Assembly (NCBI GenBank): GCA_963779755.1
Contig: CAVZZO010000003.1
Span: 928,001 to 992,000 of the forward strand
DNA: 64,000 bases
DNA from: an uncultured Gemmatimonadales bacterium
GTDB lineage: Bacteria; Gemmatimonadota; Gemmatimonadetes; Gemmatimonadales; GWC2-71-9
Direction: 5' to 3'
Below are positions 1-64,000 of the stretch, piece after piece. The translations under genes were made by a program, and so were the position numbers. The notes beneath the pieces are model-generated. The model did no database searches. It was not told where the DNA came from and saw only the letters and a list, made by a program, of their open reading frames with translations. Numbering within the stretch: position 1 is the stretch's first letter; every line of letters starts with the position of its first letter.

Positions 1-2
1 GG

Positions 3-958
<956 letters not shown>

Positions 959-959
<1 letters not shown>

Positions 960-1079
960 GGATCAGGAATCAGGAACGGAGGGATGAAGGCCCCTTCCCC
1001 TCCCTCACTGATCCCCGATTCCTGATCCCCGATTCCTGATTCCTGATTCCTGATTCCTGATTCCTGATTCCTGATTCCT
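959..1079. repeat. Heptamer array pair: short (CAGGAAT) left arm, unique core, 10 x (CTGATTC)-type right arm
   Basis: gggatcaggaatcaggaa at 959-976 is the reverse complement of the ctgattc/ccgattc/ctgatcc units at 1008-1079. Confidence 0.9.
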
Positions 1080-1099
1080 TGACCGGGAGTTCCGTTCTC

Positions 1100-2497
1100 G
1101 TGGCAACCCAATTCGACATCATCATCCTCGGCGGCGGCCCCGCCGGTTATACCTGCGCCATCCGCTCGGCCCAGCTGGGGCTCAGCACCGCGGTGGTGGA
1201 GAAAGACAAGCTGGGCGGGGTATGCGTCAACATCGGCTGCATTCCGACCAAGGCGCTGCTGCAGAGCGCGCTGATCGCCAACGCCATGGCGCATGAGGCG
1301 GCCGCATTCGGCGTCAACATCGGCGAGGTCAAGACCGACTACGGCGTCGCCATGAAGCGCAGCCGCAAGGTGGCGGAGCAGAATTCCAGGGGCGTCGAGT
1401 TCCTGATGAAAAAACACAAGATCACCGTGATCCGCGGCACCGGCACGCTTCAGCCGGGCCGCAAGGTCAAGGTGGGGAACGATATCTACGAGGCAACGAA
1501 GGGTCTGGTGATCGCCACGGGTTCGCGGGTCAAGGGCCTGCCCCAGGTCGGACTCGAGCTCAACGGCAAAACGGTCATCAGCTCGGACGAGGCGCTGTTT
1601 CTCGAGGCGGCGCCGAAGAGCCTGATCGTGGTGGGCGCCGGCGCGGTCGGCTGCGAATTTGCCGACGTCTTCAACGCCTTCGGCAGCCAGGTGGTGCTGA
1701 TCGAAGCGCTGCCGCGCATCCTCCCGCTGGAGGACGCCGAGGCGTCCGACGCGCTGGCGAAGAGTTACCGCAAACGGAAGATCGAGGTCCGGGCCGGCGC
1801 GAAGATCCTCAAGGCCACCGTGGACAAGGACAAGGTGACGCTCGAGGTGGAAACGGCCGGCAAGAAAGAGACGTTCACGGCCGAGAAGGTCCTGATGGCG
1901 GCGGGGCGGGCGGTCAATACCGAAAACATGGGCTTCAAGGAAGCGGGCGTCGAGCTTACCGACCGAGGCTTCGTGAAGGTCAACCGCGCTACGCTGGAAA
2001 CCACGGCGAAGGGCGTGTACTGCATCGGCGACGTCGCGGGGCCGCCCATGCTGGCCCACAAGGGGAGCCGCGAGGGCGTCAATGTGGCCGAGCTGCTGGC
2101 GGGGAAGACGCCGCACCCCATCACCTATGACAATATCCCCAGCGTCACCTACTGCCACCCCGAGGTGGCCAGCATCGGCATGACGGAAGAACAGGCGAAA
2201 GAGCAGAAGAAGGACTACCAGGCCGGCCATTTCCCCTTCAGCGCCAACGGCCGGGCGCGCACCGCCAACGAGACCGAGGGCTTCGTAAAGGTGCTGCGCG
2301 ACAAGAAATACGGAGAGATCCTGGGCGCGGTCATCGTCGGCAGCCATGCCTCCGAGATAATCCACGAGCTGGCCGTGGCCCGGGAGAACGAATACACGGT
2401 GGAAGAGGTGGATCTCACCGTCCACGCGCACCCCACGCTGTCCGAAGCGATCGCCGAGGCCTGCCTGGACAGCATGGGGAGGGCCCTGAACATCTAG
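1100..2497 (+). CDS. lpdA: Dihydrolipoyl dehydrogenase (E3)
   Basis: GGGPAG FAD motif, redox-active GGVCVNIGCIP, GAGAVG NAD motif, C-terminal HAHPTLSE; GTG start after GGGAG. Confidence 0.96.
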   Translation: MATQFDIIILGGGPAGYTCAIRSAQLGLSTAVVEKDKLGGVCVNIGCIPTKALLQSALIANAMAHEAAAFGVNIGEVKTDYGVAMKRSRKVAEQNSRGVEFLMKKHKITVIRGTGTLQPGRKVKVGNDIYEATKGLVIATGSRVKGLPQVGLELNGKTVISSDEALFLEAAPKSLIVVGAGAVGCEFADVFNAFGSQVVLIEALPRILPLEDAEASDALAKSYRKRKIEVRAGAKILKATVDKDKVTLEVETAGKKETFTAEKVLMAAGRAVNTENMGFKEAGVELTDRGFVKVNRATLETTAKGVYCIGDVAGPPMLAHKGSREGVNVAELLAGKTPHPITYDNIPSVTYCHPEVASIGMTEEQAKEQKKDYQAGHFPFSANGRARTANETEGFVKVLRDKKYGEILGAVIVGSHASEIIHELAVARENEYTVEEVDLTVHAHPTLSEAIAEACLDSMGRALNI

Positions 2498-2522
2498 GCC
2501 GCCGGCGGACCAGGATCACATC

Positions 2523-2576
2523 AGGCGTAAGGCGTGAGGGGTGTCGCGCCTTACGCCTTGCCTCTTACGCCTTACC
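2523..2576. repeat. Inverted heptamer (AGGCGTA / TACGCCT) element
   Basis: aggcgtaaggcgtgagg ... gccttacgcctt ... ttacgccttacc; a related element occurs at 52988-53050. Confidence 0.7.
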
Positions 2577-2584
2577 TTTCGCCC

Positions 2585-3022
2585 ATGTCCCACTCCCTGC
2601 CCCCCGCCCCCCCGGACTTCGTCCCCCTGGCCTTTGCCGGCACGGCGTTCGGCGTGGTGCTGGGGGCGGTCATCATGACGGCGTTTCTGCTGGTGAACCG
2701 TGCCCTGATTCACCCGGCGCCCGCCGGAAGCACCACCCCGGACCTGAACCAGCCCGCGGCGGTGGCGCTGTTCATCGCACCATTGGTGACGCTGCTCATT
2801 CCCGCCGTCGTCACCTGGAACCTGCTGGGCGCCATTCCCTCCACCTTCCGCCGGGGCGGGCTCTCGATGGTCGGGGCGTTCGGCGGGCTGCTGCTCTCGT
2901 TCGCCAACGTCCCGCTCAACCAGTTTGGGGGCATTCGGGGCATGATCGGTTTCCTCGTATTTCTGCTGGCGCTGCTCCTGCTGCTGGGACGGCGGCTGCA
3001 CCGGCTGCCGCTGCCCGGGTGA
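2585..3022 (+). CDS. Hypothetical membrane protein (about 4 TM)
   Basis: Hydrophobic segments; GTGA stop/start overlap with lipB. Confidence 0.7.
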   Translation: MSHSLPPAPPDFVPLAFAGTAFGVVLGAVIMTAFLLVNRALIHPAPAGSTTPDLNQPAAVALFIAPLVTLLIPAVVTWNLLGAIPSTFRRGGLSMVGAFGGLLLSFANVPLNQFGGIRGMIGFLVFLLALLLLLGRRLHRLPLPG

Positions 3023-3747
3023 CCGCACCACTGGGAGTTGTGGATCTGGGGCTCCGCCCCTACGGCGAGGTGCTCGAGCTGCAGCGCAGCCTCTGCCGGC
3101 GCCGGATTTCGGGCGACATCCGCCAGGACCTGCTGCTCCTGGTCGAGCACCCGCCGGTGGTGACCCTGGGCCGGGGAACCCGGCAGACCAGTCTGCCCCT
3201 GGCGCCCGAGGCCCTCCGGCAGCGGGGCCTCGAGGTGTTCGAGATCGAACGGGGCGGCGACGTTACCTGGCACGGGCCGGGACAACTGGTGGGCTACCCC
3301 ATTATCGATCTGAACCGGCACCGGCCGGACCTGCACTGGTACCTGCGGGAGCTGGAAGGCGCCCTCATCGACGCCCTGGCCACACTGGCCATTCCCGCAG
3401 GGCGTAACCCCGGCCTGACCGGCGTGTGGACGGGCGGCCGCAAGATCGCGAGCATTGGGATTCATGTGAAGCAGTGGGTTACTTACCACGGCTTCGCCCT
3501 CAACGTGGTCAACGCCCTGTCTCATTTCGACCTGATCGTGCCCTGCGGCATCCAGGGCGTCACCATGACCTCGGTGCGCCGGGAGCGTGGGGAGCGGGAT
3601 GACCCGGCAGACCTCTGGCGGCGGACCCGGGAGGCCGTGGTCACATGCATGGGCGCCCACTTCGACCGCCGGCCGGAGCAGGTGGCCGCCGCCACTTTCG
3701 AGCTCACGGGGACAGGACACCGGGGAACCGGATCGCCGGATTCCTGA
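3019..3747 (+). CDS. lipB: Lipoyl(octanoyl) transferase
   Basis: LLVEHPPVVTLG, RGGDVTWHGPGQLVGYPI, RKIASIG, HGFALNV, IVPCG motifs. Confidence 0.95.
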   Translation: MTAPLGVVDLGLRPYGEVLELQRSLCRRRISGDIRQDLLLLVEHPPVVTLGRGTRQTSLPLAPEALRQRGLEVFEIERGGDVTWHGPGQLVGYPIIDLNRHRPDLHWYLRELEGALIDALATLAIPAGRNPGLTGVWTGGRKIASIGIHVKQWVTYHGFALNVVNALSHFDLIVPCGIQGVTMTSVRRERGERDDPADLWRRTREAVVTCMGAHFDRRPEQVAAATFELTGTGHRGTGSPDS

Positions 3748-3792
3748 TTCCCCCTTTCCGTTTCCCCTGTCCCGTTCCCCCCAGGCCATGCC

Positions 3793-4422
3793 ATGCCCAC
3801 ACCCCTCGACGTCCGCCCCGCCGACCGCCCACGGCTGCCGCCCGGGCAAACCGAGACCCGCAAGTGGCCGGTGCTGCACTACGGCCAGGTGCCCCGCTTC
3901 GAGTCTGCAACATGGACCTTTGCCGTCTCCGGAGAAGTGGAACATCCCTTCACGCTGCGTTGGGAGGAGTTGCTGGCGCTGCCGCGGACGGAGGTGCGGT
4001 GCGACATCCACTGCGTGACCCGCTGGAGCCGGTTCGACAACCTGTTCAGCGGCATCGCGACCACGACCCTCGCGGAGCGGGCCGGCCTCACCCCGGAGGC
4101 GCGCTTCGCGCTGGTCCACGCCGAGCAGGGGTACAGCACCAATCTGCCGGTGCGCGACCTGCTGGCGCCGGGCTGCATGCTGGCCCTGCGGCACAACGGG
4201 GAGGACCTTACCCCGGAGCACGGCGGCCCGGTCCGGCTGCTGGTCCCCCATCTCTATCTCTGGAAAAGCGCCAAGTGGGTCCGCGGAATCGAATTCCTCC
4301 CCGAGGACTATCCCGGATTCTGGGAACAGAACGGCTACCACAAGCGGGGCGACCCCTGGGCGGAGGAGCGCTATGGGAGGCCGGACCCGGTGCGAATGCG
4401 GCGGGGCAACAGACGTGGATGA
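3793..4422 (+). CDS. Sulfite oxidase-like molybdopterin oxidoreductase (MsrP/YuiH-like, no signal peptide)
   Basis: RLPPGQ, DIHCVTRWS (Mo-ligand Cys), EHGGPVRL, WKSAKW, GFWEQNGYH. Confidence 0.88.
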   Translation: MPTPLDVRPADRPRLPPGQTETRKWPVLHYGQVPRFESATWTFAVSGEVEHPFTLRWEELLALPRTEVRCDIHCVTRWSRFDNLFSGIATTTLAERAGLTPEARFALVHAEQGYSTNLPVRDLLAPGCMLALRHNGEDLTPEHGGPVRLLVPHLYLWKSAKWVRGIEFLPEDYPGFWEQNGYHKRGDPWAEERYGRPDPVRMRRGNRRG

Positions 4423-4528
4423 TATGGGCTGAGCGGGCCGATCGGGGCGGAAGATTTCGACCTGCCTTGCCAATTTGGCCCGCTCTGCACCGCTTGTCTT
4501 TCCGACCCGATCTTGCGTTTTTCATTAC

Positions 4529-5104
4529 ATGTCAGAACGCAGACCGCCGGAGCCGCAGATCGAAGAACGGGTGGCAACGGTGCTCCGGGCGGCGGAGAGC
4601 TGGGCTCGGGAGGCGCCCGCGCCTCTGGCGGGGCCGGTGAGGGCGGTATGCATACGGCTGGCCGAAATGGTCGCCGACCAGCGGCACTACCTGGCGCCGC
4701 TGCCGGAGCCGCAGGACTCCGAACGCAAGGCCGTGCTGGCGGGGGTGGCCCACCGGCTCTCGTCCTCGCCCGTTATCGACCCGCTCCAGGCGGAATTCGC
4801 GGCCCTCAACGAAATGGAGCTCAAGTCCACCGGCTCCTGGGCCACCGTCCCCACCGCACAGACCGAATGGGTAGAGACCGCGGTTCACTACCTGGAGGAG
4901 TGCGCGCGACAACTCCCTGACAGTGGGCGTCCCGACGACTACTGGGCCGAAGACGTGGTGGCCGGGGTGATCGCATCGGTCCGGGCGCTCCTCGGCGTGG
5001 AAGAGCTGCACGCTCGCGCCGACGCGGTGAACCCCAACCAGCGCACCAGCGGGCAGGAACCGGCCGAGCCGGAAGAGCCGCCGGAGTGGGATGGAGAAGA
5101 GTAG
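4529..5104 (+). CDS. Hypothetical protein
   Basis: Open frame with GC3-rich codon usage and acidic C-terminus; no recognised motif. Confidence 0.65.
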   Translation: MSERRPPEPQIEERVATVLRAAESWAREAPAPLAGPVRAVCIRLAEMVADQRHYLAPLPEPQDSERKAVLAGVAHRLSSSPVIDPLQAEFAALNEMELKSTGSWATVPTAQTEWVETAVHYLEECARQLPDSGRPDDYWAEDVVAGVIASVRALLGVEELHARADAVNPNQRTSGQEPAEPEEPPEWDGEE

Positions 5105-5106
5105 AA

Positions 5107-5188
5107 AGGACTGAGGACTGAGGACTGAGGACTGAGGACTGAGGACTGAGGATTGAGGACTGAGCGAAGATACCCAGTCCCCGGTCCT
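5107..5188. repeat. (AGGACTG)x8 heptamer array with short inverted arm
   Basis: 8 units at 5107-5162 (one aggattg); cagtccccggtcct at 5175-5188; between convergent genes. Confidence 0.9.
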
Positions 5189-5199
5189 CTTTGGTTTGG

Positions 5200-6609
5200 T
5201 CAGACTTCCACTTCTTCTTCGGCCTCCCGGGCGGCTTTCGTTCCGGCGCCGTTCTCTCCCATCAGCTCGAAGAAGCGCCCGAAGACCTTGATACCGTCCC
5301 AGAGCTGATCCAGGTCGAGCTTCTCATTGGGTGAATGCAGCCGGTCGTCGGGCAGACCGATGCCGGTGACGATCACCGGGGCGCCCGCCACGCCCAGCTC
5401 GCCGACGATGGGAATGGACCCGCCGGCCCGGACCGGCACCGTTCCCCGTCCCACGACCTCCTTGAAGGCCTCGCTCAGCTGGTCGAAGACGGGATCGTCC
5501 ACATCCACCTGGGTCGGCTCGCCGCCGTGGACCAAACGCACCTCCACCTCGGCCCAACGTGGCGCCAGCTCGCGCACCGCCTTCTCCAGCTGCTTCGCGA
5601 CCTTTTCCATCTTCTGCCCCGGCACCAGCCGGAGACTGACCTTGGCGGTGGCCTGCGCCGGAATGACCGTCTTGGCGCCTTCGCCGGTGAAACCGCCGCG
5701 GATACCGTGGATCTCGAAGGTCGGCAGCGCCCAGGTCCGCTCGAAGATCGAATATTCCTTCATGCCGGTGAGCGCCTGGGCTCCCAACTCTTCCTCCATG
5801 TACTCCTTCTTGTTGAAGGGGAGTTTCTTCCAGGCCTTGAGCTCCGTCTTGCTGGGCTCCTTGACGGGTTTGTAGAGCCCCTTGATGTGGATCCGTCCCT
5901 TGTCGTCCTTGAGCTGGCTCAGGATCCGCACCAGCGTCTCCAGCGCATTCGGCGCCACGCCGCCGTAGGTGCCCGAGTGCAGGTCCTGCTTCAAGGTGCG
6001 GACCTGCACCTCGGCGTAGCAGATGCCGCGCAGGGCGGTGTACACGGCCGGCCAGCCGGGAGCGTAGTACCCGGCATCGCAGATGAGCACCGCGTCCACA
6101 TCGGCCCGCTCCGGCTCCTTCTTGAGCAGATCGAAGATCACCTGCCCGCCGCACTCCTCCTCGCCTTCGAAGATGAAGTGGACGTTGATGGGCGGGGTGC
6201 CGTCGGCGCTCAGGCTGGCCTCATAGGCCTTGAGCAGACAGTAGACCTGGCCCTTGTCGTCGGCCGACCCGCGGGCGAAGAGCTTGCCGTCGCGCACGGT
6301 CGCCTCGAACGGCGGCGACTCCCACTCGTCGAGGGGATCGGGAGGCTGCACGTCGTAGTGGCCGTAGATCAGCAGCGTGGGCTTGCCCGGCACTTCCGGC
6401 GATTCCGCCCAGATCGTGGGGTGGCCGCGTCCCTCCAGCAGGTTCACTACCGGGCAGCCCAGGGTGCGGAGCTGCTCCATGAGCCAGTCGGCGGCCTTGC
6501 GGACATCGGCGGTACGCTCGGGGAGGGTGCTGATGCTGGGAATGGCGAGGAAATCAGTGAGTTCCGAGAGCAGCCGGTCGCGCTCCCGCTCAACGAAGGT
6601 GGCGTCCAT
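5200..6609 (-). CDS. M20 family dipeptidase
   Basis: YGHYDVQP, ARGSADDKGQ, EGEEE, DLHSG, LHSPNE motifs; start may be 6615. Confidence 0.92.
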   Translation of the reverse strand: MDATFVERERDRLLSELTDFLAIPSISTLPERTADVRKAADWLMEQLRTLGCPVVNLLEGRGHPTIWAESPEVPGKPTLLIYGHYDVQPPDPLDEWESPPFEATVRDGKLFARGSADDKGQVYCLLKAYEASLSADGTPPINVHFIFEGEEECGGQVIFDLLKKEPERADVDAVLICDAGYYAPGWPAVYTALRGICYAEVQVRTLKQDLHSGTYGGVAPNALETLVRILSQLKDDKGRIHIKGLYKPVKEPSKTELKAWKKLPFNKKEYMEEELGAQALTGMKEYSIFERTWALPTFEIHGIRGGFTGEGAKTVIPAQATAKVSLRLVPGQKMEKVAKQLEKAVRELAPRWAEVEVRLVHGGEPTQVDVDDPVFDQLSEAFKEVVGRGTVPVRAGGSIPIVGELGVAGAPVIVTGIGLPDDRLHSPNEKLDLDQLWDGIKVFGRFFELMGENGAGTKAAREAEEEVEV

Positions 6610-6737
6610 GGGCATATCCCGTCGTGAAGGCATGCGCGCCGGAGGTGGCCCGCCCCGGAAACAGACAACCGGCCCCGGAGCTTGTCAATGCGGGATTCCC
6701 CTCTGGCGGACCCCGTACCGGGCGGTACATTCGCGGC

Positions 6738-6878
6738 ATGTTCACCATCGCCCCGTACCGCGCCTTCGGTGCCAGGCCGGAAGACCGTGAACAGCGCCCG
6801 GACCGGCTGCGGGCGTGGACGGAATATTTCGACCTGCTGTGCGCCGCCGGGCGCCGCCGGGCCGGGGGGCGGCGATGA
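6738..6878 (+). CDS. Possible 46-aa small protein, leaderless, coupled to macro-domain gene
   Basis: TACATT 6 nt before ATG; ATGA overlap with next gene. Confidence 0.4.
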
Positions 6879-7396
6879 CCCTCGCCATCGAAGCGGTTCA
6901 GGGCGACATCACCCGCCAGGAGGTGGACGCGATCGTCAACGCGGCCAATACCAGCCTGCTGGGTGGCGGGGGGGTCGACGGCGCGATTCACCGGGCCGCG
7001 GGTCCGGGGCTGCTGGAGGAGTGCCGGACCCTGGACGGCTGCCCGACGGGGGAGGCGCGGATAACCGGCGGGTACCGGCTGCCCGCCCGCCATGTCATCC
7101 ATGCCGTGGGCCCCATCTGGCGCGGCGGCCGGCAGGGCGAGCCGGATCTCCTGCGGGGCTGCTACCGCCATGCCCTCCGGCTGGCCGCCGAGCGTGACCT
7201 CGCCTCGATCGCCTTTCCCTCCATCAGCACCGGCGTATACGGCTATCCCATCGAGCTGGCGGCACCCCTCGCGGTGCAGACCGTCAGGGATTGGCGGAAA
7301 GACCCGGGCAGCATCCGGCTGGTCCGGTTCGTCTGCTTCAGCGCCGCCGACCTGGCGGTCTACCAGGAAGTGCTGGACGCCTCCGGGCAAGCCTGA
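6875..7396 (+). CDS. Macro domain protein (O-acetyl-ADP-ribose deacetylase, YmdB-like)
   Basis: [46 protein letters not shown]. Confidence 0.93.
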
Positions 7397-7511
7397 CCGA
7401 TACACAGATTGCGCTGATGACACGAATGGATTCCAGGGCCGGGCCGCGTTCCGATAGCGGCCCGGGGACCCACAGAAAACCGGAGCAGATTCTGCGTAAT
7501 CCGTGGATCGG
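7397..7511. repeat. MITE-like 115-bp element with about 22-bp imperfect terminal inverted repeats of 9-bp periodicity and an internal hairpin
   Basis: ccgatacacagattgcgctgat vs reverse complement of the right end ccgatccacggattacgcagaat; inner ccgggccgc...gcggcccgg. Confidence 0.65.
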
Positions 7512-7579
7512 CAACCTTCCGCGCCTCCAGGCTATCCAAGACGACTGCTGCCGATCAATCCCTGACTCCGGAGCTGACC

Positions 7580-8608
7580 ATGCGGATCGCCTCCTGCCTG
7601 CTGTTCGCCCTGCCCGTGATGCTGCCCGCGGCGGCCCGGGCACAAACCGAGCGACATGTCCTGCAAGGCGATCGCCCGATCGTCTATGACCTGGTGGGCG
7701 AGGTGCGGATCGAGAAAGGATCCGGCCCGGACGTGGTGGTTGAGCTCACCCGGGGAGGCGGCGGCGGCGCCCGGCTGCAGGTGGTCACCCCGGGGGGCCA
7801 CGAGCTGCGGGTGATCTTCCCGGACGATCAGATCGTCTATCCTCGCCTGCGCAACAGCAATGACGAAGTGCAGGTGCATGACGACGGCACCTTCGGCTCC
7901 GGATCCCGGGGTGGTCACCAGGTGCGCATCTCCGGCCACGGCAGCGGCGTCGAGGCCTGGGCGGACCTGCGGCTCCTGGTGCCCGCGGGCAAGCGGGTGG
8001 AGGTCCATCTGGGGGTGGGAAGGATGGTCGCGAGTGCCGTCACCGGCGACCTGCGGCTGGACGCCCTCTCGGGCGACATCTCGGTAGACGGCACGAGGGG
8101 CACCCTCAACGTTTCCACCGGCTCGGGGGATATCGAGGCCCGCTCCATCGAGGGGGATCTGACCCTGGACACCGGCTCCGGCGATATCCGGCTGGATGAG
8201 GGGCGGGGCGGCCGGCTCCGGCTGGACACCGGCTCCGGCGACATCCGCGGTAGCGGACTGGACTACCGGAACCAGTCGTTCGATACCGGCTCGGGCGATG
8301 TGACGCTGGCCGGCGTGGCGGCGGATGATGTGGATGTCGACAGCGGATCGGGCGACGTGGAGATTCGCTTCACCCGCGATCTCGCCAGTCTCCGGATCGA
8401 GACGGGCTCAGGCGATGTGACCCTGGACCTGCCGGCGACCGCCGGCGCGGCGCTGGATCTCCAGACCTCGAGCGGCGACCTGGACACCGAGCTGCCGATC
8501 ACCATTAGCCGGAAATCGGAGGATCACCTCGTCGGGACCATCGGCGACGGCCGGGGCCGGATCCGGGTGGAGACCAGCTCGGGGGACGTCAGGCTGAGGC
8601 GGGAATAA
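7580..8608 (+). CDS. DUF4097-type beta-strand repeat (putative adhesin) exported protein
   Basis: Signal peptide ending ARA; many (T/S)GSGD repeats at about 19-24 aa period. Confidence 0.85.
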   Translation: MRIASCLLFALPVMLPAAARAQTERHVLQGDRPIVYDLVGEVRIEKGSGPDVVVELTRGGGGGARLQVVTPGGHELRVIFPDDQIVYPRLRNSNDEVQVHDDGTFGSGSRGGHQVRISGHGSGVEAWADLRLLVPAGKRVEVHLGVGRMVASAVTGDLRLDALSGDISVDGTRGTLNVSTGSGDIEARSIEGDLTLDTGSGDIRLDEGRGGRLRLDTGSGDIRGSGLDYRNQSFDTGSGDVTLAGVAADDVDVDSGSGDVEIRFTRDLASLRIETGSGDVTLDLPATAGAALDLQTSSGDLDTELPITISRKSEDHLVGTIGDGRGRIRVETSSGDVRLRRE

Positions 8609-8612
8609 CCCC

Positions 8613-9698
8613 TCAGGGCCGTCCCGATTTCACACCCCGCTCCAGCGTCTGGTAGGCGCTGTCGCCTGCCACGCCTTCCATGAGCCGCCGCAGGGCCGCC
8701 ACGCTTTCCTCCACCGATCCGCCGTGTTGCTCGTACCAGTCCTGGAACAGGTCCAGCCGGGTGCGGTAGATCCGGGCGGCGATGAGACGCGCATTGTTGA
8801 TCGGCCGGTCGGGAAGCGGGCCGATCTGGTAGGTCCGCAAGCTCTGCCCCACCGGCCCCTCCAACTGCTCCCGCGCCCAGCGCGCGATCACCCGGCGGCC
8901 CGCGTCCACCGCGGCCGTGTCGGTCGTGCCGCGATAGAGCGAGTCGAGCCGCTCCGCCAGCTCGCGGTAGTAGCGGCTCAGGATGACTTCGTCGTGCCAC
9001 CGGTCGGCGGCGTATCGGGCGGTGGCCGAATCGCCCCGTGCGCGGAAGAACGTCTCCGCCCCGCGATAGCCCACCAGCTGCGCGAAGCTCTCGTTGAAAG
9101 GGGTGGCGCTCTTTACATAGAGCGTGTTGTGCCCGATCTCGTGCAGCACCAGCGCCGCCAGTTCCATGGAGTCGCGGGTGAGCGCGGTGGAAAGGAGCGG
9201 GTCGTTGAACCACCCCAGCGTGGAAAAGGCGCCGGAAGGCCGGAGGTAGACATCGTAGCCCTTCTGCTCCAGCCTGGCCGCTTCCCGGCGCGCCATGTCC
9301 TGGTCGAAGAACCCCTTGTAGGGGATACGGCCTACGATAGGGTACTTCCAGGTGTAGGGGCAGAGGCAGTTGCGCGGCGACGCCGAGAGTACCAGCAGCA
9401 GGGTGTCCCGGCGCACATCAGTGTATTGCGTATAGGTCTGCCCCGCGTCGAGCCCGATCCGGCCGGCGAAGTCCCGCGCGTCCAGCACCAGGCGCAGTTG
9501 GCGCCGCAGTGCCGGATCGGTGGCGCTGTCCGCGACCAGCTTCGCGATAGGTTCGCGGTGGGTGAGGATGTACGTCTCCTCGAAGCCGGCGCGGGTGAGA
9601 TAACGGACATCACTGCTGGCGAACCACGCGGTGGAGTAGCCGGCGATCAGCACACCCACCAGGACGATGAAGGTCATGGCAACCTTTCGCGTGTTCAT
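8613..9698 (-). CDS. Putative zinc aminopeptidase (DUF2265/PF10023-like)
   Basis: YKGFF, AFSTLGWFNDPL, HEIGH...FNESFA, INNARL motifs; N-terminal TM anchor. Confidence 0.85.
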   Translation of the reverse strand: MNTRKVAMTFIVLVGVLIAGYSTAWFASSDVRYLTRAGFEETYILTHREPIAKLVADSATDPALRRQLRLVLDARDFAGRIGLDAGQTYTQYTDVRRDTLLLVLSASPRNCLCPYTWKYPIVGRIPYKGFFDQDMARREAARLEQKGYDVYLRPSGAFSTLGWFNDPLLSTALTRDSMELAALVLHEIGHNTLYVKSATPFNESFAQLVGYRGAETFFRARGDSATARYAADRWHDEVILSRYYRELAERLDSLYRGTTDTAAVDAGRRVIARWAREQLEGPVGQSLRTYQIGPLPDRPINNARLIAARIYRTRLDLFQDWYEQHGGSVEESVAALRRLMEGVAGDSAYQTLERGVKSGRP

Positions 9699-10588
9699 GG
9701 CGACCAGCGGACGCCGACGCGGTGGATGGTCCCGCCGCCGCTCCTGGCCTGATAGGCATAGTCAATCCCCAGCCGGCCCAGCACGATCCCGCCCCCGAAG
9801 GCAACCTTGCGCTGGCCCGTGCCGGCCGGCTGGGCGCCGGTTCCCACCCGCGCCACCAGCCCCACACCGTGCAGCACCACTCCCGTCTCCAGCCCGAAGA
9901 CGGTGCGCCGGTCCTGGCCTTCGGTCCAGACGGTCTCGACGGTGCCCAGCAAACGGGCGGTCGTCTGCGGGTCCACAAAATTGAACGTGAATCCCAGGCG
10001 GGTGCGGGTGGGAAGCAGGATGGGCGTGCCGCCCAGGCGCCGCTGATTGAAGTCCTGCACACTCACCGCCAGCGCCATGATGTCGAAGACCGCGATGGTA
10101 AGCCCGGCATCGTTCGCCAGCGCGCGCGAGATGTGCCCGCTGCTGTCCTCCACCGAGACATACTTCTCGGTGGCGCCCAGCGCCACCAGGCCGACCCGGT
10201 ACACGGCGCTCCCGGCCCAGAGCAGGTTGTCCTTGAGCGGCGAGCCCTTGCGGCGGTAGCGCAGGTAGTCGTACCCCGCCCCCAGGTTGAAGGGCCCCAG
10301 CCGCACGGCGCCCGCGCCCACCGACTGCAGGGCATCGGGCAGGTAATGGAAGGCGCCTTCCACGCCGAGATACTTGATGGTGGCGAGGCCGCTCGGATTG
10401 GTGAACACCGAGCCCGCATCGCCCACCAGCGCAACCGCCGCGCCGCCCATTGCCGCCGAGCGTACCGAGGCCGGCAGGGCCAGCACCTGCGGCGGGGGGA
10501 GGATGGAGTCGGTCTGCGCCGACACCCGGCCCCGACCGGCCAGGAGGAGGAGGGCTGCCAGCCATGCGGCCTTCGGCGGCGGGGGCAC
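9695..10588 (-). CDS. Outer-membrane beta-barrel, PorV/FadL(UPF0164)-like
   Basis: Signal peptide; RSAAMGGAAVAL..D...VFTNPSGLA N-terminal motif; IDYAY...HRVGVRW C-terminus. Confidence 0.7.
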   Translation of the reverse strand: MPPPPKAAWLAALLLLAGRGRVSAQTDSILPPPQVLALPASVRSAAMGGAAVALVGDAGSVFTNPSGLATIKYLGVEGAFHYLPDALQSVGAGAVRLGPFNLGAGYDYLRYRRKGSPLKDNLLWAGSAVYRVGLVALGATEKYVSVEDSSGHISRALANDAGLTIAVFDIMALAVSVQDFNQRRLGGTPILLPTRTRLGFTFNFVDPQTTARLLGTVETVWTEGQDRRTVFGLETGVVLHGVGLVARVGTGAQPAGTGQRKVAFGGGIVLGRLGIDYAYQARSGGGTIHRVGVRWSP

Positions 10589-12241
10589 CTAGCGGATCCG
10601 GAACACCACCAGCCGGGGCACGGCCGTGCTGAAGCTCTGAGAGCCGGTTATCTGGAGATCGATCGCGGCGGCATTCGCGGTCTGGGTCACCAGTACGTGA
10701 TGCCCCGAGCCGCCGCGGATGATGCCGGTGTGGGCATACTGGCCGTTGGGGGCGGGATCGGGCACCAGGGGATAGGGCCCGCCGAGCGGCGGGTTGGTGA
10801 AGGCGCTGTCGAGGTCCCAGCTGGAGTAGCGCAGCCGGCCCGAGGTGTCCGCCACCGTGGGCTGATGCTCCAGATAGTTCGCCAGCTGCCATTGGCTCAC
10901 CAGCGTGGGGAAGGTGGTCCCGGTCGCGGCTTCCACATTCAGATAGCCGATCTTGCTGGTCTGGGTGAGCTTCCGGGTGAGATCGGTGGCCAGCACGGGG
11001 TCGGCGGCAAGGTGATCGCCCAGCCAGCGGATGAAGAGCCAGTTGGCGCCCCGCTCCTCCAGGGTGCCGAAGGAGTTCCCCGGCTCGATCAGATAGAAGG
11101 CCTCGGGATTCATGAGGTAGGCGCGGGCATTGCTCAGGTCGCCAAACCCGAACTGCTGCAGACAGTTGGCGAAACTGGTGGTGGTGGGGCAGCCCGCGCC
11201 CAGCTGCCGGCCGCCCAGCTCCTCGGCGAAGTGGGACAGCGCCTCGTCCAGCCAGGTAGACGGCGGGAACCCACCGCGCACCAGCACATGCTGGTTGAAG
11301 CTGATCATGTGGTGGAATTCGTGAATGAACACCGGGGGCAGGAATCCCAAAGCGTAGTTCTTGGAGATGGTGCAGGTCGTGTTGTTCGGGTCGGGGACCA
11401 GGCCGTAGAAGATCTCGCCGTGATTGGAACCGGTGTTGTTGGTCAGGTCGTTGCCGAAAAAGAACCCGAGTACGGCGCTGCCCGTCTGGTTGCAGGCGCC
11501 GCTCAGCTTGTTGACCTGGTCGGTCAGGAGGATGATCACCACGCTGTTCCCGTCCAGATCGGACTCCCGGCCGAAGGCGGTGGTATCGATGCCGTACATG
11601 TTGGGCGCGGGGCCGTCGAAGAGGGCGCCGATCTGGTCGATGTCGGTCTGGCTGTAGCCGCCGCCGGGCACCGTGTCGTCCAGGAAGATGGCGCCCCGGG
11701 TGCCCACGAACTTCGCGGTGGCCTGCACCTGGACGAAACTGCCGCAGGCTTGGTCGGCGCAGACGTTGAACACCGCCTTGCTCCCTACCACCGGCGGCCC
11801 CTGGAAGGGCCGGGGCGCCGCCCGCAGGGCCGGCGTGGCCGACAGCTGGCGGCCAAGCGCCTGCTCCCGCTGGCGCAGGCGATCGTGGAAGACCTCCGCA
11901 AAGGGCAACGCCCCGGCCGGCGGCGCCGGCCGGGGCGCGGCCGCCACCGCCACCGGCAACCCATTCAGTGCGTAGCCGGCGCTCACGCCGTTCAGGGCTT
12001 CCTGCCCCGCCCCGCTCAGAGCCACCACCAGGTGTTCCGCCCCGGAGGCGCCGGCGGCCGGCAGGCTGATGCACCCCCCCTGTACCGTCGGGTCGATAAT
12101 GGCAAACGTGCCGGCAGCCAGCGCCAGATTCTGATACTGCTGGCAGGTCACCACCGGCCCGACCGGCGGCTTGGTTCCCCCGCCGCAGGCGACGGTAGCG
12201 ACGGTGGCGGCGAGCAGAAGATGGGCAGTGAGGCGGGGCAC
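10589..12241 (-). CDS. Lipoprotein zinc metallopeptidase (gluzincin, M30-like)
   Basis: Lipobox TVAC after GTG start with GAGGT RBS; HEFHH plus downstream WLDEALSHFAEE. Confidence 0.78.
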   Translation of the reverse strand: MPRLTAHLLLAATVATVACGGGTKPPVGPVVTCQQYQNLALAAGTFAIIDPTVQGGCISLPAAGASGAEHLVVALSGAGQEALNGVSAGYALNGLPVAVAAAPRPAPPAGALPFAEVFHDRLRQREQALGRQLSATPALRAAPRPFQGPPVVGSKAVFNVCADQACGSFVQVQATAKFVGTRGAIFLDDTVPGGGYSQTDIDQIGALFDGPAPNMYGIDTTAFGRESDLDGNSVVIILLTDQVNKLSGACNQTGSAVLGFFFGNDLTNNTGSNHGEIFYGLVPDPNNTTCTISKNYALGFLPPVFIHEFHHMISFNQHVLVRGGFPPSTWLDEALSHFAEELGGRQLGAGCPTTTSFANCLQQFGFGDLSNARAYLMNPEAFYLIEPGNSFGTLEERGANWLFIRWLGDHLAADPVLATDLTRKLTQTSKIGYLNVEAATGTTFPTLVSQWQLANYLEHQPTVADTSGRLRYSSWDLDSAFTNPPLGGPYPLVPDPAPNGQYAHTGIIRGGSGHHVLVTQTANAAAIDLQITGSQSFSTAVPRLVVFRIR

Positions 12242-12300
12242 GAAGGGAACCTCGAAAGGGAGGTGATAGACTGGCTTAAGCTTAAGCGGGACAACGGCTT

Positions 12301-12329
12301 TTGACAATTGCTGCTGCCCGGGATAGCTT
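12301..12329 (+). promoter_or_regulatory. Sigma70-type promoter upstream of dnaE
   Basis: TTGACA-17bp-TAGCTT. Confidence 0.7.
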
Positions 12330-12503
12330 CCTCCCATCCACGGACAGCCGGCCGGACCGGAATGCCCCGGGCCGCCGATTCCTTCCGCAGGAGACGTCCC
12401 GGACCGCACCGGGGCCACGCGAACGCCTCGCTCCGCGCATCCGGCGGCGGGCCACAGACCATCAATCCGGCATGACCGGGCGCTCGGCGCCCGTCTTTGG
12501 GGC

Positions 12504-15500
12504 ATGGCTTTCGTTCACCTGCATACCCATAGCGAGTTTTCCCTGCTCGACGGAGCCAACCGGATCGAGGATCTGGTCGGCCACGTCAAGAAGCTCGGTA
12601 TGGACAGCCTGGCCGTGACCGATCACGGCAATATGCACGCGGCCTGGTCCTTCTACGACCAGGCGACACGTCAGGGCATCCGCCCGATTCTGGGGTTTGA
12701 GGCGTATCTGGCTTTCGGGTCCCGCCGGCTGCAGCAGAAGCTGCCCGAGGCCCCCGCCGCCTACAGCCACCTGGTCCTGCTGGCCCGCAACCAGGCCGGT
12801 TACCGCAATCTCATCCGGCTCACGTCCATCGGCTACACCGAGGGATTCTACCGCCGGCCCCGCATCGACCGGGAAGTCCTGGCCCGGCACGCCGGCGGGC
12901 TGGTCTGCCTGGCGGCCTGTCTCAGCGGCGAGATCGCGCTGTACCTGCGGCAGCACCGCTATGAAGAGGCCCGCAAGTCGGCCGAGTGGTTCGCGCAGAC
13001 CTTCGGCCGGGACAATTTCTGGCTGGAGATCCAGAAGCACGGCATCGCCGAGGAAGACCTGGTCACCGAGGGCATGCTGCGGCTGGGAGCGGAGCTGGGG
13101 CTGGGTGTGGTGGCCACCAATGACGCCCATTATCTCCGCCGGGAGGACGCCGAGGCGCACGATGTGCTGCTGGCGATCGGCACCGGCAGCGACCTGGACG
13201 ACCCCAGGCGGTTCCGCTTCACCGGCCAGGAATCCTATGTGAAGAGCGAGCAGGAAATGCGCGCGCTCTTCCCCGACCATCCGGAGACGCTGGCCAATAC
13301 CCAGGCGGTGGCCGATCGGTGCGAGTTTGCCTTCGAAAAGAAGTACTTCGTTCCGGAGTTTCCCCGGCCCGCGGCCTATGCCTCCGACGAGGCCCTGCTG
13401 GAGGACCTGGCGACCCGGGGGGCCCACGGGCGGTACGGCGACCCGCTGCCCGAGCCGGTGCAGCAGCGGCTGGCCTACGAGCTGGGCGTCATCCGCACGG
13501 CGGGTTACGCCGGCTATTTCCTCATCGTGCAGGATTTCATCGCGGCGGCGCGGGAACGCGGCATTCCGGTGGGGCCGGGCCGCGGTTCGGCCGCGGGCTC
13601 GCTGGTGGCCTATGCACTGGGCATCACCAACGTCGACCCGCTGCGGTTCGATCTGCTGTTCGAGCGGTTCCTGAATCCCGAGCGCGTCTCCATGCCGGAT
13701 ATCGACGTGGACTTCTGCTTCGAGCGCCGGGGCGAGGTGATCGAATATGTCCGCCAGCGCTACGGCCGGGAGAGCGTGGGCCAGATCATCACCTTCGGGA
13801 CGATGAAAGCGCGCGCGGCGGTGAAGGACGTGGCCCGGGTCCTGAAGATTCCGCCGGGCGAGGCCGACAAGATCACCAAGCTCATTCCCTCGGGGCCGGC
13901 GTACAGCCTCACCCTCAAGGAGGCCGCCGGGCGGATCGACGAGTTGCGGGAGCTCACCCGCGATCCGCTCTACCGGCGGCTGGTGGATCTGGGCTCCCGC
14001 ATCGAGGGGATGTCGCGCCACGCCTCGGTGCACGCGGCCGGCGTGGTGATCGCTCCCGGGCCCCTCAGCGACTATGTGCCGGTATGCACCGCGCCCACCA
14101 AGGGCGCGGGGCAGAGCGCCGGTGAAGACGCGATCATCACCCAGTACGACATGATCGCGCTGGAGAAGGTCGGCATGCTCAAGATGGACATGCTCGGCCT
14201 CAAGACGCTGACGGTAATCCACGACGCGGTGCAGATGGTCCGCGACCGGCACGGCGCCGCGCCCGACATGGACACGCTTCCCTTCGACGATCCGGAGGTC
14301 TACCAGCTGCTGCGGAAGGGCCGCACCGCCGGGGTCTTCCAGTTCGAGTCGCCGCTGGCCACCGAGACGCTGCGCAACATGAAGTGCGACCGGTTCGACG
14401 ACCTGGTCGCCTGCAACGCCCTGCTGCGTCCCGGCCCGCTGGACGCGGGGATGCACACCGTGTTCATCCGGCGCAAGCTGGGGCTGGAGCCGGTGACCTA
14501 TCCCCATCCGTCGCTCCGGGAGGTGCTGGAGCCCACCTACGGGGTCATCACCTATCAGGAGCAGGTGATGCGCATCGCCAATGTGCTGGCCGGCTTCAGC
14601 CTGGCCGAAGCCGACGTGCTGCGGAAGGCGGTGGGCAAGAAGGACACGGAGCTGATCCGCAGGGAGCTGGGCAGGTTCGTGGAGCGCGCCATCGCCCTGG
14701 GGCACGAGCGCCGCCTGGTGGAGGACATTGCCGCGCAGATCGAGACCTTCGGCCGCTACGGATTCAACAAGTCGCACTCGGTGGCCTACTCGGTGCTGAG
14801 CTACCAGACGGCGTGGCTCAAGACGCACCACCCGGCCGAGTTCATGGCGGCGCTGCTCAGCTCGGAAATCGGGAACACCGACAAGGTGGTGCAGTACATC
14901 AACGAAGCGCGCGAGCTGGGGCTCGAGGTGCTGCCGCCCAGCGTGAGCGAGTCGGGCTTCAAGTTCACCGTCGTAGGCGAGCAGCGGATCCGCTTCGGGC
15001 TGGGCGCGGTGCGCAACGTGGGCTGGGGCGCCATCGAGTCGATCATCGCGGCGCGCGACGGCGGCCCCTTCGAGAGCCTGGCCGATTTTGTCCAGCGGAT
15101 CGACCTGCGCCTCTGCAACAAGCGGGTGGTGGAGTCGCTGATCGCCGCCGGCGCCTGCGACGGCCTGGGCGGCCACCGGGCCCAGTTGCTCGCCGGGCTG
15201 GACGAAGCGCTGGGCGAGGCGCAGCTGCGGCAGCAGGAGCGGGAGGCGGGCCAGGCCTCGCTCTTCGGCGACGCGGTGCCCGCCGCCCCGGCGGCCCGGG
15301 CCGGCCTGCCGGAGGCCCCGGAGTGGACCGAAGCCGAGCGGCTGGCGCGGGAAAAGGAGGTGCTCGGGTTCTTCATCAGCGGCCACCCGCTGGAGCGCTA
15401 CCGCAGCGAGGTGGAGCTGTTCGGCACCCGGACCACGGCCACGCTGGGCGAATGGAGCGAGCACCCGGTAACCATCGCGGCGGTGGTCACCATGGTGAAG

Positions 15501-15980
15501 CGCCAGATCTCCAAGAAGACGGGCAAGGAATACGCCCGGCTGGTGCTGGAGGACTTCCACGGCACCGGCGAGGCGCTGGTGTTCCCCGATGCCTGGGCCA
15601 AGCTCAACCAGGTTGTGCGGGAAGACTCCTGCCTGCTGCTGACCGGCGGCTTCAGCACTCGCGACCGGGGCGAGGAGCGGGCGCCCTTCGTGGTGGAGGG
15701 AGCCCAGCCCCTGGACGACCTGCGCGCCTCCGGCGCCATCGGCCTGAGCCTGGCCTGGGGCGCCCCGGGAGCGCCGCCCGCGTCGCAGCTCCGGGCTGCG
15801 GCGTCGCTCTGCGCCAAGCACCCGGGGCCGGTCCCGCTCTATATTGAGTGGAACGACGGGAACGGAGAGTCACTGCGCCTGCGCTCCCGCCGGCTGCGCG
15901 TGGCGGCCGACGAGGACCTGGTCCGCACCCTGCGGCAGCTGCTGGGGCCGGTCACCATCCACTACGTCAAGGCGAGCTGA
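12504..15980 (+). CDS. dnaE: DNA polymerase III alpha subunit
   Basis: PHP domain FVHLHTHSEFSLLDG, GPGRGSAAGS, SMPDIDVDF, YGFNKSHS, OB-fold. Confidence 0.98.
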   Translation: MAFVHLHTHSEFSLLDGANRIEDLVGHVKKLGMDSLAVTDHGNMHAAWSFYDQATRQGIRPILGFEAYLAFGSRRLQQKLPEAPAAYSHLVLLARNQAGYRNLIRLTSIGYTEGFYRRPRIDREVLARHAGGLVCLAACLSGEIALYLRQHRYEEARKSAEWFAQTFGRDNFWLEIQKHGIAEEDLVTEGMLRLGAELGLGVVATNDAHYLRREDAEAHDVLLAIGTGSDLDDPRRFRFTGQESYVKSEQEMRALFPDHPETLANTQAVADRCEFAFEKKYFVPEFPRPAAYASDEALLEDLATRGAHGRYGDPLPEPVQQRLAYELGVIRTAGYAGYFLIVQDFIAAARERGIPVGPGRGSAAGSLVAYALGITNVDPLRFDLLFERFLNPERVSMPDIDVDFCFERRGEVIEYVRQRYGRESVGQIITFGTMKARAAVKDVARVLKIPPGEADKITKLIPSGPAYSLTLKEAAGRIDELRELTRDPLYRRLVDLGSRIEGMSRHASVHAAGVVIAPGPLSDYVPVCTAPTKGAGQSAGEDAIITQYDMIALEKVGMLKMDMLGLKTLTVIHDAVQMVRDRHGAAPDMDTLPFDDPEVYQLLRKGRTAGVFQFESPLATETLRNMKCDRFDDLVACNALLRPGPLDAGMHTVFIRRKLGLEPVTYPHPSLREVLEPTYGVITYQEQVMRIANVLAGFSLAEADVLRKAVGKKDTELIRRELGRFVERAIALGHERRLVEDIAAQIETFGRYGFNKSHSVAYSVLSYQTAWLKTHHPAEFMAALLSSEIGNTDKVVQYINEARELGLEVLPPSVSESGFKFTVVGEQRIRFGLGAVRNVGWGAIESIIAARDGGPFESLADFVQRIDLRLCNKRVVESLIAAGACDGLGGHRAQLLAGLDEALGEAQLRQQEREAGQASLFGDAVPAAPAARAGLPEAPEWTEAERLAREKEVLGFFISGHPLERYRSEVELFGTRTTATLGEWSEHPVTIAAVVTMVKRQISKKTGKEYARLVLEDFHGTGEALVFPDAWAKLNQVVREDSCLLLTGGFSTRDRGEERAPFVVEGAQPLDDLRASGAIGLSLAWGAPGAPPASQLRAAASLCAKHPGPVPLYIEWNDGNGESLRLRSRRLRVAADEDLVRTLRQLLGPVTIHYVKAS

Positions 15981-15984
15981 CCGC

Positions 15985-16947
15985 ATGGCCACCGTCTACG
16001 CGCTGGATTTCGAGAAACCCCTCCTCGAGCTCGAGCGCCAGATCGAGGACCTCAAGCGGCTGGGAACTGAGCGGCAGATCGACGTCAGCGACGAGCTGGC
16101 GAGTCTGCAGAGCCGGCTGGCCTCGCGGCGGGCGGAGATCTACCAGACGCTCACGCCCATGCAGCGGGTCATGGTGGCACGGCATCCGCGGCGCCCCTAT
16201 TCGCTGGATTATCTCTCCACCATCTTCACCGATTTCATCGAGCTGCACGGCGACCGGCTCTACCGGGACGACCCGGCGATCGTCGGCGGATGGGCCCGCC
16301 TGGCCGGCGCGTCGGTCATGGTGATCGGCCACCAGAAGGGACGCGACACCAAAGAGAACCTGCGGCGCAACTTCGGCATGGCCCATCCCGAGGGCTACCG
16401 CAAGGCGCTGCGGCTGATGCGTCTGGCCGCCAAGTTCTCCGCGCCGGTGATCACCCTGATCGACACCGACGGAGCCTACCCCGGGCTGGGCGCCGAAGAG
16501 CGCGGCCAGTCGGAAGCGCTGGCCACCAATATCCTGGAGATGGCGCGGCTGGAAACGCCGATCGTCGCCGCGGTGATCGGCACCGGCGGATCGGGCGGCG
16601 CCCTGGCGCTGGGAGTGGCCGACCGCATCCTGATGATGGAAAACTCGGTCTATTCGGTCATCTCGCCCGAGGGCTGCGCCGCCATCCTGTGGAAGGATGC
16701 CTCGCTGCGCGAGCGGGCGGCCGAAGCCCTCAAGCTCACCCCGCAGGACCTGCTGCGGCTCAGGGTCATCGACGAGATCGTCCCCGAACCGGTCGGCGGC
16801 GCCCACGTGGATCCCGACGGGGCGGGCGAGGTCCTGCGCGAGGCGCTGATCCGCCACGTGACCGAGCTGCGCAAGGTCAAGCCCGAGAAGCTCATTCGCC
16901 GGCGGGCCGAGAAGTACGCCGCGATGGGAGCCTTTACCGAAGTCTGA
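15985..16947 (+). CDS. accA: Acetyl-CoA carboxylase carboxyltransferase alpha
   Basis: LDFEKP, ARHPRRP, PEGYRKALRLM, SVISPEGCAAILW; conserved dnaE-accA order. Confidence 0.97.
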   Translation: MATVYALDFEKPLLELERQIEDLKRLGTERQIDVSDELASLQSRLASRRAEIYQTLTPMQRVMVARHPRRPYSLDYLSTIFTDFIELHGDRLYRDDPAIVGGWARLAGASVMVIGHQKGRDTKENLRRNFGMAHPEGYRKALRLMRLAAKFSAPVITLIDTDGAYPGLGAEERGQSEALATNILEMARLETPIVAAVIGTGGSGGALALGVADRILMMENSVYSVISPEGCAAILWKDASLRERAAEALKLTPQDLLRLRVIDEIVPEPVGGAHVDPDGAGEVLREALIRHVTELRKVKPEKLIRRRAEKYAAMGAFTEV

Positions 16948-17993
16948 TGCAGACGATCGAAATCCGCTTCAAGGGCAATCGCCGGGCCTTCTATCAATGG
17001 CCCTCGCCGGACGATCCGCTCCGCCTGCAGGAGGCGGTGATCGTCGAGGCGGAGCGCGGGCTGGACCTGGGCCGCGTGAGCGCCGTGGGAGAGGTGGCGC
17101 AGAAGAAGTGCGGCAGCGGCTGCGGCAGCAGCTGCGGCCCGGCCGCCGACGCCGCGGCGCCCGCGGCAGCGGCCGCGCCCCGGGTGGTGCGGCGCGCCGC
17201 CCAGGAAGACGTTCGTACCGCCAACGAGCTGCGCAAGTCCGAGGAAGAGGTACGGCGGAAGGTGATCGAGCGGGTGCGGGACCATCAGCTCACCATGAAG
17301 GTGAGCGATGCCGAGTGGCAGTGGGACCGGAACAAGCTCACCGTCTATTTCACCGCCGAGAAGCGGGTGGATTTCCGGGCCCTGGTGCGCGACCTGGCGA
17401 GCCTCTTCCGCACCCGGATCGAGCTGCGCCAGATCGGCGTGCGCGACGAGGCGGCGCGCCTCTCCGGCGTGGGCCGCTGCGGCCGGGAATACTGCTGCTC
17501 CAGCTGGCTGCCCGAGCTGTCCCCCGTCAATCTCAGCCTCGCCAAGGACCAGCACCTCTCGCTCAACCCGCAGCAGATCAGCGGCGGATGCGGCCGCCTG
17601 CTCTGCTGCCTGCGCTACGAGCACGACTTCTACGTCGCGGCCCGCAAGCGTTTCCCCAAGGAAGGCCGGACCCTGCAGACCGCGCGCGGTGCCGAGCGGG
17701 TGATCGCGGTGGACATCTTCCGGGAACGGGTGTTCCTCCGCAGCGAGGAGCACGGCGCACGCATCCTCCCCCTGGTCGAGCTGCGCGAGGAAGTGGACCA
17801 GCTCGCGCCCGTCACCCCGGGCCGGCTCGCCCCGGCGGAGCCGGCGGCCCCCGAGAGCCCGCCGCCGGCCGCGCCGCCGGCCGGCGAGACGCCCACCGCC
17901 GGACCGGGCCGCAAGCGCCGCCGCCGCCGCGGGCGCCGCGGCCGCGGCGGCGGCGGCCTGGGCGGCACGCCTTCCAAGCCTTCCGAGTCCTGA
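16947..17993 (+). CDS. ricT: PSP1/RicT (YaaT) regulatory iron-sulfur protein
   Basis: RVDFRALVRDLA, RIELRQIGVRDEA, CGREYCC, ISGGCGRLLCCLRYE. Confidence 0.88.
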   Translation: MQTIEIRFKGNRRAFYQWPSPDDPLRLQEAVIVEAERGLDLGRVSAVGEVAQKKCGSGCGSSCGPAADAAAPAAAAAPRVVRRAAQEDVRTANELRKSEEEVRRKVIERVRDHQLTMKVSDAEWQWDRNKLTVYFTAEKRVDFRALVRDLASLFRTRIELRQIGVRDEAARLSGVGRCGREYCCSSWLPELSPVNLSLAKDQHLSLNPQQISGGCGRLLCCLRYEHDFYVAARKRFPKEGRTLQTARGAERVIAVDIFRERVFLRSEEHGARILPLVELREEVDQLAPVTPGRLAPAEPAAPESPPPAAPPAGETPTAGPGRKRRRRRGRRGRGGGGLGGTPSKPSES

Positions 17994-19514
17994 GTGGCGA
18001 GCTTCTACCTCACCACCGCCATTGACTACTCCAACGGCGATCCCCACCTGGGGCACGCGCTGGAGAAGATCGGCGCCGACTGCATCGCCCGCTATCGCCG
18101 GCTGCGGGGCGACGCGGTCCATTTTCTCATCGGGATGGACGAGCACGGGCAGAAGGTGGCCCAGACCGCCGCCGAACGCGGCCTGGAACCCCAGCAGCTG
18201 GTGGATCAGGTCGCCGTGGCCTTCCAGGCCATGTGGCGCCGGCTGGCCATCTCCTACGACCAGTTCATCCGCACCACCGATCCGGCGCACGCCCGCGGGG
18301 TGCGCGCGCTGATCGAACGGATGTTCCAGCGCCGTCGCGACGACTTCTACGAGCGCAGCTACGAAGGCTGGTACTGCGTGGGGTGCGAGCTGTTCAAGCG
18401 GGAAAACGAAATCGAAAACGGCCATTGCCTGTTGCACCCCACGCGCGAGCTGCAGTGGGCGCAGGAGACCAACTGGTTCTTCCGCCTGAGCCGCTACCAG
18501 GACTTCCTCCAGCGGCTCTTCCGCGAGCAGCCCGATTTCCTCCAGCCCGCCAGCCGCCGCAACGAGATTCTGGCCCTGCTGGATGCCGGACTGGAAGACA
18601 TCTCCATCACCCGCTCCCGCCTGGCCTGGGCCATTCCCTTCCCCGAGCCCACGGCGGCGGGCGAAATGCAGGGCACCTGGGTCTGGTTCGACGCGCTGCC
18701 GAATTATCTCACCGCCACGGGCTTCCCCGATCCGGGCTTCGAAAAGCGCTGGCCGGCCGACCTTCACGTGGTGGGCAAGGATATCACCCGGTTGCACGCG
18801 GTCATCTGGCCCGCCATGCTGGAATCGGCCGGCCTGCCGCTGCCCCGGCGGGTCTGGGCCCACGGCTTCGTCCAGACCGGCGGTGAGCGGTTCTCCAAAT
18901 CAGCCGGCGTGCGGATCGATCTGGGCGAGGCCGTGGACCGCTTCGGCCCCGATGCCTTCCGCTACTTCCTTCTGCGCGAGGTCGGGTTCGAGAACGACGG
19001 CAACTTCACCTGGGAACGGTTCGCGGAGCGCTACACCGCCGACCTGGCGGACGGCCTGGGCAATCTGGTCTCCCGCTCGCTCGCCATGATCGAGAAGTAC
19101 CGGGAGGGCAGGATTCCCGTCTCCGCCGGCACCTCGCCGCTGGATCGAGCCGGTGTCGAGACGGTGCGCGCCTATGCCGCCGCGATGGACGCGCTGAACC
19201 TCCGGGAGGGGGCCGCCGCCACCTGGGGACTGGTCGCCCGGGCCAACCAGTACATCGTGGAAACGGCCCCCTGGACCCTTGCAAAACAGGGAAAAACGGC
19301 GGAACTCGACCAGGTCCTGGGCAGCCTGGCCGCCTGCCTCATCCGGCTGGCCCTGCTCACGGTGCCCTTCATGCCGGGCCGGGCCCAGGCGATCTGGGAT
19401 GCCCTGGGTGGCGCCGGCTCCATCGATCAGGCGGGGTGGGACCGTGTCGAGAATCCCGACGGTACCGGGCAACTCGTTCGCAAGCCGGAGACTCTCTTTC
19501 CCAAGCCGGTCTGA
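17994..19514 (+). CDS. metG: Methionine-tRNA ligase (short form)
   Basis: FYLTTAIDY, HLGH, CVGCE zinc knuckle, VWFDAL, GKDI, RFSKS. Confidence 0.95.
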   Translation: MASFYLTTAIDYSNGDPHLGHALEKIGADCIARYRRLRGDAVHFLIGMDEHGQKVAQTAAERGLEPQQLVDQVAVAFQAMWRRLAISYDQFIRTTDPAHARGVRALIERMFQRRRDDFYERSYEGWYCVGCELFKRENEIENGHCLLHPTRELQWAQETNWFFRLSRYQDFLQRLFREQPDFLQPASRRNEILALLDAGLEDISITRSRLAWAIPFPEPTAAGEMQGTWVWFDALPNYLTATGFPDPGFEKRWPADLHVVGKDITRLHAVIWPAMLESAGLPLPRRVWAHGFVQTGGERFSKSAGVRIDLGEAVDRFGPDAFRYFLLREVGFENDGNFTWERFAERYTADLADGLGNLVSRSLAMIEKYREGRIPVSAGTSPLDRAGVETVRAYAAAMDALNLREGAAATWGLVARANQYIVETAPWTLAKQGKTAELDQVLGSLAACLIRLALLTVPFMPGRAQAIWDALGGAGSIDQAGWDRVENPDGTGQLVRKPETLFPKPV

Positions 19515-19721
19515 GAGGGTCAACTATTTGACAGTCAAACACTTAAACATGTCAGGTTACTCTTGACACGGGGTGGCGGCGAGGCCAGGTTTTCCCGGCC
19601 TGCGGGTTCCCCATAGTCCCGTTCTTGCAGGCAACTCCCTGAGTAACAACTGCAGTCGCCGGTCCGGTGGTTTCATTGCAGTCCGCTGTGTCGTCGCCGA
19701 CCGTCAGCCATGGATGCGTGC

Positions 19722-20639
19722 ATGTCTGAACGCCGCTGGACGCTCGTCATTGTTCCGCCCGGCTCGCAGGCTTCCCGGATGCTGGAGGTATCGGCCCGGC
19801 TCCTGAAGCTCGCCGCCGGAGGCGCGGGCGTGCTGGTGCTGCTGGCGCTGCTGCTGGGGTATTCCACCTATGCCCGCTCGGTGCACATCGCCCGCACCGG
19901 CGCCCTGCAACGGGAGAACAACCGGCTGACCGCCGAGCTGGCCCGGATCAACACCCGGCTGGGGCGGCTCAACGATACCCTGGCGGCCATCGCCGACCGG
20001 GATACCAGAGTGCGGCTGCTGGCCAACCTGGAGCCCTACGATCCGCAGGTGCAGCAGGCGGGTATCGGCGGTCCCGAGCTGGGCGCCGGCACCCCGCCGG
20101 AGACGCCGACGGAACGCCGGGCCATCGATGCCCGCAGCGATCTCAACGCCCTGATCCGCCGGGCCAATTTCCTGGCCGCCTCCTTCAGCGAAGCGGCCGA
20201 CAGCCTGAAATCGCACGAAGCCCGGCTGTCGGCCATGCCGTCGATCATGCCGACCCGGGGCTGGCTCAGCAGCGCGTTCTCCTCCATGCGCGAGCACCCC
20301 ATCCTGCATGTGATGCGTCCGCACGAAGGCATCGACGTCACGGCCGACATGGGCTCGCCCATCGAAGCGCCGGCCGGCGGGCGGGTAGTCGCCTCCGGGT
20401 GGGAAACGGGTTACGGCAACACGCTGGAGATCGACCACGGCTACGGCATCGTCACCCGCTACGCCCACTGCTCCAAGCTGCTGGTGCACCGCGGCGATCG
20501 GGTGCGCCGGGGCCAGCGCATCGCCCTGGTCGGCAGCACCGGGCTCGCCACCGGCCCCCATCTGCACTACGAAGTGCGGGTGCACGGCAGGCCGGTCGAT
20601 CCGCTGCGTTACGTGCTGCCGGAGGCGGTGGTGGACTAG
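19722..20639 (+). CDS. M23 family peptidoglycan DD-endopeptidase with TM and coiled coil
   Basis: HEGID, YAH, TGPHLHYEV motifs. Confidence 0.92.
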   Translation: MSERRWTLVIVPPGSQASRMLEVSARLLKLAAGGAGVLVLLALLLGYSTYARSVHIARTGALQRENNRLTAELARINTRLGRLNDTLAAIADRDTRVRLLANLEPYDPQVQQAGIGGPELGAGTPPETPTERRAIDARSDLNALIRRANFLAASFSEAADSLKSHEARLSAMPSIMPTRGWLSSAFSSMREHPILHVMRPHEGIDVTADMGSPIEAPAGGRVVASGWETGYGNTLEIDHGYGIVTRYAHCSKLLVHRGDRVRRGQRIALVGSTGLATGPHLHYEVRVHGRPVDPLRYVLPEAVVD

Positions 20640-20645
20640 GAGCCC

Positions 20646-20774
20646 CGGGAATCGGGAGTCAGGAATCGGGAATCAGGGGTAAGGAAGCCCTGGACGGAGA
20701 AGAAGCAGGGATGCGGCCACCGGCCCATCCCTGCTTCTTTTTTCCCTGATTCCCGATTCCTGATCCCCGATTCC
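20646..20774. repeat. Inverted heptamer arms (CGGGAAT / ATTCCCG) enclosing a terminator hairpin
   Basis: Left arm 20646-20679, right arm 20744-20774. Confidence 0.85.
20701..20743 (+). terminator. Rho-independent terminator between convergent genes
   Basis: agaagcagggatg / catccctgcttct 13-bp stem plus T-run. Confidence 0.75.
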
Positions 20775-21337
20775 TAGAACTGCACCTTCGGCGCTTCCTG
20801 CGCTCCCGCCTGGGCCTCGAAATACTCCTTGGGCCCCGAGGCGCCGAAGAGTTTGGCCGTGAGGTTATACGGGAATCTCCGGATGTAGGAGTTGTACTGC
20901 TCTACGGCCGCGTTGTAGTCCTGCCGCGCCACGGAGATCCGGTTCTCCGTGCCGGTCAGCTCATCCTGGAGCTGGATGAAATTCTGGTTGCTCTTGAGCT
21001 CGGGATAGGCTTCCGAGATGGCCAGCAGCCGGCTCAGCGGCCCGGACAGCTGGGCGTTGGCCGTCGCCATGTCCTTCACATTGCCTGTCTTGACCGCGCC
21101 GGCGAGCCGCGCCCGGGCGTCGGCGACCTCGGTAAAGACGGTGGATTCCTGCTGGGCGAAGCCCTTCACCGTGGCCACCAGGTTGGGGATGAGATCGGCC
21201 CGGCGCTGCAGCTGCGCCTGGATGTTGCCCTTGGCGCGGCTGACCTGTTCGTCCAGCCGCTGAATGGTGTTATAGCCGCAGCCCGTCGCCAGCAAGGCGA
21301 CCGCCAGGGCGGCCAGCAGAGCGCGTCCGCGCGTCAT
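20774..21337 (-). CDS. lemA: LemA family protein
   Basis: GCGYN, QLQRRADLIPNLV, EAYPELKSN, TENRISVARQDYN. Confidence 0.94.
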   Translation of the reverse strand: MTRGRALLAALAVALLATGCGYNTIQRLDEQVSRAKGNIQAQLQRRADLIPNLVATVKGFAQQESTVFTEVADARARLAGAVKTGNVKDMATANAQLSGPLSRLLAISEAYPELKSNQNFIQLQDELTGTENRISVARQDYNAAVEQYNSYIRRFPYNLTAKLFGASGPKEYFEAQAGAQEAPKVQF

Positions 21338-22053
21338 GCCTTGCCTCCGGTCTGGAAGTGGTCCACGTAATCCACACAGTGCTCCATGGCGCGCATATAG
21401 CCTTCGAAACAGGGGCGGCCACAGCGCCAGTCGGTGGTATCCCGATGCGCCAGCACCTCGCGCACCGGCGCCGGATCGAACGGTACCAGCTCGGCGGAGG
21501 CGGTGACCAGGTCGGCGGCGGCCCGGGAGATGCTCTTGCCCCCGAGCGCCAGAAGCCCGCGGTACAGCACCAGCATGCTGGAGAAGCTGTGGCGGGCCAG
21601 ATCGCCCAGCCCGCTGTTCTCGCTGTGCAAGGCGGTATAGCCCTGCCGCAACCGTAGGAGCTTGCCCCGGAACTCCCGCTCCAGCTCGCGGCGCAGATCG
21701 GCCGGATCGACGGTGAGGGCGCGCAGCGGATCGGGGCCGCGCAACACCTGGTAGGCCGAACGCATGTCGGTGATCTCCACCGGAAACACGTCGATGGCCC
21801 GCGCCAGCTCGCTCCGGCTCAGCAGGAGGGGCGGCGGATTGGAACCTTCCCAGCTCCGTAACGCATCGGCCAGGGCGGCCAGGACATCGACATCCACCTG
21901 AGAGAGGACCAGCAGCAGGTTGATGTCGGACCGTCCGGGCACGTATTCGCCGCGAGCCAGCGATCCGTAGAGCACCGCGGCATATTCGCCTTTCATGACC
22001 TGGTCGAGGCGCTGCAGCAGCGGTTCGACCGTCTTGCGCACCTGTTCCGGCAT
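21334..22053 (-). CDS. Nucleotidyltransferase-domain protein (MNT-like fold)
   Basis: VLYGSLARGEY...SDINLLLV, DVFPVE; start ATG at 22053 overlapping TPM stop. Confidence 0.8.
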   Translation of the reverse strand: MPEQVRKTVEPLLQRLDQVMKGEYAAVLYGSLARGEYVPGRSDINLLLVLSQVDVDVLAALADALRSWEGSNPPPLLLSRSELARAIDVFPVEITDMRSAYQVLRGPDPLRALTVDPADLRRELEREFRGKLLRLRQGYTALHSENSGLGDLARHSFSSMLVLYRGLLALGGKSISRAAADLVTASAELVPFDPAPVREVLAHRDTTDWRCGRPCFEGYMRAMEHCVDYVDHFQTGGKA

Positions 22054-22931
22054 CAGAATCTCCCCCCGGCGCCGCCGCCGCTGAAGCCTCCACCTCCCCC
22101 GAACCCACCAAATCCGCCGCCAAACCCGCCGCCGCCCCCACCGCCGCCTCCCCAGCCCCCACCGAAGCCCCCACCACCCCAATATATCCAGGGCAGCACG
22201 CTGGTCCGCCGGCCCCTCCCGCCGGGCCCGCCGCGGCCGCCGCGGCCGAAGATGTTGAGCAGGATGAACAGCGCCACGAAGATGATAATGGGCAGCGCCG
22301 GCCAGCCCCGGTTGCGCCCCTGCCCGGGGGGTGGCGGCGCCGGCGCCGTCAGGGTGGAGTCGTCCACCCCGAAGCCGCGCGCCACCAGGCCCACCAGGGC
22401 CTTGACGCCGGTGAGCAGGCCGGGCCCGTACTGCTCCCGTGCCAGCTGCGGGGTCATGAGATCGCGCACCTGGCCGGCGGTGGCATCGGTGACGATGCCC
22501 TCGGTGCCCTGGCCCGTGGCGATGAAGAGCTGGCCGGTGCCCGCCTGGTGGTTCTGCTGCGGTACCAGCAGGAGTACCAGCCCGGCATTCCGTTTCTGCT
22601 CGCCGATGGCCGCCCGGGCGCCCACGCCCCAGGTGCGTCCGATCTCCAGCGCGACGTCGCTGGGGGCGTAATCGCCGATGGTGGGCAGCGTCACGACCGC
22701 GATTTCCGCCCCGGTGGCGGCGCGGAGCCGCTCGATCCAGGCGGTCATGGAATCCCGCGATGCGGCATCCACCACCCCGGCGACGTCGGTGACGTAGCCG
22801 GCCGGCCGGGCGGGAAAGAGCGCCCGGATCGCCTCCCGGTTCTGGGCCGCCAGCGGCCCGGCCCCGAGGCCGAGTTGAAGCAGAGCCAGCGCTCCGATAG
22901 CTTTGGCCAGCCCGCACTGCATCCGTCCCAT
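22053..22931 (-). CDS. TPM domain protein (YgcG-like) with Gly-rich tail
   Basis: YVTDVAGV, EIAVVT, WGVG, GFGGFGGGGGFSGGGAGGRF; start uncertain. Confidence 0.9.
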   Translation of the reverse strand: MGRMQCGLAKAIGALALLQLGLGAGPLAAQNREAIRALFPARPAGYVTDVAGVVDAASRDSMTAWIERLRAATGAEIAVVTLPTIGDYAPSDVALEIGRTWGVGARAAIGEQKRNAGLVLLLVPQQNHQAGTGQLFIATGQGTEGIVTDATAGQVRDLMTPQLAREQYGPGLLTGVKALVGLVARGFGVDDSTLTAPAPPPPGQGRNRGWPALPIIIFVALFILLNIFGRGGRGGPGGRGRRTSVLPWIYWGGGGFGGGWGGGGGGGGGFGGGFGGFGGGGGFSGGGAGGRF

Positions 22932-22949
22932 CACCGGCGATTCTCCCTC

Positions 22950-23690
22950 ATGCGTTTGGTACCTGTGGCCCTGCTGGTCGTTCTCGCCGCCTGCGAACAT
23001 TCCCAGGTGCGCGTGCGGGCGGTCATTCCCGGCCCCGACGGCACCCTCGAGCCCGCCTCCGGGCTCGCGCTGGTGGCGCTGCCCTACAACCGCGACAGCG
23101 TGATAGTGGCGCTGGAAGCGCACGCCGCGGCGCCGCGGCCCCACCCCCGCGCGCTGGACAGCCTGGTGGACCGGTTCCGCGAACCGTTCGTCACCTACAC
23201 CCGCACAGCCCTGACGGCGGAGCGGCTGCGCGACACGCTGGACCTGCTCCGGCGGCGACTGGACTCCCTGCCCCGCGGAGCCGATGCCTACCGTACGCTG
23301 TATCGGGAATTCGCCCGGCGGGCCGACAGTCTGGCCGCGCTGCAGCGGACAGCGGAGGACGCGCACCGGCGGCTCGACGCCGTGCGGCGCGACCTGGTCC
23401 CCCGGATCGACAGCCTGCGGCGGGATGTCGCCCGCTGGGAAGATAGCACCTTCCGCGGATACGACGACACCGTGCGCGCGCTGCAGCAGCGCATCGGCCG
23501 TCCGGTCGTTTCCGATACCACCGGCCCCGACGGCGCCACGCTGGTCGTGCTGCCGCGCGGCCCCTGGTGGATCTATGCCCGCGCCTGGGACGTCAACGAC
23601 CCCTACGCCTACTGGTACTGGAATGTTCCGGTTACCGGCGACAGCCTGGTGCTGACACCGGCGAATGCGGTCCATCGGCCCCGATATTAG
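22950..23690 (+). CDS. Hypothetical lipoprotein with coiled coil
   Basis: Lipobox LAAC; helical heptad region. Confidence 0.7.
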   Translation: MRLVPVALLVVLAACEHSQVRVRAVIPGPDGTLEPASGLALVALPYNRDSVIVALEAHAAAPRPHPRALDSLVDRFREPFVTYTRTALTAERLRDTLDLLRRRLDSLPRGADAYRTLYREFARRADSLAALQRTAEDAHRRLDAVRRDLVPRIDSLRRDVARWEDSTFRGYDDTVRALQQRIGRPVVSDTTGPDGATLVVLPRGPWWIYARAWDVNDPYAYWYWNVPVTGDSLVLTPANAVHRPRY

Positions 23691-23700
23691 AGGCAGGCAT

Positions 23701-23820
23701 CGGGGACAAGGGACACGGGACACGGGACACGGGACACGGGACAAGATCCCTGATTCCTGATTCCTGATCCCTGATCCCTGATCCCTTGTCCCTTGTCCCT
23801 GATCCCTTGTCCCTTATCTC
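23701..23820. repeat. Inverted heptamer arms (GGGACAC/GGGACAA vs TGATCCC/TTGTCCC)
   Basis: Read directly; mixed unit types kept at 7-bp period. Confidence 0.88.
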
Positions 23821-23851
23821 TTACTGTATCCCCCGCATTCATGGATGATCC

Positions 23852-24517
23852 ATGCGCTTGACACTCGTTGCGGTTGGAACGCTGCTGGCCTTCTCCCTCG
23901 CCTGGTTGCCGGCGGGGAAGACAGCCGCTACCGTCCGGCCTGCTGCCGCATTCCAGGATTCTACCGATCACCTGCTGAAGCAGCGCTCCCTCGGATCGGC
24001 CGACGCGCCGGTGACGGTCTTCGAGATGTCCGATTTCCAGTGTCCCTACTGCCGCCGGCACGCGCTGGAGACCTTTCCGGAGCTGAAGCGCAAGTACGTC
24101 GATACCGGAAAGATCCGCTGGGTCTTCGTGAACTTCCCGCTCACCCAGCTCCATCCCAACGCCGCCGCGGCCGCCGAATTCGCCATGTGCGCCGCCCGGG
24201 CAGACAAGTTCTGGCCGGTGCACGATCTGCTCTACCGTAACCAGGATACCTGGGCGCCGCTCAAGGATCCGGCGCCGTTCTTTTTCTCCCTGGCGGATTC
24301 GGTGGGGCTGCCGCGGAAGGAGCTGACCGCGTGCCTGCAGAGCGGTTTCGGGCAGCGGATCGTCAAGGAGGACGCCGAGGGCGCCGCCCATGCCGGCGCC
24401 AACAGCACTCCGACGTTCTTCATTGAAGGCGGACTGCTGGCGGGCGCGGCGCCGGCTTCGGCGTTCGAGCCCATTCTGGACTCGATCTACCAGGCGAAGA
24501 CGACAGCGAAGCAATAA
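23852..24517 (+). CDS. DsbA/BdbD-like thioredoxin-fold oxidoreductase
   Basis: Signal peptide; SDFQCPYC, NFPL..LHPNA, STPTFFI. Confidence 0.9.
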   Translation: MRLTLVAVGTLLAFSLAWLPAGKTAATVRPAAAFQDSTDHLLKQRSLGSADAPVTVFEMSDFQCPYCRRHALETFPELKRKYVDTGKIRWVFVNFPLTQLHPNAAAAAEFAMCAARADKFWPVHDLLYRNQDTWAPLKDPAPFFFSLADSVGLPRKELTACLQSGFGQRIVKEDAEGAAHAGANSTPTFFIEGGLLAGAAPASAFEPILDSIYQAKTTAKQ

Positions 24518-24678
24518 CGGGAACCGGGAAATGGGAAATGGGAAATGGAGCCACGGCTCTGTTCTCGTTTCCCGTTTCCCGTTTCCCGTTTCCCGTTTCC
24601 CGTTTCCCGTTTCCCGTTTCCCGTTTCCCGTTTCCCGTTTCCCGTTTCCCGTTTCCCGTTTCCCGTTTCCCGTTTCCC
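24517..24678. repeat. (GTTTCCC)x16 perfect array with inverted (GGGAAAT) arm
   Basis: 16 units at 24567-24678; left arm 24517-24548; between convergent genes. Confidence 0.95.
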
Positions 24679-24681
24679 CGA

Positions 24682-25428
24682 TTATATGGCAAGGAAAATA
24701 TCGTACAACGCGTGCGTCCATGCCGTCACCCCGAAGCCCCGGAGGAGGTACAGCGCGCTGAACAGGACGCCCGCGACGGCGCGGAAGACGAACGAGCCCA
24801 GGGCCCAGGGATCGCCGTAGGGGCCGACATAGTGAAACGCCGAGAAGATCAGCGCCCCGACCACGGTGGCGAAGACGCCGGACGCCAGCCGGTTCCATCC
24901 CAGTCTCTGCCCCAGTGCCGCCAGTCCCGAGACCAGCAGCACCCGGAACAGCAGTTCTTCATACAGGCCTGCCCCCAGGGACACCATCAACTGGGCCGGC
25001 AGGCTGAGCCGTGACATCGCCGTCCCGGCCTGGATGGAGAGGTGCACCCCGCCCGTCAGCAGCAGGGTGGTGAGCAGTGCGGCGATACCGCCGAACATGA
25101 GCGCGTAGACCACCGCCTCCACCGCCATGCCCAGAAATACCCGGCCGTGCAGGACCCGCCCCGAGCGGCGATAGTCGCGCCAGGCGAGCCATGCGCCGAT
25201 CCCCACCAGCAGCAGGTCGAAGACCAGCACCCCTCGCCGGCCCCCCGCCAGGACAAAGACGCTCTTCAGTAGCACATCCGCGCCGTTGCGTACCCCGCTC
25301 ACGGCGCTGCCGGAGAGGGCAAAGGCGAGCAGCTCGTAGAGGAGGAGCAGGGGCGCGACAAACAGCAGGCTGTAGCGCGCCTGCCGTGCGGACTTCCAGT
25401 ACTCGCGACTGAAAAGCGGGGTGGTCAT
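24682..25428 (-). CDS. CPBP (CAAX/Abi) intramembrane metalloprotease
   Basis: EELLFR, FSAFH, HALYD motifs; multiple TM. Confidence 0.9.
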   Translation of the reverse strand: MTTPLFSREYWKSARQARYSLLFVAPLLLLYELLAFALSGSAVSGVRNGADVLLKSVFVLAGGRRGVLVFDLLLVGIGAWLAWRDYRRSGRVLHGRVFLGMAVEAVVYALMFGGIAALLTTLLLTGGVHLSIQAGTAMSRLSLPAQLMVSLGAGLYEELLFRVLLVSGLAALGQRLGWNRLASGVFATVVGALIFSAFHYVGPYGDPWALGSFVFRAVAGVLFSALYLLRGFGVTAWTHALYDIFLAI

Positions 25429-25495
25429 CGGGTGGGAATCTAGCCATTGACTCCCGACAAGGGCATCATCGGTTCACCAGGAGGGCTGTCGGAAG

Positions 25496-25524
25496 TTGAC
25501 GGACGGCTCTCCATGGGAGACATT
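25496..25524 (+). promoter_or_regulatory. Promoter giving leaderless waaA mRNA
   Basis: TTGACG-17bp-GACATT, 6 nt before ATG. Confidence 0.5.
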
Positions 25525-25530
25525 GCCGCC

Positions 25531-26841
25531 ATGAGGCGGACCTCACTGCTCTACCGGCTGGGCATCGGCCTGAGCCGGCCGCTCATCCCCATGGCGGGGC
25601 TGGTGGCGCCGGCCATTCGGCGCGGGCACGCGGCGCGGCGGCAGGCCGGCTCGCGCCTGGAGCGGTGGGCCGCCACCCACCGCGACCCGGCGCGGCCGCT
25701 GGTCTGGTTCCACGCACCCTCAGTGGGGGAGGGCCTCCAGGCCCAGGCGGTCCTCCAGCGGGTGCGGCAACGGCATCCGGAATGGCAGGTGGCCTATACC
25801 CATTTCAGCCCGTCGGCGGAGTCCTTCGCCCGCCGGATCGGGGCGGATGTGGCCGATTACCTGCCGTACGACAGCCGGGGCACCGTCCGCAGCCTGCTGC
25901 GTTCCCTCCGTCCCACGGTGCTGGTCTTCACCAAACTCGATCTCTGGCCCGAGCTGGCGACCGGGGCGGCGGCCCAGGGAGCCCGCGTCGCCATGATCGC
26001 GGGGACGGTCCGCCCCAACAGCAGCCGGCTGCGCTGGCCGGCGCGGCAGCTGGCGGCCCCCGGCTACCGGGCCCTGGCGGCGGCCGGAGCCGTGAGCGCC
26101 GACGACGCCGCCCGCCTGCAGGAGCTCGGCGTCCCGGCGGAGCGCATCCGGGTGCTGGGTGATCCCCGCTTCGACAGCGTGGCCGACCGGGTGGCCGCCG
26201 TCCCGCCGGATCATCCCCTGCTGCAGCTGGGCGCCGGCGCGCCGACCCTGGTGGCGGGCTCCACCTGGCCGGGCGATGAAGAGGTCCTGCTGGATGCGTT
26301 CGCCCGGCTGACCGTGCGCCGGCCCGAGGCCCGGCTGATCCTGGTACCCCACCAGCCCACGCCGAAACACCTGGATCATGTGATACAGTTGGCCGGGCGG
26401 TTCGGCCTCCCTACACCCGTCCGGCTGAGCGAGGAGCCGGGGCCGCAGCGCCTGTTGCTGGTCGATCAGCTAGGGGTGCTGGCGACACTCTATGGGGCGG
26501 GCAGTATGGCCTACGTGGGAGGAGGGTTCCACGGGGCAGGCCTGCACTCGGTGCTGGAACCGGCGGCGTGGGGCATCCCGGTCGTGTTCGGGCCCCGCTG
26601 GGAGGAGAGCCGCGATGCCCACCTGCTGCTCACCGCCGGGGGCGCCGAGGCGCTGGCCGAGCTGGGAACCGCCGAATCGGGCGAATCGCTCCAGGCTCTC
26701 TGGGAAGACTGGATTGTGAACCGGGTGCGGCGGGAAGCGCAGGGGCGGAAGGCGCTGGGCGTGGTGCGCCAGGGGCTGGGGGCGGCCGACCGCTGCGCCG
26801 CCCTGATCGAGGAGCTGGCCGCCGGACCTACGGCGTCGTAA
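25531..26841 (+). CDS. waaA: 3-deoxy-D-manno-octulosonic acid (Kdo) transferase
   Basis: VWFHAPSVGE, YLPYD, VAGSTW, AYVGGGF, HSVLEPAAWG. Confidence 0.92.
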   Translation: MRRTSLLYRLGIGLSRPLIPMAGLVAPAIRRGHAARRQAGSRLERWAATHRDPARPLVWFHAPSVGEGLQAQAVLQRVRQRHPEWQVAYTHFSPSAESFARRIGADVADYLPYDSRGTVRSLLRSLRPTVLVFTKLDLWPELATGAAAQGARVAMIAGTVRPNSSRLRWPARQLAAPGYRALAAAGAVSADDAARLQELGVPAERIRVLGDPRFDSVADRVAAVPPDHPLLQLGAGAPTLVAGSTWPGDEEVLLDAFARLTVRRPEARLILVPHQPTPKHLDHVIQLAGRFGLPTPVRLSEEPGPQRLLLVDQLGVLATLYGAGSMAYVGGGFHGAGLHSVLEPAAWGIPVVFGPRWEESRDAHLLLTAGGAEALAELGTAESGESLQALWEDWIVNRVRREAQGRKALGVVRQGLGAADRCAALIEELAAGPTAS

Positions 26842-27247
26842 TCGTCGAGTCTCCCACCACGATTCCCTCGACCGTCACGGTGCGGGGGGCGACCAGGCCC
26901 AGCGTCAATCCCGTCACCAGCAGGTCGGTCCAGCGGCTGCGGACCCGCACCCGCACATCGCGGATCTCCTTGCCGCCGACCAGCTGCGAGGCCAGCTGCT
27001 TGCGCACCGACGGCTTCTTGATGGCGATGGCACCCCATAAACCGAAGACCGCGTGGGTGTTTACCTGGAAGGCCGCGCCCTGCGGCGGCTGGCCCGCTTC
27101 GCTCGACAAGGTCGCGGGCACGCCCAGGCTGCGGGCATCGACGGTGAGGGCGCATCCGGCGGTCCAGAGGACCGCCAGAGCCAGAAGCCCGATACGGAGC
27201 CGCCCGGCGGATGCCGGGCGGCGCGGGCCAGCAGGAGCTCTGGGCAT
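26828..27247 (-). CDS. Bor/Iss-like lipoprotein
   Basis: Lipobox TAGC; FGLWG and C-terminal DLLVTGLTLGLVAPRTVTVEG resemble the Bor family pattern. Confidence 0.55.
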   Translation of the reverse strand: MPRAPAGPRRPASAGRLRIGLLALAVLWTAGCALTVDARSLGVPATLSSEAGQPPQGAAFQVNTHAVFGLWGAIAIKKPSVRKQLASQLVGGKEIRDVRVRVRSRWTDLLVTGLTLGLVAPRTVTVEGIVVGDSTITTP

Positions 27248-27255
27248 TCGCAGAA

Positions 27256-27906
27256 TCAAAGTCCGGGAATATTGAGGCCGTACTGGACGCCGACTCCGAA
27301 GGTGGACGGCTTCGTGCCGTTGCGGCTGACCCAGTCGTAGGCGGCGTAGAACCCGAGGCCGCTCAGCATGGAGAACTCGATGCCGCCGCTGATGCCGAAA
27401 TCGGTGGCGGTGGAACTGGACGAGCCGACCACGCTGTTGGTGGTGTGTTCGATATCGAGCCGCGGTGCGATCCACGGCTTGATGGCCACGACGGTGCTGG
27501 GAATCTTCACCGCCAGCGCCAGCCCGACGGGGAAATGGTAGTTCTTGATCGAGCCGACGGACGTATAGGCCGCGCCGCCCTGCAGCCAGAGCGCGAACGG
27601 AACGAGCGGCCCCCCGAACACCTTGAGATTGGCGGTGCCGCCGACCGACGTATGGGACGTGCCGCCCTTGGGCTTGTAGCTGGAGACCGTGGCCGTCACC
27701 CCAAAGGGCCCGAGGCCCAGCTTGCCGGTGCCGCCGAACGCGGTGCCCTTCCCGGCGTCGGCATTGGGAAAGCCGACATCGCCCCGCAGGGTGAGCCCGG
27801 TGTTGACGCCGCTGTTGATCACCGGCAGCCCCGGGTTCTGCGCCTGCAGGGCACCGGCAGCGGCCAGGGTGAACAGCGCAACCAGACCAAGACTCGTTCG
27901 CGTCAT
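27256..27906 (-). CDS. Small outer-membrane beta-barrel protein
   Basis: Signal peptide ending LQA; alternating amphipathic strands. Confidence 0.7.
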   Translation of the reverse strand: MTRTSLGLVALFTLAAAGALQAQNPGLPVINSGVNTGLTLRGDVGFPNADAGKGTAFGGTGKLGLGPFGVTATVSSYKPKGGTSHTSVGGTANLKVFGGPLVPFALWLQGGAAYTSVGSIKNYHFPVGLALAVKIPSTVVAIKPWIAPRLDIEHTTNSVVGSSSSTATDFGISGGIEFSMLSGLGFYAAYDWVSRNGTKPSTFGVGVQYGLNIPGL

Positions 27907-28041
27907 GATGCCTCCGGAGTGGGAACCGCCCGCGGATGCTGGGGCGGGAGCAAGCTACGCAGGGCGCGGGGGAGCGTCAATGCGCCGGACGGGCGCCTCG
28001 CTGGTGACGATGCGCCCGCCCTGCCCTGCACACGCACTGGG

Positions 28042-28641
28042 TCAGTGCAGGAATGCCGCGCCGATGCTGATACCGTCGTAGTCCCCCAGGGCACCGGCAA
28101 TGCGCGCGTCGAAGCGCGGACTGAACCGGATATCCACCCCGAGCCCGATACTGAAGAGCACGTCGTCGGGCCCGTCTCCGAACGTGGGAGTGAGAATCGG
28201 GTGCAGGTAGGGAACGAAGCTGGTCTGGGTGCCTTCCAGGTCCACCCGCCGGCCCAGCGAGAGACCGATGGGAATGAACCCGCGGGAGAAGTTGTTCGCG
28301 ATCTGGCCCCCCAGGCCGACGGTCAGGGCCCCGTCCAGCGGGAAACTCTCCGTGTGGGTGATGACGCGATCGCGGAAGTCGGCGCCCACCAGGAAGCGGG
28401 TGGGACCGGGATCGGAGTCGGCCAGCCCCAGCCGGAAGCCGATATCGGCGGCGCCCCGGCCGACCCGGTAGGCGCCCTCCAGAGCCCAACCCGCGCCGGG
28501 ATCGGAGAAGTATCCGGCCAGCTCGGACGTGTTGAAAGCGCGGTAGGGCGCGAGAAAGACGGGTGTGCCCGTCTCCTGCGCTGCCAGCGGCGTAGCCGCC
28601 AGCGTGAGGCCCAGCAGGGCCGGAATCAGTTTACGGTGCAT
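28042..28641 (-). CDS. Small outer-membrane beta-barrel protein
   Basis: Signal peptide PLAA-Q; C-terminal ISIGAAFLH; start overlaps atpC end. Confidence 0.7.
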   Translation of the reverse strand: MHRKLIPALLGLTLAATPLAAQETGTPVFLAPYRAFNTSELAGYFSDPGAGWALEGAYRVGRGAADIGFRLGLADSDPGPTRFLVGADFRDRVITHTESFPLDGALTVGLGGQIANNFSRGFIPIGLSLGRRVDLEGTQTSFVPYLHPILTPTFGDGPDDVLFSIGLGVDIRFSPRFDARIAGALGDYDGISIGAAFLH

Positions 28642-28890
28642 GCGATGCTCCGGAGACGCGTTCGGCCACGACCCGCACGACATCGTGCACGACCTGGAGG
28701 AATCCGCCCTCCACCCGGAAGCGCTGGTCGCCGCCGCGGCGGCGGACGATCAGGGTTCCCCGGCCGAGCAGTGTCATGAACGGGGCATGGTTCGGCAGGA
28801 TGCCCACCTCGCCATCGAACGCGGGGGCCACCACGGCCTCCGCGTCGCCGTCGAATATGGACGCCTCGGGGGAGATAACCGTGACGTGCA

Positions 28891-28891
<1 letters not shown>
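28631..28891 (-). CDS. atpC: ATP synthase F1 epsilon (short form)
   Basis: VISPE, GEVGILPNHAP, VEGGFLQV; 86 aa. Confidence 0.93.
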
Positions 28892-30423
<1,532 letters not shown>

Positions 30424-30427
<4 letters not shown>

Positions 30428-31308
30428 CCTTGTAGCGCCGCGGCGCCGCCCACGATCTCCGCGATTTCCTGGGTGATCTGGGCCTGGCGCTGCCGGTTGT
30501 AACTGCGGCGCAGCAGCCCCAGCAGCTCGCCGGCGTTGTCGGTCGCGTTCTTCATGGCCGTCCGGCGCGCGCCCTGCTCCGAGGCGGCCGTCTCGACCAG
30601 CCCGCGGAAGACGGCGTTGCGCACGTAGAGCGGCAGCAACTCGCGCAGAATCTCCTCCGGCCCCGGCACCAGCAGGTAGTCGGGCCGGGGGCCTTCCCGC
30701 CGCTCCGCCGGCGCCTCCACCGGCAGAATACGCTGCGTCACCGGCGGCGTGCTCAGCGCGCTCACGAACCGGGCGAACACCAGGTCCACGCTGGCCAGCT
30801 CGCCCCGCTCGTACCGCTCGATGAGCGGCTGGGCCACCTCGGCCGCCTGCGCGGCGGTGGGGCGGTCGCTGATGTCGGTCCGCTGGGTGGCCGGCGGCCG
30901 GCCGATGAAGCGGAAGAAGCCGATGCCCTTCTTGCCGATCCCGTGCAGCTCCGTCTCGTACCCCTCTGCCGCCAGCACGTCGAGCCGGCGCCGTGCTTCC
31001 TTGATCAGGTTGGCATTGAAACCGCCCGCCAGACCGCGGTTGGAGGTGATCAGAATGACGGCCGCGCGCCGGGGGCCGCCCCGGTCCGGAGGCGCCGGCC
31101 GCCGCAGCAGGGGGAAGCGCTCGGCCAGCTCGGGGGTCGCCAGGTCGGCGATCACGTGCTGCAGCGCCTCGGCGTAGGGCCGAGCCGCGATGACCCGGTC
31201 CTGCGCCCGCTTCAGCTTGCTGGTCGCCACCAGCTCCATGGTGCGCGTGATCTTGCGCGTGTTCTCGATGGAGCGGATGCGGCCCTTGATCTGCCGGGTC
31301 TTCGCCAT
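30424..31308 (-). CDS. atpG: ATP synthase F1 gamma
   Basis: KITRTMELVA, RGLAGGFN, AMKNATDNA, RQAQITQEIAEI. Confidence 0.98.
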
Positions 31309-32888
31309 CAGCCGTTCGCGCGGAACAGGGGTTTGAAGGCCTTGATTGCGGCGTCGAGCGCACCCTTGAGATCGTCGCTCAGCGTCTTCCTGGTGCGGAT
31401 TTCTTCCAGGATTTCCGGGTGGGCGCTGTCCAGGTAGTCGAGGAAGTCGGGCTCCCACTGCCGGATGTGCTCGATCGCCACGTCGTCCAGATGGCCGTTG
31501 GTCACCACGTAGATGATGGCCACCTGCCGCTCGACCGGGATCGGATGATACTGGGGCTGCTTGAGCACCTCGACCAGCCGCTCGCCCCGGGCCAGCTGCC
31601 GCTGGGTGGCGGCATCGAGGTCGGAGCCGAACTGGGCGAAGGCCTCCAGCTCGCGGAACTGGGCCAGGCTCAGGCGCAGCGGGCCGGCCACCTGCTTCAT
31701 CGCCTTGATCTGCGCGTTGCCGCCTACGCGGCTCACGCTGATGCCGGCGTCGATGGCGGGCCGGACATTGGAGTAGAACAGATCGGTGGTGAGGAAGATC
31801 TGCCCGTCGGTGATGGAGATGACGTTGGTCGGGATGTAGGCCGAGACGTCGCCCGCCTGGGTCTCGATGATGGGCAGCGCGGTCAGGGACCCGCCCGGCT
31901 GCTTGATCCGGGGATCCTGCTTGATGGCGTTGGCGTCTTCGGAGATCTTGGCGGCCCGCTCCAGCAGACGGCTGTGCAGGTAGAAGACGTCGCCCGGATA
32001 GGCCTCACGGCCCGGCGGACGGCGCAGGATGAGCGACAACTGCCGGTAGGCGGCGGCCTGCTTGGAGAGGTCGTCGTAGACGCAGAGGGTGGCCTTCCCC
32101 TCGGTGTACATGAAATGCTCCGCCATGGCGCAGCCGGCGTAGGGCGCGATGTACTGCAGCGGGGCCGGATCGGAAGCGCTGGCCATCACGACGATGGTGT
32201 AGTCCATGGCGCCGTGCTCCTTGAGCCGCTCCACGACCGTCGCTACCGTGCTGCGCTTCTGGCCGATCGCCACATAGACGCAGATAACCCCGTTGTTCTT
32301 CTGATTGACGATCGTGTCCACCGCGATCGCCGTCTTGCCGGTGCCGCGGTCGCCGATGATCAGCTCGCGCTGGCCCCGCCCGATCGGGATCATGGAATCG
32401 ATGGCCTTGATGCCGGTCTGCAGCGGCTCCTTCACCGGCTGCCGCACGATGATCCCGGGGGCAACCATCTCCACCGGGCGCGCGCCCTCGGCCTTGATGG
32501 GGCCCCGGCCGTCCACCGGCCGGCCCAGCGCATCGACCACGCGGCCCAGCAGGGCGCTGCCCACCGGCACCTCCAGCAGCCGGCCCGTGGTGCGGACCTC
32601 GTCGCCTTCCTTCAGCTTGAGGTAGTCGCCCATGATGGCGGCGCCGACGTTGTCTTCTTCGAGATTGAGCACCAGGCCGGTGACGGTCTCGCCCGTCTCC
32701 GAGCTGGTGAACTCGAGCATCTCGCTGGCTATGGCCGACTTGAGACCGTAGATCCGGGCGATGCCGTCGCGCACCTCGAGCACGGTGCCGACCTCTTTGA
32801 CGTCCACCGAGCCGAGCTCGGCGGCCTCGATTTCCCGGAGCAGGACTTCCTTGAGCTCACCGGGCCGGAGAATGGATTCTGTCGCCAT
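31308..32888 (-). CDS. atpA: ATP synthase F1 alpha
   Basis: [29 protein letters not shown]. Confidence 0.99.
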
Positions 32889-32932
32889 GGGCTGTACGCG
32901 AATGGTGGCTGGAAACCTGTTTCGGGTTTAGC

Positions 32933-32950
32933 TTGTGAAAAATATCACAA
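32933..32950. promoter_or_regulatory. Rex/CRP-type palindromic operator upstream of atpA
   Basis: TTGTGAAAAATATCACAA: one mismatch to Rex TTGTGAA-N4-TTCACAA, perfect CRP core TGTGA-N6-TCACA. Confidence 0.7.
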
Positions 32951-32994
32951 TCCCTTCATCGCCGCCACCCCTGCCCCCCCCTCAACCGCTTCCC

Positions 32995-33128
32995 CGGGAT
33001 GAGGAATCAGGAATCAGGGACAACGGGCGGTCTAATGTAGCGAGTCGGCAGGGATTTCGGGTGGTAGGAACCAGAGACCACGCGCACATTGCCCTTCATT
33101 CCCGATTCCCGATTCCTCCATCCCTGAT
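32995..33128. repeat. Inverted heptamer arms (GGAATCA / TTCCCGA) flanking a unique core
   Basis: gggatgaggaatcaggaatcaggg ... attcccgattcccgattcctccatccc. Confidence 0.75.
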
Positions 33129-33145
33129 TATATACCACCGGCTCA

Positions 33146-34918
33146 ATGAACCGGATCGATTTCAGAACGGCGGCGCGCGCCGTCCCACTCACCGTCAACC
33201 GCATGAGCGACCGGCTGGTCCAGTTGCTCATCCGTCTGGGCATCGGCGAGCACACCCTCCTGCTCGCCATCGCGGCCCTGGTCGGGGTTCTTGCCGGCTT
33301 CGCCATCGTCGGGTTCTACCGGCTGATCGATCTGGGTACGGCGCTGGTCCAGCATATCGCGGTATGGCTCAGCCTGCCCGAGGCCCTGGTGACCGGCGTG
33401 ATGATCGCCGCCGGGCTGGCCATTGTCCGGGTCATCATCCGCTACGGCACTCATGACAGCCCGGGCGAAAACATCCCGGACGTCATGCACGCGGTGGCCC
33501 GCCGGGGCGGCATCCTCAAACCCTGGCCGGTGGCCCTCAAGATCATTGCGGCCGCCATCACCATCGCCAGCGGCGGCTCGGTCGGGGCGGAAGGCCCGGT
33601 CGCGGTACTGGGCGCCGGCATGGGCAGCGCCACCGGGCAATGGTTCAACTTCCGCACCAACCGGCTCCGGCTCCTGGTAGGCTGCGGCGCGGCGGCCGGC
33701 ATCTCCGGCGCATTCGGCGCCCCGATCGGGGGCGTTTTCTTTGCCATCGAGAAGATCCTGGGCGGCTACCGGACCACCTCCCTTGCCGCCATCGTGGTCT
33801 CCAGCGTTTCCGCCGCCGCGGTGACCCGCAACCTGCTCGGCGCCGACCAGGTCATCCGCATCCCGGTAGCGTACGTCGTCCGCACCAACAGCGACCTGGC
33901 GATCTACGCGCTGGTGGGCCTCCTGGGCGGCATCGTATCGGTGCTCTACAACCGCGGCGTCTGGCGGCTGGGCGACCTGCTGGGCAAGCTGCCCGAGTGG
34001 TGGCGGCTCCTGCTGGCGGCGGCCCTGGTGGGGCTGCTCAGCGCCCAGTTCGATCCCGCCCTCTGGGGCCGGGGCCACCAGAGCCTCGACCTCGGCGCCG
34101 TGCTGGGCAACTCGGCCGGCGTGCTCTTCGCGCTGTCCATGGCCAAGATCGCCGCCACGGCACTCACCCTGGGCGGCGGCGGCGTGGGCGGGGTATTCAC
34201 GCCGGCGCTGGTGGTGGGCGGCACCTTCGGCAGCGCCATCGGTGTCGCCCTCGCCACCCTGTTCCCCCAGGCCGGCATTCAGCCGGTCGCGTTCGGCCTG
34301 GTGGGCATGGCCGCGGTGGTGGCGGGCTCGGCCCATGCGCCGCTCACGGCGATTTTCATCGTTCTGGAGATCACCAACGATTACGGGCTGATCCTGCCCC
34401 TGCTGCTGGCGGGAAGCCTGGCGTATGTGGTGGCGCGGCGAATATACCCGGAATCCATTTACTCCGAATGGCTGGCGCGTCGCGGCGAGTATATCAGCCA
34501 CGGCGCCGACGAAGCCGTGTTGCGCCAGCTTACGGTGGCCGACGCTTACCGCAGCGACCCGATCATCGCCCATGCCGATGAAACGGTGGAACGCTCGCTG
34601 TCGGTGCTGCGGCACAGCGGCCAGCTGGAATTCCCGGTGGTGGATTCCGAGAACGTCCTCATCGGCGTGCTCACCTGGACCGACATCAAGAAGATGCTGG
34701 CCGACTATACCAAGCAGGCCAACGTCCGGATCCGCGACCTGGCCAGCCCGACCATCGAAGGCGTCACCCTGGACGATTCGCTCCTCACCGCCCTGCGCCG
34801 GTTGGGCGCCCGCGACGCCCAGCTGCTTCCGGTGGTGGACGCGCACGCGCCCAACCACCTCCGGGGCGTCATCGGCCGGGGCGAGATCTTCGCGGCCTAC
34901 GAGCGCGAGCTGGGGTAG
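33146..34918 (+). CDS. ClC family chloride channel/antiporter with two CBS domains
   Basis: GENIP (GSGIP-like), GAEGP, FGAPIGG, GGVFTP, AHAPLT; C-terminal CBS pair. Confidence 0.93.
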   Translation: MNRIDFRTAARAVPLTVNRMSDRLVQLLIRLGIGEHTLLLAIAALVGVLAGFAIVGFYRLIDLGTALVQHIAVWLSLPEALVTGVMIAAGLAIVRVIIRYGTHDSPGENIPDVMHAVARRGGILKPWPVALKIIAAAITIASGGSVGAEGPVAVLGAGMGSATGQWFNFRTNRLRLLVGCGAAAGISGAFGAPIGGVFFAIEKILGGYRTTSLAAIVVSSVSAAAVTRNLLGADQVIRIPVAYVVRTNSDLAIYALVGLLGGIVSVLYNRGVWRLGDLLGKLPEWWRLLLAAALVGLLSAQFDPALWGRGHQSLDLGAVLGNSAGVLFALSMAKIAATALTLGGGGVGGVFTPALVVGGTFGSAIGVALATLFPQAGIQPVAFGLVGMAAVVAGSAHAPLTAIFIVLEITNDYGLILPLLLAGSLAYVVARRIYPESIYSEWLARRGEYISHGADEAVLRQLTVADAYRSDPIIAHADETVERSLSVLRHSGQLEFPVVDSENVLIGVLTWTDIKKMLADYTKQANVRIRDLASPTIEGVTLDDSLLTALRRLGARDAQLLPVVDAHAPNHLRGVIGRGEIFAAYERELG

Positions 34919-34920
34919 GG

Positions 34921-35012
34921 GCCGTTCCTCGACGACCTCGACCCCTTCGACCCCTTCGACCCCCACAGGCAGGTGGAGAGGGTCGAGACGGTCAAGGGGG
35001 TCGAGGAACGGC
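34921..35012. repeat. Inverted nonamer arms (TTCGACCCC) with 12-bp perfect terminal inverted repeat
   Basis: gccgttcctcga ... tcgaggaacggc; between convergent genes. Confidence 0.85.
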
Positions 35013-35014
35013 TC

Positions 35015-35776
35015 CTATCTGCTTCGCATCTTCCCTTTCACAAATCCCGCCAGCACTCCCGCGGGCCCCAGGGCGCCCAGGCGGCTCGCGGCCCGGCCGC
35101 ACACGCGCCGGGCGGTGGCGCTGAGATGGCTGGCCGAAGTGAAATGCAGCAACCGGGCGACATCGGCCGCGCTATAGGCAAGACTGGCCAGAAGCTGCGC
35201 GGCACAGACCACCCGGGTGAGATCGATCACCCGCTTGAGATGCGGGGCGCCGCCGGCGGCGAACTGGCGGGAGAGGTGCTCGCGGGAGACCCTCAGCGTG
35301 CGCGCCACTTCCCGGGTGCGCAGCGGCCGCTCGACCCTGGTGACCAGCAGCTCCCAGACGGACTGCTGCAGCGGCTCGGTGAGCCGAAGCATCCGCGGCG
35401 CCGCCGCCAGTGCCCGCCGGCGCAGGCCGGTGAGGGCGATCCGCTGCACCAGATGGGGGAGCACGGCGTCGTCCACACCGGCCACCGCCACCCCGGCAAT
35501 CTCCCGCCACGAGGCGAAAAGCTGCGCGCCGTCATCCGGCCGGAAGGCCCCATAGAGCACCACCGGCAGATGGCCCCAGCGCCGGCGCAGGTCCCGCAGC
35601 GCTGCCGGTGGCAGGGTGTGCGGACTGGCAATGAGCGCTTCCACGATCCCATCGGCCAGCCGCCGTTCCAGCGCCGCCGCCGAGCGGCAGGCGGAGACGC
35701 GCAGCCCCGTCTTGCGTAGCGCCAGCCGAAGCTCGGGAGGGGCGGGAGTGTCGAGGAGGGTGGCGTAGAGGGGCAT
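35015..35776 (-). CDS. AraC-family transcriptional regulator
   Basis: VARTLRVSREHLSRQF and VARLLHFTSASHLS HTH pair. Confidence 0.82.
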   Translation of the reverse strand: MPLYATLLDTPAPPELRLALRKTGLRVSACRSAAALERRLADGIVEALIASPHTLPPAALRDLRRRWGHLPVVLYGAFRPDDGAQLFASWREIAGVAVAGVDDAVLPHLVQRIALTGLRRRALAAAPRMLRLTEPLQQSVWELLVTRVERPLRTREVARTLRVSREHLSRQFAAGGAPHLKRVIDLTRVVCAAQLLASLAYSAADVARLLHFTSASHLSATARRVCGRAASRLGALGPAGVLAGFVKGKMRSR

Positions 35777-35843
35777 GGCCCCTACCGGCAGGATCGTGCA
35801 GGGGTCGAAGACCGAAGGTCGAAGGTCGGCTCTTGACCCGGAA

Positions 35844-36332
35844 TCATTCCGTCCGCGGGGCGGCGACCGGCTGCCGGGGACGGCCCGCCCCGACGGCCAC
35901 CAGCGTCCGGCACATCTCGCCGGCGCGGCGGAGCACGCCCCGGGCGTTGTCGTAGCTCAGCAGTTCCTGCGCCGCCTCGAAGCTGCACCAGCGGCAGGCG
36001 GTGATCCCTTCCTCCGCCTGTGGCGCCGGCTCGCCCCGGGGGCTCTCCAGCAGAAAGAAATGGCAGTACTTGTGGATCAGGCGGCCGCGGAAGCGGAAGT
36101 ACCAGTCGATGATCCGGATGGGGCCGTGGAGGGTAAGCTCGATCAGGCCGGTTTCCTCGGTGGTTTCGCGCACCGCGGCCACGGCCGGCGACTCGCCGTC
36201 TTCCAGGTGGCCCTTGGGGAAGCCCCAGTTGTCGTAGGCATCGCGAATGAGGAGCACGCGGAACTCGCGCCCCTCCCGGCGGAACACGATGCCGCCGGCG
36301 CTGACCTCGCGTTGCGCATGCCGCTTGCCCAT
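35844..36332 (-). CDS. NUDIX hydrolase (Ap4A hydrolase-like)
   Basis: WGFPKGHLEDGESPAVAAVRETTEETGL Nudix box. Confidence 0.92.
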   Translation of the reverse strand: MGKRHAQREVSAGGIVFRREGREFRVLLIRDAYDNWGFPKGHLEDGESPAVAAVRETTEETGLIELTLHGPIRIIDWYFRFRGRLIHKYCHFFLLESPRGEPAPQAEEGITACRWCSFEAAQELLSYDNARGVLRRAGEMCRTLVAVGAGRPRQPVAAPRTE

Positions 36333-37339
36333 CAGAAGACCGAGAACTTGAAGTACTTGCGGGGATTGGCCTGGATGTCGGCGATGAGCTTCCGCAGCTC
36401 CACCACTGCGAGCGTGGTCTGCTGGTAGAGCGCCGAGTCGGCCGAGAGCATGCCGAGGGTCCCCTGCCCGGCCTCAATCCGGGAGAAGGTGGAATCGGCC
36501 GCGGCGAGCACCCGGACCACGCTCACGTCGTTGGCTCGAAGCGTCGCCGCCAGCGCCCGGAGATCGGCCGCGGTCTGCCGCAGGTTGACGGCGATGTCCC
36601 GGGTGGAGTTCATGATTTCGCCCAGTTGCCCCTCCTCGGTGGCGGAATCGACTCGAGCCAGGGTCCGGTCGAGGCTGCGGGAGGCGCCCTGAAAGGAGTG
36701 GGCGCTGGCGGTCACCTGCTGGGTCAACTGGTCCATGCTGCCGGACTGGCGCTGCACGAACGCCCGCAACTCCTCCGCGATCCCGGAAAAGTCCTTGAGG
36801 GTGCCGCGCAGGTCGGCCACCGCACTGGAATCGAAGGTGTTCTCCACCCGGTCGGCCAGGGCGGCGATGTCGCTGGCGATCCGGCTGGCCTGGGCGGTCA
36901 GCTGGCCCACATCGGGGAGGGTGGCGCCGGGCCATTCCGGGCCGCCCGGCCGCGCCGCCTCCAGCAACATGTAGCGCACGGTGGGGTCCTGCTGGGTCTG
37001 GTCGGCGGAGATAATCTCCGCGGCCCACTCGCCAAACAGGCTGGACGAGGCCGCGATCACCGCGGGGCGCGCGGGTAGCTCCACATCGGTGTGGACCTTG
37101 AAATCGGCCTCCACCCAGCCGTCGTCGGTCAGCCGGATGGCCTGCACCCGGCCCACGGTGACGCCGCGCAGGGTGACCGGCGCGCCGACATTGAGCCCGC
37201 CCACCGTCTGGAAGCGCGCGGTGTAGATCCGGTCCTTCTTGCCGATGTTGGTCTGGCTGAGCCAGAGGGCCGCGGCGATCACCAGGATGATCGCCGCCAC
37301 CGCCGACACGCCGACCAGGAATTCGTTGCTCCGCTTCAT
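36332..37339 (-). CDS. mlaD: MCE/MlaD family protein
   Basis: GLNVGAPVTLRGVTVGRV, SSLFGE, C-terminal DIQANPRKY. Confidence 0.88.
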   Translation of the reverse strand: MKRSNEFLVGVSAVAAIILVIAAALWLSQTNIGKKDRIYTARFQTVGGLNVGAPVTLRGVTVGRVQAIRLTDDGWVEADFKVHTDVELPARPAVIAASSSLFGEWAAEIISADQTQQDPTVRYMLLEAARPGGPEWPGATLPDVGQLTAQASRIASDIAALADRVENTFDSSAVADLRGTLKDFSGIAEELRAFVQRQSGSMDQLTQQVTASAHSFQGASRSLDRTLARVDSATEEGQLGEIMNSTRDIAVNLRQTAADLRALAATLRANDVSVVRVLAAADSTFSRIEAGQGTLGMLSADSALYQQTTLAVVELRKLIADIQANPRKYFKFSVF

Positions 37340-38103
37340 GCCCCCCTCGCCGGCAGAACCGTCTCGGACTCGCTGGGGGGCGTGGGCCGCCCCTCCAGAA
37401 ACTGCCGCACCGCCGGGTCCGTGCTCGCGCGCATCTCCTCCACCGTACCGACCTGCCGGATGGAGCCCTGGTACAGCAGGGCGAGGCGGTCGCCGACGGT
37501 GAAAGCGCTGCGGAGGTCGTGAGTCACCACCAGGCTGGTGATCGCCAGCTCCCGCCGCGTCGTCACCATGAGCTGGTCGATGACCGCCGCGGTCACGGGA
37601 TCGAGGCCGGTGGTCGGCTCGTCGTACAGAATGTAGCGCGGCCGGAGCGCGATCGCGCGGGCGATGCCCACCCGCTTGCGCATCCCGCCCGACAGCTCGG
37701 CCGGGTAGCGGTCGTCGGCCCCGGCCAGATCCACCCGTGCCAGGCTTTCGCGGATGCGCTCCCGTATGGTCTCATCGTCCAGGCCGCGCCGGGCGAGGCC
37801 CAGACGGATGTTCTCCGCCACGGTCATGGAATCGAAGAGGGCGGCAAACTGGAACACCACCCCGATCTCCCCCCGGAGCGCGGACAGGTCGTCCCGCCCC
37901 AGCTCGTGCACCACGCGGTCGTCCACCAGCACCCGGCCCGCATCCGGGGTGAGCAACCCGCAGGCCAGCTTGAGGGCGACGCTCTTGCCGGTACCGGAAT
38001 AGCCCAGCAGCACCAGCGCCTCGCCGTCCCGCACCGTGAGGTCGAAGCCGTCGAGCACCACCTTGGGGCCGAAGGCCTTGGCGACGCGGTCGAAGACGAT
38101 CAC
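37336..38103 (-). CDS. mlaF: MlaF-type ABC ATPase
   Basis: GYSGTGKS, LSGGMRKR, LYDEPTTGLDP; GTG start overlapping mlaE stop. Confidence 0.9.
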   Translation of the reverse strand: MIVFDRVAKAFGPKVVLDGFDLTVRDGEALVLLGYSGTGKSVALKLACGLLTPDAGRVLVDDRVVHELGRDDLSALRGEIGVVFQFAALFDSMTVAENIRLGLARRGLDDETIRERIRESLARVDLAGADDRYPAELSGGMRKRVGIARAIALRPRYILYDEPTTGLDPVTAAVIDQLMVTTRRELAITSLVVTHDLRSAFTVGDRLALLYQGSIRQVGTVEEMRASTDPAVRQFLEGRPTPPSESETVLPARGA

Positions 38104-38861
38104 AACAGCACCAGCGCCCAGAATGCGTCCAGCACCAGGATCGCCTCGCAGGCGATCACCACCGCCCGGGTGGTGGAGCGGCCCACCCCCTCCGCACCGC
38201 CGCGGGTGGCCAGGCCCATGAAGCAGCCCGCGAGGGTGACGGCCGCGCCGAAGCTCGCGCTCTTCAGCAGCCCGAACCACACGTCCTTGAACTGGTAGAA
38301 GATGCGAAGCCCCTTGACGAACTCGGGCGTGGAGAGGTCGAGCAGATTGACCGCCGTAACCCAGCCGGCCGCGACCCCCACGGCCATGGCGAAGGCCGTA
38401 ATCACCGGGAACATGAGCGTGCCGGCCAGGACACGGGGGACGACGAGGTAGGCAATGGGATCGTAGGCCAGGGTTTCCAGCGCATCCACCTGCTCGGTGA
38501 CGCGCATGGTGCCCACCTCGGCGGCGATGTTGGCCCCCACCCGGCCGGCCAGCGCGAGGCCGGTCAGGACCGGCCCCAGCTCCATCATGATGGTCTTGCC
38601 CACCAGGGCCCCGACAAAGTAGAGGGGGACCGCCCCGGTGAAGATGTAGGAGGAGAGCAGGGCCAGCACGATGCCGGTAAAGACCGCGATGAAAAGCGCG
38701 ATCGGCACCGAGTCCACTCCCAACCGCCGCATTTGCGCGATGAGGAGAGGAGCCCACGTAGTGATATCGCTGAGAGCGCGGACCGCGTCGATGATCCCCG
38801 CACCCAAGCGGGTGAGGACACCGCGCGGCCCGCCCGGGCGTGCGGCCAGAGCCGTGGTCAC
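38100..38861 (-). CDS. mlaE: MlaE-type ABC permease
   Basis: ELGPVLTGL, AAEVGTMRVTEQVDAL, GGAEGVGRSTTRAVV. Confidence 0.92.
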   Translation of the reverse strand: MTTALAARPGGPRGVLTRLGAGIIDAVRALSDITTWAPLLIAQMRRLGVDSVPIALFIAVFTGIVLALLSSYIFTGAVPLYFVGALVGKTIMMELGPVLTGLALAGRVGANIAAEVGTMRVTEQVDALETLAYDPIAYLVVPRVLAGTLMFPVITAFAMAVGVAAGWVTAVNLLDLSTPEFVKGLRIFYQFKDVWFGLLKSASFGAAVTLAGCFMGLATRGGAEGVGRSTTRAVVIACEAILVLDAFWALVLL

Positions 38862-38893
38862 CCGGGGAAGTTACGGGATCGCCGGAAGGGTGT

Positions 38894-38935
38894 AAAGAAC
38901 GGGAAGAGGGAAAGGGGAAGAGGGGAACGGGCAAG
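38894..38935. repeat. Degenerate purine-rich heptamer run (GGGAAxA-type)
   Basis: aagaacgggaagagggaaaggggaagaggggaacgggcaag. Confidence 0.55.
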
Positions 38936-38937
38936 GC

Positions 38938-40023
38938 TCAGGCCGCGAAGCTGGCCAGCGCCCTCCCCACGTCGCCCTCGCGCAGCCGCTTGAGCGCCCG
39001 GTCGCGCAGCTGGCGCACGCGCTCGCGGGTGACGCCCAGCATGCCGCCGATCTCTTCCAGGGTGTGTTCCCGCCCGCCGTCGAGGCCGAAGTAGAGCCGC
39101 AGGACCCTGGCATCGCGCGGCGGCAGGGTGGCCAGGGCGGTTTCGATCTCTTCGGAGAGGAACCGATCCATGGCTTCTTCTTCGGCATCGCCCTGGTCCT
39201 CGGCGATGAAGCGGTCGATCAGGGAGCGGTCGCCCTCGGGATCGAGGGGCGCGTCGAGCCGGACGTCGGCGGTATTGAGCGCCGCCAGCGACTGCACCAC
39301 GTCCAGCGACAGCCCGGTGCTGTGCGCGATCTCCTCGGGCGTGGGCTCGCGGCGCAGCTCCTGGCGCAACGCCTCGGAGGTGCGGATGATGCGCGAGAGG
39401 TCGGCCGTGCGGTTGAGCGGGACGCGCACCGTGCGCCCCTGCCGGGCCAGGGAGGCGAGAATCGCCTGGCGGATCCACCACACCGCATAGCTGATGAACT
39501 TGACTCCCTGATCAGGATCGAACTTCCGTGCCGCCGTCATCAGGCCGACGTTGCCCTCCCCGATCAGATCGGTGAGGGCCAGGCCGCGGTTCTGGTACTT
39601 CTTGGCCACGGAAATGACGAAGCGGAGATTGCGCTTGACCAGTTCCTGCATCGCCTCCTGGTCGCCCGACTGCACCCGTCGGGCGATGGCGATCTCCTGC
39701 GGCTGGGTCAGCAGGGGCGTCTTGCTGACTTCGTAGAGATACTGGTCGAGGATGTCGCGATCGGCATCGTAGACGCCCAGGCTCCTGGCCGTCTCCCGCT
39801 TGGCCTTGCGCTTGCGGGGCGAGGGGATGTCGCGCAGGATATCCGCCAGCGAGGTGCCGTCGGGGAAGCGCACCGCGGATTCCTCGATCGGGGTCATTCC
39901 GCCACCGCCGGGCGTGCCCGCGCCCGAGGCGGGGACCGGCTCCGGCGCGGGCGGCTGCTCTGCGCGGTGGGAGCCGGCGCGACCCGCACCGGACTTGGCA
40001 TCCCTGGAGGACTTCTTTTTCAT
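38938..40023 (-). CDS. RpoD/SigA-family sigma factor lacking region 1.1
   Basis: Regions 1.2 (LDQYLYEV), 2 (NLRFVISVAKKY, KFISYAVWWIRQ), 3, 4 (TLEEIG..LGVTRERVRQ); start uncertain. Confidence 0.92.
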   Translation of the reverse strand: MKKKSSRDAKSGAGRAGSHRAEQPPAPEPVPASGAGTPGGGGMTPIEESAVRFPDGTSLADILRDIPSPRKRKAKRETARSLGVYDADRDILDQYLYEVSKTPLLTQPQEIAIARRVQSGDQEAMQELVKRNLRFVISVAKKYQNRGLALTDLIGEGNVGLMTAARKFDPDQGVKFISYAVWWIRQAILASLARQGRTVRVPLNRTADLSRIIRTSEALRQELRREPTPEEIAHSTGLSLDVVQSLAALNTADVRLDAPLDPEGDRSLIDRFIAEDQGDAEEEAMDRFLSEEIETALATLPPRDARVLRLYFGLDGGREHTLEEIGGMLGVTRERVRQLRDRALKRLREGDVGRALASFAA

Positions 40024-40070
40024 CAAAGGCGTTCCTACTGCGAAACGGATGCCAGAGGGTGCATCCGTGC

Positions 40071-40099
40071 TTGACACTCGTTCAGCCGGAAACTAGCTT
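40071..40099 (+). promoter_or_regulatory. Sigma70-type promoter of tRNA cluster
   Basis: TTGACA-17bp-TAGCTT. Confidence 0.72.
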
Positions 40100-40143
40100 C
40101 TCGTGCTCGCCCGACTCCGCTTTCTCGGGCGCGCTAATATAAT

Positions 40144-40216
40144 GGGGGCGTAGCTCAGTTGGGAGAGCGCGTGAATGGCATTCACGAGGTCAGGGGTTCG
40201 ACCCCCCTCGCCTCCA
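40144..40216 (+). tRNA. tRNA-Ala(GGC)
   Basis: Cloverleaf; anticodon loop ATGGCAT; G3:U70 pair; no encoded CCA. Confidence 0.96.
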
Positions 40217-40264
40217 CTGAGGGCGGATGGGTGGTCAGCCGGTCGGGCAGTCGGTGGATAGCAA

Positions 40265-40293
40265 TTGCATGCCTCAGGCGTGCACGCTAGAAT
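40265..40293 (+). promoter_or_regulatory. Internal promoter before tRNA-Gly
   Basis: TTGCAT-17bp-TAGAAT. Confidence 0.6.
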
Positions 40294-40305
40294 CCCGGTG
40301 GCCAC

Positions 40306-40378
40306 GCGGGAATAGCTCAGTTGGTAGAGCACAACCTTGCCAAGGTTGGGGTCGCGGGTTCGAGTCCCGTTTCCCGCT
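40306..40378 (+). tRNA. tRNA-Gly(GCC)
   Basis: GCGGGAA acceptor, loop TTGCCAA, GTTCGAGTCC. Confidence 0.97.
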
Positions 40379-40416
40379 CTCGCAAGACGGCAGGACGGCA
40401 GGATGGCAGGTAACGG

Positions 40417-40490
40417 CGCGGGGTGGAGCAGTCTGGTAGCTCGCCGGGCTCATAACCCGGAGGTCGTGGGTTCAAATCCCACCCCCGCTA
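40417..40490 (+). tRNA. Initiator tRNA-fMet(CAT)
   Basis: C1 mismatch, three G-C pairs in anticodon stem, loop CTCATAA. Confidence 0.95.
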
Positions 40491-40492
40491 TT

Positions 40493-40580
40493 GGCGGTAA
40501 GGGCGGTACCGGCGGTAAGGGCGGTAGGGAACTCGTTGCGCTGCGACGACGTCTCTACCGCCCTTCCCGCCCCTACCGCC
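40493..40580. repeat. Inverted nonamer arms (GGCGGTAAG / CTACCGCCC) in tRNA spacer
   Basis: Four units left, three right, small hairpin core. Confidence 0.82.
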
Positions 40581-40591
40581 GCGCCCCGCTT

Positions 40592-40665
40592 GGGCGGTTA
40601 GCTCAGTTGGTTAGAGCGCCACGTTGACATCGTGGAGGCCACAAGTTCGAGTCTTGTACCGCCCA
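40592..40665 (+). tRNA. tRNA-Val(GAC)
   Basis: Stem CCACG/CGTGG, loop TTGACAT. Confidence 0.96.
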
Positions 40666-40666
40666 T

Positions 40667-40740
40667 GCGCTCTTAGCTCAATTGGATAGAGCATCTGACT
40701 ACGGATCAGAAGGTTGGGGGTTCGAGTCCCTCAGAGCGCG
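40667..40740 (+). tRNA. tRNA-Arg(ACG)
   Basis: Stem TCTGA/TCAGA, loop CTACGGA. Confidence 0.96.
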
Positions 40741-41052
40741 CTTGACGCGGCACTCGTGTAACTGACGCCCCGGGGCCACAGCGGAAGCCACGGCCCCGGG
40801 GGTGCGTGGCTTCCGGACAGCGCGACGGACGGCTACCGGCCGCGCTCATCGGATGACGAACGCAGCCGGCCAGGGGGTTATCCCCCAACCGGGGGCCCCA
40901 CCGCGCTTCGCGTTTTCCTGTCCCGCTGTTTTCCCGAAGCTTCTTATCCCCTCCCCTGAGACCCTGCAGGCCCGCTACGCCGACCCCCGGTTGATTTCCT
41001 CCCTGAGGCACCGCAGTTTCCGCCCCCGTCAACTCACCCCGGGGCGCCCTCC

Positions 41053-41571
41053 GTGAGCCACACCGTCATCATCATCCTGCGTATCCTGCACATCGGGGCC
41101 GGCGTGTTCTGGGCCGGCGCCGTCTTCTTCCTGGCACGATTCCTGGGGCCCACCGCGGACAAGCTGGGTATCGCCGCGGCCCCGGTGATGCGGGAACTGG
41201 TCGAGGTGCGCCGGCTCAACGCCGCCCTCGCCGGCTCGGCCGTCATCACGGTAGTCGCCGGGACATTACTCTACTGGAACAACGTTGCGGCCTCCCATGG
41301 CGCCTGGGCTCGTTCGAGACCGGGCCAGGTCTTCGGCCTCGGGGCCGCGTGCGCGGTCGTAGCGCTGGTGATCGGCGCAACGGTCAACTCGCCCACCGCT
41401 GCGCGGATGACGAAACTCGTCGCCTCGGTGCAAAGCGCGGGCGACCCACCGTCGGCCGGGCAGCAGGCGGAGATGCAGCGCCTGCAGCGCCGGCTGGCGG
41501 GCGCGACAGGGATCGTGGCGGTCCTGCTTGCGGTGACCGTCCTCGCCATGGCGAGCGCCCGCTACCTGTAA
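41053..41571 (+). CDS. Hypothetical membrane protein (about 4 TM, CopD/DUF2269-like)
   Basis: [15 protein letters not shown]-terminal His motif; hydrophobic helices. Confidence 0.7.
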
Positions 41572-41594
41572 CAGCGGATCGAAAGGCAGGGATC

Positions 41595-42341
41595 ATGAAA
41601 CGGCTCGTATTGCTGCGGCACGGCGAGAGCGTCTGGAACCGGGAAAACCGCTTCACCGGCTGGACCGACGTCGGCCTGTCGGAAAAGGGCATCGCCGAGG
41701 CGATCCAGGCCGGCGTGACGCTCCGCGACGCGGGCTACCTCTTTGATGTCGCCTACACCTCGGTCCTGAAGCGCGCCATCAAGACCCTCTGGCTCGCGCT
41801 GGAAGAGATGGACCTCATGTGGATCCCGGTGCGCCGCAGCTGGCGACTCAACGAGCGCCACTACGGGGCGCTCCAGGGCCTCAACAAGGCCGAGACGGCG
41901 GAGCAGCACGGCGAAGCCCAGGTGAAGATCTGGCGCCGGAGCTACGACATCCGCCCGCCGGCTCTCACGCCGGACGACCCGCGCTTCCCGGGCAACGATC
42001 CCCGCTACGCGAAGCTGCGGCCCGGCGAGCTGCCGCTCACCGAATGCCTGAAGGACACGGTGGAGCGCTTCCTCCCCTACTGGCACCAGGAGATCGCCCC
42101 GGCGATCGAACGGGGCGACCGGGTGCTGATCGCCGCCCACGGCAACAGCCTCCGGGCACTGATCAAGTACCTGGACAATATCTCGGATGAGGAGATCGTC
42201 GGGCTCAACGTACCCACCGGCATTCCACTGGTCTACGAGCTGAACGACGATCTGACCCCGATCCGGAGCTACTACCTGGGCGACCAGGAGGCGGTGCAGG
42301 CCGCCCAGCAGGCGGTGGCGGCGCAGGGGAAGAAGGCCTAG
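41595..42341 (+). CDS. gpmA: 2,3-bisphosphoglycerate-dependent phosphoglycerate mutase
   Basis: [30 protein letters not shown]. Confidence 0.97.
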
Positions 42342-42348
42342 CAACGGG

Positions 42349-42377
42349 TGGCAATAGGCTGGTGCGCCGGTTACATT
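42349..42377 (+). promoter_or_regulatory. Sigma70-type promoter reading into the repeat array and tRNA-Pro
   Basis: TGGCAA-17bp-TACATT. Confidence 0.5.
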
Positions 42378-42387
42378 CCGCGCCCGC

Positions 42388-42797
42388 GCAGGACGGCCCT
42401 AAAGGACTTCCTCGCGGCTCTTATTGGAGGCCGCTCGGTCGCAGGACGGCAGGACGGCCCTAAAGGACTTCCTCGCGGCTCTTATTGGAGGCCGCTCGGT
42501 CGCAGGACGGCCCTAAAGGACTTCCTCGCGGCTCTTATTGGAGGCCGCTCGGTCGCAGGACGGCCCTAAAGGACTTCCTCGCGGCTCTTATTGGAGGCCG
42601 CTCGGTCGCAGGACGGCCCTAAAGGACTTCCTCGCGGCTCTTATTGGAGGCCGCTCGGTCGCAGGACGGCCCTAAAGGACTTCCTCGCGGCTCTTATTGG
42701 AGGCCGCTCGGTCGCAGGACGGCAGGACGGCAGGACGGCAGGACGGCAGGACGGCAGGACGGCAGGACGGCAGGACGGCAGGACGGCAGGACGGCAG
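42388..42797. repeat. Six identical 53-bp units (8-bp GCAGGACG + 45-bp hairpin cassette) followed by (GCAGGACG)x10
   Basis: Units start 42388, 42449, 42502, 42555, 42608, 42661; one extra octamer at 42441; octamer run 42714-42797. Confidence 0.97.
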
Positions 42798-42843
42798 CCA
42801 GAAAATACCAGGCTGATGGCTAATAGCCTGCAGCTTCGGTCCA

Positions 42844-42918
42844 CGGGGCGTAGCGCAGTCCGGTCAGCGCGCCTGCTTCGGGAGCAGGAGGTCCCCGGTT
42901 CAAATCCGGGCGCCCCGA
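42844..42918 (+). tRNA. tRNA-Pro(CGG)
   Basis: CGGGGCG acceptor, stem CCTGC/GCAGG, loop TTCGGGA. Confidence 0.96.
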
Positions 42919-42924
42919 TAGGAA

Positions 42925-42967
42925 GACGGGAGCAGGACGGGAGGGCCGTCCTGCTCCCGTCATTTTT
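42925..42967 (+). terminator. Terminator hairpin after tRNA-Pro
   Basis: 16-bp perfect stem gacgggagcaggacgg / ccgtcctgctcccgtc, then attttt. Confidence 0.8.
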
Positions 42968-43523
42968 CCATCCTGTTCGCGCCAGCTTCCTCGCTCTGCC
43001 GTCCTGCTCCCGGCAGCACGATATCCTCCAGAAAGAACGCCGCGAGCTCCGCCCGGCCCTGCAGGCGCGATTTCTGATAGACCGCCACGGCGTGCTGCCG
43101 CACGGTGCGCTCGCTGCGCCCGGTGGCGGCGGCGATCTGCTTGTGGCCGTGCCCCTTGAGCAGCATGAGCGCCACCTCCCGCTCCGCCGGCGTGAGCTGC
43201 CACGCCGTGAACTGGTCGTTCACCGCCCGGCCCAGCCCTTCCAGCGCCCGTTCCGCCCGTTCCCGCCAGGCGTCCCGTTCCGCCTGGCGCTCGGTCAGAC
43301 TGCGCCGCAGCGAAGCGGCCGACCGCTCCGCCCGCCCCCATCCCCGCCACAACCAGGCTGTGGTTGCCAGCCCGGCGGCGATCAGGGCCAGCTCATAGAG
43401 CACATGGATCGAGAGCCAGGAGTCCGGCGCATCCAGGGCCAGGTCCAGCATCCCACCGCCTGCGATGGCCAGCAGCAGCACGGTGAGCGGTACGCGGACC
43501 TGTTTCGGCGTGAGTTCGGTCAT
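42960..43523 (-). CDS. Membrane-anchored LuxR-type HTH regulator
   Basis: Two N-terminal TM helices, coiled coil, LTPAEREVALMLLKG..KQIA...SERTVRQH. Confidence 0.88.
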   Translation of the reverse strand: MTELTPKQVRVPLTVLLLAIAGGGMLDLALDAPDSWLSIHVLYELALIAAGLATTAWLWRGWGRAERSAASLRRSLTERQAERDAWRERAERALEGLGRAVNDQFTAWQLTPAEREVALMLLKGHGHKQIAAATGRSERTVRQHAVAVYQKSRLQGRAELAAFFLEDIVLPGAGRQSEEAGANRMEK

Positions 43524-43659
43524 CAGGGGCTCCGGAGCACTCCGTCATCTGCCGGGTACGGGGGGAAAATACGCCGGGTGGCCGGGATGCGTCGAATGTC
43601 GGATAGCGACGGCGGCGCCAGGCTGCCATGATCGGGCAACCTTCAACCGGAGCCGTACC

Positions 43660-44193
43660 ATGTTGCCTGATCCTCTGCACCCGGCGATCGTCCACTTCCC
43701 CGTGGTGCTGATGTTCCTTCTGCCCCTCGTGGCCCTGGCCACACTCTGGCGCATCCGCCGCGGTGCCTCCCCACTCCGCGCCTGGGCGATTACCGTCGCG
43801 GTCGCCGCAGCGCTCGCGCTCAGCGCCTGGGCCGCGGTACAGACAGGCGAGACCCAGATGGAGCGGGTCGAGGACGCCATGGCCGAGGCGCCCCTGGAGA
43901 ACCACGAAGAGATGGCCGAACGATTCCTCGCCCTTTCGGTTGGACTGCTGATCCTGAGCGGGGCGGGACTGTTCCGCGGCCGGGTGGGATCGGTGGCGCG
44001 GGGCGTGGCCGCGGTCGGCACCTTCGGCCTGCTGGCGGCCGGCGTCCCGGTGGGCCACTCGGGCGGCCAGCTGGTGTACCGCTACGGCGCGGCCTCGGCG
44101 TACATCGCCAGCACCGGAAGCGGCGCGCCCGGCACAGCCGGGAGCCCGAATGCGGAGCAGGGCGCTCGCGGGCGGGACAGGGACGGGGACTAA
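43660..44193 (+). CDS. DUF2231-like membrane protein
   Basis: LHPAIVHFP, HEEMA, GHSGGQLVYRYG motifs. Confidence 0.82.
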   Translation: MLPDPLHPAIVHFPVVLMFLLPLVALATLWRIRRGASPLRAWAITVAVAAALALSAWAAVQTGETQMERVEDAMAEAPLENHEEMAERFLALSVGLLILSGAGLFRGRVGSVARGVAAVGTFGLLAAGVPVGHSGGQLVYRYGAASAYIASTGSGAPGTAGSPNAEQGARGRDRDGD

Positions 44194-44990
44194 CGCTCCC
44201 GCTCCGGCTCACCCCCGAGCGGCATCTCGAACCGGCTCTTGAGGGCAAAGCGATCGCCCTCGGACCCGAGCCCAACGCCGACGCCCAGGTTGAACGCGAA
44301 GTCATCTCCCAGGCGGAGAGTAACCCCCGGATAGACCTGATGCGCCTGTTCGCCGCGAGGGAACAGGCGCGACAGGTGGCCGGCCGAGCCCAGGTATTCC
44401 AGTTGCAGTGTGACGCTGGGGCTCACATCCACCGCAATCCGGGCCCCGGGTTCCAGTTCCCAACCGTCCTTCGACTCCGGACCGTTCAGGTCCCGCTCCA
44501 GGGAGGGGGTGAATCCCAGCAGCAAACTTCCCCAGCGCCGCTCCAGAATCGGGGTGACTTCCAGGGTGGCGGAGCTCTCACTGAACGCGGGTCGCGCAAA
44601 CTCCATTTCCACCGACAGACCCAGGTCCACAGGGAGGTGCCAGGCTCCGGGAGCTCGCACGCGGGTACGACCCCGCCAGCCCGCAAACTCCACCCCGCCC
44701 CCGGCCCGGGTGGCGCCGAGCAGGTAGCCGGAGACCTCCCAGAAATCGCTCAGCCCGCGTGTCACCTCGAGCGCGAGGCGACCCTGGTGCTCGCTGGGCG
44801 CCACCCGGGCGTCAAAGTCGCGGGTGCCCCGCGTCGTGTAGGTGAGATGGGTCTCCAGTTCCCAGGCGCCGGCGGGCACCGTCGCATAACCGTAGACCTC
44901 CGGCTCGAACCGGTCCTGGGCGGCAAGGGGGGCCCAAACAGGAAGAATGGCGGACGCGATGGCAGGTATAGCCCACAGGCGCAAGGGCAT
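44190..44990 (-). CDS. Putative outer-membrane transporter/porin
   Basis: Signal peptide PLAA-Q; amphipathic beta strands; Fur-like box upstream. Confidence 0.65.
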   Translation of the reverse strand: MPLRLWAIPAIASAILPVWAPLAAQDRFEPEVYGYATVPAGAWELETHLTYTTRGTRDFDARVAPSEHQGRLALEVTRGLSDFWEVSGYLLGATRAGGGVEFAGWRGRTRVRAPGAWHLPVDLGLSVEMEFARPAFSESSATLEVTPILERRWGSLLLGFTPSLERDLNGPESKDGWELEPGARIAVDVSPSVTLQLEYLGSAGHLSRLFPRGEQAHQVYPGVTLRLGDDFAFNLGVGVGLGSEGDRFALKSRFEMPLGGEPERER

Positions 44991-45068
44991 GCTTGGCTCT
45001 CCATAGTCTTATGCCGGAACGAAATGGAAAGCCGAATATATCGGTCGGAAATTTTGACGCAATAACTA

Positions 45069-45087
45069 GATGAGAATCGTTATCATC
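45069..45087. promoter_or_regulatory. Fur-family box
   Basis: GATGAGAATCGTTATCATC; core TGAGAAT-C-GTTATCA vs 7-1-7 consensus TGATAAT-N-ATTATCA. Confidence 0.65.
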
Positions 45088-45124
45088 GCCCAGACTTTGT
45101 TACGAAAGCCCGGATTGCCGCAGC

Positions 45125-45526
45125 TTACATCTTCCCGTTCGCCACCGCCCGGACGATGTCGCTCTGGGAAATCACGCCCACCAGCTGGCCTTCGTCCTCC
45201 ACGAAGAGCCGGTGCACGCCCAGGTACAGCATCTGCTGCGCGGCCTGCTTGGCATCGGTCTCGGGCGCCACGGAGGCGGGCCGCGGGGTCATGATATCGC
45301 GGACGGCCGTGTCCTCGAGATAGGTCTCCGGGCGCTTGGCCCGGCCATCTTCCGCCAGGGCACTCAGCACATCGGTGGTGGACAACACCCCGACGAGCCG
45401 GTGATGCGCATCGATGACGGGCACACCGGAGACGTGTTCATCCGCCAGGGTGACGATCGCCTCAGCCAGGCTGGTGTCGCTGGCCACGCTGACCACCTTC
45501 GGTTGCATCAGATCGGCGACTTTCAT
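45125..45526 (-). CDS. CBS domain pair protein
   Basis: MKVADLM, VSGVPV, LVGVLSTTD, VRDIMT, LVGVISQSDI. Confidence 0.9.
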   Translation of the reverse strand: MKVADLMQPKVVSVASDTSLAEAIVTLADEHVSGVPVIDAHHRLVGVLSTTDVLSALAEDGRAKRPETYLEDTAVRDIMTPRPASVAPETDAKQAAQQMLYLGVHRLFVEDEGQLVGVISQSDIVRAVANGKM

Positions 45527-45618
45527 ACCCGCCTCCTGGACCGTGCCTGTCATCATGCCCTCCTGCCAGAATACGCCCTGGAGTTTGAGGAATTTCTGAA
45601 GAACCCGGGAAGGACCGA

Positions 45619-46461
45619 TCAGTGAGGCCCCAGCAGGCGCGCGCGCCATGCCAGGCTGAGCGAGAACGCCGGGGCGGTTTCGGTGAGGCCGGCCGCGGCA
45701 CTCAGCACCCATGACGGCGTGCCGGTGCGGAGGAGCGAGAGTGTCGCGCTGACCGGCGGATCGTAGCCGTCCAGGACGGTCGTGCTGCCCGAGAGTGACA
45801 GCGAGGCACCCCAGCCGCTGGGCCGGAGCACGGCCAGGCTGAGGGACCCCTGAAAGGGGTCCCGGAGGTTCAGATCGGGAAGGTCACCCAGGTGCCACCA
45901 GGCAAGGTCGGCACCGACCAGCGTGGTCGTTCCAATGATATGCGAGAGCGAGACGCCGGCGCCGGCATCCCACTGGCCGGTGCCGTAGGTCGCCGTATCG
46001 GCCAGGGGAGCCTTGGCCAGCGCCGAAATTCCCAGTGCGGTGCGGCCGCCGAGCAGCTGCAGCGAGCCCTGCAGCAGCGGGTCGCCTACGGCCAGGTTGT
46101 ACCCGGTATAGGCGGACGACGGCACCACGACCGGCCCCCGCGCCATCCCCATGCCTCCCCCGCCCGAGCCCTGCCGGCCGGAGTCGGCCACGACGCCGCT
46201 GTTGGACCCGCCGGAAGGCACGCTCCCCATCCCGCTGGCGGTGAGGAGGGTGCTGTTCTGCAGAATCAGCGGCAGCGATGCGCGCAGGGTCAGGCGCCCG
46301 GCGGAGAGGGCGAGCCCGCTCTGCAGGGACCAGGTGGTGATCGGGTCGGCAAAGATGTACGACCCCCGGCTCAACCCCAGGCTGCCTTCGTAGTGCAGCC
46401 CCTGCGCCGCAAGCGGCGCAGGGGCAAGGACGAGCAGCACTGCCGTCAGAACGTGCTTCAT
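45619..46461 (-). CDS. Putative outer-membrane beta-barrel (MetA/phenol-degradation transporter-like)
   Basis: Signal peptide; GDP...KAPLAD...GTGQWD pattern; Gly/Met loop. Confidence 0.6.
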   Translation of the reverse strand: MKHVLTAVLLVLAPAPLAAQGLHYEGSLGLSRGSYIFADPITTWSLQSGLALSAGRLTLRASLPLILQNSTLLTASGMGSVPSGGSNSGVVADSGRQGSGGGGMGMARGPVVVPSSAYTGYNLAVGDPLLQGSLQLLGGRTALGISALAKAPLADTATYGTGQWDAGAGVSLSHIIGTTTLVGADLAWWHLGDLPDLNLRDPFQGSLSLAVLRPSGWGASLSLSGSTTVLDGYDPPVSATLSLLRTGTPSWVLSAAAGLTETAPAFSLSLAWRARLLGPH

Positions 46462-46913
46462 GGAGCGGTCTGCCCGATCACCTTCTGCAGGGCAAGATGA
46501 GCCTGCTCCATCTCCTGCTCCATATGGCGCAGCCGCTGCTGCAGCTCATCGGCCTGGCGGAGCCGGTCGCGATCCTTCTGCAGCGTGGGATCCTGATGGA
46601 TCCGGTCCATGTCGCGGATCATCAGGTGGAGCTGGTCGCCGGCCTTCTCCATGGCCTGGCCCATGTCCCGATATTGCTGCTGAGCCTGGTTCTGTTCCAT
46701 CCATTGATTGGTGGCGCGGACCCGTTCCACCAGCTTGTCCATCTGCTGCTGCATCTGCTGCATCTGCTGCATGCGCTGCTGGTGCTCCAGCTGCTGCTGC
46801 TGCTGGGTCGGCTGCGCCATGGGCCGATCCGGCGCCCTGGTGGGCTGCTGGGCCACGGCGGCGGCCGGAAGGGCCAGCGCCAGAGCACAGGCAGCGGCAA
46901 GCATACGTTTCAT
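46458..46913 (-). CDS. Exported Gln/Met-rich helical protein
   Basis: Signal peptide AVA-Q; QQRMQQMQQMQQQM; ATGA overlap with next gene. Confidence 0.75.
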   Translation of the reverse strand: MKRMLAAACALALALPAAAVAQQPTRAPDRPMAQPTQQQQQLEHQQRMQQMQQMQQQMDKLVERVRATNQWMEQNQAQQQYRDMGQAMEKAGDQLHLMIRDMDRIHQDPTLQKDRDRLRQADELQQRLRHMEQEMEQAHLALQKVIGQTAP

Positions 46914-47269
46914 GACCCACCTCGCTTCCAGAGAAAACACCACAACTGCTTCGTAGCGGCAACCTAGAGGAGAGGCCATGAACCAGCAGTGAACCGGAGG
47001 TGAAAGAACCGCGAAAGAACCGGCGCATGCCGGGCTCGTCGCGGATCAGGTTGGGGGGCTACGGATTGGGGGTGGGTGTGACCTGGATCACACACTCGAC
47101 GGCGGGATAGCTGAACCCGTTATTCGCCTGGGCAATGGGACGAACCGTGGCTCCTCGTCCGGGACGGGATCGGGAGCGCTCTGCCGCGGCGCCTGGTTGG
47201 CGCCGATGCCCGGCATCCGCCGGGCCTTGATCCCTATCACCAATCGGGCGACATTCCCTGCCCGCAAAC

Positions 47270-47343
47270 GGGTCCGTAGCTCAGTTGGATAGAGCGCTTG
47301 CCTCCGGAGCAAGAGGTCGCGCGTTCGAATCGCGCCGGGCCCA
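47270..47343 (+). tRNA. tRNA-Arg(CCG)
   Basis: Stem CTTGC/GCAAG, loop CTCCGGA. Confidence 0.96.
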
Positions 47344-47627
47344 TGCACTTACGCCTCGGTCGCCGTTCCCGGTCGCCCTTGCGCTGCATCGCCATCCCGT
47401 ACGTCGCAACGCCCCGGCCCACGGCCGGGGCGTTCTGCATGGCGGGTCACCACCGGCCAGCGAGTCGCGCGCGACCGCGCCAGCACCGCGCGGCGGATCG
47501 GGAAGAGGCAGCGCTGAAGCCACGCCGTTCGGTCAGCCCGCGGGATGAACGGCCTCTTCTCTCGCCTTTCACAGTCGTTTCAGAGCCGGGATGGAAACCT
47601 ACTCCTGACCCTGAGCAGGAGTACATC

Positions 47628-48551
47628 ATGAGTGACTGGACGGCAATCCTCGCCGGTGTGGATGCCCACGAAGAAGGCGCCTGGGCCGCCACGACAGCCT
47701 GGCGCCTTGCGCAGCGTTCCGGGGCGGCATGTTATCTGGTGCATGCCATCCCCCCCGTGTGGCCGGTGGGCGCCGCGGGGCCGGCCGACACGGTGGACGT
47801 GGGCGGCCTGCGGGATGAGGTCTTCCAGAAGGTGCGGGAGCGGCTGGAGCAAGCCCTGGCCGCGCGGGTGCCGGCGGAGGCGCTGGAGCATCTTCAGCTG
47901 CAGACCGGGCGGCCTGCCCGGGTGCTTCACGACACTGCGCTGAAGGTACGCGCGGACCTGGTGGTCCTGGGGGCCAGGTACCATAGTGCCCTGGCCCGAT
48001 GGTTGGGAGGCAGCACCCTGCTGGCGGCGGCGCGCACGCTTGACGTGCCGCTCCTTGCCGCCACCCCATCCTCTGCCAGGATCGAGCGCATCCTCGCCGC
48101 GGTGGATCTCTCCGAGGCCGCGGGGCCGACCATCGCCGTCGCCGAACGATACGCCCGGCTGTTTGGAGCGGCGCTCCGGGTGGTGCACGTAGTCGAGACG
48201 CTCGTCTTCTCCTCGGATATGACCTACCCGACCAGGTTGGAACCGGCAGCGGCCGCCGTGCTCGAGAGGGAGGTCTGGCCGCTCCTGACCCTGCCGACCG
48301 CGGAGCACGTCATCCGGCACGGAACGGCACGCGAGGCGCTCGCCACCGAGGCCGCCGAATGGGGCGCCGACCTGCTGGTGGTCGGCTCCCATGGACGAGG
48401 GTGGATTGACCGCACCCTCCTGGGGAGTGTCACTGCAGCTCTGCTCAAGGACCTGCCCGTCTCAGTGCTCGTGGTGCCGGCAGGCCAGCCGAAGGCCCTG
48501 GGTGGCGACGTCGCGGTGGTGGAGGAGGCTGAGTTCGTCGCGAAGGCGTGA
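47628..48551 (+). CDS. Tandem-domain universal stress protein
   Basis: ILAGVD / ILAAVDLS; DLVVLG..LGGST; DLLVVGSHGRG..LLGSVT; AGGAG RBS. Confidence 0.9.
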   Translation: MSDWTAILAGVDAHEEGAWAATTAWRLAQRSGAACYLVHAIPPVWPVGAAGPADTVDVGGLRDEVFQKVRERLEQALAARVPAEALEHLQLQTGRPARVLHDTALKVRADLVVLGARYHSALARWLGGSTLLAAARTLDVPLLAATPSSARIERILAAVDLSEAAGPTIAVAERYARLFGAALRVVHVVETLVFSSDMTYPTRLEPAAAAVLEREVWPLLTLPTAEHVIRHGTAREALATEAAEWGADLLVVGSHGRGWIDRTLLGSVTAALLKDLPVSVLVVPAGQPKALGGDVAVVEEAEFVAKA

Positions 48552-48602
48552 GCCGGCGCGAGGGTGCGACGCGGGAATCACCCCGGCCGACCTCATGGGC
48601 CG

Positions 48603-48652
48603 GGGGATCAGGAATCAGGAATCAGGAATCAGGAATCAGGAATCAGGAGTCA
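48603..48652. repeat. (GGAATCA)-type heptamer array, about 7 units
   Basis: gggatcaggaatcaggaatc...aggagtca between convergent genes. Confidence 0.9.
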
Positions 48653-48692
48653 GCGCTTCCTCCGGACCCGGACGACTCCGCTCTTTTCCGCC

Positions 48693-50379
48693 TCACGGCG
48701 CGGCCAGATCGGCGGTGGGCAGGAATTGCGGCGCCTTGCGCATCCCCCTGGCCTGCTCATAGGCGTATCCCAGCCGCAGCAGCAGCGCCTCGGTCCAGGG
48801 CTTGCCCATGAAGGTGAGGCCGACCGGCAGGCCGAAGATGTAGCCCATCGGCACCGTCAGCGCGGGGTAGCCGGAGACCGCGGCGGGGGTGGAGTTCCCG
48901 CCGGTGAAATGGTCACCATTCACCAGGTCGGTGGTCCAGGCCGGGCCGCCGGTGGGCGCCACCAGCGCGTCCAGCCGCTGCTTCGCGAAGGCGACATCCA
49001 GCCCCTTCTTGCGCGACAGCTCCCCGCATTTCTTCAGGGCGTCGCGGTACTCCCTGCTGTCGAGGCCGCCCTTCTTCTGTGACTGGATCAACAGCTCCTG
49101 GCCAAAGTAGGGCAGCTCCTCTTTCGCATGCGCCTCGTTGAAGGCGATCAGCTCCTCCAGCGAGTGTACCGGCACCCCCGGCCCGCGGGTGGCGAAATAG
49201 GCATTGAGCCCAGCCTTGAACTCGTAGCGCAGCACCAGGCCCTCGGCGCGACCGTACTTGTCCTCGTCGGGAATCTCCACCGGGTCCACGATCACCGCTC
49301 CGGCCTGGCGCATGAGGTCAAGCGCCTCTTCCATCAATCGATCCACCCGCGCGTCGAAACCGGCGTCGGCCCGCACCACCCCGATGCGGGCGCCCTTGAG
49401 CGCCGCCGGATCGAGCCCGGCGGCATAGTCGTTCCGGATCTGCCCGCGCGCCGCCCGGGTGGCCGCATCGGCGGCATCCACGCCGGCCATGGCGCCCAGA
49501 AGGATGGCGGCGTCGGTCACCGTCCGGGCCATGGGGCCGGCGGTGTCCTGCGAGGCCGAAATGGGAATGATCCCGGTCCGGCTCACCAGCCCCACCGTGG
49601 GCTTGAGTCCCACCACCCCGTTAGCCGAGCTGGGACAGACCACCGAGCCGTCGGTTTCGGTCCCCACCGCCACGGCACAGAAGTTGGCGGAGACGCCGGC
49701 GCCCGAGCCGCTGCTGGAGCCGCAGGGATTGCGGTTGAGCGCGTAGGGATTGTGGCACTGCCGGCCGCGCCCGCTCCAGCCGCTGGTGGAATGGGAGCTC
49801 CGGAAATTGGCCCACTCACTCAGATTCGCCTTGCCCAGGATCACGGCACCCGCCGCGCGCAGCCGCGCCGCCACGAAGGCATCGTGCGGCGCCGGCTCCC
49901 CGTCCAGCGCGTAGGAGCCGGCGGTGGTCATCATCCGGTCGCCGGTGTCGATATTGTCCTTGAGCAGCACGGGAATGCCGTGCAGCGGGCCCCGCAGGTG
50001 TCCCGCCTTGCGCTCGGCGTCCAGCGCGGCGGCGATGGCCGGCGCCTCCGGATTGGTCTCGATCACCGCCCCCAGCGCGGGGCCCTGATCGTCCAGCGCA
50101 GCGATCCGCTCCAGGTAGAGCCGGGTAATGCCGGCGGACGACAGCTCTCCCGCGGCCATGCGCTGCTGCAGGCCGGCAACGGTGGCCTCTTCCAGTTCGA
50201 AGGGCGGCAGCGTGCGGCGGGCGCGGCGCGGGCGTACCCGACGGTGTCGCGGCGTGGACAACGGCGGGTCCGGCTGCCAGGGCCAGCCCCCCGGCGAGGG
50301 CCGCCTGGAGAAAATCACGACGGGCGAGGGACGGGTCGTTCGGCCCGGGCTCCGGGCTTTCCTTCCAGCGGATTGTCAT
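48693..50379 (-). CDS. Amidase-signature enzyme with Tat signal; apparent frameshift near 50211-50240
   Basis: KDNID, GSSSGS, GTETDGS, GLKPT motifs; RRDFL twin-arginine leader lies in another frame; start uncertain. Confidence 0.8.
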
Positions 50380-51262
50380 AGTAGCGCACCGTGGGATAGG
50401 CGAAATCGATGGTGTCCACCTCACCAAACGCGGTGAGAATATCCTCCCAGACCGCCTGCAGCGTTTCCCGGCGGTGGTGGGGGTTGCACAGATAGCGCAC
50501 CGTCAGCAACACCCCGCTGTCGGCCACGCTGGTGAAGACCTCGGCGCCGAGCGAGGGATTCATGATCATGAACCGGCTGGCGGCGCGTTCGAACTGCAAC
50601 CCCGCCTCGCGGGCGGCGGACTCGCCGTGGCGGGCGGCGATTTCCCGCAGCAGCGTCTTGGCCCGGCGCCAGTCGCTCTCGAAGGTGACCAGCACCGGCA
50701 CTTCATCCCAGATGAAATGGAAGCCCTTGGTGTAGTTGGCCAGCACGTTGTTGAAGATCATGCCGTTGGGAATATGGATGATCCGTCCGGTGGCCTGATC
50801 GGCCTCTACCCAGTTGCCGATCTCCATGAGCGAGAACTGGAACAGCCGCAGGTCGATGACGTCGCCGGCATGGTCGCCCAGGGCAATCCGGTCGCCCACG
50901 CCGAAGGGCCGGCGCCAGAGGATGAACAGCCACCCCGCCATATCGGAGACCATGTCCTTGAGGGCGATGGCGAGGCCGGCGGAGACCAGGCCCAGGAAGG
51001 TGGCCAGCTGCTGCACCCCGGCGAACCAGACGCGGCCCACCAGCAGCACGCCGACCACGACGGTGGCGTAGGTGATGCCCTTGCGCCAGCGGTAGCGCAG
51101 CAGGATGTCGCTGGTACGGCGCCGCAGGGTATAGAGCGCCAACTGGCGCAGCAGGATGAGCACCAGCACGACCAGCAGGGTCTCCAGCAGCTTGGCCTGG
51201 AGATTCTCGCTCAGCCCCACGTTCTGGTCGAGCCACTGGCGCAGTTGATCGGAAGGGTTCAT
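50315..51262 (-). CDS. MscS-family mechanosensitive channel
   Basis: GLVSAGLAIALKD, PFGVGDRI, GDVIDL, IPNG, FAYPT. Confidence 0.9.
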   Translation of the reverse strand: MNPSDQLRQWLDQNVGLSENLQAKLLETLLVVLVLILLRQLALYTLRRRTSDILLRYRWRKGITYATVVVGVLLVGRVWFAGVQQLATFLGLVSAGLAIALKDMVSDMAGWLFILWRRPFGVGDRIALGDHAGDVIDLRLFQFSLMEIGNWVEADQATGRIIHIPNGMIFNNVLANYTKGFHFIWDEVPVLVTFESDWRRAKTLLREIAARHGESAAREAGLQFERAASRFMIMNPSLGAEVFTSVADSGVLLTVRYLCNPHHRRETLQAVWEDILTAFGEVDTIDFAYPTVRYYDNPLEGKPGARAERPVPRPS

Positions 51263-51392
51263 CGGTGGCCGCATGGAAGAGACTGGATCGTACGGCGGGG
51301 CCGGGCCGGGCGCAACCTGCCGCCGCCGCAGGGGCCGATTAGATTGGGATCAGCGACGTCTCTGCCCACCCCCGCGTCCCCTGGAGGGTATC

Positions 51393-51926
51393 ATGGCCGC
51401 GCATACGCCCATCAACATCACCGCCTGGGTCAACGAACATCGCGACCTGCTGAAGCCGCCGGTCGGCAACAAGATGATCTGGCAGGATTCGGAGTTCATG
51501 GTCATGGTGGTCGGCGGCCCCAACCAGCGGAAGGACTTCCACATCGAAGAGGGCGACGAGTTCTTCTACCAGATCGAAGGCGACATCACCCTGCGCATCA
51601 TCGAGGACGGCAAGCGGCGCGATATCCCCATTCGCCAGGGCGAGATGTTCCTGCTGCCGGCGGGCATCCCCCATTCGCCGCAGCGCCCGGCGGGCACCGT
51701 GGGCCTGGTGATCGAGCGCCAGCGCGCCGAGGGCGAGCTGGACCACCTGCGCTGGTACTGCGAAAAGTGCGGCGAGGTGCTGCACGACAACCAGTTCCAG
51801 CTGGAGGACCTGGGCAAGCAGCTCAAACCCATCATCCAGGATTTCTACGCCGACGCCTCGCTGCGAACCTGCGGCAAGTGCGGCACCGTAATGGAAGTTC
51901 CCCAGGCGGCCGCCGCCGGCAAGTAG
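51393..51926 (+). CDS. nbaC: 3-hydroxyanthranilate 3,4-dioxygenase
   Basis: LKPPVGN, GGPNQRKDFH, EFFYQ, PHSPQR, rubredoxin-like CEKC/CGKC. Confidence 0.96.
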   Translation: MAAHTPINITAWVNEHRDLLKPPVGNKMIWQDSEFMVMVVGGPNQRKDFHIEEGDEFFYQIEGDITLRIIEDGKRRDIPIRQGEMFLLPAGIPHSPQRPAGTVGLVIERQRAEGELDHLRWYCEKCGEVLHDNQFQLEDLGKQLKPIIQDFYADASLRTCGKCGTVMEVPQAAAAGK

Positions 51927-51950
51927 CCCACCTCACGCCGCGCGGACCGC

Positions 51951-52970
51951 ATGGCCGACCTCACGATCGACCTGCACACCCATGTGCTGCCGCGGTCCTG
52001 GCCGGACCTCGACACGCGGTTCGGGTACGGCGGCTTCGTGTCGCTGCAGCACCACGAGCCCTGCCGCGCGCGGATGGTCATTCACGGGAAGTCGTTCCGC
52101 GAAATCGACGACGCCTGCTGGGACCCTGCGCGCCGCCTGGCCGACTGCGATCGGACCGGCGTGCGGGTCCAGGTGCTGTCCACCGTCCCCGTCATGTTCA
52201 GCTACTGGGCCCGCCCCGCGCACGCCGTTGAGCTGGCCCGCCTGCTCAACGACCACCTGGCCGAGACCATCGCGGCGCACCCGGCGCGATTTACCGGACT
52301 CGGCACCCTGCCGATGCAGGACCCGGCCCTGGCCGTTCGCGAGCTGGAGCGCTGCATTCAGGATCTGGGCCTGCCCGGCGTGCAGATCGGTACCCACATC
52401 AACGACTGGAACCTGGATGAGCCGGCGCTCTTCCCCGTGTTCCAGCGGGCGGAAGAGCTGGGCGCGGCCGTCTTCATTCATCCCTGGGACATGCTGGGCC
52501 AGGACCGGATGGACCGCTACTGGCTGCCCTGGCTGGTGGGGATGCCGGCGGAGTCCGCCATCGCCGCGGGCTCGCTCATCTTCGGGGGCGTGCTGGAGCG
52601 GCTGCCCCGGCTCCGGGTCTGCCTGGCCCATGGGGGCGGCGCCTTCCCTGCCCTGATCGGCCGGATGGCCCGCGGCTTCGAGGCCCGGCCCGATCTGGTC
52701 GCCTCGGCCAACCCGGTGGAGCCCCGCCGCTATCTCCAGCGGCTCTACCTCGACTCGCTGGTGCACGACCCCGATGTCCTGCGCCTGCTGCTCCGCCTGG
52801 TCGGCGCCGGCCGGATCGCCCTGGGATCGGACTATCCCTTCCCGCTGGGCGAAGCGGAGCCGGGCGCCCTCATCCGCTCACTGCCCGACCTGTCGGAGAC
52901 GGAGCGCTGCCGGATACTGGGCGGGACGGCGCTGGAATTTCTCGGCATTCCGAAGGAGCGGTTCCTGTGA
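51951..52970 (+). CDS. nbaD: 2-amino-3-carboxymuconate-6-semialdehyde decarboxylase (ACMSD)
   Basis: DLHTH, LSTVPVMFSYW, FIHPWDM, WLVGMPAE, AHGGG, GSDYPFPLGE. Confidence 0.93.
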   Translation: MADLTIDLHTHVLPRSWPDLDTRFGYGGFVSLQHHEPCRARMVIHGKSFREIDDACWDPARRLADCDRTGVRVQVLSTVPVMFSYWARPAHAVELARLLNDHLAETIAAHPARFTGLGTLPMQDPALAVRELERCIQDLGLPGVQIGTHINDWNLDEPALFPVFQRAEELGAAVFIHPWDMLGQDRMDRYWLPWLVGMPAESAIAAGSLIFGGVLERLPRLRVCLAHGGGAFPALIGRMARGFEARPDLVASANPVEPRRYLQRLYLDSLVHDPDVLRLLLRLVGAGRIALGSDYPFPLGEAEPGALIRSLPDLSETERCRILGGTALEFLGIPKERFL

Positions 52971-52987
52971 GGGCAAATCACGTGGAG

Positions 52988-53050
52988 GTGAGGCGTAAGG
53001 CGTAAGGGGTCTCCCATGACGTCTCACGCCTTACGTCCTACCTCTCACCT
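52988..53050. repeat. Inverted heptamer arms (AGGCGTA / TACGTCC-type)
   Basis: gtgaggcgtaaggcgtaagg ... ctcacgccttacgtcctacctctcacc. Confidence 0.7.
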
Positions 53051-53063
53051 GCATACGGAGCGC

Positions 53064-54339
53064 ATGACACCCCAGGCACTGGCCGACGCCCAGCGAATGG
53101 ACCGTGAGGATCCCCTCGCGCCCTTCCGCCGCCGCTTCGAGTTCCCCCGGCGCCCCGGCGGCGAGCCGCAACTGTACTTCTGCGGCAATTCCCTGGGCCT
53201 GATGCCGCGTGCGGCTCGCGAGCTGGTGGACCGCGAGCTGGAGGACTGGGGGCGCATGGCGGTAGCGGGGCACTTCCGGCGCCAGGCGCCCTGGTTCAGC
53301 TACCACGAAACGGTACGCGATGCGCTGGCCCGGATAGTGGGCGCGGGCGCTGATGAAGTGGTCGCCATGAACAGCCTGACGGTGAACCTGCACCTCATGC
53401 TGGCGACGTTTTATCAGCCCTCGGCCGCGCGCCGGAAGATCCTGGTGGATGGGCCGCTCTTTCCCTCCGATCTCTACGCCGTCCGTTCGCATCTCGCGCT
53501 GCGGACCGGAGACGACCCCGCCGGGCTGCTGCTCCAGGCGCGGCCCCGGAGCGGCGAGGATACGCTGCGGGAGGAAGACATCGAGGCGGAACTGGCGCGG
53601 AGCGGGCGGGAGATCGCGCTGGTCCTGCTGGCGGGAGTGAACTACCACACCGGCCAGGCGCTGGATCTGGGACGGCTGGTGACGGCGGCGCACCGGGCCG
53701 GCTGCCGCATCGGGTTCGATCTGGCGCATGCCGCCGGCAACATCCCCCTGGCCCTGCACGACTGGGACGCGGATTTCGCCGTCTGGTGCTCCTACAAGTA
53801 CCTCAATGCCGGCCCCGGCGCGGTGGCCGGCTGCTTCGTGCACCGGAAGCACGGCCGCAACCGGGATCTCCCCCGGCTGGCCGGCTGGTGGGGGCACGAT
53901 GCCGAAACCCGTTTCCAGATGGACCGCGCCCGTGAATTCGTCCCCCAGCAGGGCGCCGAGGGGTGGCAGCTCAGCAATCCGCCCATTCTGGCGCTGGCGC
54001 CGCTGCGGGCTTCGCTTGCCCTGTTCGACGAGGCCGGCATGGCGGCGCTCCGGCGCAAGTCCGAGGGCTCTGACCGGCTTCCTCGCGTCGCTGCTCGAGC
54101 CGCTGGCCGGCCGCGGCTGCGAGATCATCACGCCGGCCGATCCCGCCAGGCGCGGCTGCCAGCTCTCCCTGCGGCTGGGCGCGCGGGCGGAAGCGATCCA
54201 CGGAGAGCTGGAGGCGCAGGGCATTGTGGGCGACTTCCGGCCGCCCGACGTGCTCCGGGTGGCCCCGGTGCCGCTCTACAACTCCTTCGAAGATGTCTGG
54301 GGCCTGGTGCAGGGGCTGCGGCAGCAGATGGGCGCGTGA
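53064..54339 (+). CDS. kynU: Kynureninase, interrupted by apparent +1 frameshift at 54065-54067
   Basis: YFCGNSLGLMP, FDLAHAAGN, WCSYKYLNAGPG in one frame; RRGCQLS and LRVAPVPLYNSF in the next. Confidence 0.9.
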
Positions 54340-55652
54340 GCTCCGAACCGTTCACGGTTGTGGGCGCCGGGCTGGGCGGCGCGCTGATGGCCCTGCTGCT
54401 GGCGCAGGACGGCCACCGCGTCACCGTCTACGAGCGACGCCCGGACCCGCGGCGCGCCGGGGCCGACACCGGCCGGTCGATCAACCTGGCGATCTCGGCC
54501 CGGGGCCTCCATGCCATGGACCAGGCGGGCCTGACGGACCAGGTCCGCGCCATGGCCGTTCCCATGCGCGGGCGGATGATGCACGATGAGGCCGGCCGCC
54601 TGACCTTCCAGGCCTACGGGGCCCGGGGCCAGGCGATCAACTCCGTCAGCCGCGGCGATCTCAACCTGCTGCTGCTGGAGGCGGCCGAGCGGGCGGGCGC
54701 CAGGCTGGTGTTCGAGCATCGCTGTCTGGATCTGGATTTCGAGGCCGGCACGCTGGACCTGCTGGACAGCGCCGGCGGCCGGGAAGTCCGGGTGGAGGCC
54801 CCGGTGGTGATCGGCGCCGATGGAGCGTTCTCCGCGGTACGCGCGCGGATGCAGCGGCAGGACCGCTTCGACTACAGCCAGTCGTACCTGGAGCACGGTT
54901 ACAAGGAGCTGTCCATTCCGCCCGCTGGCGGCGGCGGCTTCCGGCTGGAGCCCCACGCGCTGCACATCTGGCCCCGGGGCGGATACATGATGATTGCCCT
55001 GCCCAACCGGGACGGCTCGTTCACCTGTACGCTGTTCTGGCCCTTCCGCGGCCGGAACAGCTTCGAGGCGATCCGGACGCCCGCCGACCTGGAGGCATTC
55101 TTCCGGCGTACCTATCCCGACGCCCTGCCGCTGATGCCGGCCCTGATGGAGGACTTCTTCGCCAACCCGACCGGCTCGCTGGTGACCGTCCGCTGCGCTC
55201 CCTGGCAGGTGGACGGCCGGGCCGTGCTGCTGGGCGACGCGGCGCATGCCGTGGTGCCCTTCTACGGCCAGGGGGCGAATGCCTCCTTCGAGGACTGCGT
55301 CATCCTGCGGGACTGCCTGCGGGCGCACCCCGACGACCGCGCCCGGGCCTTCGCCCGGTTCTCCCGGAGCCGCCGGCCCCACGCCGATGCCCTGGCGGAC
55401 CTGGCGATCGACAATTTCGTGGAAATGCGGGACCGGGTGGCCCACCCGGCCTTCCTGCTCAAGAAGAAGGGTGAGCACCTCCTGGCCCGGCTGTTTCCCC
55501 GCTGGTATCTCCCGCTCTATACCATGGTATCCTTCAGCCGGATACCCTATGCTGATGCGGTGGCACGCGCCAGGCGGCAGCAACGGTGGGTCGCCGCCGG
55601 GCTGGCCGTCCTGGCTGTGGCCGCCGCCCTCGCCCTGTGGTGGTGGAGCTGA
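54336..55652 (+). CDS. kmo: Kynurenine 3-monooxygenase
   Basis: VGAGLGG, GRSINLAISARG, ALHIWPRG, GDAAHAVVPFYGQG; GTGA overlap with kynU stop. Confidence 0.94.
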   Translation: MSSEPFTVVGAGLGGALMALLLAQDGHRVTVYERRPDPRRAGADTGRSINLAISARGLHAMDQAGLTDQVRAMAVPMRGRMMHDEAGRLTFQAYGARGQAINSVSRGDLNLLLLEAAERAGARLVFEHRCLDLDFEAGTLDLLDSAGGREVRVEAPVVIGADGAFSAVRARMQRQDRFDYSQSYLEHGYKELSIPPAGGGGFRLEPHALHIWPRGGYMMIALPNRDGSFTCTLFWPFRGRNSFEAIRTPADLEAFFRRTYPDALPLMPALMEDFFANPTGSLVTVRCAPWQVDGRAVLLGDAAHAVVPFYGQGANASFEDCVILRDCLRAHPDDRARAFARFSRSRRPHADALADLAIDNFVEMRDRVAHPAFLLKKKGEHLLARLFPRWYLPLYTMVSFSRIPYADAVARARRQQRWVAAGLAVLAVAAALALWWWS

Positions 55653-55698
55653 GACGCAGGGCGTAACAGGCGGGGAGTGAAGGCAATCGAAGGCCTTG

Positions 55699-55731
55699 CT
55701 TCCCGATTTCCGATTCCCGATTCCCGATCCC
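55699..55731. repeat. (TTCCCGA)-type heptamer run
   Basis: cttcccgatttccgattcccgattcccgatccc directly before kynA start. Confidence 0.7.
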
Positions 55732-55738
55732 CCGGCGT

Positions 55739-56521
55739 ATGGCGCTCACCTATCCGACGTATCTGAAGCTGCCGCAGCTCCTCGACCTGCAGGAGGCGCG
55801 CTCCGATCCCGAGGAGCACGACGAGCTGCTGTTCATCGTGATCCACCAGGTCTACGAGCTCTGGTTCAAGCTGATGCTGCACGAGCTGGAGAAGGTGAAA
55901 CGCGACTTCATCTCCAACGATCTCTACGGCGCCATCGCCACGCTGAAGCGGCTCCGCACCGTCATGAAGACGCTGGTCGGGCAGCTCGACATTCTGGAGA
56001 CCATGACACCGCTCTCATTCTCCTCCTTCCGGGACCGGCTGGACACCGCCTCCGGGTTCCAGTCCTATCAGTTCCGCCAGGTCGAGTTCGTGCTGGGCCA
56101 GAAGCGCGCCCGGCTGGTGAAGGCCCTTCCGGCGGAGGCGCCCGAGCGGCCGCTGCTGGAGCGGAGCCTGCGGGAGCCCTCCGTCGTGGACGCGCTCTAC
56201 CGTCTGCTGCGGCATCGCGGGCTCAAGGTGCCGGCCGAGCTGCTGGACCGCGACCCGACTGAACCGACGGCGGCCAGCGAAGCCCTGCAGGACGAGCTGC
56301 TCCGCGCCTACCGGGAGCAGCCCGACCTGGTCATCCTGCTCGAGCTGCTGACGGATCTGGATGAAGGCTTCATGGAATGGCGCTACCGGCACGTGAAGCT
56401 GGTGGAGCGCACCATCGGCGCCAAGCGGGGAACCGGCGGCAGCGCCGGGGTGGAGTTCCTGAAGCAGTCGCTCTTCCACCCCTTCTTCCCCGACCTCTGG
56501 GCCGTACGGCACCGGATGTGA
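55739..56521 (+). CDS. kynA: Tryptophan 2,3-dioxygenase
   Basis: YLKL..LL, HDELLFIVIHQVYELWFK, SGFQSYQFR, WRYRH, GTGGS. Confidence 0.95.
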   Translation: MALTYPTYLKLPQLLDLQEARSDPEEHDELLFIVIHQVYELWFKLMLHELEKVKRDFISNDLYGAIATLKRLRTVMKTLVGQLDILETMTPLSFSSFRDRLDTASGFQSYQFRQVEFVLGQKRARLVKALPAEAPERPLLERSLREPSVVDALYRLLRHRGLKVPAELLDRDPTEPTAASEALQDELLRAYREQPDLVILLELLTDLDEGFMEWRYRHVKLVERTIGAKRGTGGSAGVEFLKQSLFHPFFPDLWAVRHRM

Positions 56522-56716
56522 GACGTGAGGCGTGAAGACGGGAAACGGGAAACGGGAAACGGGAAGACGGGGAACGGGGAACGGGGAACGGGGAACGGGG
56601 AACGGGGAACGGGGAACGGGGAACGGGGAACGAACCGAGGACGTGCGCAATCTGCGGCTAACAGTCCAGAGGCCAACGACTAGCGACCAGCGAACAGCGA
56701 CTAGCTACTGGCGACC
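56522..56716. repeat. Compound heptamer array: (GCGTGAG), (GGGAAAC), (GGGGAAC), then (CTAGCGA)-type units
   Basis: Four unit families in series between kynA and kynB. Confidence 0.88.
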
Positions 56717-56717
56717 C

Positions 56718-57347
56718 ATGCCTATCATCGACATCTCCCCCCTCATCACCCCCTCCCTCGCAGTCTGGCCGGGGGATACCCCGCCGTCGCGGGAGGTCCT
56801 GCTCGACCTGGCGGAAGGGGCGACTGTGACGCTCTCCACCCTGCGGGCGACGGCGCATCTGGGGTCGCATGCCGACGCACCGAATCACTACTCCCAGACC
56901 GGAGCGGATATCGCATCGGTGCCGCTGCAGCGATACCTCGGCCCCTGCCAGGTGATCCGGGTGGAGTCGGCGCGAGGCGCGGTCCTGAGGCCCGGGGACG
57001 TGGCGGTGGAGATCGGCCAGGAACGGGTACTCTTCGCCACCGGCACATTCCCCGATCCCCAGTCCTTCAATCCCGATTTTGCGGCGCTCAGCGCCGACCT
57101 GATCGAGTGGCTGGCCGCACGTGGGGTACGCCTGGTGGGCATCGACACGCCCAGCGTGGACCCCTGCGAATCGAAGGACCTGCCGGCCCATCACGCGTGC
57201 CTGCGGCATGGAGTGGCGATCCTGGAAGGATTGGTACTGCAGGAGGTGCCGGCAGGAGACTATGAGCTGATTGCCCTGCCGCTCCGCCTCGCGGGGTTCG
57301 ACGCCAGCCCGGTGCGGGCGGTGCTGCGCAGCGCGGACGGTCGCTGA
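56718..57347 (+). CDS. kynB: Kynurenine formamidase (cyclase family)
   Basis: IDISP, VWPGD, HLGSHADAPNH, VGIDTPSVD, ILEGL, DASPVRAVL. Confidence 0.92.
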   Translation: MPIIDISPLITPSLAVWPGDTPPSREVLLDLAEGATVTLSTLRATAHLGSHADAPNHYSQTGADIASVPLQRYLGPCQVIRVESARGAVLRPGDVAVEIGQERVLFATGTFPDPQSFNPDFAALSADLIEWLAARGVRLVGIDTPSVDPCESKDLPAHHACLRHGVAILEGLVLQEVPAGDYELIALPLRLAGFDASPVRAVLRSADGR

Positions 57348-57386
57348 AGCACTCTCCGGTCCCCCACGGTCAGCCAGCGAGCGATC

Positions 57387-57926
57387 ATGCCTTTCGATGC
57401 CCAGCCATTCCTGCGGGGTTTGCTGCTCGAGCTCCGGCCCCTGCAAGCGGGGGATTTCGAGGCCTTGTATGCCGTGGCCTCGGACCCGCTCATCTGGGAA
57501 CAGCACCCGGACAACGACCGGTGGAAGCCGGAGGTCTTCCGGGCCTTCTTCGACCAGGCCATGGCCTCCGGCGGGGCGCTGCTGGCGCTGGACGCGGCGA
57601 CGGGGGAGGTCATCGGGTCCTCCCGCTTCCACGGCTACAATGAGGCGCGGCGGGAGGTGGAAATCGGGTGGACCTTCCTGGCGCGGCGTTGCTGGGGCGG
57701 CCGATATAATGGAGAGATGAAGGACCTGATGCTGCGGCATGCCTTCCGGATCGTCGACCGGGTGCTGTTCCTGGTCGGGCCCACGAACATCCGGTCGCAG
57801 CAGGCGGTGCTGAAGATCGGCGGGGTCCGCGCCGGCACGCGGAAGAACGGAGCCGGCCGCGAGAGTTACGTCTACCAGATCGCAGCCGATCGCTACCTCC
57901 AGGGACAACCGGGGAACCCGGCATGA
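57387..57926 (+). CDS. GNAT (RimJ/RimL-like) acetyltransferase
   Basis: ASDPLIWEQHP, VEIGWTFL, NIRSQQAVLKIG. Confidence 0.88.
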   Translation: MPFDAQPFLRGLLLELRPLQAGDFEALYAVASDPLIWEQHPDNDRWKPEVFRAFFDQAMASGGALLALDAATGEVIGSSRFHGYNEARREVEIGWTFLARRCWGGRYNGEMKDLMLRHAFRIVDRVLFLVGPTNIRSQQAVLKIGGVRAGTRKNGAGRESYVYQIAADRYLQGQPGNPA

Positions 57927-58324
57927 ATACAGCCCCGCGCGTGGCCCTGACGGCGCTGGCCTCGGTCGCCACCTTCTACCTGGCCGAACTGATCCCGTTC
58001 GCCCTGATCCCGCTCCCGGGCCCCCTGGCCTGGCTCGCCTCCCTGCTTTGCGCCGTCCCGGTCGGCCGATATGTCTGGCGGCAGACGGAGGCTCCGTCGG
58101 CGGGGCTCGCCGGTTCGATGCTGCTAGGCGCGGCTGTGACCGGGGGTGTCGGGTTCGTGGCGGGGTTCTTCGGCTCGATGCTTCTGGCGCCGGGCGCGAA
58201 CCAGGGCCCGCTGCTGGGGATCTTCATTACCGGGCCGCTGGGCGTGGTCCTGGGCGCGCTGGGAGGCGGGATCTACTGGCGCGTGCGCGGGGAGCGCGGC
58301 CTCCGCCGGCGGGCACCGGGCTGA
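57923..58324 (+). CDS. Hypothetical membrane protein
   Basis: About 4 TM; ANQGPLLGIFITGPLG. Confidence 0.75.
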   Translation: MNTAPRVALTALASVATFYLAELIPFALIPLPGPLAWLASLLCAVPVGRYVWRQTEAPSAGLAGSMLLGAAVTGGVGFVAGFFGSMLLAPGANQGPLLGIFITGPLGVVLGALGGGIYWRVRGERGLRRRAPG

Positions 58325-58346
58325 GGAATAGGGAGGGCCGGCGCAA

Positions 58347-58793
58347 CTAGTCGCCCGTCCCGGTCCTCTTTCCTCCCCCCCACGCCACCACCTTCAGCTC
58401 GATGGCGATCGGTGTCGGCAGCCGGGTGACCTCGACCGTGGTTCGGGCCGGCGGATTCGACGGGAAATACTCCGCCCAGAGCCGGTTCCAGGTGGGAAAA
58501 TCGTCCCGCATGTTGGTGAGAAACGCCGTCACATCCACCACCTCATTCCAGTTCACCCCGGCGTCTTCCAGAATCGCCCGCACATTGGCGAACACCGCGC
58601 GGCACTGGACTTCGAAATCATAGGATGTCACCACGCCATCCGGGCCGACCGTCGTGCCCGGAACGGCACTGGCGCCCCGCTCCCGCGGGCCGATACCGGA
58701 GAGGAAGAGCAGATCCCCCGCTCGGCGCGCGTGAGGGAACGCGCCGACGGGCGCAGCGGCGCGATGGCTGTGGATCGAGTCAGAATCGGGCAT
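58347..58793 (-). CDS. RidA-family protein, probable 2-aminomuconate deaminase
   Basis: PVGAFPHARRAG.LLFLSG, PARTTVEV, LPTPIAIELK; kynurenine-cluster context. Confidence 0.85.
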   Translation of the reverse strand: MPDSDSIHSHRAAAPVGAFPHARRAGDLLFLSGIGPRERGASAVPGTTVGPDGVVTSYDFEVQCRAVFANVRAILEDAGVNWNEVVDVTAFLTNMRDDFPTWNRLWAEYFPSNPPARTTVEVTRLPTPIAIELKVVAWGGGKRTGTGD

Positions 58794-58797
58794 GGGG

Positions 58798-58900
58798 CAA
58801 GGAATCAGGAATCAGGAATCAGGAATCAGGGAACAGGGAACAGGGAACGGAGTGAAAGCAGCACACCCGCTCACCGCTCACCGCTTACCACTTACCACTT
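58798..58900. repeat. Heptamer arrays (GGAATCA)/(GGGAACA) and (CCGCTCA)/(CCACTTA)
   Basis: Read directly between the RidA start and the ALDH stop. Confidence 0.85.
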
Positions 58901-60344
58901 ACATCTTCACACACACATTCTTCGCCTCGGTAAAGAAGCGCAACGCTTCCTCGCCACCCTCCCGGCCTACACCGCTCTGGCCCATGCCCCCGAAGGGGAC
59001 ACGCAGATCCCGGAAGAGCCAGCAGTTCACCCAGATGGTGCCGCAATTGACGGCCTCGGCCACGCGGTGCGCCCGGCGCAGGTCGTTGGTCCAGAGCGAT
59101 GCCGCCAGCCCGTAGGCGGTGCTGTTGGCCAGCGCGATCGCCTCGGCTTCGTCCTCGAACGGCAGGATGGTCACCACCGGACCGAAGATCTCTTCCTGGT
59201 TGACCCGGCAGGCCGCATCGAGTCCGGTAATGACCGTCGGCTCGACGAAGAACCCGTTCCGGCAGCGGTCCGGCAGTTCCGCCGGCGCGCCGCCGCCGGT
59301 CTCGATGCGGCCACCGAGCTCGCGCGCCAGGGCGATATAGCCCAGGACTTTGTCCCGGTGGGCGGCGGAAATGAGCGCGCCCTGGTCCGTGTCCGGATCC
59401 AGGGGATCGCCCTGGCGCAGGGCCTGGGCCTGCTCCACGAAACGCCGGACGAAGTCCTCATAGGCGCTCGCCTCGACCAGAATGCGGGAGCCGCAGAGGC
59501 AGATCTGGCCCTGATTCAGGAATGCCGAGCGTACCGTGGCCGCCACCGTCTCGTCGTTGGCGGCATCGGCGAAGACGATAGCCGGGTTCTTTCCGCCCAA
59601 CTCCAGGGTGAGCTTCTTGAACCGCGGCGCCGCGACGCGCGCGATCTCGGCGCCAGTCACGGTGCCGCCGGTAAAGGAGATAGTCCGGACCTGGTCGTGC
59701 GACACCAGTGCCGCGCCGGCCTTCGCCCCCAGCCCGTGGACGATATTGAGCACGCCCGAGGGCAGCCCGGCGTCGCCGCAGATCTCGGCCAGCAGCGCCG
59801 CGGTAAGGGGCGCCAATTCCGACGGCTTGGCCACCGCCGTGTTCCCGGTGGCGATAGCGGGGGCCACCTTCCAGCTGAAGAGGTAGAGCGGGAGGTTCCA
59901 GGGCGAGATGAGTCCCGCAATCCCCCGGGGGCGGCGCAGGGTGTAGTTCAGCGCCGAATAGTCGCTGCTGTGCGCCTGCGACTCGGTGTGCAGAATGGCG
60001 GTGGCGAAGAAGCGGAAGTTGCTCGCCGCGCGGGGAATATCCAGCGATCGGGCCAGGCTGACCGGCTTCCCCGCGTCGGTGGCCTCGGCGTGCGCCAGAT
60101 CGTCCAGCCGCCCGTCGATCAGGTCCGCGACGCGAAGCAGAATCCGGGAGCGCTCCGCCGCCGGGGTATGGCTCCATGAGTCGAACGCCTGCTGTGCGGC
60201 GGCCACCGCGCGCTCCACATCGGGAGCGCCGCTGTCGGGCACCTTGGCGAAGACGCGGCCCGTGGCCGGCTCGACGTCTTCCAGGTATTTCCCGCCTTCC
60301 GGCGGCACCGGTTCCCCGTTGATGTAGTTCGTGAGGACCCGCAT
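58899..60344 (-). CDS. Aldehyde dehydrogenase, probable 2-aminomuconate semialdehyde dehydrogenase (ALDH8A1/AmnC-like)
   Basis: ISPWNLPLYL, LELGGKN, NQGQICLCGSR, EEIFGPV, PFGG. Confidence 0.9.
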   Translation of the reverse strand: MRVLTNYINGEPVPPEGGKYLEDVEPATGRVFAKVPDSGAPDVERAVAAAQQAFDSWSHTPAAERSRILLRVADLIDGRLDDLAHAEATDAGKPVSLARSLDIPRAASNFRFFATAILHTESQAHSSDYSALNYTLRRPRGIAGLISPWNLPLYLFSWKVAPAIATGNTAVAKPSELAPLTAALLAEICGDAGLPSGVLNIVHGLGAKAGAALVSHDQVRTISFTGGTVTGAEIARVAAPRFKKLTLELGGKNPAIVFADAANDETVAATVRSAFLNQGQICLCGSRILVEASAYEDFVRRFVEQAQALRQGDPLDPDTDQGALISAAHRDKVLGYIALARELGGRIETGGGAPAELPDRCRNGFFVEPTVITGLDAACRVNQEEIFGPVVTILPFEDEAEAIALANSTAYGLAASLWTNDLRRAHRVAEAVNCGTIWVNCWLFRDLRVPFGGMGQSGVGREGGEEALRFFTEAKNVCVKM

Positions 60345-61135
60345 CAGAGGCTCCCGGTGCGCCCGCCGTCCACCGGCAGATTGATGCCGCTGATGTAGCC
60401 GGCCGCCGGCGAGGCGAGGAACGCCACCGCTGCGGCGGTCTCCTCCGGATGGGCGAAGCGCCCCAGCGGAATGGCGCGCAGCATTTCCTGCTCGATGTCC
60501 GAGCGATCCCGCCCCTGTTTCTCCGCCCGGGCATCGATCAGGTCGTCGTGCCGGCCGGTCAGCGTGGCGCCCGGCAGGATGTTATTGACCGTAATACCCC
60601 ACTGCCCCACCTCGTTGGCCAGCGTCTTGGCCCAGCCGGCCACCGCCCAGCGCGTGGTGTTGGATACGCCGAGTCCGTGAATCGGCTGCTTCACCGAGGT
60701 CGAGATGATGTTGATGATCCGGCCATAGCCCAGCTCCCGCATCCCGGGCACCAGCAACTGGGCCAGATAATGATTGCAGACCAGGTGGGCGCGGAAGGCG
60801 CCAAGAAAGTCGTCGGCGGTGGCCTGGAGCAGCGGGCCGCCGGGGGGGCCGCCGGTGTTATTGACCAGAATGTGAAGGCCGGCATGCTCCCCGAGATGCG
60901 CCCGCACCGTCTGGCGCACTGTCTCGGGATCTGTGAAGTCTGCCACCAGAAATGTGTGAGGGCCGGCCTGATCGGGGAGCACCGGCAGGGCCTCGCGCGT
61001 CTGCAGCAGATGTTCCCGGTTGCGGGCGAGCAGGACGATCTGGGCGCCCTGCCGCGCCAGCTCCATGGCGCAGGCCCGGCCAATCCCCTGCGTGCTGCCG
61101 CAGACCAGGGCCCGCTTGCCTGTCAAAGTATTCAT
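60344..61135 (-). CDS. SDR-family oxidoreductase (atypical active site)
   Basis: CGSTQGIG, LVNNTGGP, SNTTR at the YxxxK position, VDGG. Confidence 0.9.
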   Translation of the reverse strand: MNTLTGKRALVCGSTQGIGRACAMELARQGAQIVLLARNREHLLQTREALPVLPDQAGPHTFLVADFTDPETVRQTVRAHLGEHAGLHILVNNTGGPPGGPLLQATADDFLGAFRAHLVCNHYLAQLLVPGMRELGYGRIINIISTSVKQPIHGLGVSNTTRWAVAGWAKTLANEVGQWGITVNNILPGATLTGRHDDLIDARAEKQGRDRSDIEQEMLRAIPLGRFAHPEETAAAVAFLASPAAGYISGINLPVDGGRTGSL

Positions 61136-61327
61136 GGTCGAGGAAGCTAGGCGTGAAGACTGGCCGGTGCCAGCGCCGGCGTTTTTCACGCCGGAATGAA
61201 GGCCGGCTACGGTTTGCATGTAAAAGCGATTAGCGCTCTCTAACACCGCATTCACCGGGATCTCAGGCCGCCGCCTCTAGGTTCGTTTCTGCACATAGTA
61301 GTCGGACCACACCCATAGGAGGGCCTC

Positions 61328-63220
61328 ATGAGAAGGAATACGGTCCTCACCGGATTGGCACTGGCGGGTTTCGCATCTCTGGTGACGATCTCGTGCGGGG
61401 ACAATACCAAAGCAACGAAAGTCCTGGACCCGATCGGCTCGGTCAGTATTGCGGCGCCCACGGCACCGCCGGTCGTGCTCCAGATCGGAGAAACCCACCA
61501 GTTCACCGCGGAGGTCCGCTACGCCACCGGCGAGTTGGTCGAACGCCAGTTTACCCTCACCTACGGCTCCAGTGACCTGGCCATCGTCACCATCAACAGT
61601 TCGGGGCTGGCCACCGCGCTCTCCCCCGGCAACGTGACGATCACGGCCGAGGTGGAAGGGGTCCAGGGCACGGCCGTCGTCATGGTACCGGTGCCCGGCG
61701 CGCAGCTGGCGCTCGATCCCGATAGTGTGGAGATGGACCGCGGTGCCACGCTGCAGCTCACCGCGACCGTGTACGACGCCGACCATAACATCGTGAGCCT
61801 TCCGGTGGGGTACACCAGCGCCGATCCGGCGGTCGCCACGGTGAGTGGCTCCGGCCTGGTGAGCGCGCTGGCGGCGGGCCACACGTCGGTCACGGCGGCC
61901 AGCGGCAGCCTGAGCGACGTGGTCCAGATCGTGGTGACGGAACCCGTCGCCACGGTGGACCTCCAGCCGGCCACCGCGCTCATCGCGGTGGACGACACCA
62001 TCCTGTTCACGGCGACCCCGAAGGACGCCTCGGGCCAGGCGCTCAACCGTACGGTGACCTGGACCAGCAGCGATCCGGCGGTGGCGACGGTGGATGAGAC
62101 GGGCCGGGTCATCGGGACCGGCGTGGGCGACGCGACCATCACCGCCAGCGCCGGCACCAGGCACGGCGGCGGCAGCGTCACCGTGCAGGCCAAGGTGGAT
62201 TCGGTGGCCATCACCAGCGGCGCGTCGGGCGGCGGCCCGATGGAGCCCGGTGAGACCCTGCAGCTCACCGCCACGGCCTATGACGAAGACGGCAACGTGC
62301 TGACGAACCGTACCGTCACGTGGGCGAGCAACAACGAGGCCGCCGCGACCGTCGATCAGGCCGGGCTGGTGACCGCGGTCAACACCGGGGATGCGACGAT
62401 CACCGCCACGGTGCAGCGCGTCTCGGCAACTTACGATGTGCGCGTCGTGGGCGAAACGACGACCACGGGCAACAACGCGTCGGTCCCGATCATCTTCGCC
62501 GAAGGAATCGGCATCACCCAGTTGCCGGTGAGCGACGATCCCGGCATCCGGCCGACCACGACCGAAGGGTTCACGGTGGACACGCTGCCGTTCTGGGCCA
62601 GCAGCAACACGCCGGACTGCGGAACCACGTACTACTGCCAGGGAGGCGCCAATACCTGGCGTCCGGAATTCCTGGACGGCAGCACCCTGGGCATGCAGTC
62701 GGCCCAGGTGGACTGGGGTGACAACCTGAAGAGCCACACCTTCAGTGCCGGCTCGTCGCTGCGGATCGAGATCCGGCTGTCGGCATACAATACCACTCTC
62801 CTGGGCTTCAACATGCCCTATGTGTCCGGCTCCGGTACGACCGAGATGCAGGGCACGGATGGGAGTACGGCGGCCATGGTGCCGTACATCTATGCCGTCA
62901 CTCCGCGACTCATGATCGAAAAGCTGGACGGAGAAGGCGGCAGCCCGGTGGCGACCATCTTCGACGGAGCCATCTGGGACGGCAGCTTCACCGCGGAGGT
63001 CAACGTGGGGGGCGCCGTTGCCTACGGCTACAACCTCAAGGGGGTAGACGCCGGCTGGTACCGGATCACCTTCTCGCTGGATAATTCCGCCACGGTTGGC
63101 GGAGCCACCATTCAGCGCAACGTGTCGCTCGACCAGCTGGAGCCTCCCACCGGCGAAGAGCTGTATACGCCGCAACTGAGCGGCCAGACGTCCTGGCTTG
63201 ATATCGAGCTCACTCCATAA
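61328..63220 (+). CDS. Lipoprotein with tandem bacterial Ig-like (Big_2) domains and an unassigned C-terminal domain
   Basis: Lipobox TISC; repeated W/Y-x-S-S-D...V..SGLV.A...G...IT modules; AGGAGG RBS. Confidence 0.85.
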   Translation: MRRNTVLTGLALAGFASLVTISCGDNTKATKVLDPIGSVSIAAPTAPPVVLQIGETHQFTAEVRYATGELVERQFTLTYGSSDLAIVTINSSGLATALSPGNVTITAEVEGVQGTAVVMVPVPGAQLALDPDSVEMDRGATLQLTATVYDADHNIVSLPVGYTSADPAVATVSGSGLVSALAAGHTSVTAASGSLSDVVQIVVTEPVATVDLQPATALIAVDDTILFTATPKDASGQALNRTVTWTSSDPAVATVDETGRVIGTGVGDATITASAGTRHGGGSVTVQAKVDSVAITSGASGGGPMEPGETLQLTATAYDEDGNVLTNRTVTWASNNEAAATVDQAGLVTAVNTGDATITATVQRVSATYDVRVVGETTTTGNNASVPIIFAEGIGITQLPVSDDPGIRPTTTEGFTVDTLPFWASSNTPDCGTTYYCQGGANTWRPEFLDGSTLGMQSAQVDWGDNLKSHTFSAGSSLRIEIRLSAYNTTLLGFNMPYVSGSGTTEMQGTDGSTAAMVPYIYAVTPRLMIEKLDGEGGSPVATIFDGAIWDGSFTAEVNVGGAVAYGYNLKGVDAGWYRITFSLDNSATVGGATIQRNVSLDQLEPPTGEELYTPQLSGQTSWLDIELTP

Positions 63221-63242
63221 CGGCCGGATAACCGGCTGCAGG

Positions 63243-63284
63243 CGGAGAAGGCCCCGGGCTCGCAAGAGCCCGGGGCCTTCTCCG
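63243..63284. terminator. 19-bp perfect hairpin with GCAA tetraloop
   Basis: cggagaaggccccgggctc-gcaa-gagcccggggccttctccg. Confidence 0.75.
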
Positions 63285-63455
63285 TATTCCGGGGCAGCGG
63301 CCGCTGCGGCTTTCATGATGCCCGGATGAAGCCAGCCGTCAGGATCCACGAGGCTAGCGTTAGCGCCTTCTAACGGCACATTCACGGGCCCATCACCCGC
63401 CGGTTCTTAGCTTGGGATCGCATCCTGGCAGTGGTACACCCGCAAGGAGGGCCTC

Positions 63456-64000
63456 ATGTCAAACAACCGGGTTCTGACGGGACTGGCGCTGGCGGCACTG
63501 GCGACGGTCTCGTGCAAGGCCGACAAGAAAGTTTCAGCGGTGTGGGAACCGATCGGCTCAGTCAGCATCGCGGCTCCTACCGCGCCCCCTCTGGTACTCA
63601 AGATCGGGCAGACACATCAGTTCACGGCAGAGGTCCGGCTCGCCTCAGGCGAACTGGTCGACCGCGCCTTCACGGTGATCTACGGCTCCAGCAATGCGGC
63701 CGTGGCATCGGTGACCGGCAGTGGCCTCGCCACCGCCATGGGCCCGGGAACGGCGACGATCACCGCAACGGTTGAAGGCGTGAAGGGCACCGCCGAGATC
63801 ATGGTACCGGTACCGGTGGCGGAAGTGCTCCTCACACCGGATACCGCCACGCTGGATCGGGGCGCTACGCTCCAGCTGGCCGCGGTGGTGTACGATGCCG
63901 GCGGCAATGTGCTCGCCGATCCGGTGACATTCACCAGCGGGAGTCCGGCGGTGGCGACCGTGAGCGCCGCCGGCCTGGTGACGGCAGTGAGCGTCGGTGA
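63456..64000 (+). CDS. Second Ig-like lipoprotein paralogue, runs off window (absent from ORF track)
   Basis: MSNNRVLTGLALAALATVSC...PIGSVSIAAPTAPPLVLKIGQTHQFTAEVR, closely similar to the 61328 protein; same AGGAGGGCCTCATG start. Confidence 0.88.
   Translation, partial: MSNNRVLTGLALAALATVSCKADKKVSAVWEPIGSVSIAAPTAPPLVLKIGQTHQFTAEVRLASGELVDRAFTVIYGSSNAAVASVTGSGLATAMGPGTATITATVEGVKGTAEIMVPVPVAEVLLTPDTATLDRGATLQLAAVVYDAGGNVLADPVTFTSGSPAVATVSAAGLVTAVSVG

Follow-up and report, generated by a model that had tools for sequence, protein, structure and literature searches.

Between gpmA and a tRNA-Pro gene of a soil bacterium of the order Gemmatimonadales, six copies of a 45-nt cassette are interleaved with an array of the octamer CAGGACGG. 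The question raised by this locus is whether the copies arrived one by one, as insertions of a small element, or were multiplied in place from a single arrival, and whether the cassette is anything more than a repeat private to the locus. The stretch of DNA analysed, the window, is 64,000 nucleotides long and comes from a genome of 4.23 Mb in 4 contigs. The cassette and the family to which it belongs are here given the name E.

The repeat block and its layout

The features of the region are as follows.

40382..40410, + strand: E-free ('empty') GCAGGACG array immediately 3' of tRNA-Gly(GCC), 3.6 units, 90% matches
41652..42341, + strand: 3' part of gpmA (2,3-bisphosphoglycerate-dependent phosphoglycerate mutase); NCBIfam NF010713, 389 bits, above cut-off; ORF list
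42339..42341, + strand: gpmA stop codon TAG; ORF list
42349..42377, + strand: weak promoter-like site inferred from the sequence, TGGCAA (42349-42354), 17-nt spacer, TACATT (42372-42377)
42389..42396, + strand: first CAGGACGG octamer, the left flank of E copy 1; sequence
42397..42441, + strand: E copy 1, 45 nt, consisting of 5' arm, hairpin GCGGCTC/GAGGCCGC and 3' arm; 62.3 bits to covariance model R1
42442..42457, + strand: two octamers separating E copies 1 and 2; sequence, Tandem Repeats Finder
42458..42714, + strand: E copies 2-6 with one octamer after each, tandem 53-bp units (singly 42458-42502, 42511-42555, 42564-42608, 42617-42661 and 42670-42714); Tandem Repeats Finder, model R1
42715..42797, + strand: uninterrupted CAGGACGG array, about 10 units; Tandem Repeats Finder gives 42714-42797, 10.5 copies, 100% matches
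42798..42843, + strand: unique spacer of 46 nt in which a small hairpin is predicted, immediately 5' of tRNA-Pro
42844..42918, + strand: tRNA-Pro (anticodon CGG); ARAGORN; Rfam tRNA, 68.2 bits
42925..42961, + strand: terminator-like 16-pair hairpin with a T run after it, the stem including the octamer-like AGCAGGACGG

The original prediction, made from the letters of the sequence, described this arrangement well. The six cassettes, starting at 42397, 42458, 42511, 42564, 42617 and 42670, show zero differences and share one array phase, each lying between CAGGACGG octamers. The octamer said to be empty near 42441 corresponds to the two octamers that part copies 1 and 2, other pairs being parted by one each, and the uninterrupted array does consist of 10.5 exact units. 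The 53-bp period is present in 5.2 copies with 100% matches (Tandem Repeats Finder score 550). A cassette-free array had been noticed near 40386-40410; it is real, slightly longer, and lies between tRNA-Gly and tRNA-Met. The 'same octamer' reported in antisense at 248-279 is actually a variant unit, CCTGCCGC, at 248-282 with 81% matches. Many 7-mer arrays are also found in the window by Tandem Repeats Finder. No Rfam 15 covariance model matched any part of 42389-42797 at an E-value of up to 1, and no public sequencing run was found to contain more than 5% of the words sampled from the stretch; no RNA run containing it was listed.

A promoter had been proposed upstream of the array. Both hexamers and the 17-nt spacer are present, and a generic sigma-70 scan returned 0 sites in 42200-43100. 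TACATT ends 10 nt 5' of the first GCAGGACG unit (42388), as described; in the CAGGACGG register, which starts at 42389, the distance is 11 nt. Compared by eye across the 58 tRNA genes of the genome, TACATTcc fits a TAnnTT plus C-rich motif located 7-25 nt 5' of many of them. Because the block lies between gpmA or the weak promoter-like site and tRNA-Pro, and no terminator was found between the two genes, it is plausible that the cassettes are transcribed as a long tRNA-Pro leader that would then be removed by RNase P.

Dispersal and local multiplication of E

A mismatch-tolerant census of the 4.23-Mb genome identified 46 full and 3 partial copies of E, which fall into about 25 sequence variants. 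Their 31 loci are spread over the two large contigs and lie on either strand. The exact 45-mer is found twice more, at C3:1632770-1632875 just 3' of tRNA-Asn. Every copy in the genome is within a CAGGACGG-type octamer array, in the same phase and orientation; all 37 of the 37 near-full copies listed have ...GG(A/C)GG on the left and CAGGACGG-type units on the right. At some loci only about one degenerate left unit is present, for example TAGCACGG, TAGGAGG or TAGGGCGG. There are 31 octamer blocks with E and 70 without. E has therefore dispersed to about 31 loci, in support of the suggestion of a tiny non-autonomous element that targets simple repeats.

A minisatellite private to this locus, or an assembly artefact inflating its copy number, is thus highly improbable. 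The perfect identity of the six copies and the 10.5 octamers do resemble collapsed or expanded assembly repeats. Against this, the cassette is present at 30 other loci, where the original prediction had allowed that it might be found nowhere else, and also in other genomes and metagenomes. At seven more multi-copy loci the variants and spacings are particular to the locus, and the assembly is in just 4 contigs, so that the repeats are spanned. The locus-private reading is refuted, and the copy number is taken as six, as in the assembly.

The multi-copy loci also show how the tRNA-Pro array was formed. Identical pairs of E make up 21 of the 29 pairs within loci, as against 54 of the 961 between loci. 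In 10,000 permutations, run with 45 of the 46 copies (one fused to a truncated copy at C1:1315543 was left out), 21 identical within-locus pairs were reached 0 times and the maximum was 12. The spacers between copies are constant at a locus, being 8, 8, 8 and 8 nt at tRNA-Pro and 16, 16 and 16 or 24 and 24 elsewhere. Given these locus-specific variants and regular spacing, the six tRNA-Pro copies represent a tandem expansion: a 53-bp unit made of E and a single octamer was multiplied locally. This speaks against six separate insertions and bears out the alternative that had been offered, a single insertion followed by tandem expansion. One inserted E with one octamer gave rise to five tandem 53-bp units beside the first copy, through slipped-strand mispairing or unequal recombination. 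At C1:1394716 two different E subfamilies are side by side; repeated arrival in one array therefore also occurs.

E is found beyond this genome. Among 151 family genomes, model R1 detects it in 25, which belong to 16 of 78 genera, with scored copies per genome ranging from 1 to at least 37, and from 1 to about 19 when the window genome is set aside. An exact E 20-mer was found in 41 stretches among 185,579 species genomes, about 20 of them two-armed and all of these in Gemmatimonadota MAGs; of the metagenome stretches with the E word, 26 of 54 are two-armed. The sequence of E is homogeneous inside a genome and different between genomes, and each genome has its own host-repeat unit around it. 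In genome G002 a CAGGACGG array is present and an R1 match absent. Carriage by phage was considered and rejected, a single IMG/VR stretch having a 19-mer with the right arm missing.

As to the synteny of gpmA and tRNA-Pro, a close gpmA was found in 2 of 25 relatives, and in neither does it adjoin tRNA-Pro. A comparison within one genus (G097 against G007 and G151) yielded no clean orthologous pairs of filled and empty intergenic sites, the flanking genes being 66-78% identical and split over contigs. The E-dense regions of G081 contain ordinary housekeeping genes and no recombinase. No published description of E was found in literature searches.

Structure, junctions and candidate modes of spread

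E is 45-48 nt long in the window genome and 23-90 nt across genomes. It has an unpaired 5' arm of 17 nt, CCCTRAAGGACTTCCTC, and an unpaired 3' arm of 7 nt, TCGGTCG, both nearly invariant across genera, with a hairpin between them that differs in length and sequence among lineages. One strand of E has the ends CCCTRAAGG... and ...TCGGTCG, and the complementary strand has CGACCGA.... The conservation of the arms across genera far exceeds that of the rest of E, which could equally reflect a selected host function.

The cassette hairpin folds as had been proposed, and on its own is unremarkable (-14.3 kcal/mol, z = -0.98); support for it comes instead from covariation across genomes. Stem positions pair in 96.3% of cells among 84 distinct sequences, compared with 28-56% when the partners are slid, figures that are biased towards structure because the alignment was fitted to the model. 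Two-sided changes are seen in 4 of the 7 pairs, one of which is GC in 32, CG in 25, AU in 5 and UA in 2 of the sequences. The hairpin appears to be dispensable, since forms of 23 nt and 31 nt have little or none. Two further ideas about the arms were set aside. Lone left arms are 3'-truncated copies abutting genes, rather than one end of a long autonomous element. The antisense arm resembles GAGGAAAGUCC, a conserved region of RNase P RNA, and this was put down to chance, the duplex with the genome's own RNase P RNA scoring -48.9, within the range of shuffles (-45.8 +/- 3.6).

The ends of E are not complementary, so there are no terminal inverted repeats, and the phase of the host array runs through E, so there is no target-site duplication; both features of a classical MITE are lacking. 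Within the window genome, E is inserted between one CAGGACGG unit of an array and the next. Elsewhere it is located in different G-rich 8-9-mer arrays or next to the foot of REP hairpins. Outside the window genome there are 51 distinct flank contexts, of which 47 have C at +1, 46 have G at +3 and 47 have a purine at -1; the phase of the host array carries on across E in these 51 contexts, judged by eye. The junction can be written R^C(N)G, whether E is within a G-rich array or adjacent to a hairpin repeat flanking a Y1 gene.

Filled and empty sites agree with this. Four filled sites of the form GCCGAG[E]CCG... can be set against five empty ones, GCCGAG^CCGCGGCTTNAGCCGCG, in an anchored display (MAFFT left the 59-nt gap unopened), and 4 of the 5 empty sites are the inverted repeats on either side of two Y1 genes in G097. 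In G081, E is within GGGGAAGGGGGA^CAGGGGGTTAGGG, and only 10 empty copies of this target are present, one of them 194 nt from a Y1 gene. The window genome has 54 copies of GGAAGGGGGACAGGGGGTT, the junction used by E in G081, and 0 of these have E, a pattern more in keeping with spread via homologous flanks than with targeting of a simple sequence. Judged from these sequences, E is a discrete DNA insertion, without target duplication, as the original prediction had it, and without terminal inverted repeats.

The window contains no mobilising gene, again as predicted; the three Y1 (IS200/RAYT-like) transposase genes of this genome (G000 L054-L056), with a Y1 protein encoded at C1:953122-953562, are all outside it. 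No E was found by R1 flanking any of these three, or any of the three Y1 genes studied in G097 and G081. Between the examined Y1 genes and the closest E copies lie 2-6 kb; the genes are flanked by hairpin repeats other than E. Y1 genes are present in 22 of 25 genomes with E and in 70 of 126 without, in lists that were compared by eye and in which related genomes are not independent; the copy numbers of Y1 and E do not track each other. A Y1 gene of the window genome scores 73.5 bits as IS200-type and 32 bits with the REP-transposase model, which has a cut-off of 80. The GTAG or CGTC tag is on the E ends of neither strand. Searches of the window genome gave no match for reverse transcriptase or TnpB, and none for IS91-type Y2 transposase with a model that was silent in control genomes too. 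Insertion of the IS200/IS605 type, into single strands, is expected to produce a replication-strand bias. None was seen for the E sense strand: cumulative GC skew places it on the leading strand at 14 loci and on the lagging strand at 16, in a small sample with inferred replichores.

Taken together, E is probably a dispersed family of elements restricted to the Gemmatimonadales or Gemmatimonadota, of which the cassette is one member, with one copy locally amplified at tRNA-Pro. Its dispersal may have involved a host enzyme that recognises folded single strands and mobilises E in trans, a role for which a Y1/RAYT-like transposase would be the leading candidate, or copying between arrays via shared flanks. 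More specifically, E may be a single-strand-processed element of 23-60 nt that a domesticated Y1 (RAYT-like) enzyme would cut and paste, in trans, into structure-extruding DNA, or that spreads free of any enzyme through microsatellite homology; this composite proposal is unlikely. With Y1, E would home to microsatellite arrays rich in G, and to the bases of REP hairpins, and insert without duplication, and array slippage would then amplify it.

Spread by homology alone, in which array recombination, gene conversion or template switching would copy E into empty arrays, is a rather unlikely explanation. It is in keeping with the restriction of E in the window genome to CAGGACGG arrays in one phase and one orientation, with the 70 E-free blocks of the same unit at hand, with the 54 vacant sites of the G081 junction, with a host-repeat unit that is genome-specific, and with the lack of duplication, inverted ends, replication-strand bias or a linked transposase. 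The single degenerate left unit at several loci would be too short for such copying unless the arrays later shrank. Nor does homology explain entry into unrelated repeats (G-rich arrays, GCCGAG^CCG hairpins, GGGGGA^CAGGGGG), the junction letters shared among the 51 contexts at +1 and +3, or the conservation of the arms across genera. That conservation, together with the compensatory changes that keep the hairpin paired, would be accounted for if E were a host-selected structured RNA or DNA signal, concerned with 3'-ends, processing or protein binding, and the tRNA-Pro array a functional leader. Copies just 3' of tRNA-Asn and tRNA-Ala and 5' of tRNA-Pro, a 5' gene that is co-oriented at 15 of 29 loci (10 opposite, 4 uncalled), and E blocks that begin -14 to +12 nt from the stop codon of a co-oriented ORF at 10 of 31 loci are in its favour. 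However, E-free arrays begin at stop codons about equally often (18 of 70), and this position is therefore a property of the array and not of E. The orientation of neighbouring genes is only mildly biased in the window genome and mixed in other genomes, and E is patchy in both its occurrence and its copy number. The homogeneity within and difference between genomes are as in amplifying elements. One copy is in frame within a polymerase gene: E and its octamers form an insert of about 40 aa in the DnaE2-like gene, missing in the orthologues of G015, G007, G012 and G004, and represented in G002 by a decayed octamer array alone. There is no Rfam match, and a CsrA sponge, suggested by the AGGA motifs in the arrays and arm, was rejected, the genome having no CsrA gene to read GGA motifs. 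A selected signal is thus, like the composite proposal above, unlikely.

Relation to known repeats and significance

Miniature elements of the IS200/IS605 group lack inverted ends and target duplication and have hairpins near their ends. E resembles them in these absences, in its precise insertion beside a short conserved sequence, in a hairpin near an end and in the presence of Y1 transposases in the genome. Where such elements have subterminal hairpins at both ends, matching those of an autonomous copy, E has one central hairpin in 23-60 nt; it shows no resemblance to the termini of IS200-like copies (L054 and L055 contain no R1 match), and is accompanied by neither TnpB nor a replication-strand bias. 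Mycobacterial MIRUs are units of about 50 bp at tens of intergenic loci, variable in tandem number and often in operons, in which small overlapping ORFs have been described. Like these, E is both dispersed and tandemly repeated. In MIRUs the unit itself is what is repeated in tandem, whereas E is amplified as a composite with 1-3 host-microsatellite units, and small overlapping ORFs are not evident in it.

Like REP and BIME, E is a small, interspersed, extragenic hairpin repeat with an unpaired conserved tag, is species-specific and often 3' of genes, and has an occasional in-frame copy in replication or repair genes, including error-prone polymerases (PMC3733652, PMC2817692). REPs are small palindromic stem-loop repeats of 20-40 bp, and E likewise forms a hairpin, in 23-90 nt across genomes and 45-48 nt in the window genome, although its 23-31-nt forms have hardly any stem. 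E also lies within, or adjacent to, REP-type hairpins flanking Y1 genes. One end of a REP bears an unpaired tag, GTAG or CGTC (PMC3733652), which E lacks, and two inverted REP copies flank the RAYT gene (PMC2817692), whereas E flanks no Y1 gene examined. In REP the palindrome is conserved; in E the arms of 17 and 7 nt are conserved and the palindrome is variable. REPs usually exceed 100 copies per genome and form inverted pairs, unlike the 46 full copies of E, which are single oriented units in G-rich 8-mer arrays. Palindrome-associated transposable elements, the miniature elements derived from IS200/IS605, are treated in PMC6006769. Arrays of G-rich 7-9-nt repeats are known as the heptamers of Xanthomonas and Nostoc and the TAACTGA repeats of Beggiatoaceae (PMC4692102, PMC4679880), and the CAGGACGG arrays and the 7-mers of the window are of the same kind; in the relevant passages these two papers treat the arrays themselves and mention no array-dwelling element. 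E is a new REP/BIME-like element family.

The Gemmatimonadales thereby gain an interspersed family whose boundaries are exactly defined, together with a covariance model and sites that occur naturally in filled and empty form. The conservation of the arms across genera points to a putative arm-reading protein. If true, a Y1 or homology route would be a previously undescribed means by which a repeat invades simple-sequence arrays. Blocks of E break short-read assemblies, serve as markers of variable number and can insert peptides in frame into gene products, as exemplified by the error-prone-type polymerase. Long microsatellite arrays in bacteria can both receive another element, as its landing pad, and amplify it, a role that bears on the assembly of intergenic mosaics of the BIME type.

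The array before tRNA-Pro

At 42389-42797, between gpmA and tRNA-Pro(CGG), the sequence is composed of the octamer CAGGACGG together with a cassette of 45 nt, CCCTAAAGGACTTCCTCGCGGCTCTTATTGGAGGCCGCTCGGTCG. The features of the locus are as follows.

42339-42341, gpmA stop codon (NCBIfam NF010713)
42349-42377, promoter-like sequence, TGGCAA-17-TACATT
42389-42797, octamer and cassette stretch
42844-42918, tRNA-Pro(CGG)
42925-42961, strong terminator-like hairpin 3' of tRNA-Pro

The cassette is present six times with zero differences, starting at 42397, 42458, 42511, 42564, 42617 and 42670. Copies 1 and 2 are two octamers apart and every later pair one octamer, while 10.5 exact octamers follow the sixth cassette (Tandem Repeats Finder: period 8, 10.5 copies, 100% matches). 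The cassette tandem itself is returned with period 53, 5.2 copies and 100% matches. The original prediction of six identical cassettes within an octamer array is correct as a description of the sequence, with two small reservations. An array at 248-282, taken to be the same octamer in antisense, is present but its unit is a variant with 81% matches, and the proposed promoter is there as sequence but a generic sigma-70 scan does not pick it up.

Many tRNA genes in this genome have, as judged by eye, a TAnnTT motif with a C-rich stretch 7-25 nt upstream, and the TACATTcc at 42372-42379 resembles this motif. No terminator was found between gpmA and tRNA-Pro, the sole strong hairpin noted being 3' of the tRNA. 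This likeness, coupled with a co-oriented gpmA that has no intervening terminator, suggests that the block is probably transcribed as the leader of tRNA-Pro.

Beyond the tRNA, at 42925-43012, the terminator-like hairpin is made of octamer-like sequence (GACGGGAGCAGGACGG / CCGTCCTGCTCCCGTC) and next to it comes a loose 11-mer repeat, CCGTCCTGCTC, which is the octamer motif read in antisense. At 40144-40741, five tRNA genes are interleaved with a cassette-free octamer array (40382-40410), and a pair of mutually complementary 9-mer arrays (40493-40526 and 40555-40580) is predicted to fold into a long hairpin that separates tRNA-Met from tRNA-Val. Elsewhere, tRNA-SeC is found on two contigs, at C3:5596 and C4:2520, with identical flanks of 75 nt upstream and 45 nt downstream; C4, a contig of 33 kb, may repeat a portion of C3.

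The element in this genome and in its relatives

The genome is 4.23 Mb with 68.5% G+C, in four contigs, and the window corresponds to C3:928001-992000. The exact 45-mer occurs twice elsewhere, at C3:1632770-1632875 on the other strand, starting a few bases after tRNA-Asn. A blastn-short search identified 37 near-full copies at 89-100% identity, and a tolerant search (allowing up to 3 substitutions in the left arm and requiring the right arm within 70 nt) identified 46 full and three partial or degenerate copies, distributed over 31 loci with both strands and both large contigs represented. Every copy has an octamer-like left flank, ...GG(A/C)GG, and CAGGACGG-type units on its right, in a single orientation and phase. 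There are two subfamilies by stem, GCGGCT...GAGGCCGC and GCGGCCTC...GGAGGGCCGC, other variation being mostly in the loop. No Rfam family matches the element. The idea of a small non-autonomous element living in simple repeats is borne out, all 31 loci being in octamer arrays, and the proposed search of genome and relatives yielded many further copies here and in other Gemmatimonadota.

The 20-mer CCCTRAAGGACTTCCTCGCG was scanned over 185,579 species, one genome each, giving 41 stretches. About 20 of these are two-armed by inspection, all in MAGs labelled Gemmatimonadota, Gemmatimonadales or Gemmatimonadaceae. The remainder are coding-looking contexts in other phyla, plus two Gemmatimonadota copies, truncated or with an altered right arm. 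Metagenome contigs scanned in this way yielded 54 stretches, 26 with both arms, and one stretch matched in IMG/VR, without the right arm. A covariance model of the element (49 positions, 7 pairs) matches 25 of 151 family genomes and 16 of 78 genera, with from 1 to at least 37 copies scored per positive genome under a limit of 37 candidates; the tally of 25 takes in genomes flagged as unpublished, on which no claim depends.

The arms, CCCTRAAGGACTTCCTC and TCGGTCG, hardly vary between lineages. The part between them is absent in 23-nt forms, intermediate in forms of 31-39 nt and a hairpin in elements of 56-60 nt, a few elements reaching about 90 nt. Among 84 distinct sequences, pairing is seen in 96.3% of cells, against 28-56% with the partners slid by 1-3 columns, in an alignment that was fitted to the model and so favours the structure. 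Both sides are altered in four of the seven pairs, one pair being represented as GC 32, CG 25, AU 5 and UA 2, and a MAFFT-based count on 27 sequences points in the same direction.

There is little support for the element being a selected RNA. At 29 loci in this genome the gene 5' of it is co-oriented in 15, opposite in 10 and uncalled in 4, and in other genomes its orientation relative to genes is mixed. Ten of the 31 element-bearing blocks start -14 to +12 nt from a stop codon that ends a co-oriented ORF, TAG in seven of them. Cassette-free blocks also start at such stop codons (18 of 70), and CAGGACGG-type arrays are found by eye 1-4 nt 3' of 9 of the 58 tRNA genes. The gene-end position therefore belongs to the arrays.

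Insertion into arrays and expansion within them

Outside this genome, 51 distinct flank contexts have C at +1 in 47, G at +3 in 46 and a purine at -1 in 47. The host array units vary by genome (GGCGGACA, CAGACGGG, CAGGCGGG, CGGGAGGG, GGCGGACC and others), and by eye the array phase continues across the element with nothing duplicated. Four contigs have filled sites, GCCGAG[element]CCG..., adjoining a GGCTTCAGCC-type hairpin, and five empty counterparts, GCCGAG^CCGCGGCTTNAGCCGCG, are present, of which four are the inverted repeats that flank two Y1 (IS200/RAYT-like, PF01797) transposase genes of the relative G097. This comparison is based on an anchored display, as a MAFFT alignment did not open the gap. 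In another relative, G081, the element sits within GGGGAAGGGGGA^CAGGGGGTTAGGG, of which there are only 10 empty copies, one of them 194 nt from a Y1 gene. In the genome under study, 70 octamer blocks are free of the element and 31 bear it. Together these comparisons indicate that arrays occur whether or not the element is there, and that it enters them as a discrete insertion without target duplication.

One copy has entered a coding sequence outside the window.

C1:19972-23223, DnaE-family gene with in-frame element and octamers, 1083 aa (insert at 2470-2600 of locus L057)

The best full-length NCBIfam match of this gene is 'error-prone DNA polymerase', below cut-off. The insert is about 40 residues, ...RIV-GGRQDGPKGLPRGLIRGPLGRQ...-EEHPY..., and is absent from the orthologues of this DnaE2-like gene in four relatives (G015, G007, G012 and G004). 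At the same codon position, a decayed CAAGACGG/CAGGACGG array without the element is found in the orthologue of G002; that genome has zero matches to the covariance model, yet has a CAGGACGG array elsewhere.

Eight loci have two to six copies each. Identical pairs make up 21 of 29 within loci versus 54 of 961 between loci, and in 10,000 permutations of 45 of the 46 copies over loci (omitting a copy fused to a truncated one at C1:1315543) none reached 21 identical pairs, the maximum being 12. Spacers within loci are constant: 16 and then 8, 8, 8, 8 at the window locus, 16, 16, 16 at C1:810392, and 24, 24 at C3:1442642. The amplified unit thus comprises the element and one to three octamers (53, 63 or 70 bp). 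Such identity and regular spacing are the mark of slipped-strand mispairing or unequal recombination and not of successive insertions. The six copies in the window are one arrival followed by tandem expansion, which the original prediction gave as the alternative to repeated site-specific insertion. Independent arrivals in one array also happen, since C1:1394716-1394825 holds both subfamilies side by side, one copy each, 16 nt apart.

Dispersal and comparable known elements

The dispersal of the element is likely that of an insertional element. A search for a co-occurring RAYT/HUH transposase or reverse transcriptase had been proposed. Three Y1 genes are present in this genome, two IS200-like copies and one RAYT-like, but no RVT_1 reverse transcriptase was found there, nor TnpB. 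Mobilization by a Y1/HUH route is possible, if rather unlikely. In its favour, the element inserts with neither duplication nor inverted ends, has a fixed junction and carries a hairpin, its sites coincide with repeats flanking Y1 genes in two lineages, and Y1 genes are present in 22 of 25 element-bearing versus 70 of 126 element-free genomes, counted by eye among related genomes that are not independent. However, none of the Y1 genes examined is flanked by the element, many element-free genomes have several Y1 genes, and replication-strand bias is absent (14 versus 16 loci). The 54 GGAAGGGGGACAGGGGGTT copies across this genome are likewise all without the element. These unoccupied copies, together with the strict restriction of the element to a single type of array in each genome, agree with copying by way of homologous flanks. 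That route is about equally improbable and leaves both the entry into unrelated repeat types and the conserved junction unexplained.

At least 35 of the GGAAGGGGGACAGGGGGTT copies are in a very extensive zone of mosaic or tandem repeats outside the window (C3:1425916-1448767), at spacings of about 80-210 nt, and their junction is that of the G081 insertion site. The RAYT-like gene (C1:952990-953604, L056) is bracketed by two direct repeats, about 87% alike, of a 47-nt double hairpin, GGCTGAAGCCGAGTCTCG...CACTGAAGTGAAGCA, with about seven copies in the genome.

The literature search turned up no account of an element of this kind in Gemmatimonadota, and PMC3733652 makes no mention of the phylum. 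Mycobacterial MIRUs are both dispersed and tandem, and in this the element is similar to them. It does not qualify as a classical MITE, nor as an IS200/IS605 miniature, having a single hairpin and no strand bias. Its nearest described counterparts are the REP/BIME elements, and it is REP/BIME-like. These are described as short hairpin-forming repeats that carry an unpaired tag and often lie 3' of genes, with rare in-frame copies in genes of replication and repair, error-prone polymerases among them (PMC3733652), and as inverted REPs on both sides of RAYT genes (PMC2817692). The element lacks the defining features of a REP: it has no GTAG or CGTC tag, flanks no RAYT gene among those examined and has fewer than 100 copies, and its conservation is inverted, with arms conserved and palindrome free. 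Its host arrays are long G-rich simple repeats, as noted for Xanthomonas, Nostoc and Beggiatoaceae (PMC4692102 and PMC4679880).

Two more interspersed families, TGTCACCCTGAGCG...GAAGGGGCCGAAGCC and CTGTCATTGCGAG...GAAGCAATC, lie 10-40 nt 3' of the blocks at eight or more loci (for example C1:540540, C1:1315543, C3:581121 and C3:1442642), and as they regularly adjoin the blocks the spacers are nested mosaics. Many exact 7-nt tandem arrays, with differing units and often in adjacent complementary pairs, are found throughout the window (for example 1008-1079, 5107-5164, 23703-23818, 24562-24678, 48607-48653 and 56538-56632). These are a general intergenic repeat habit of the lineage.
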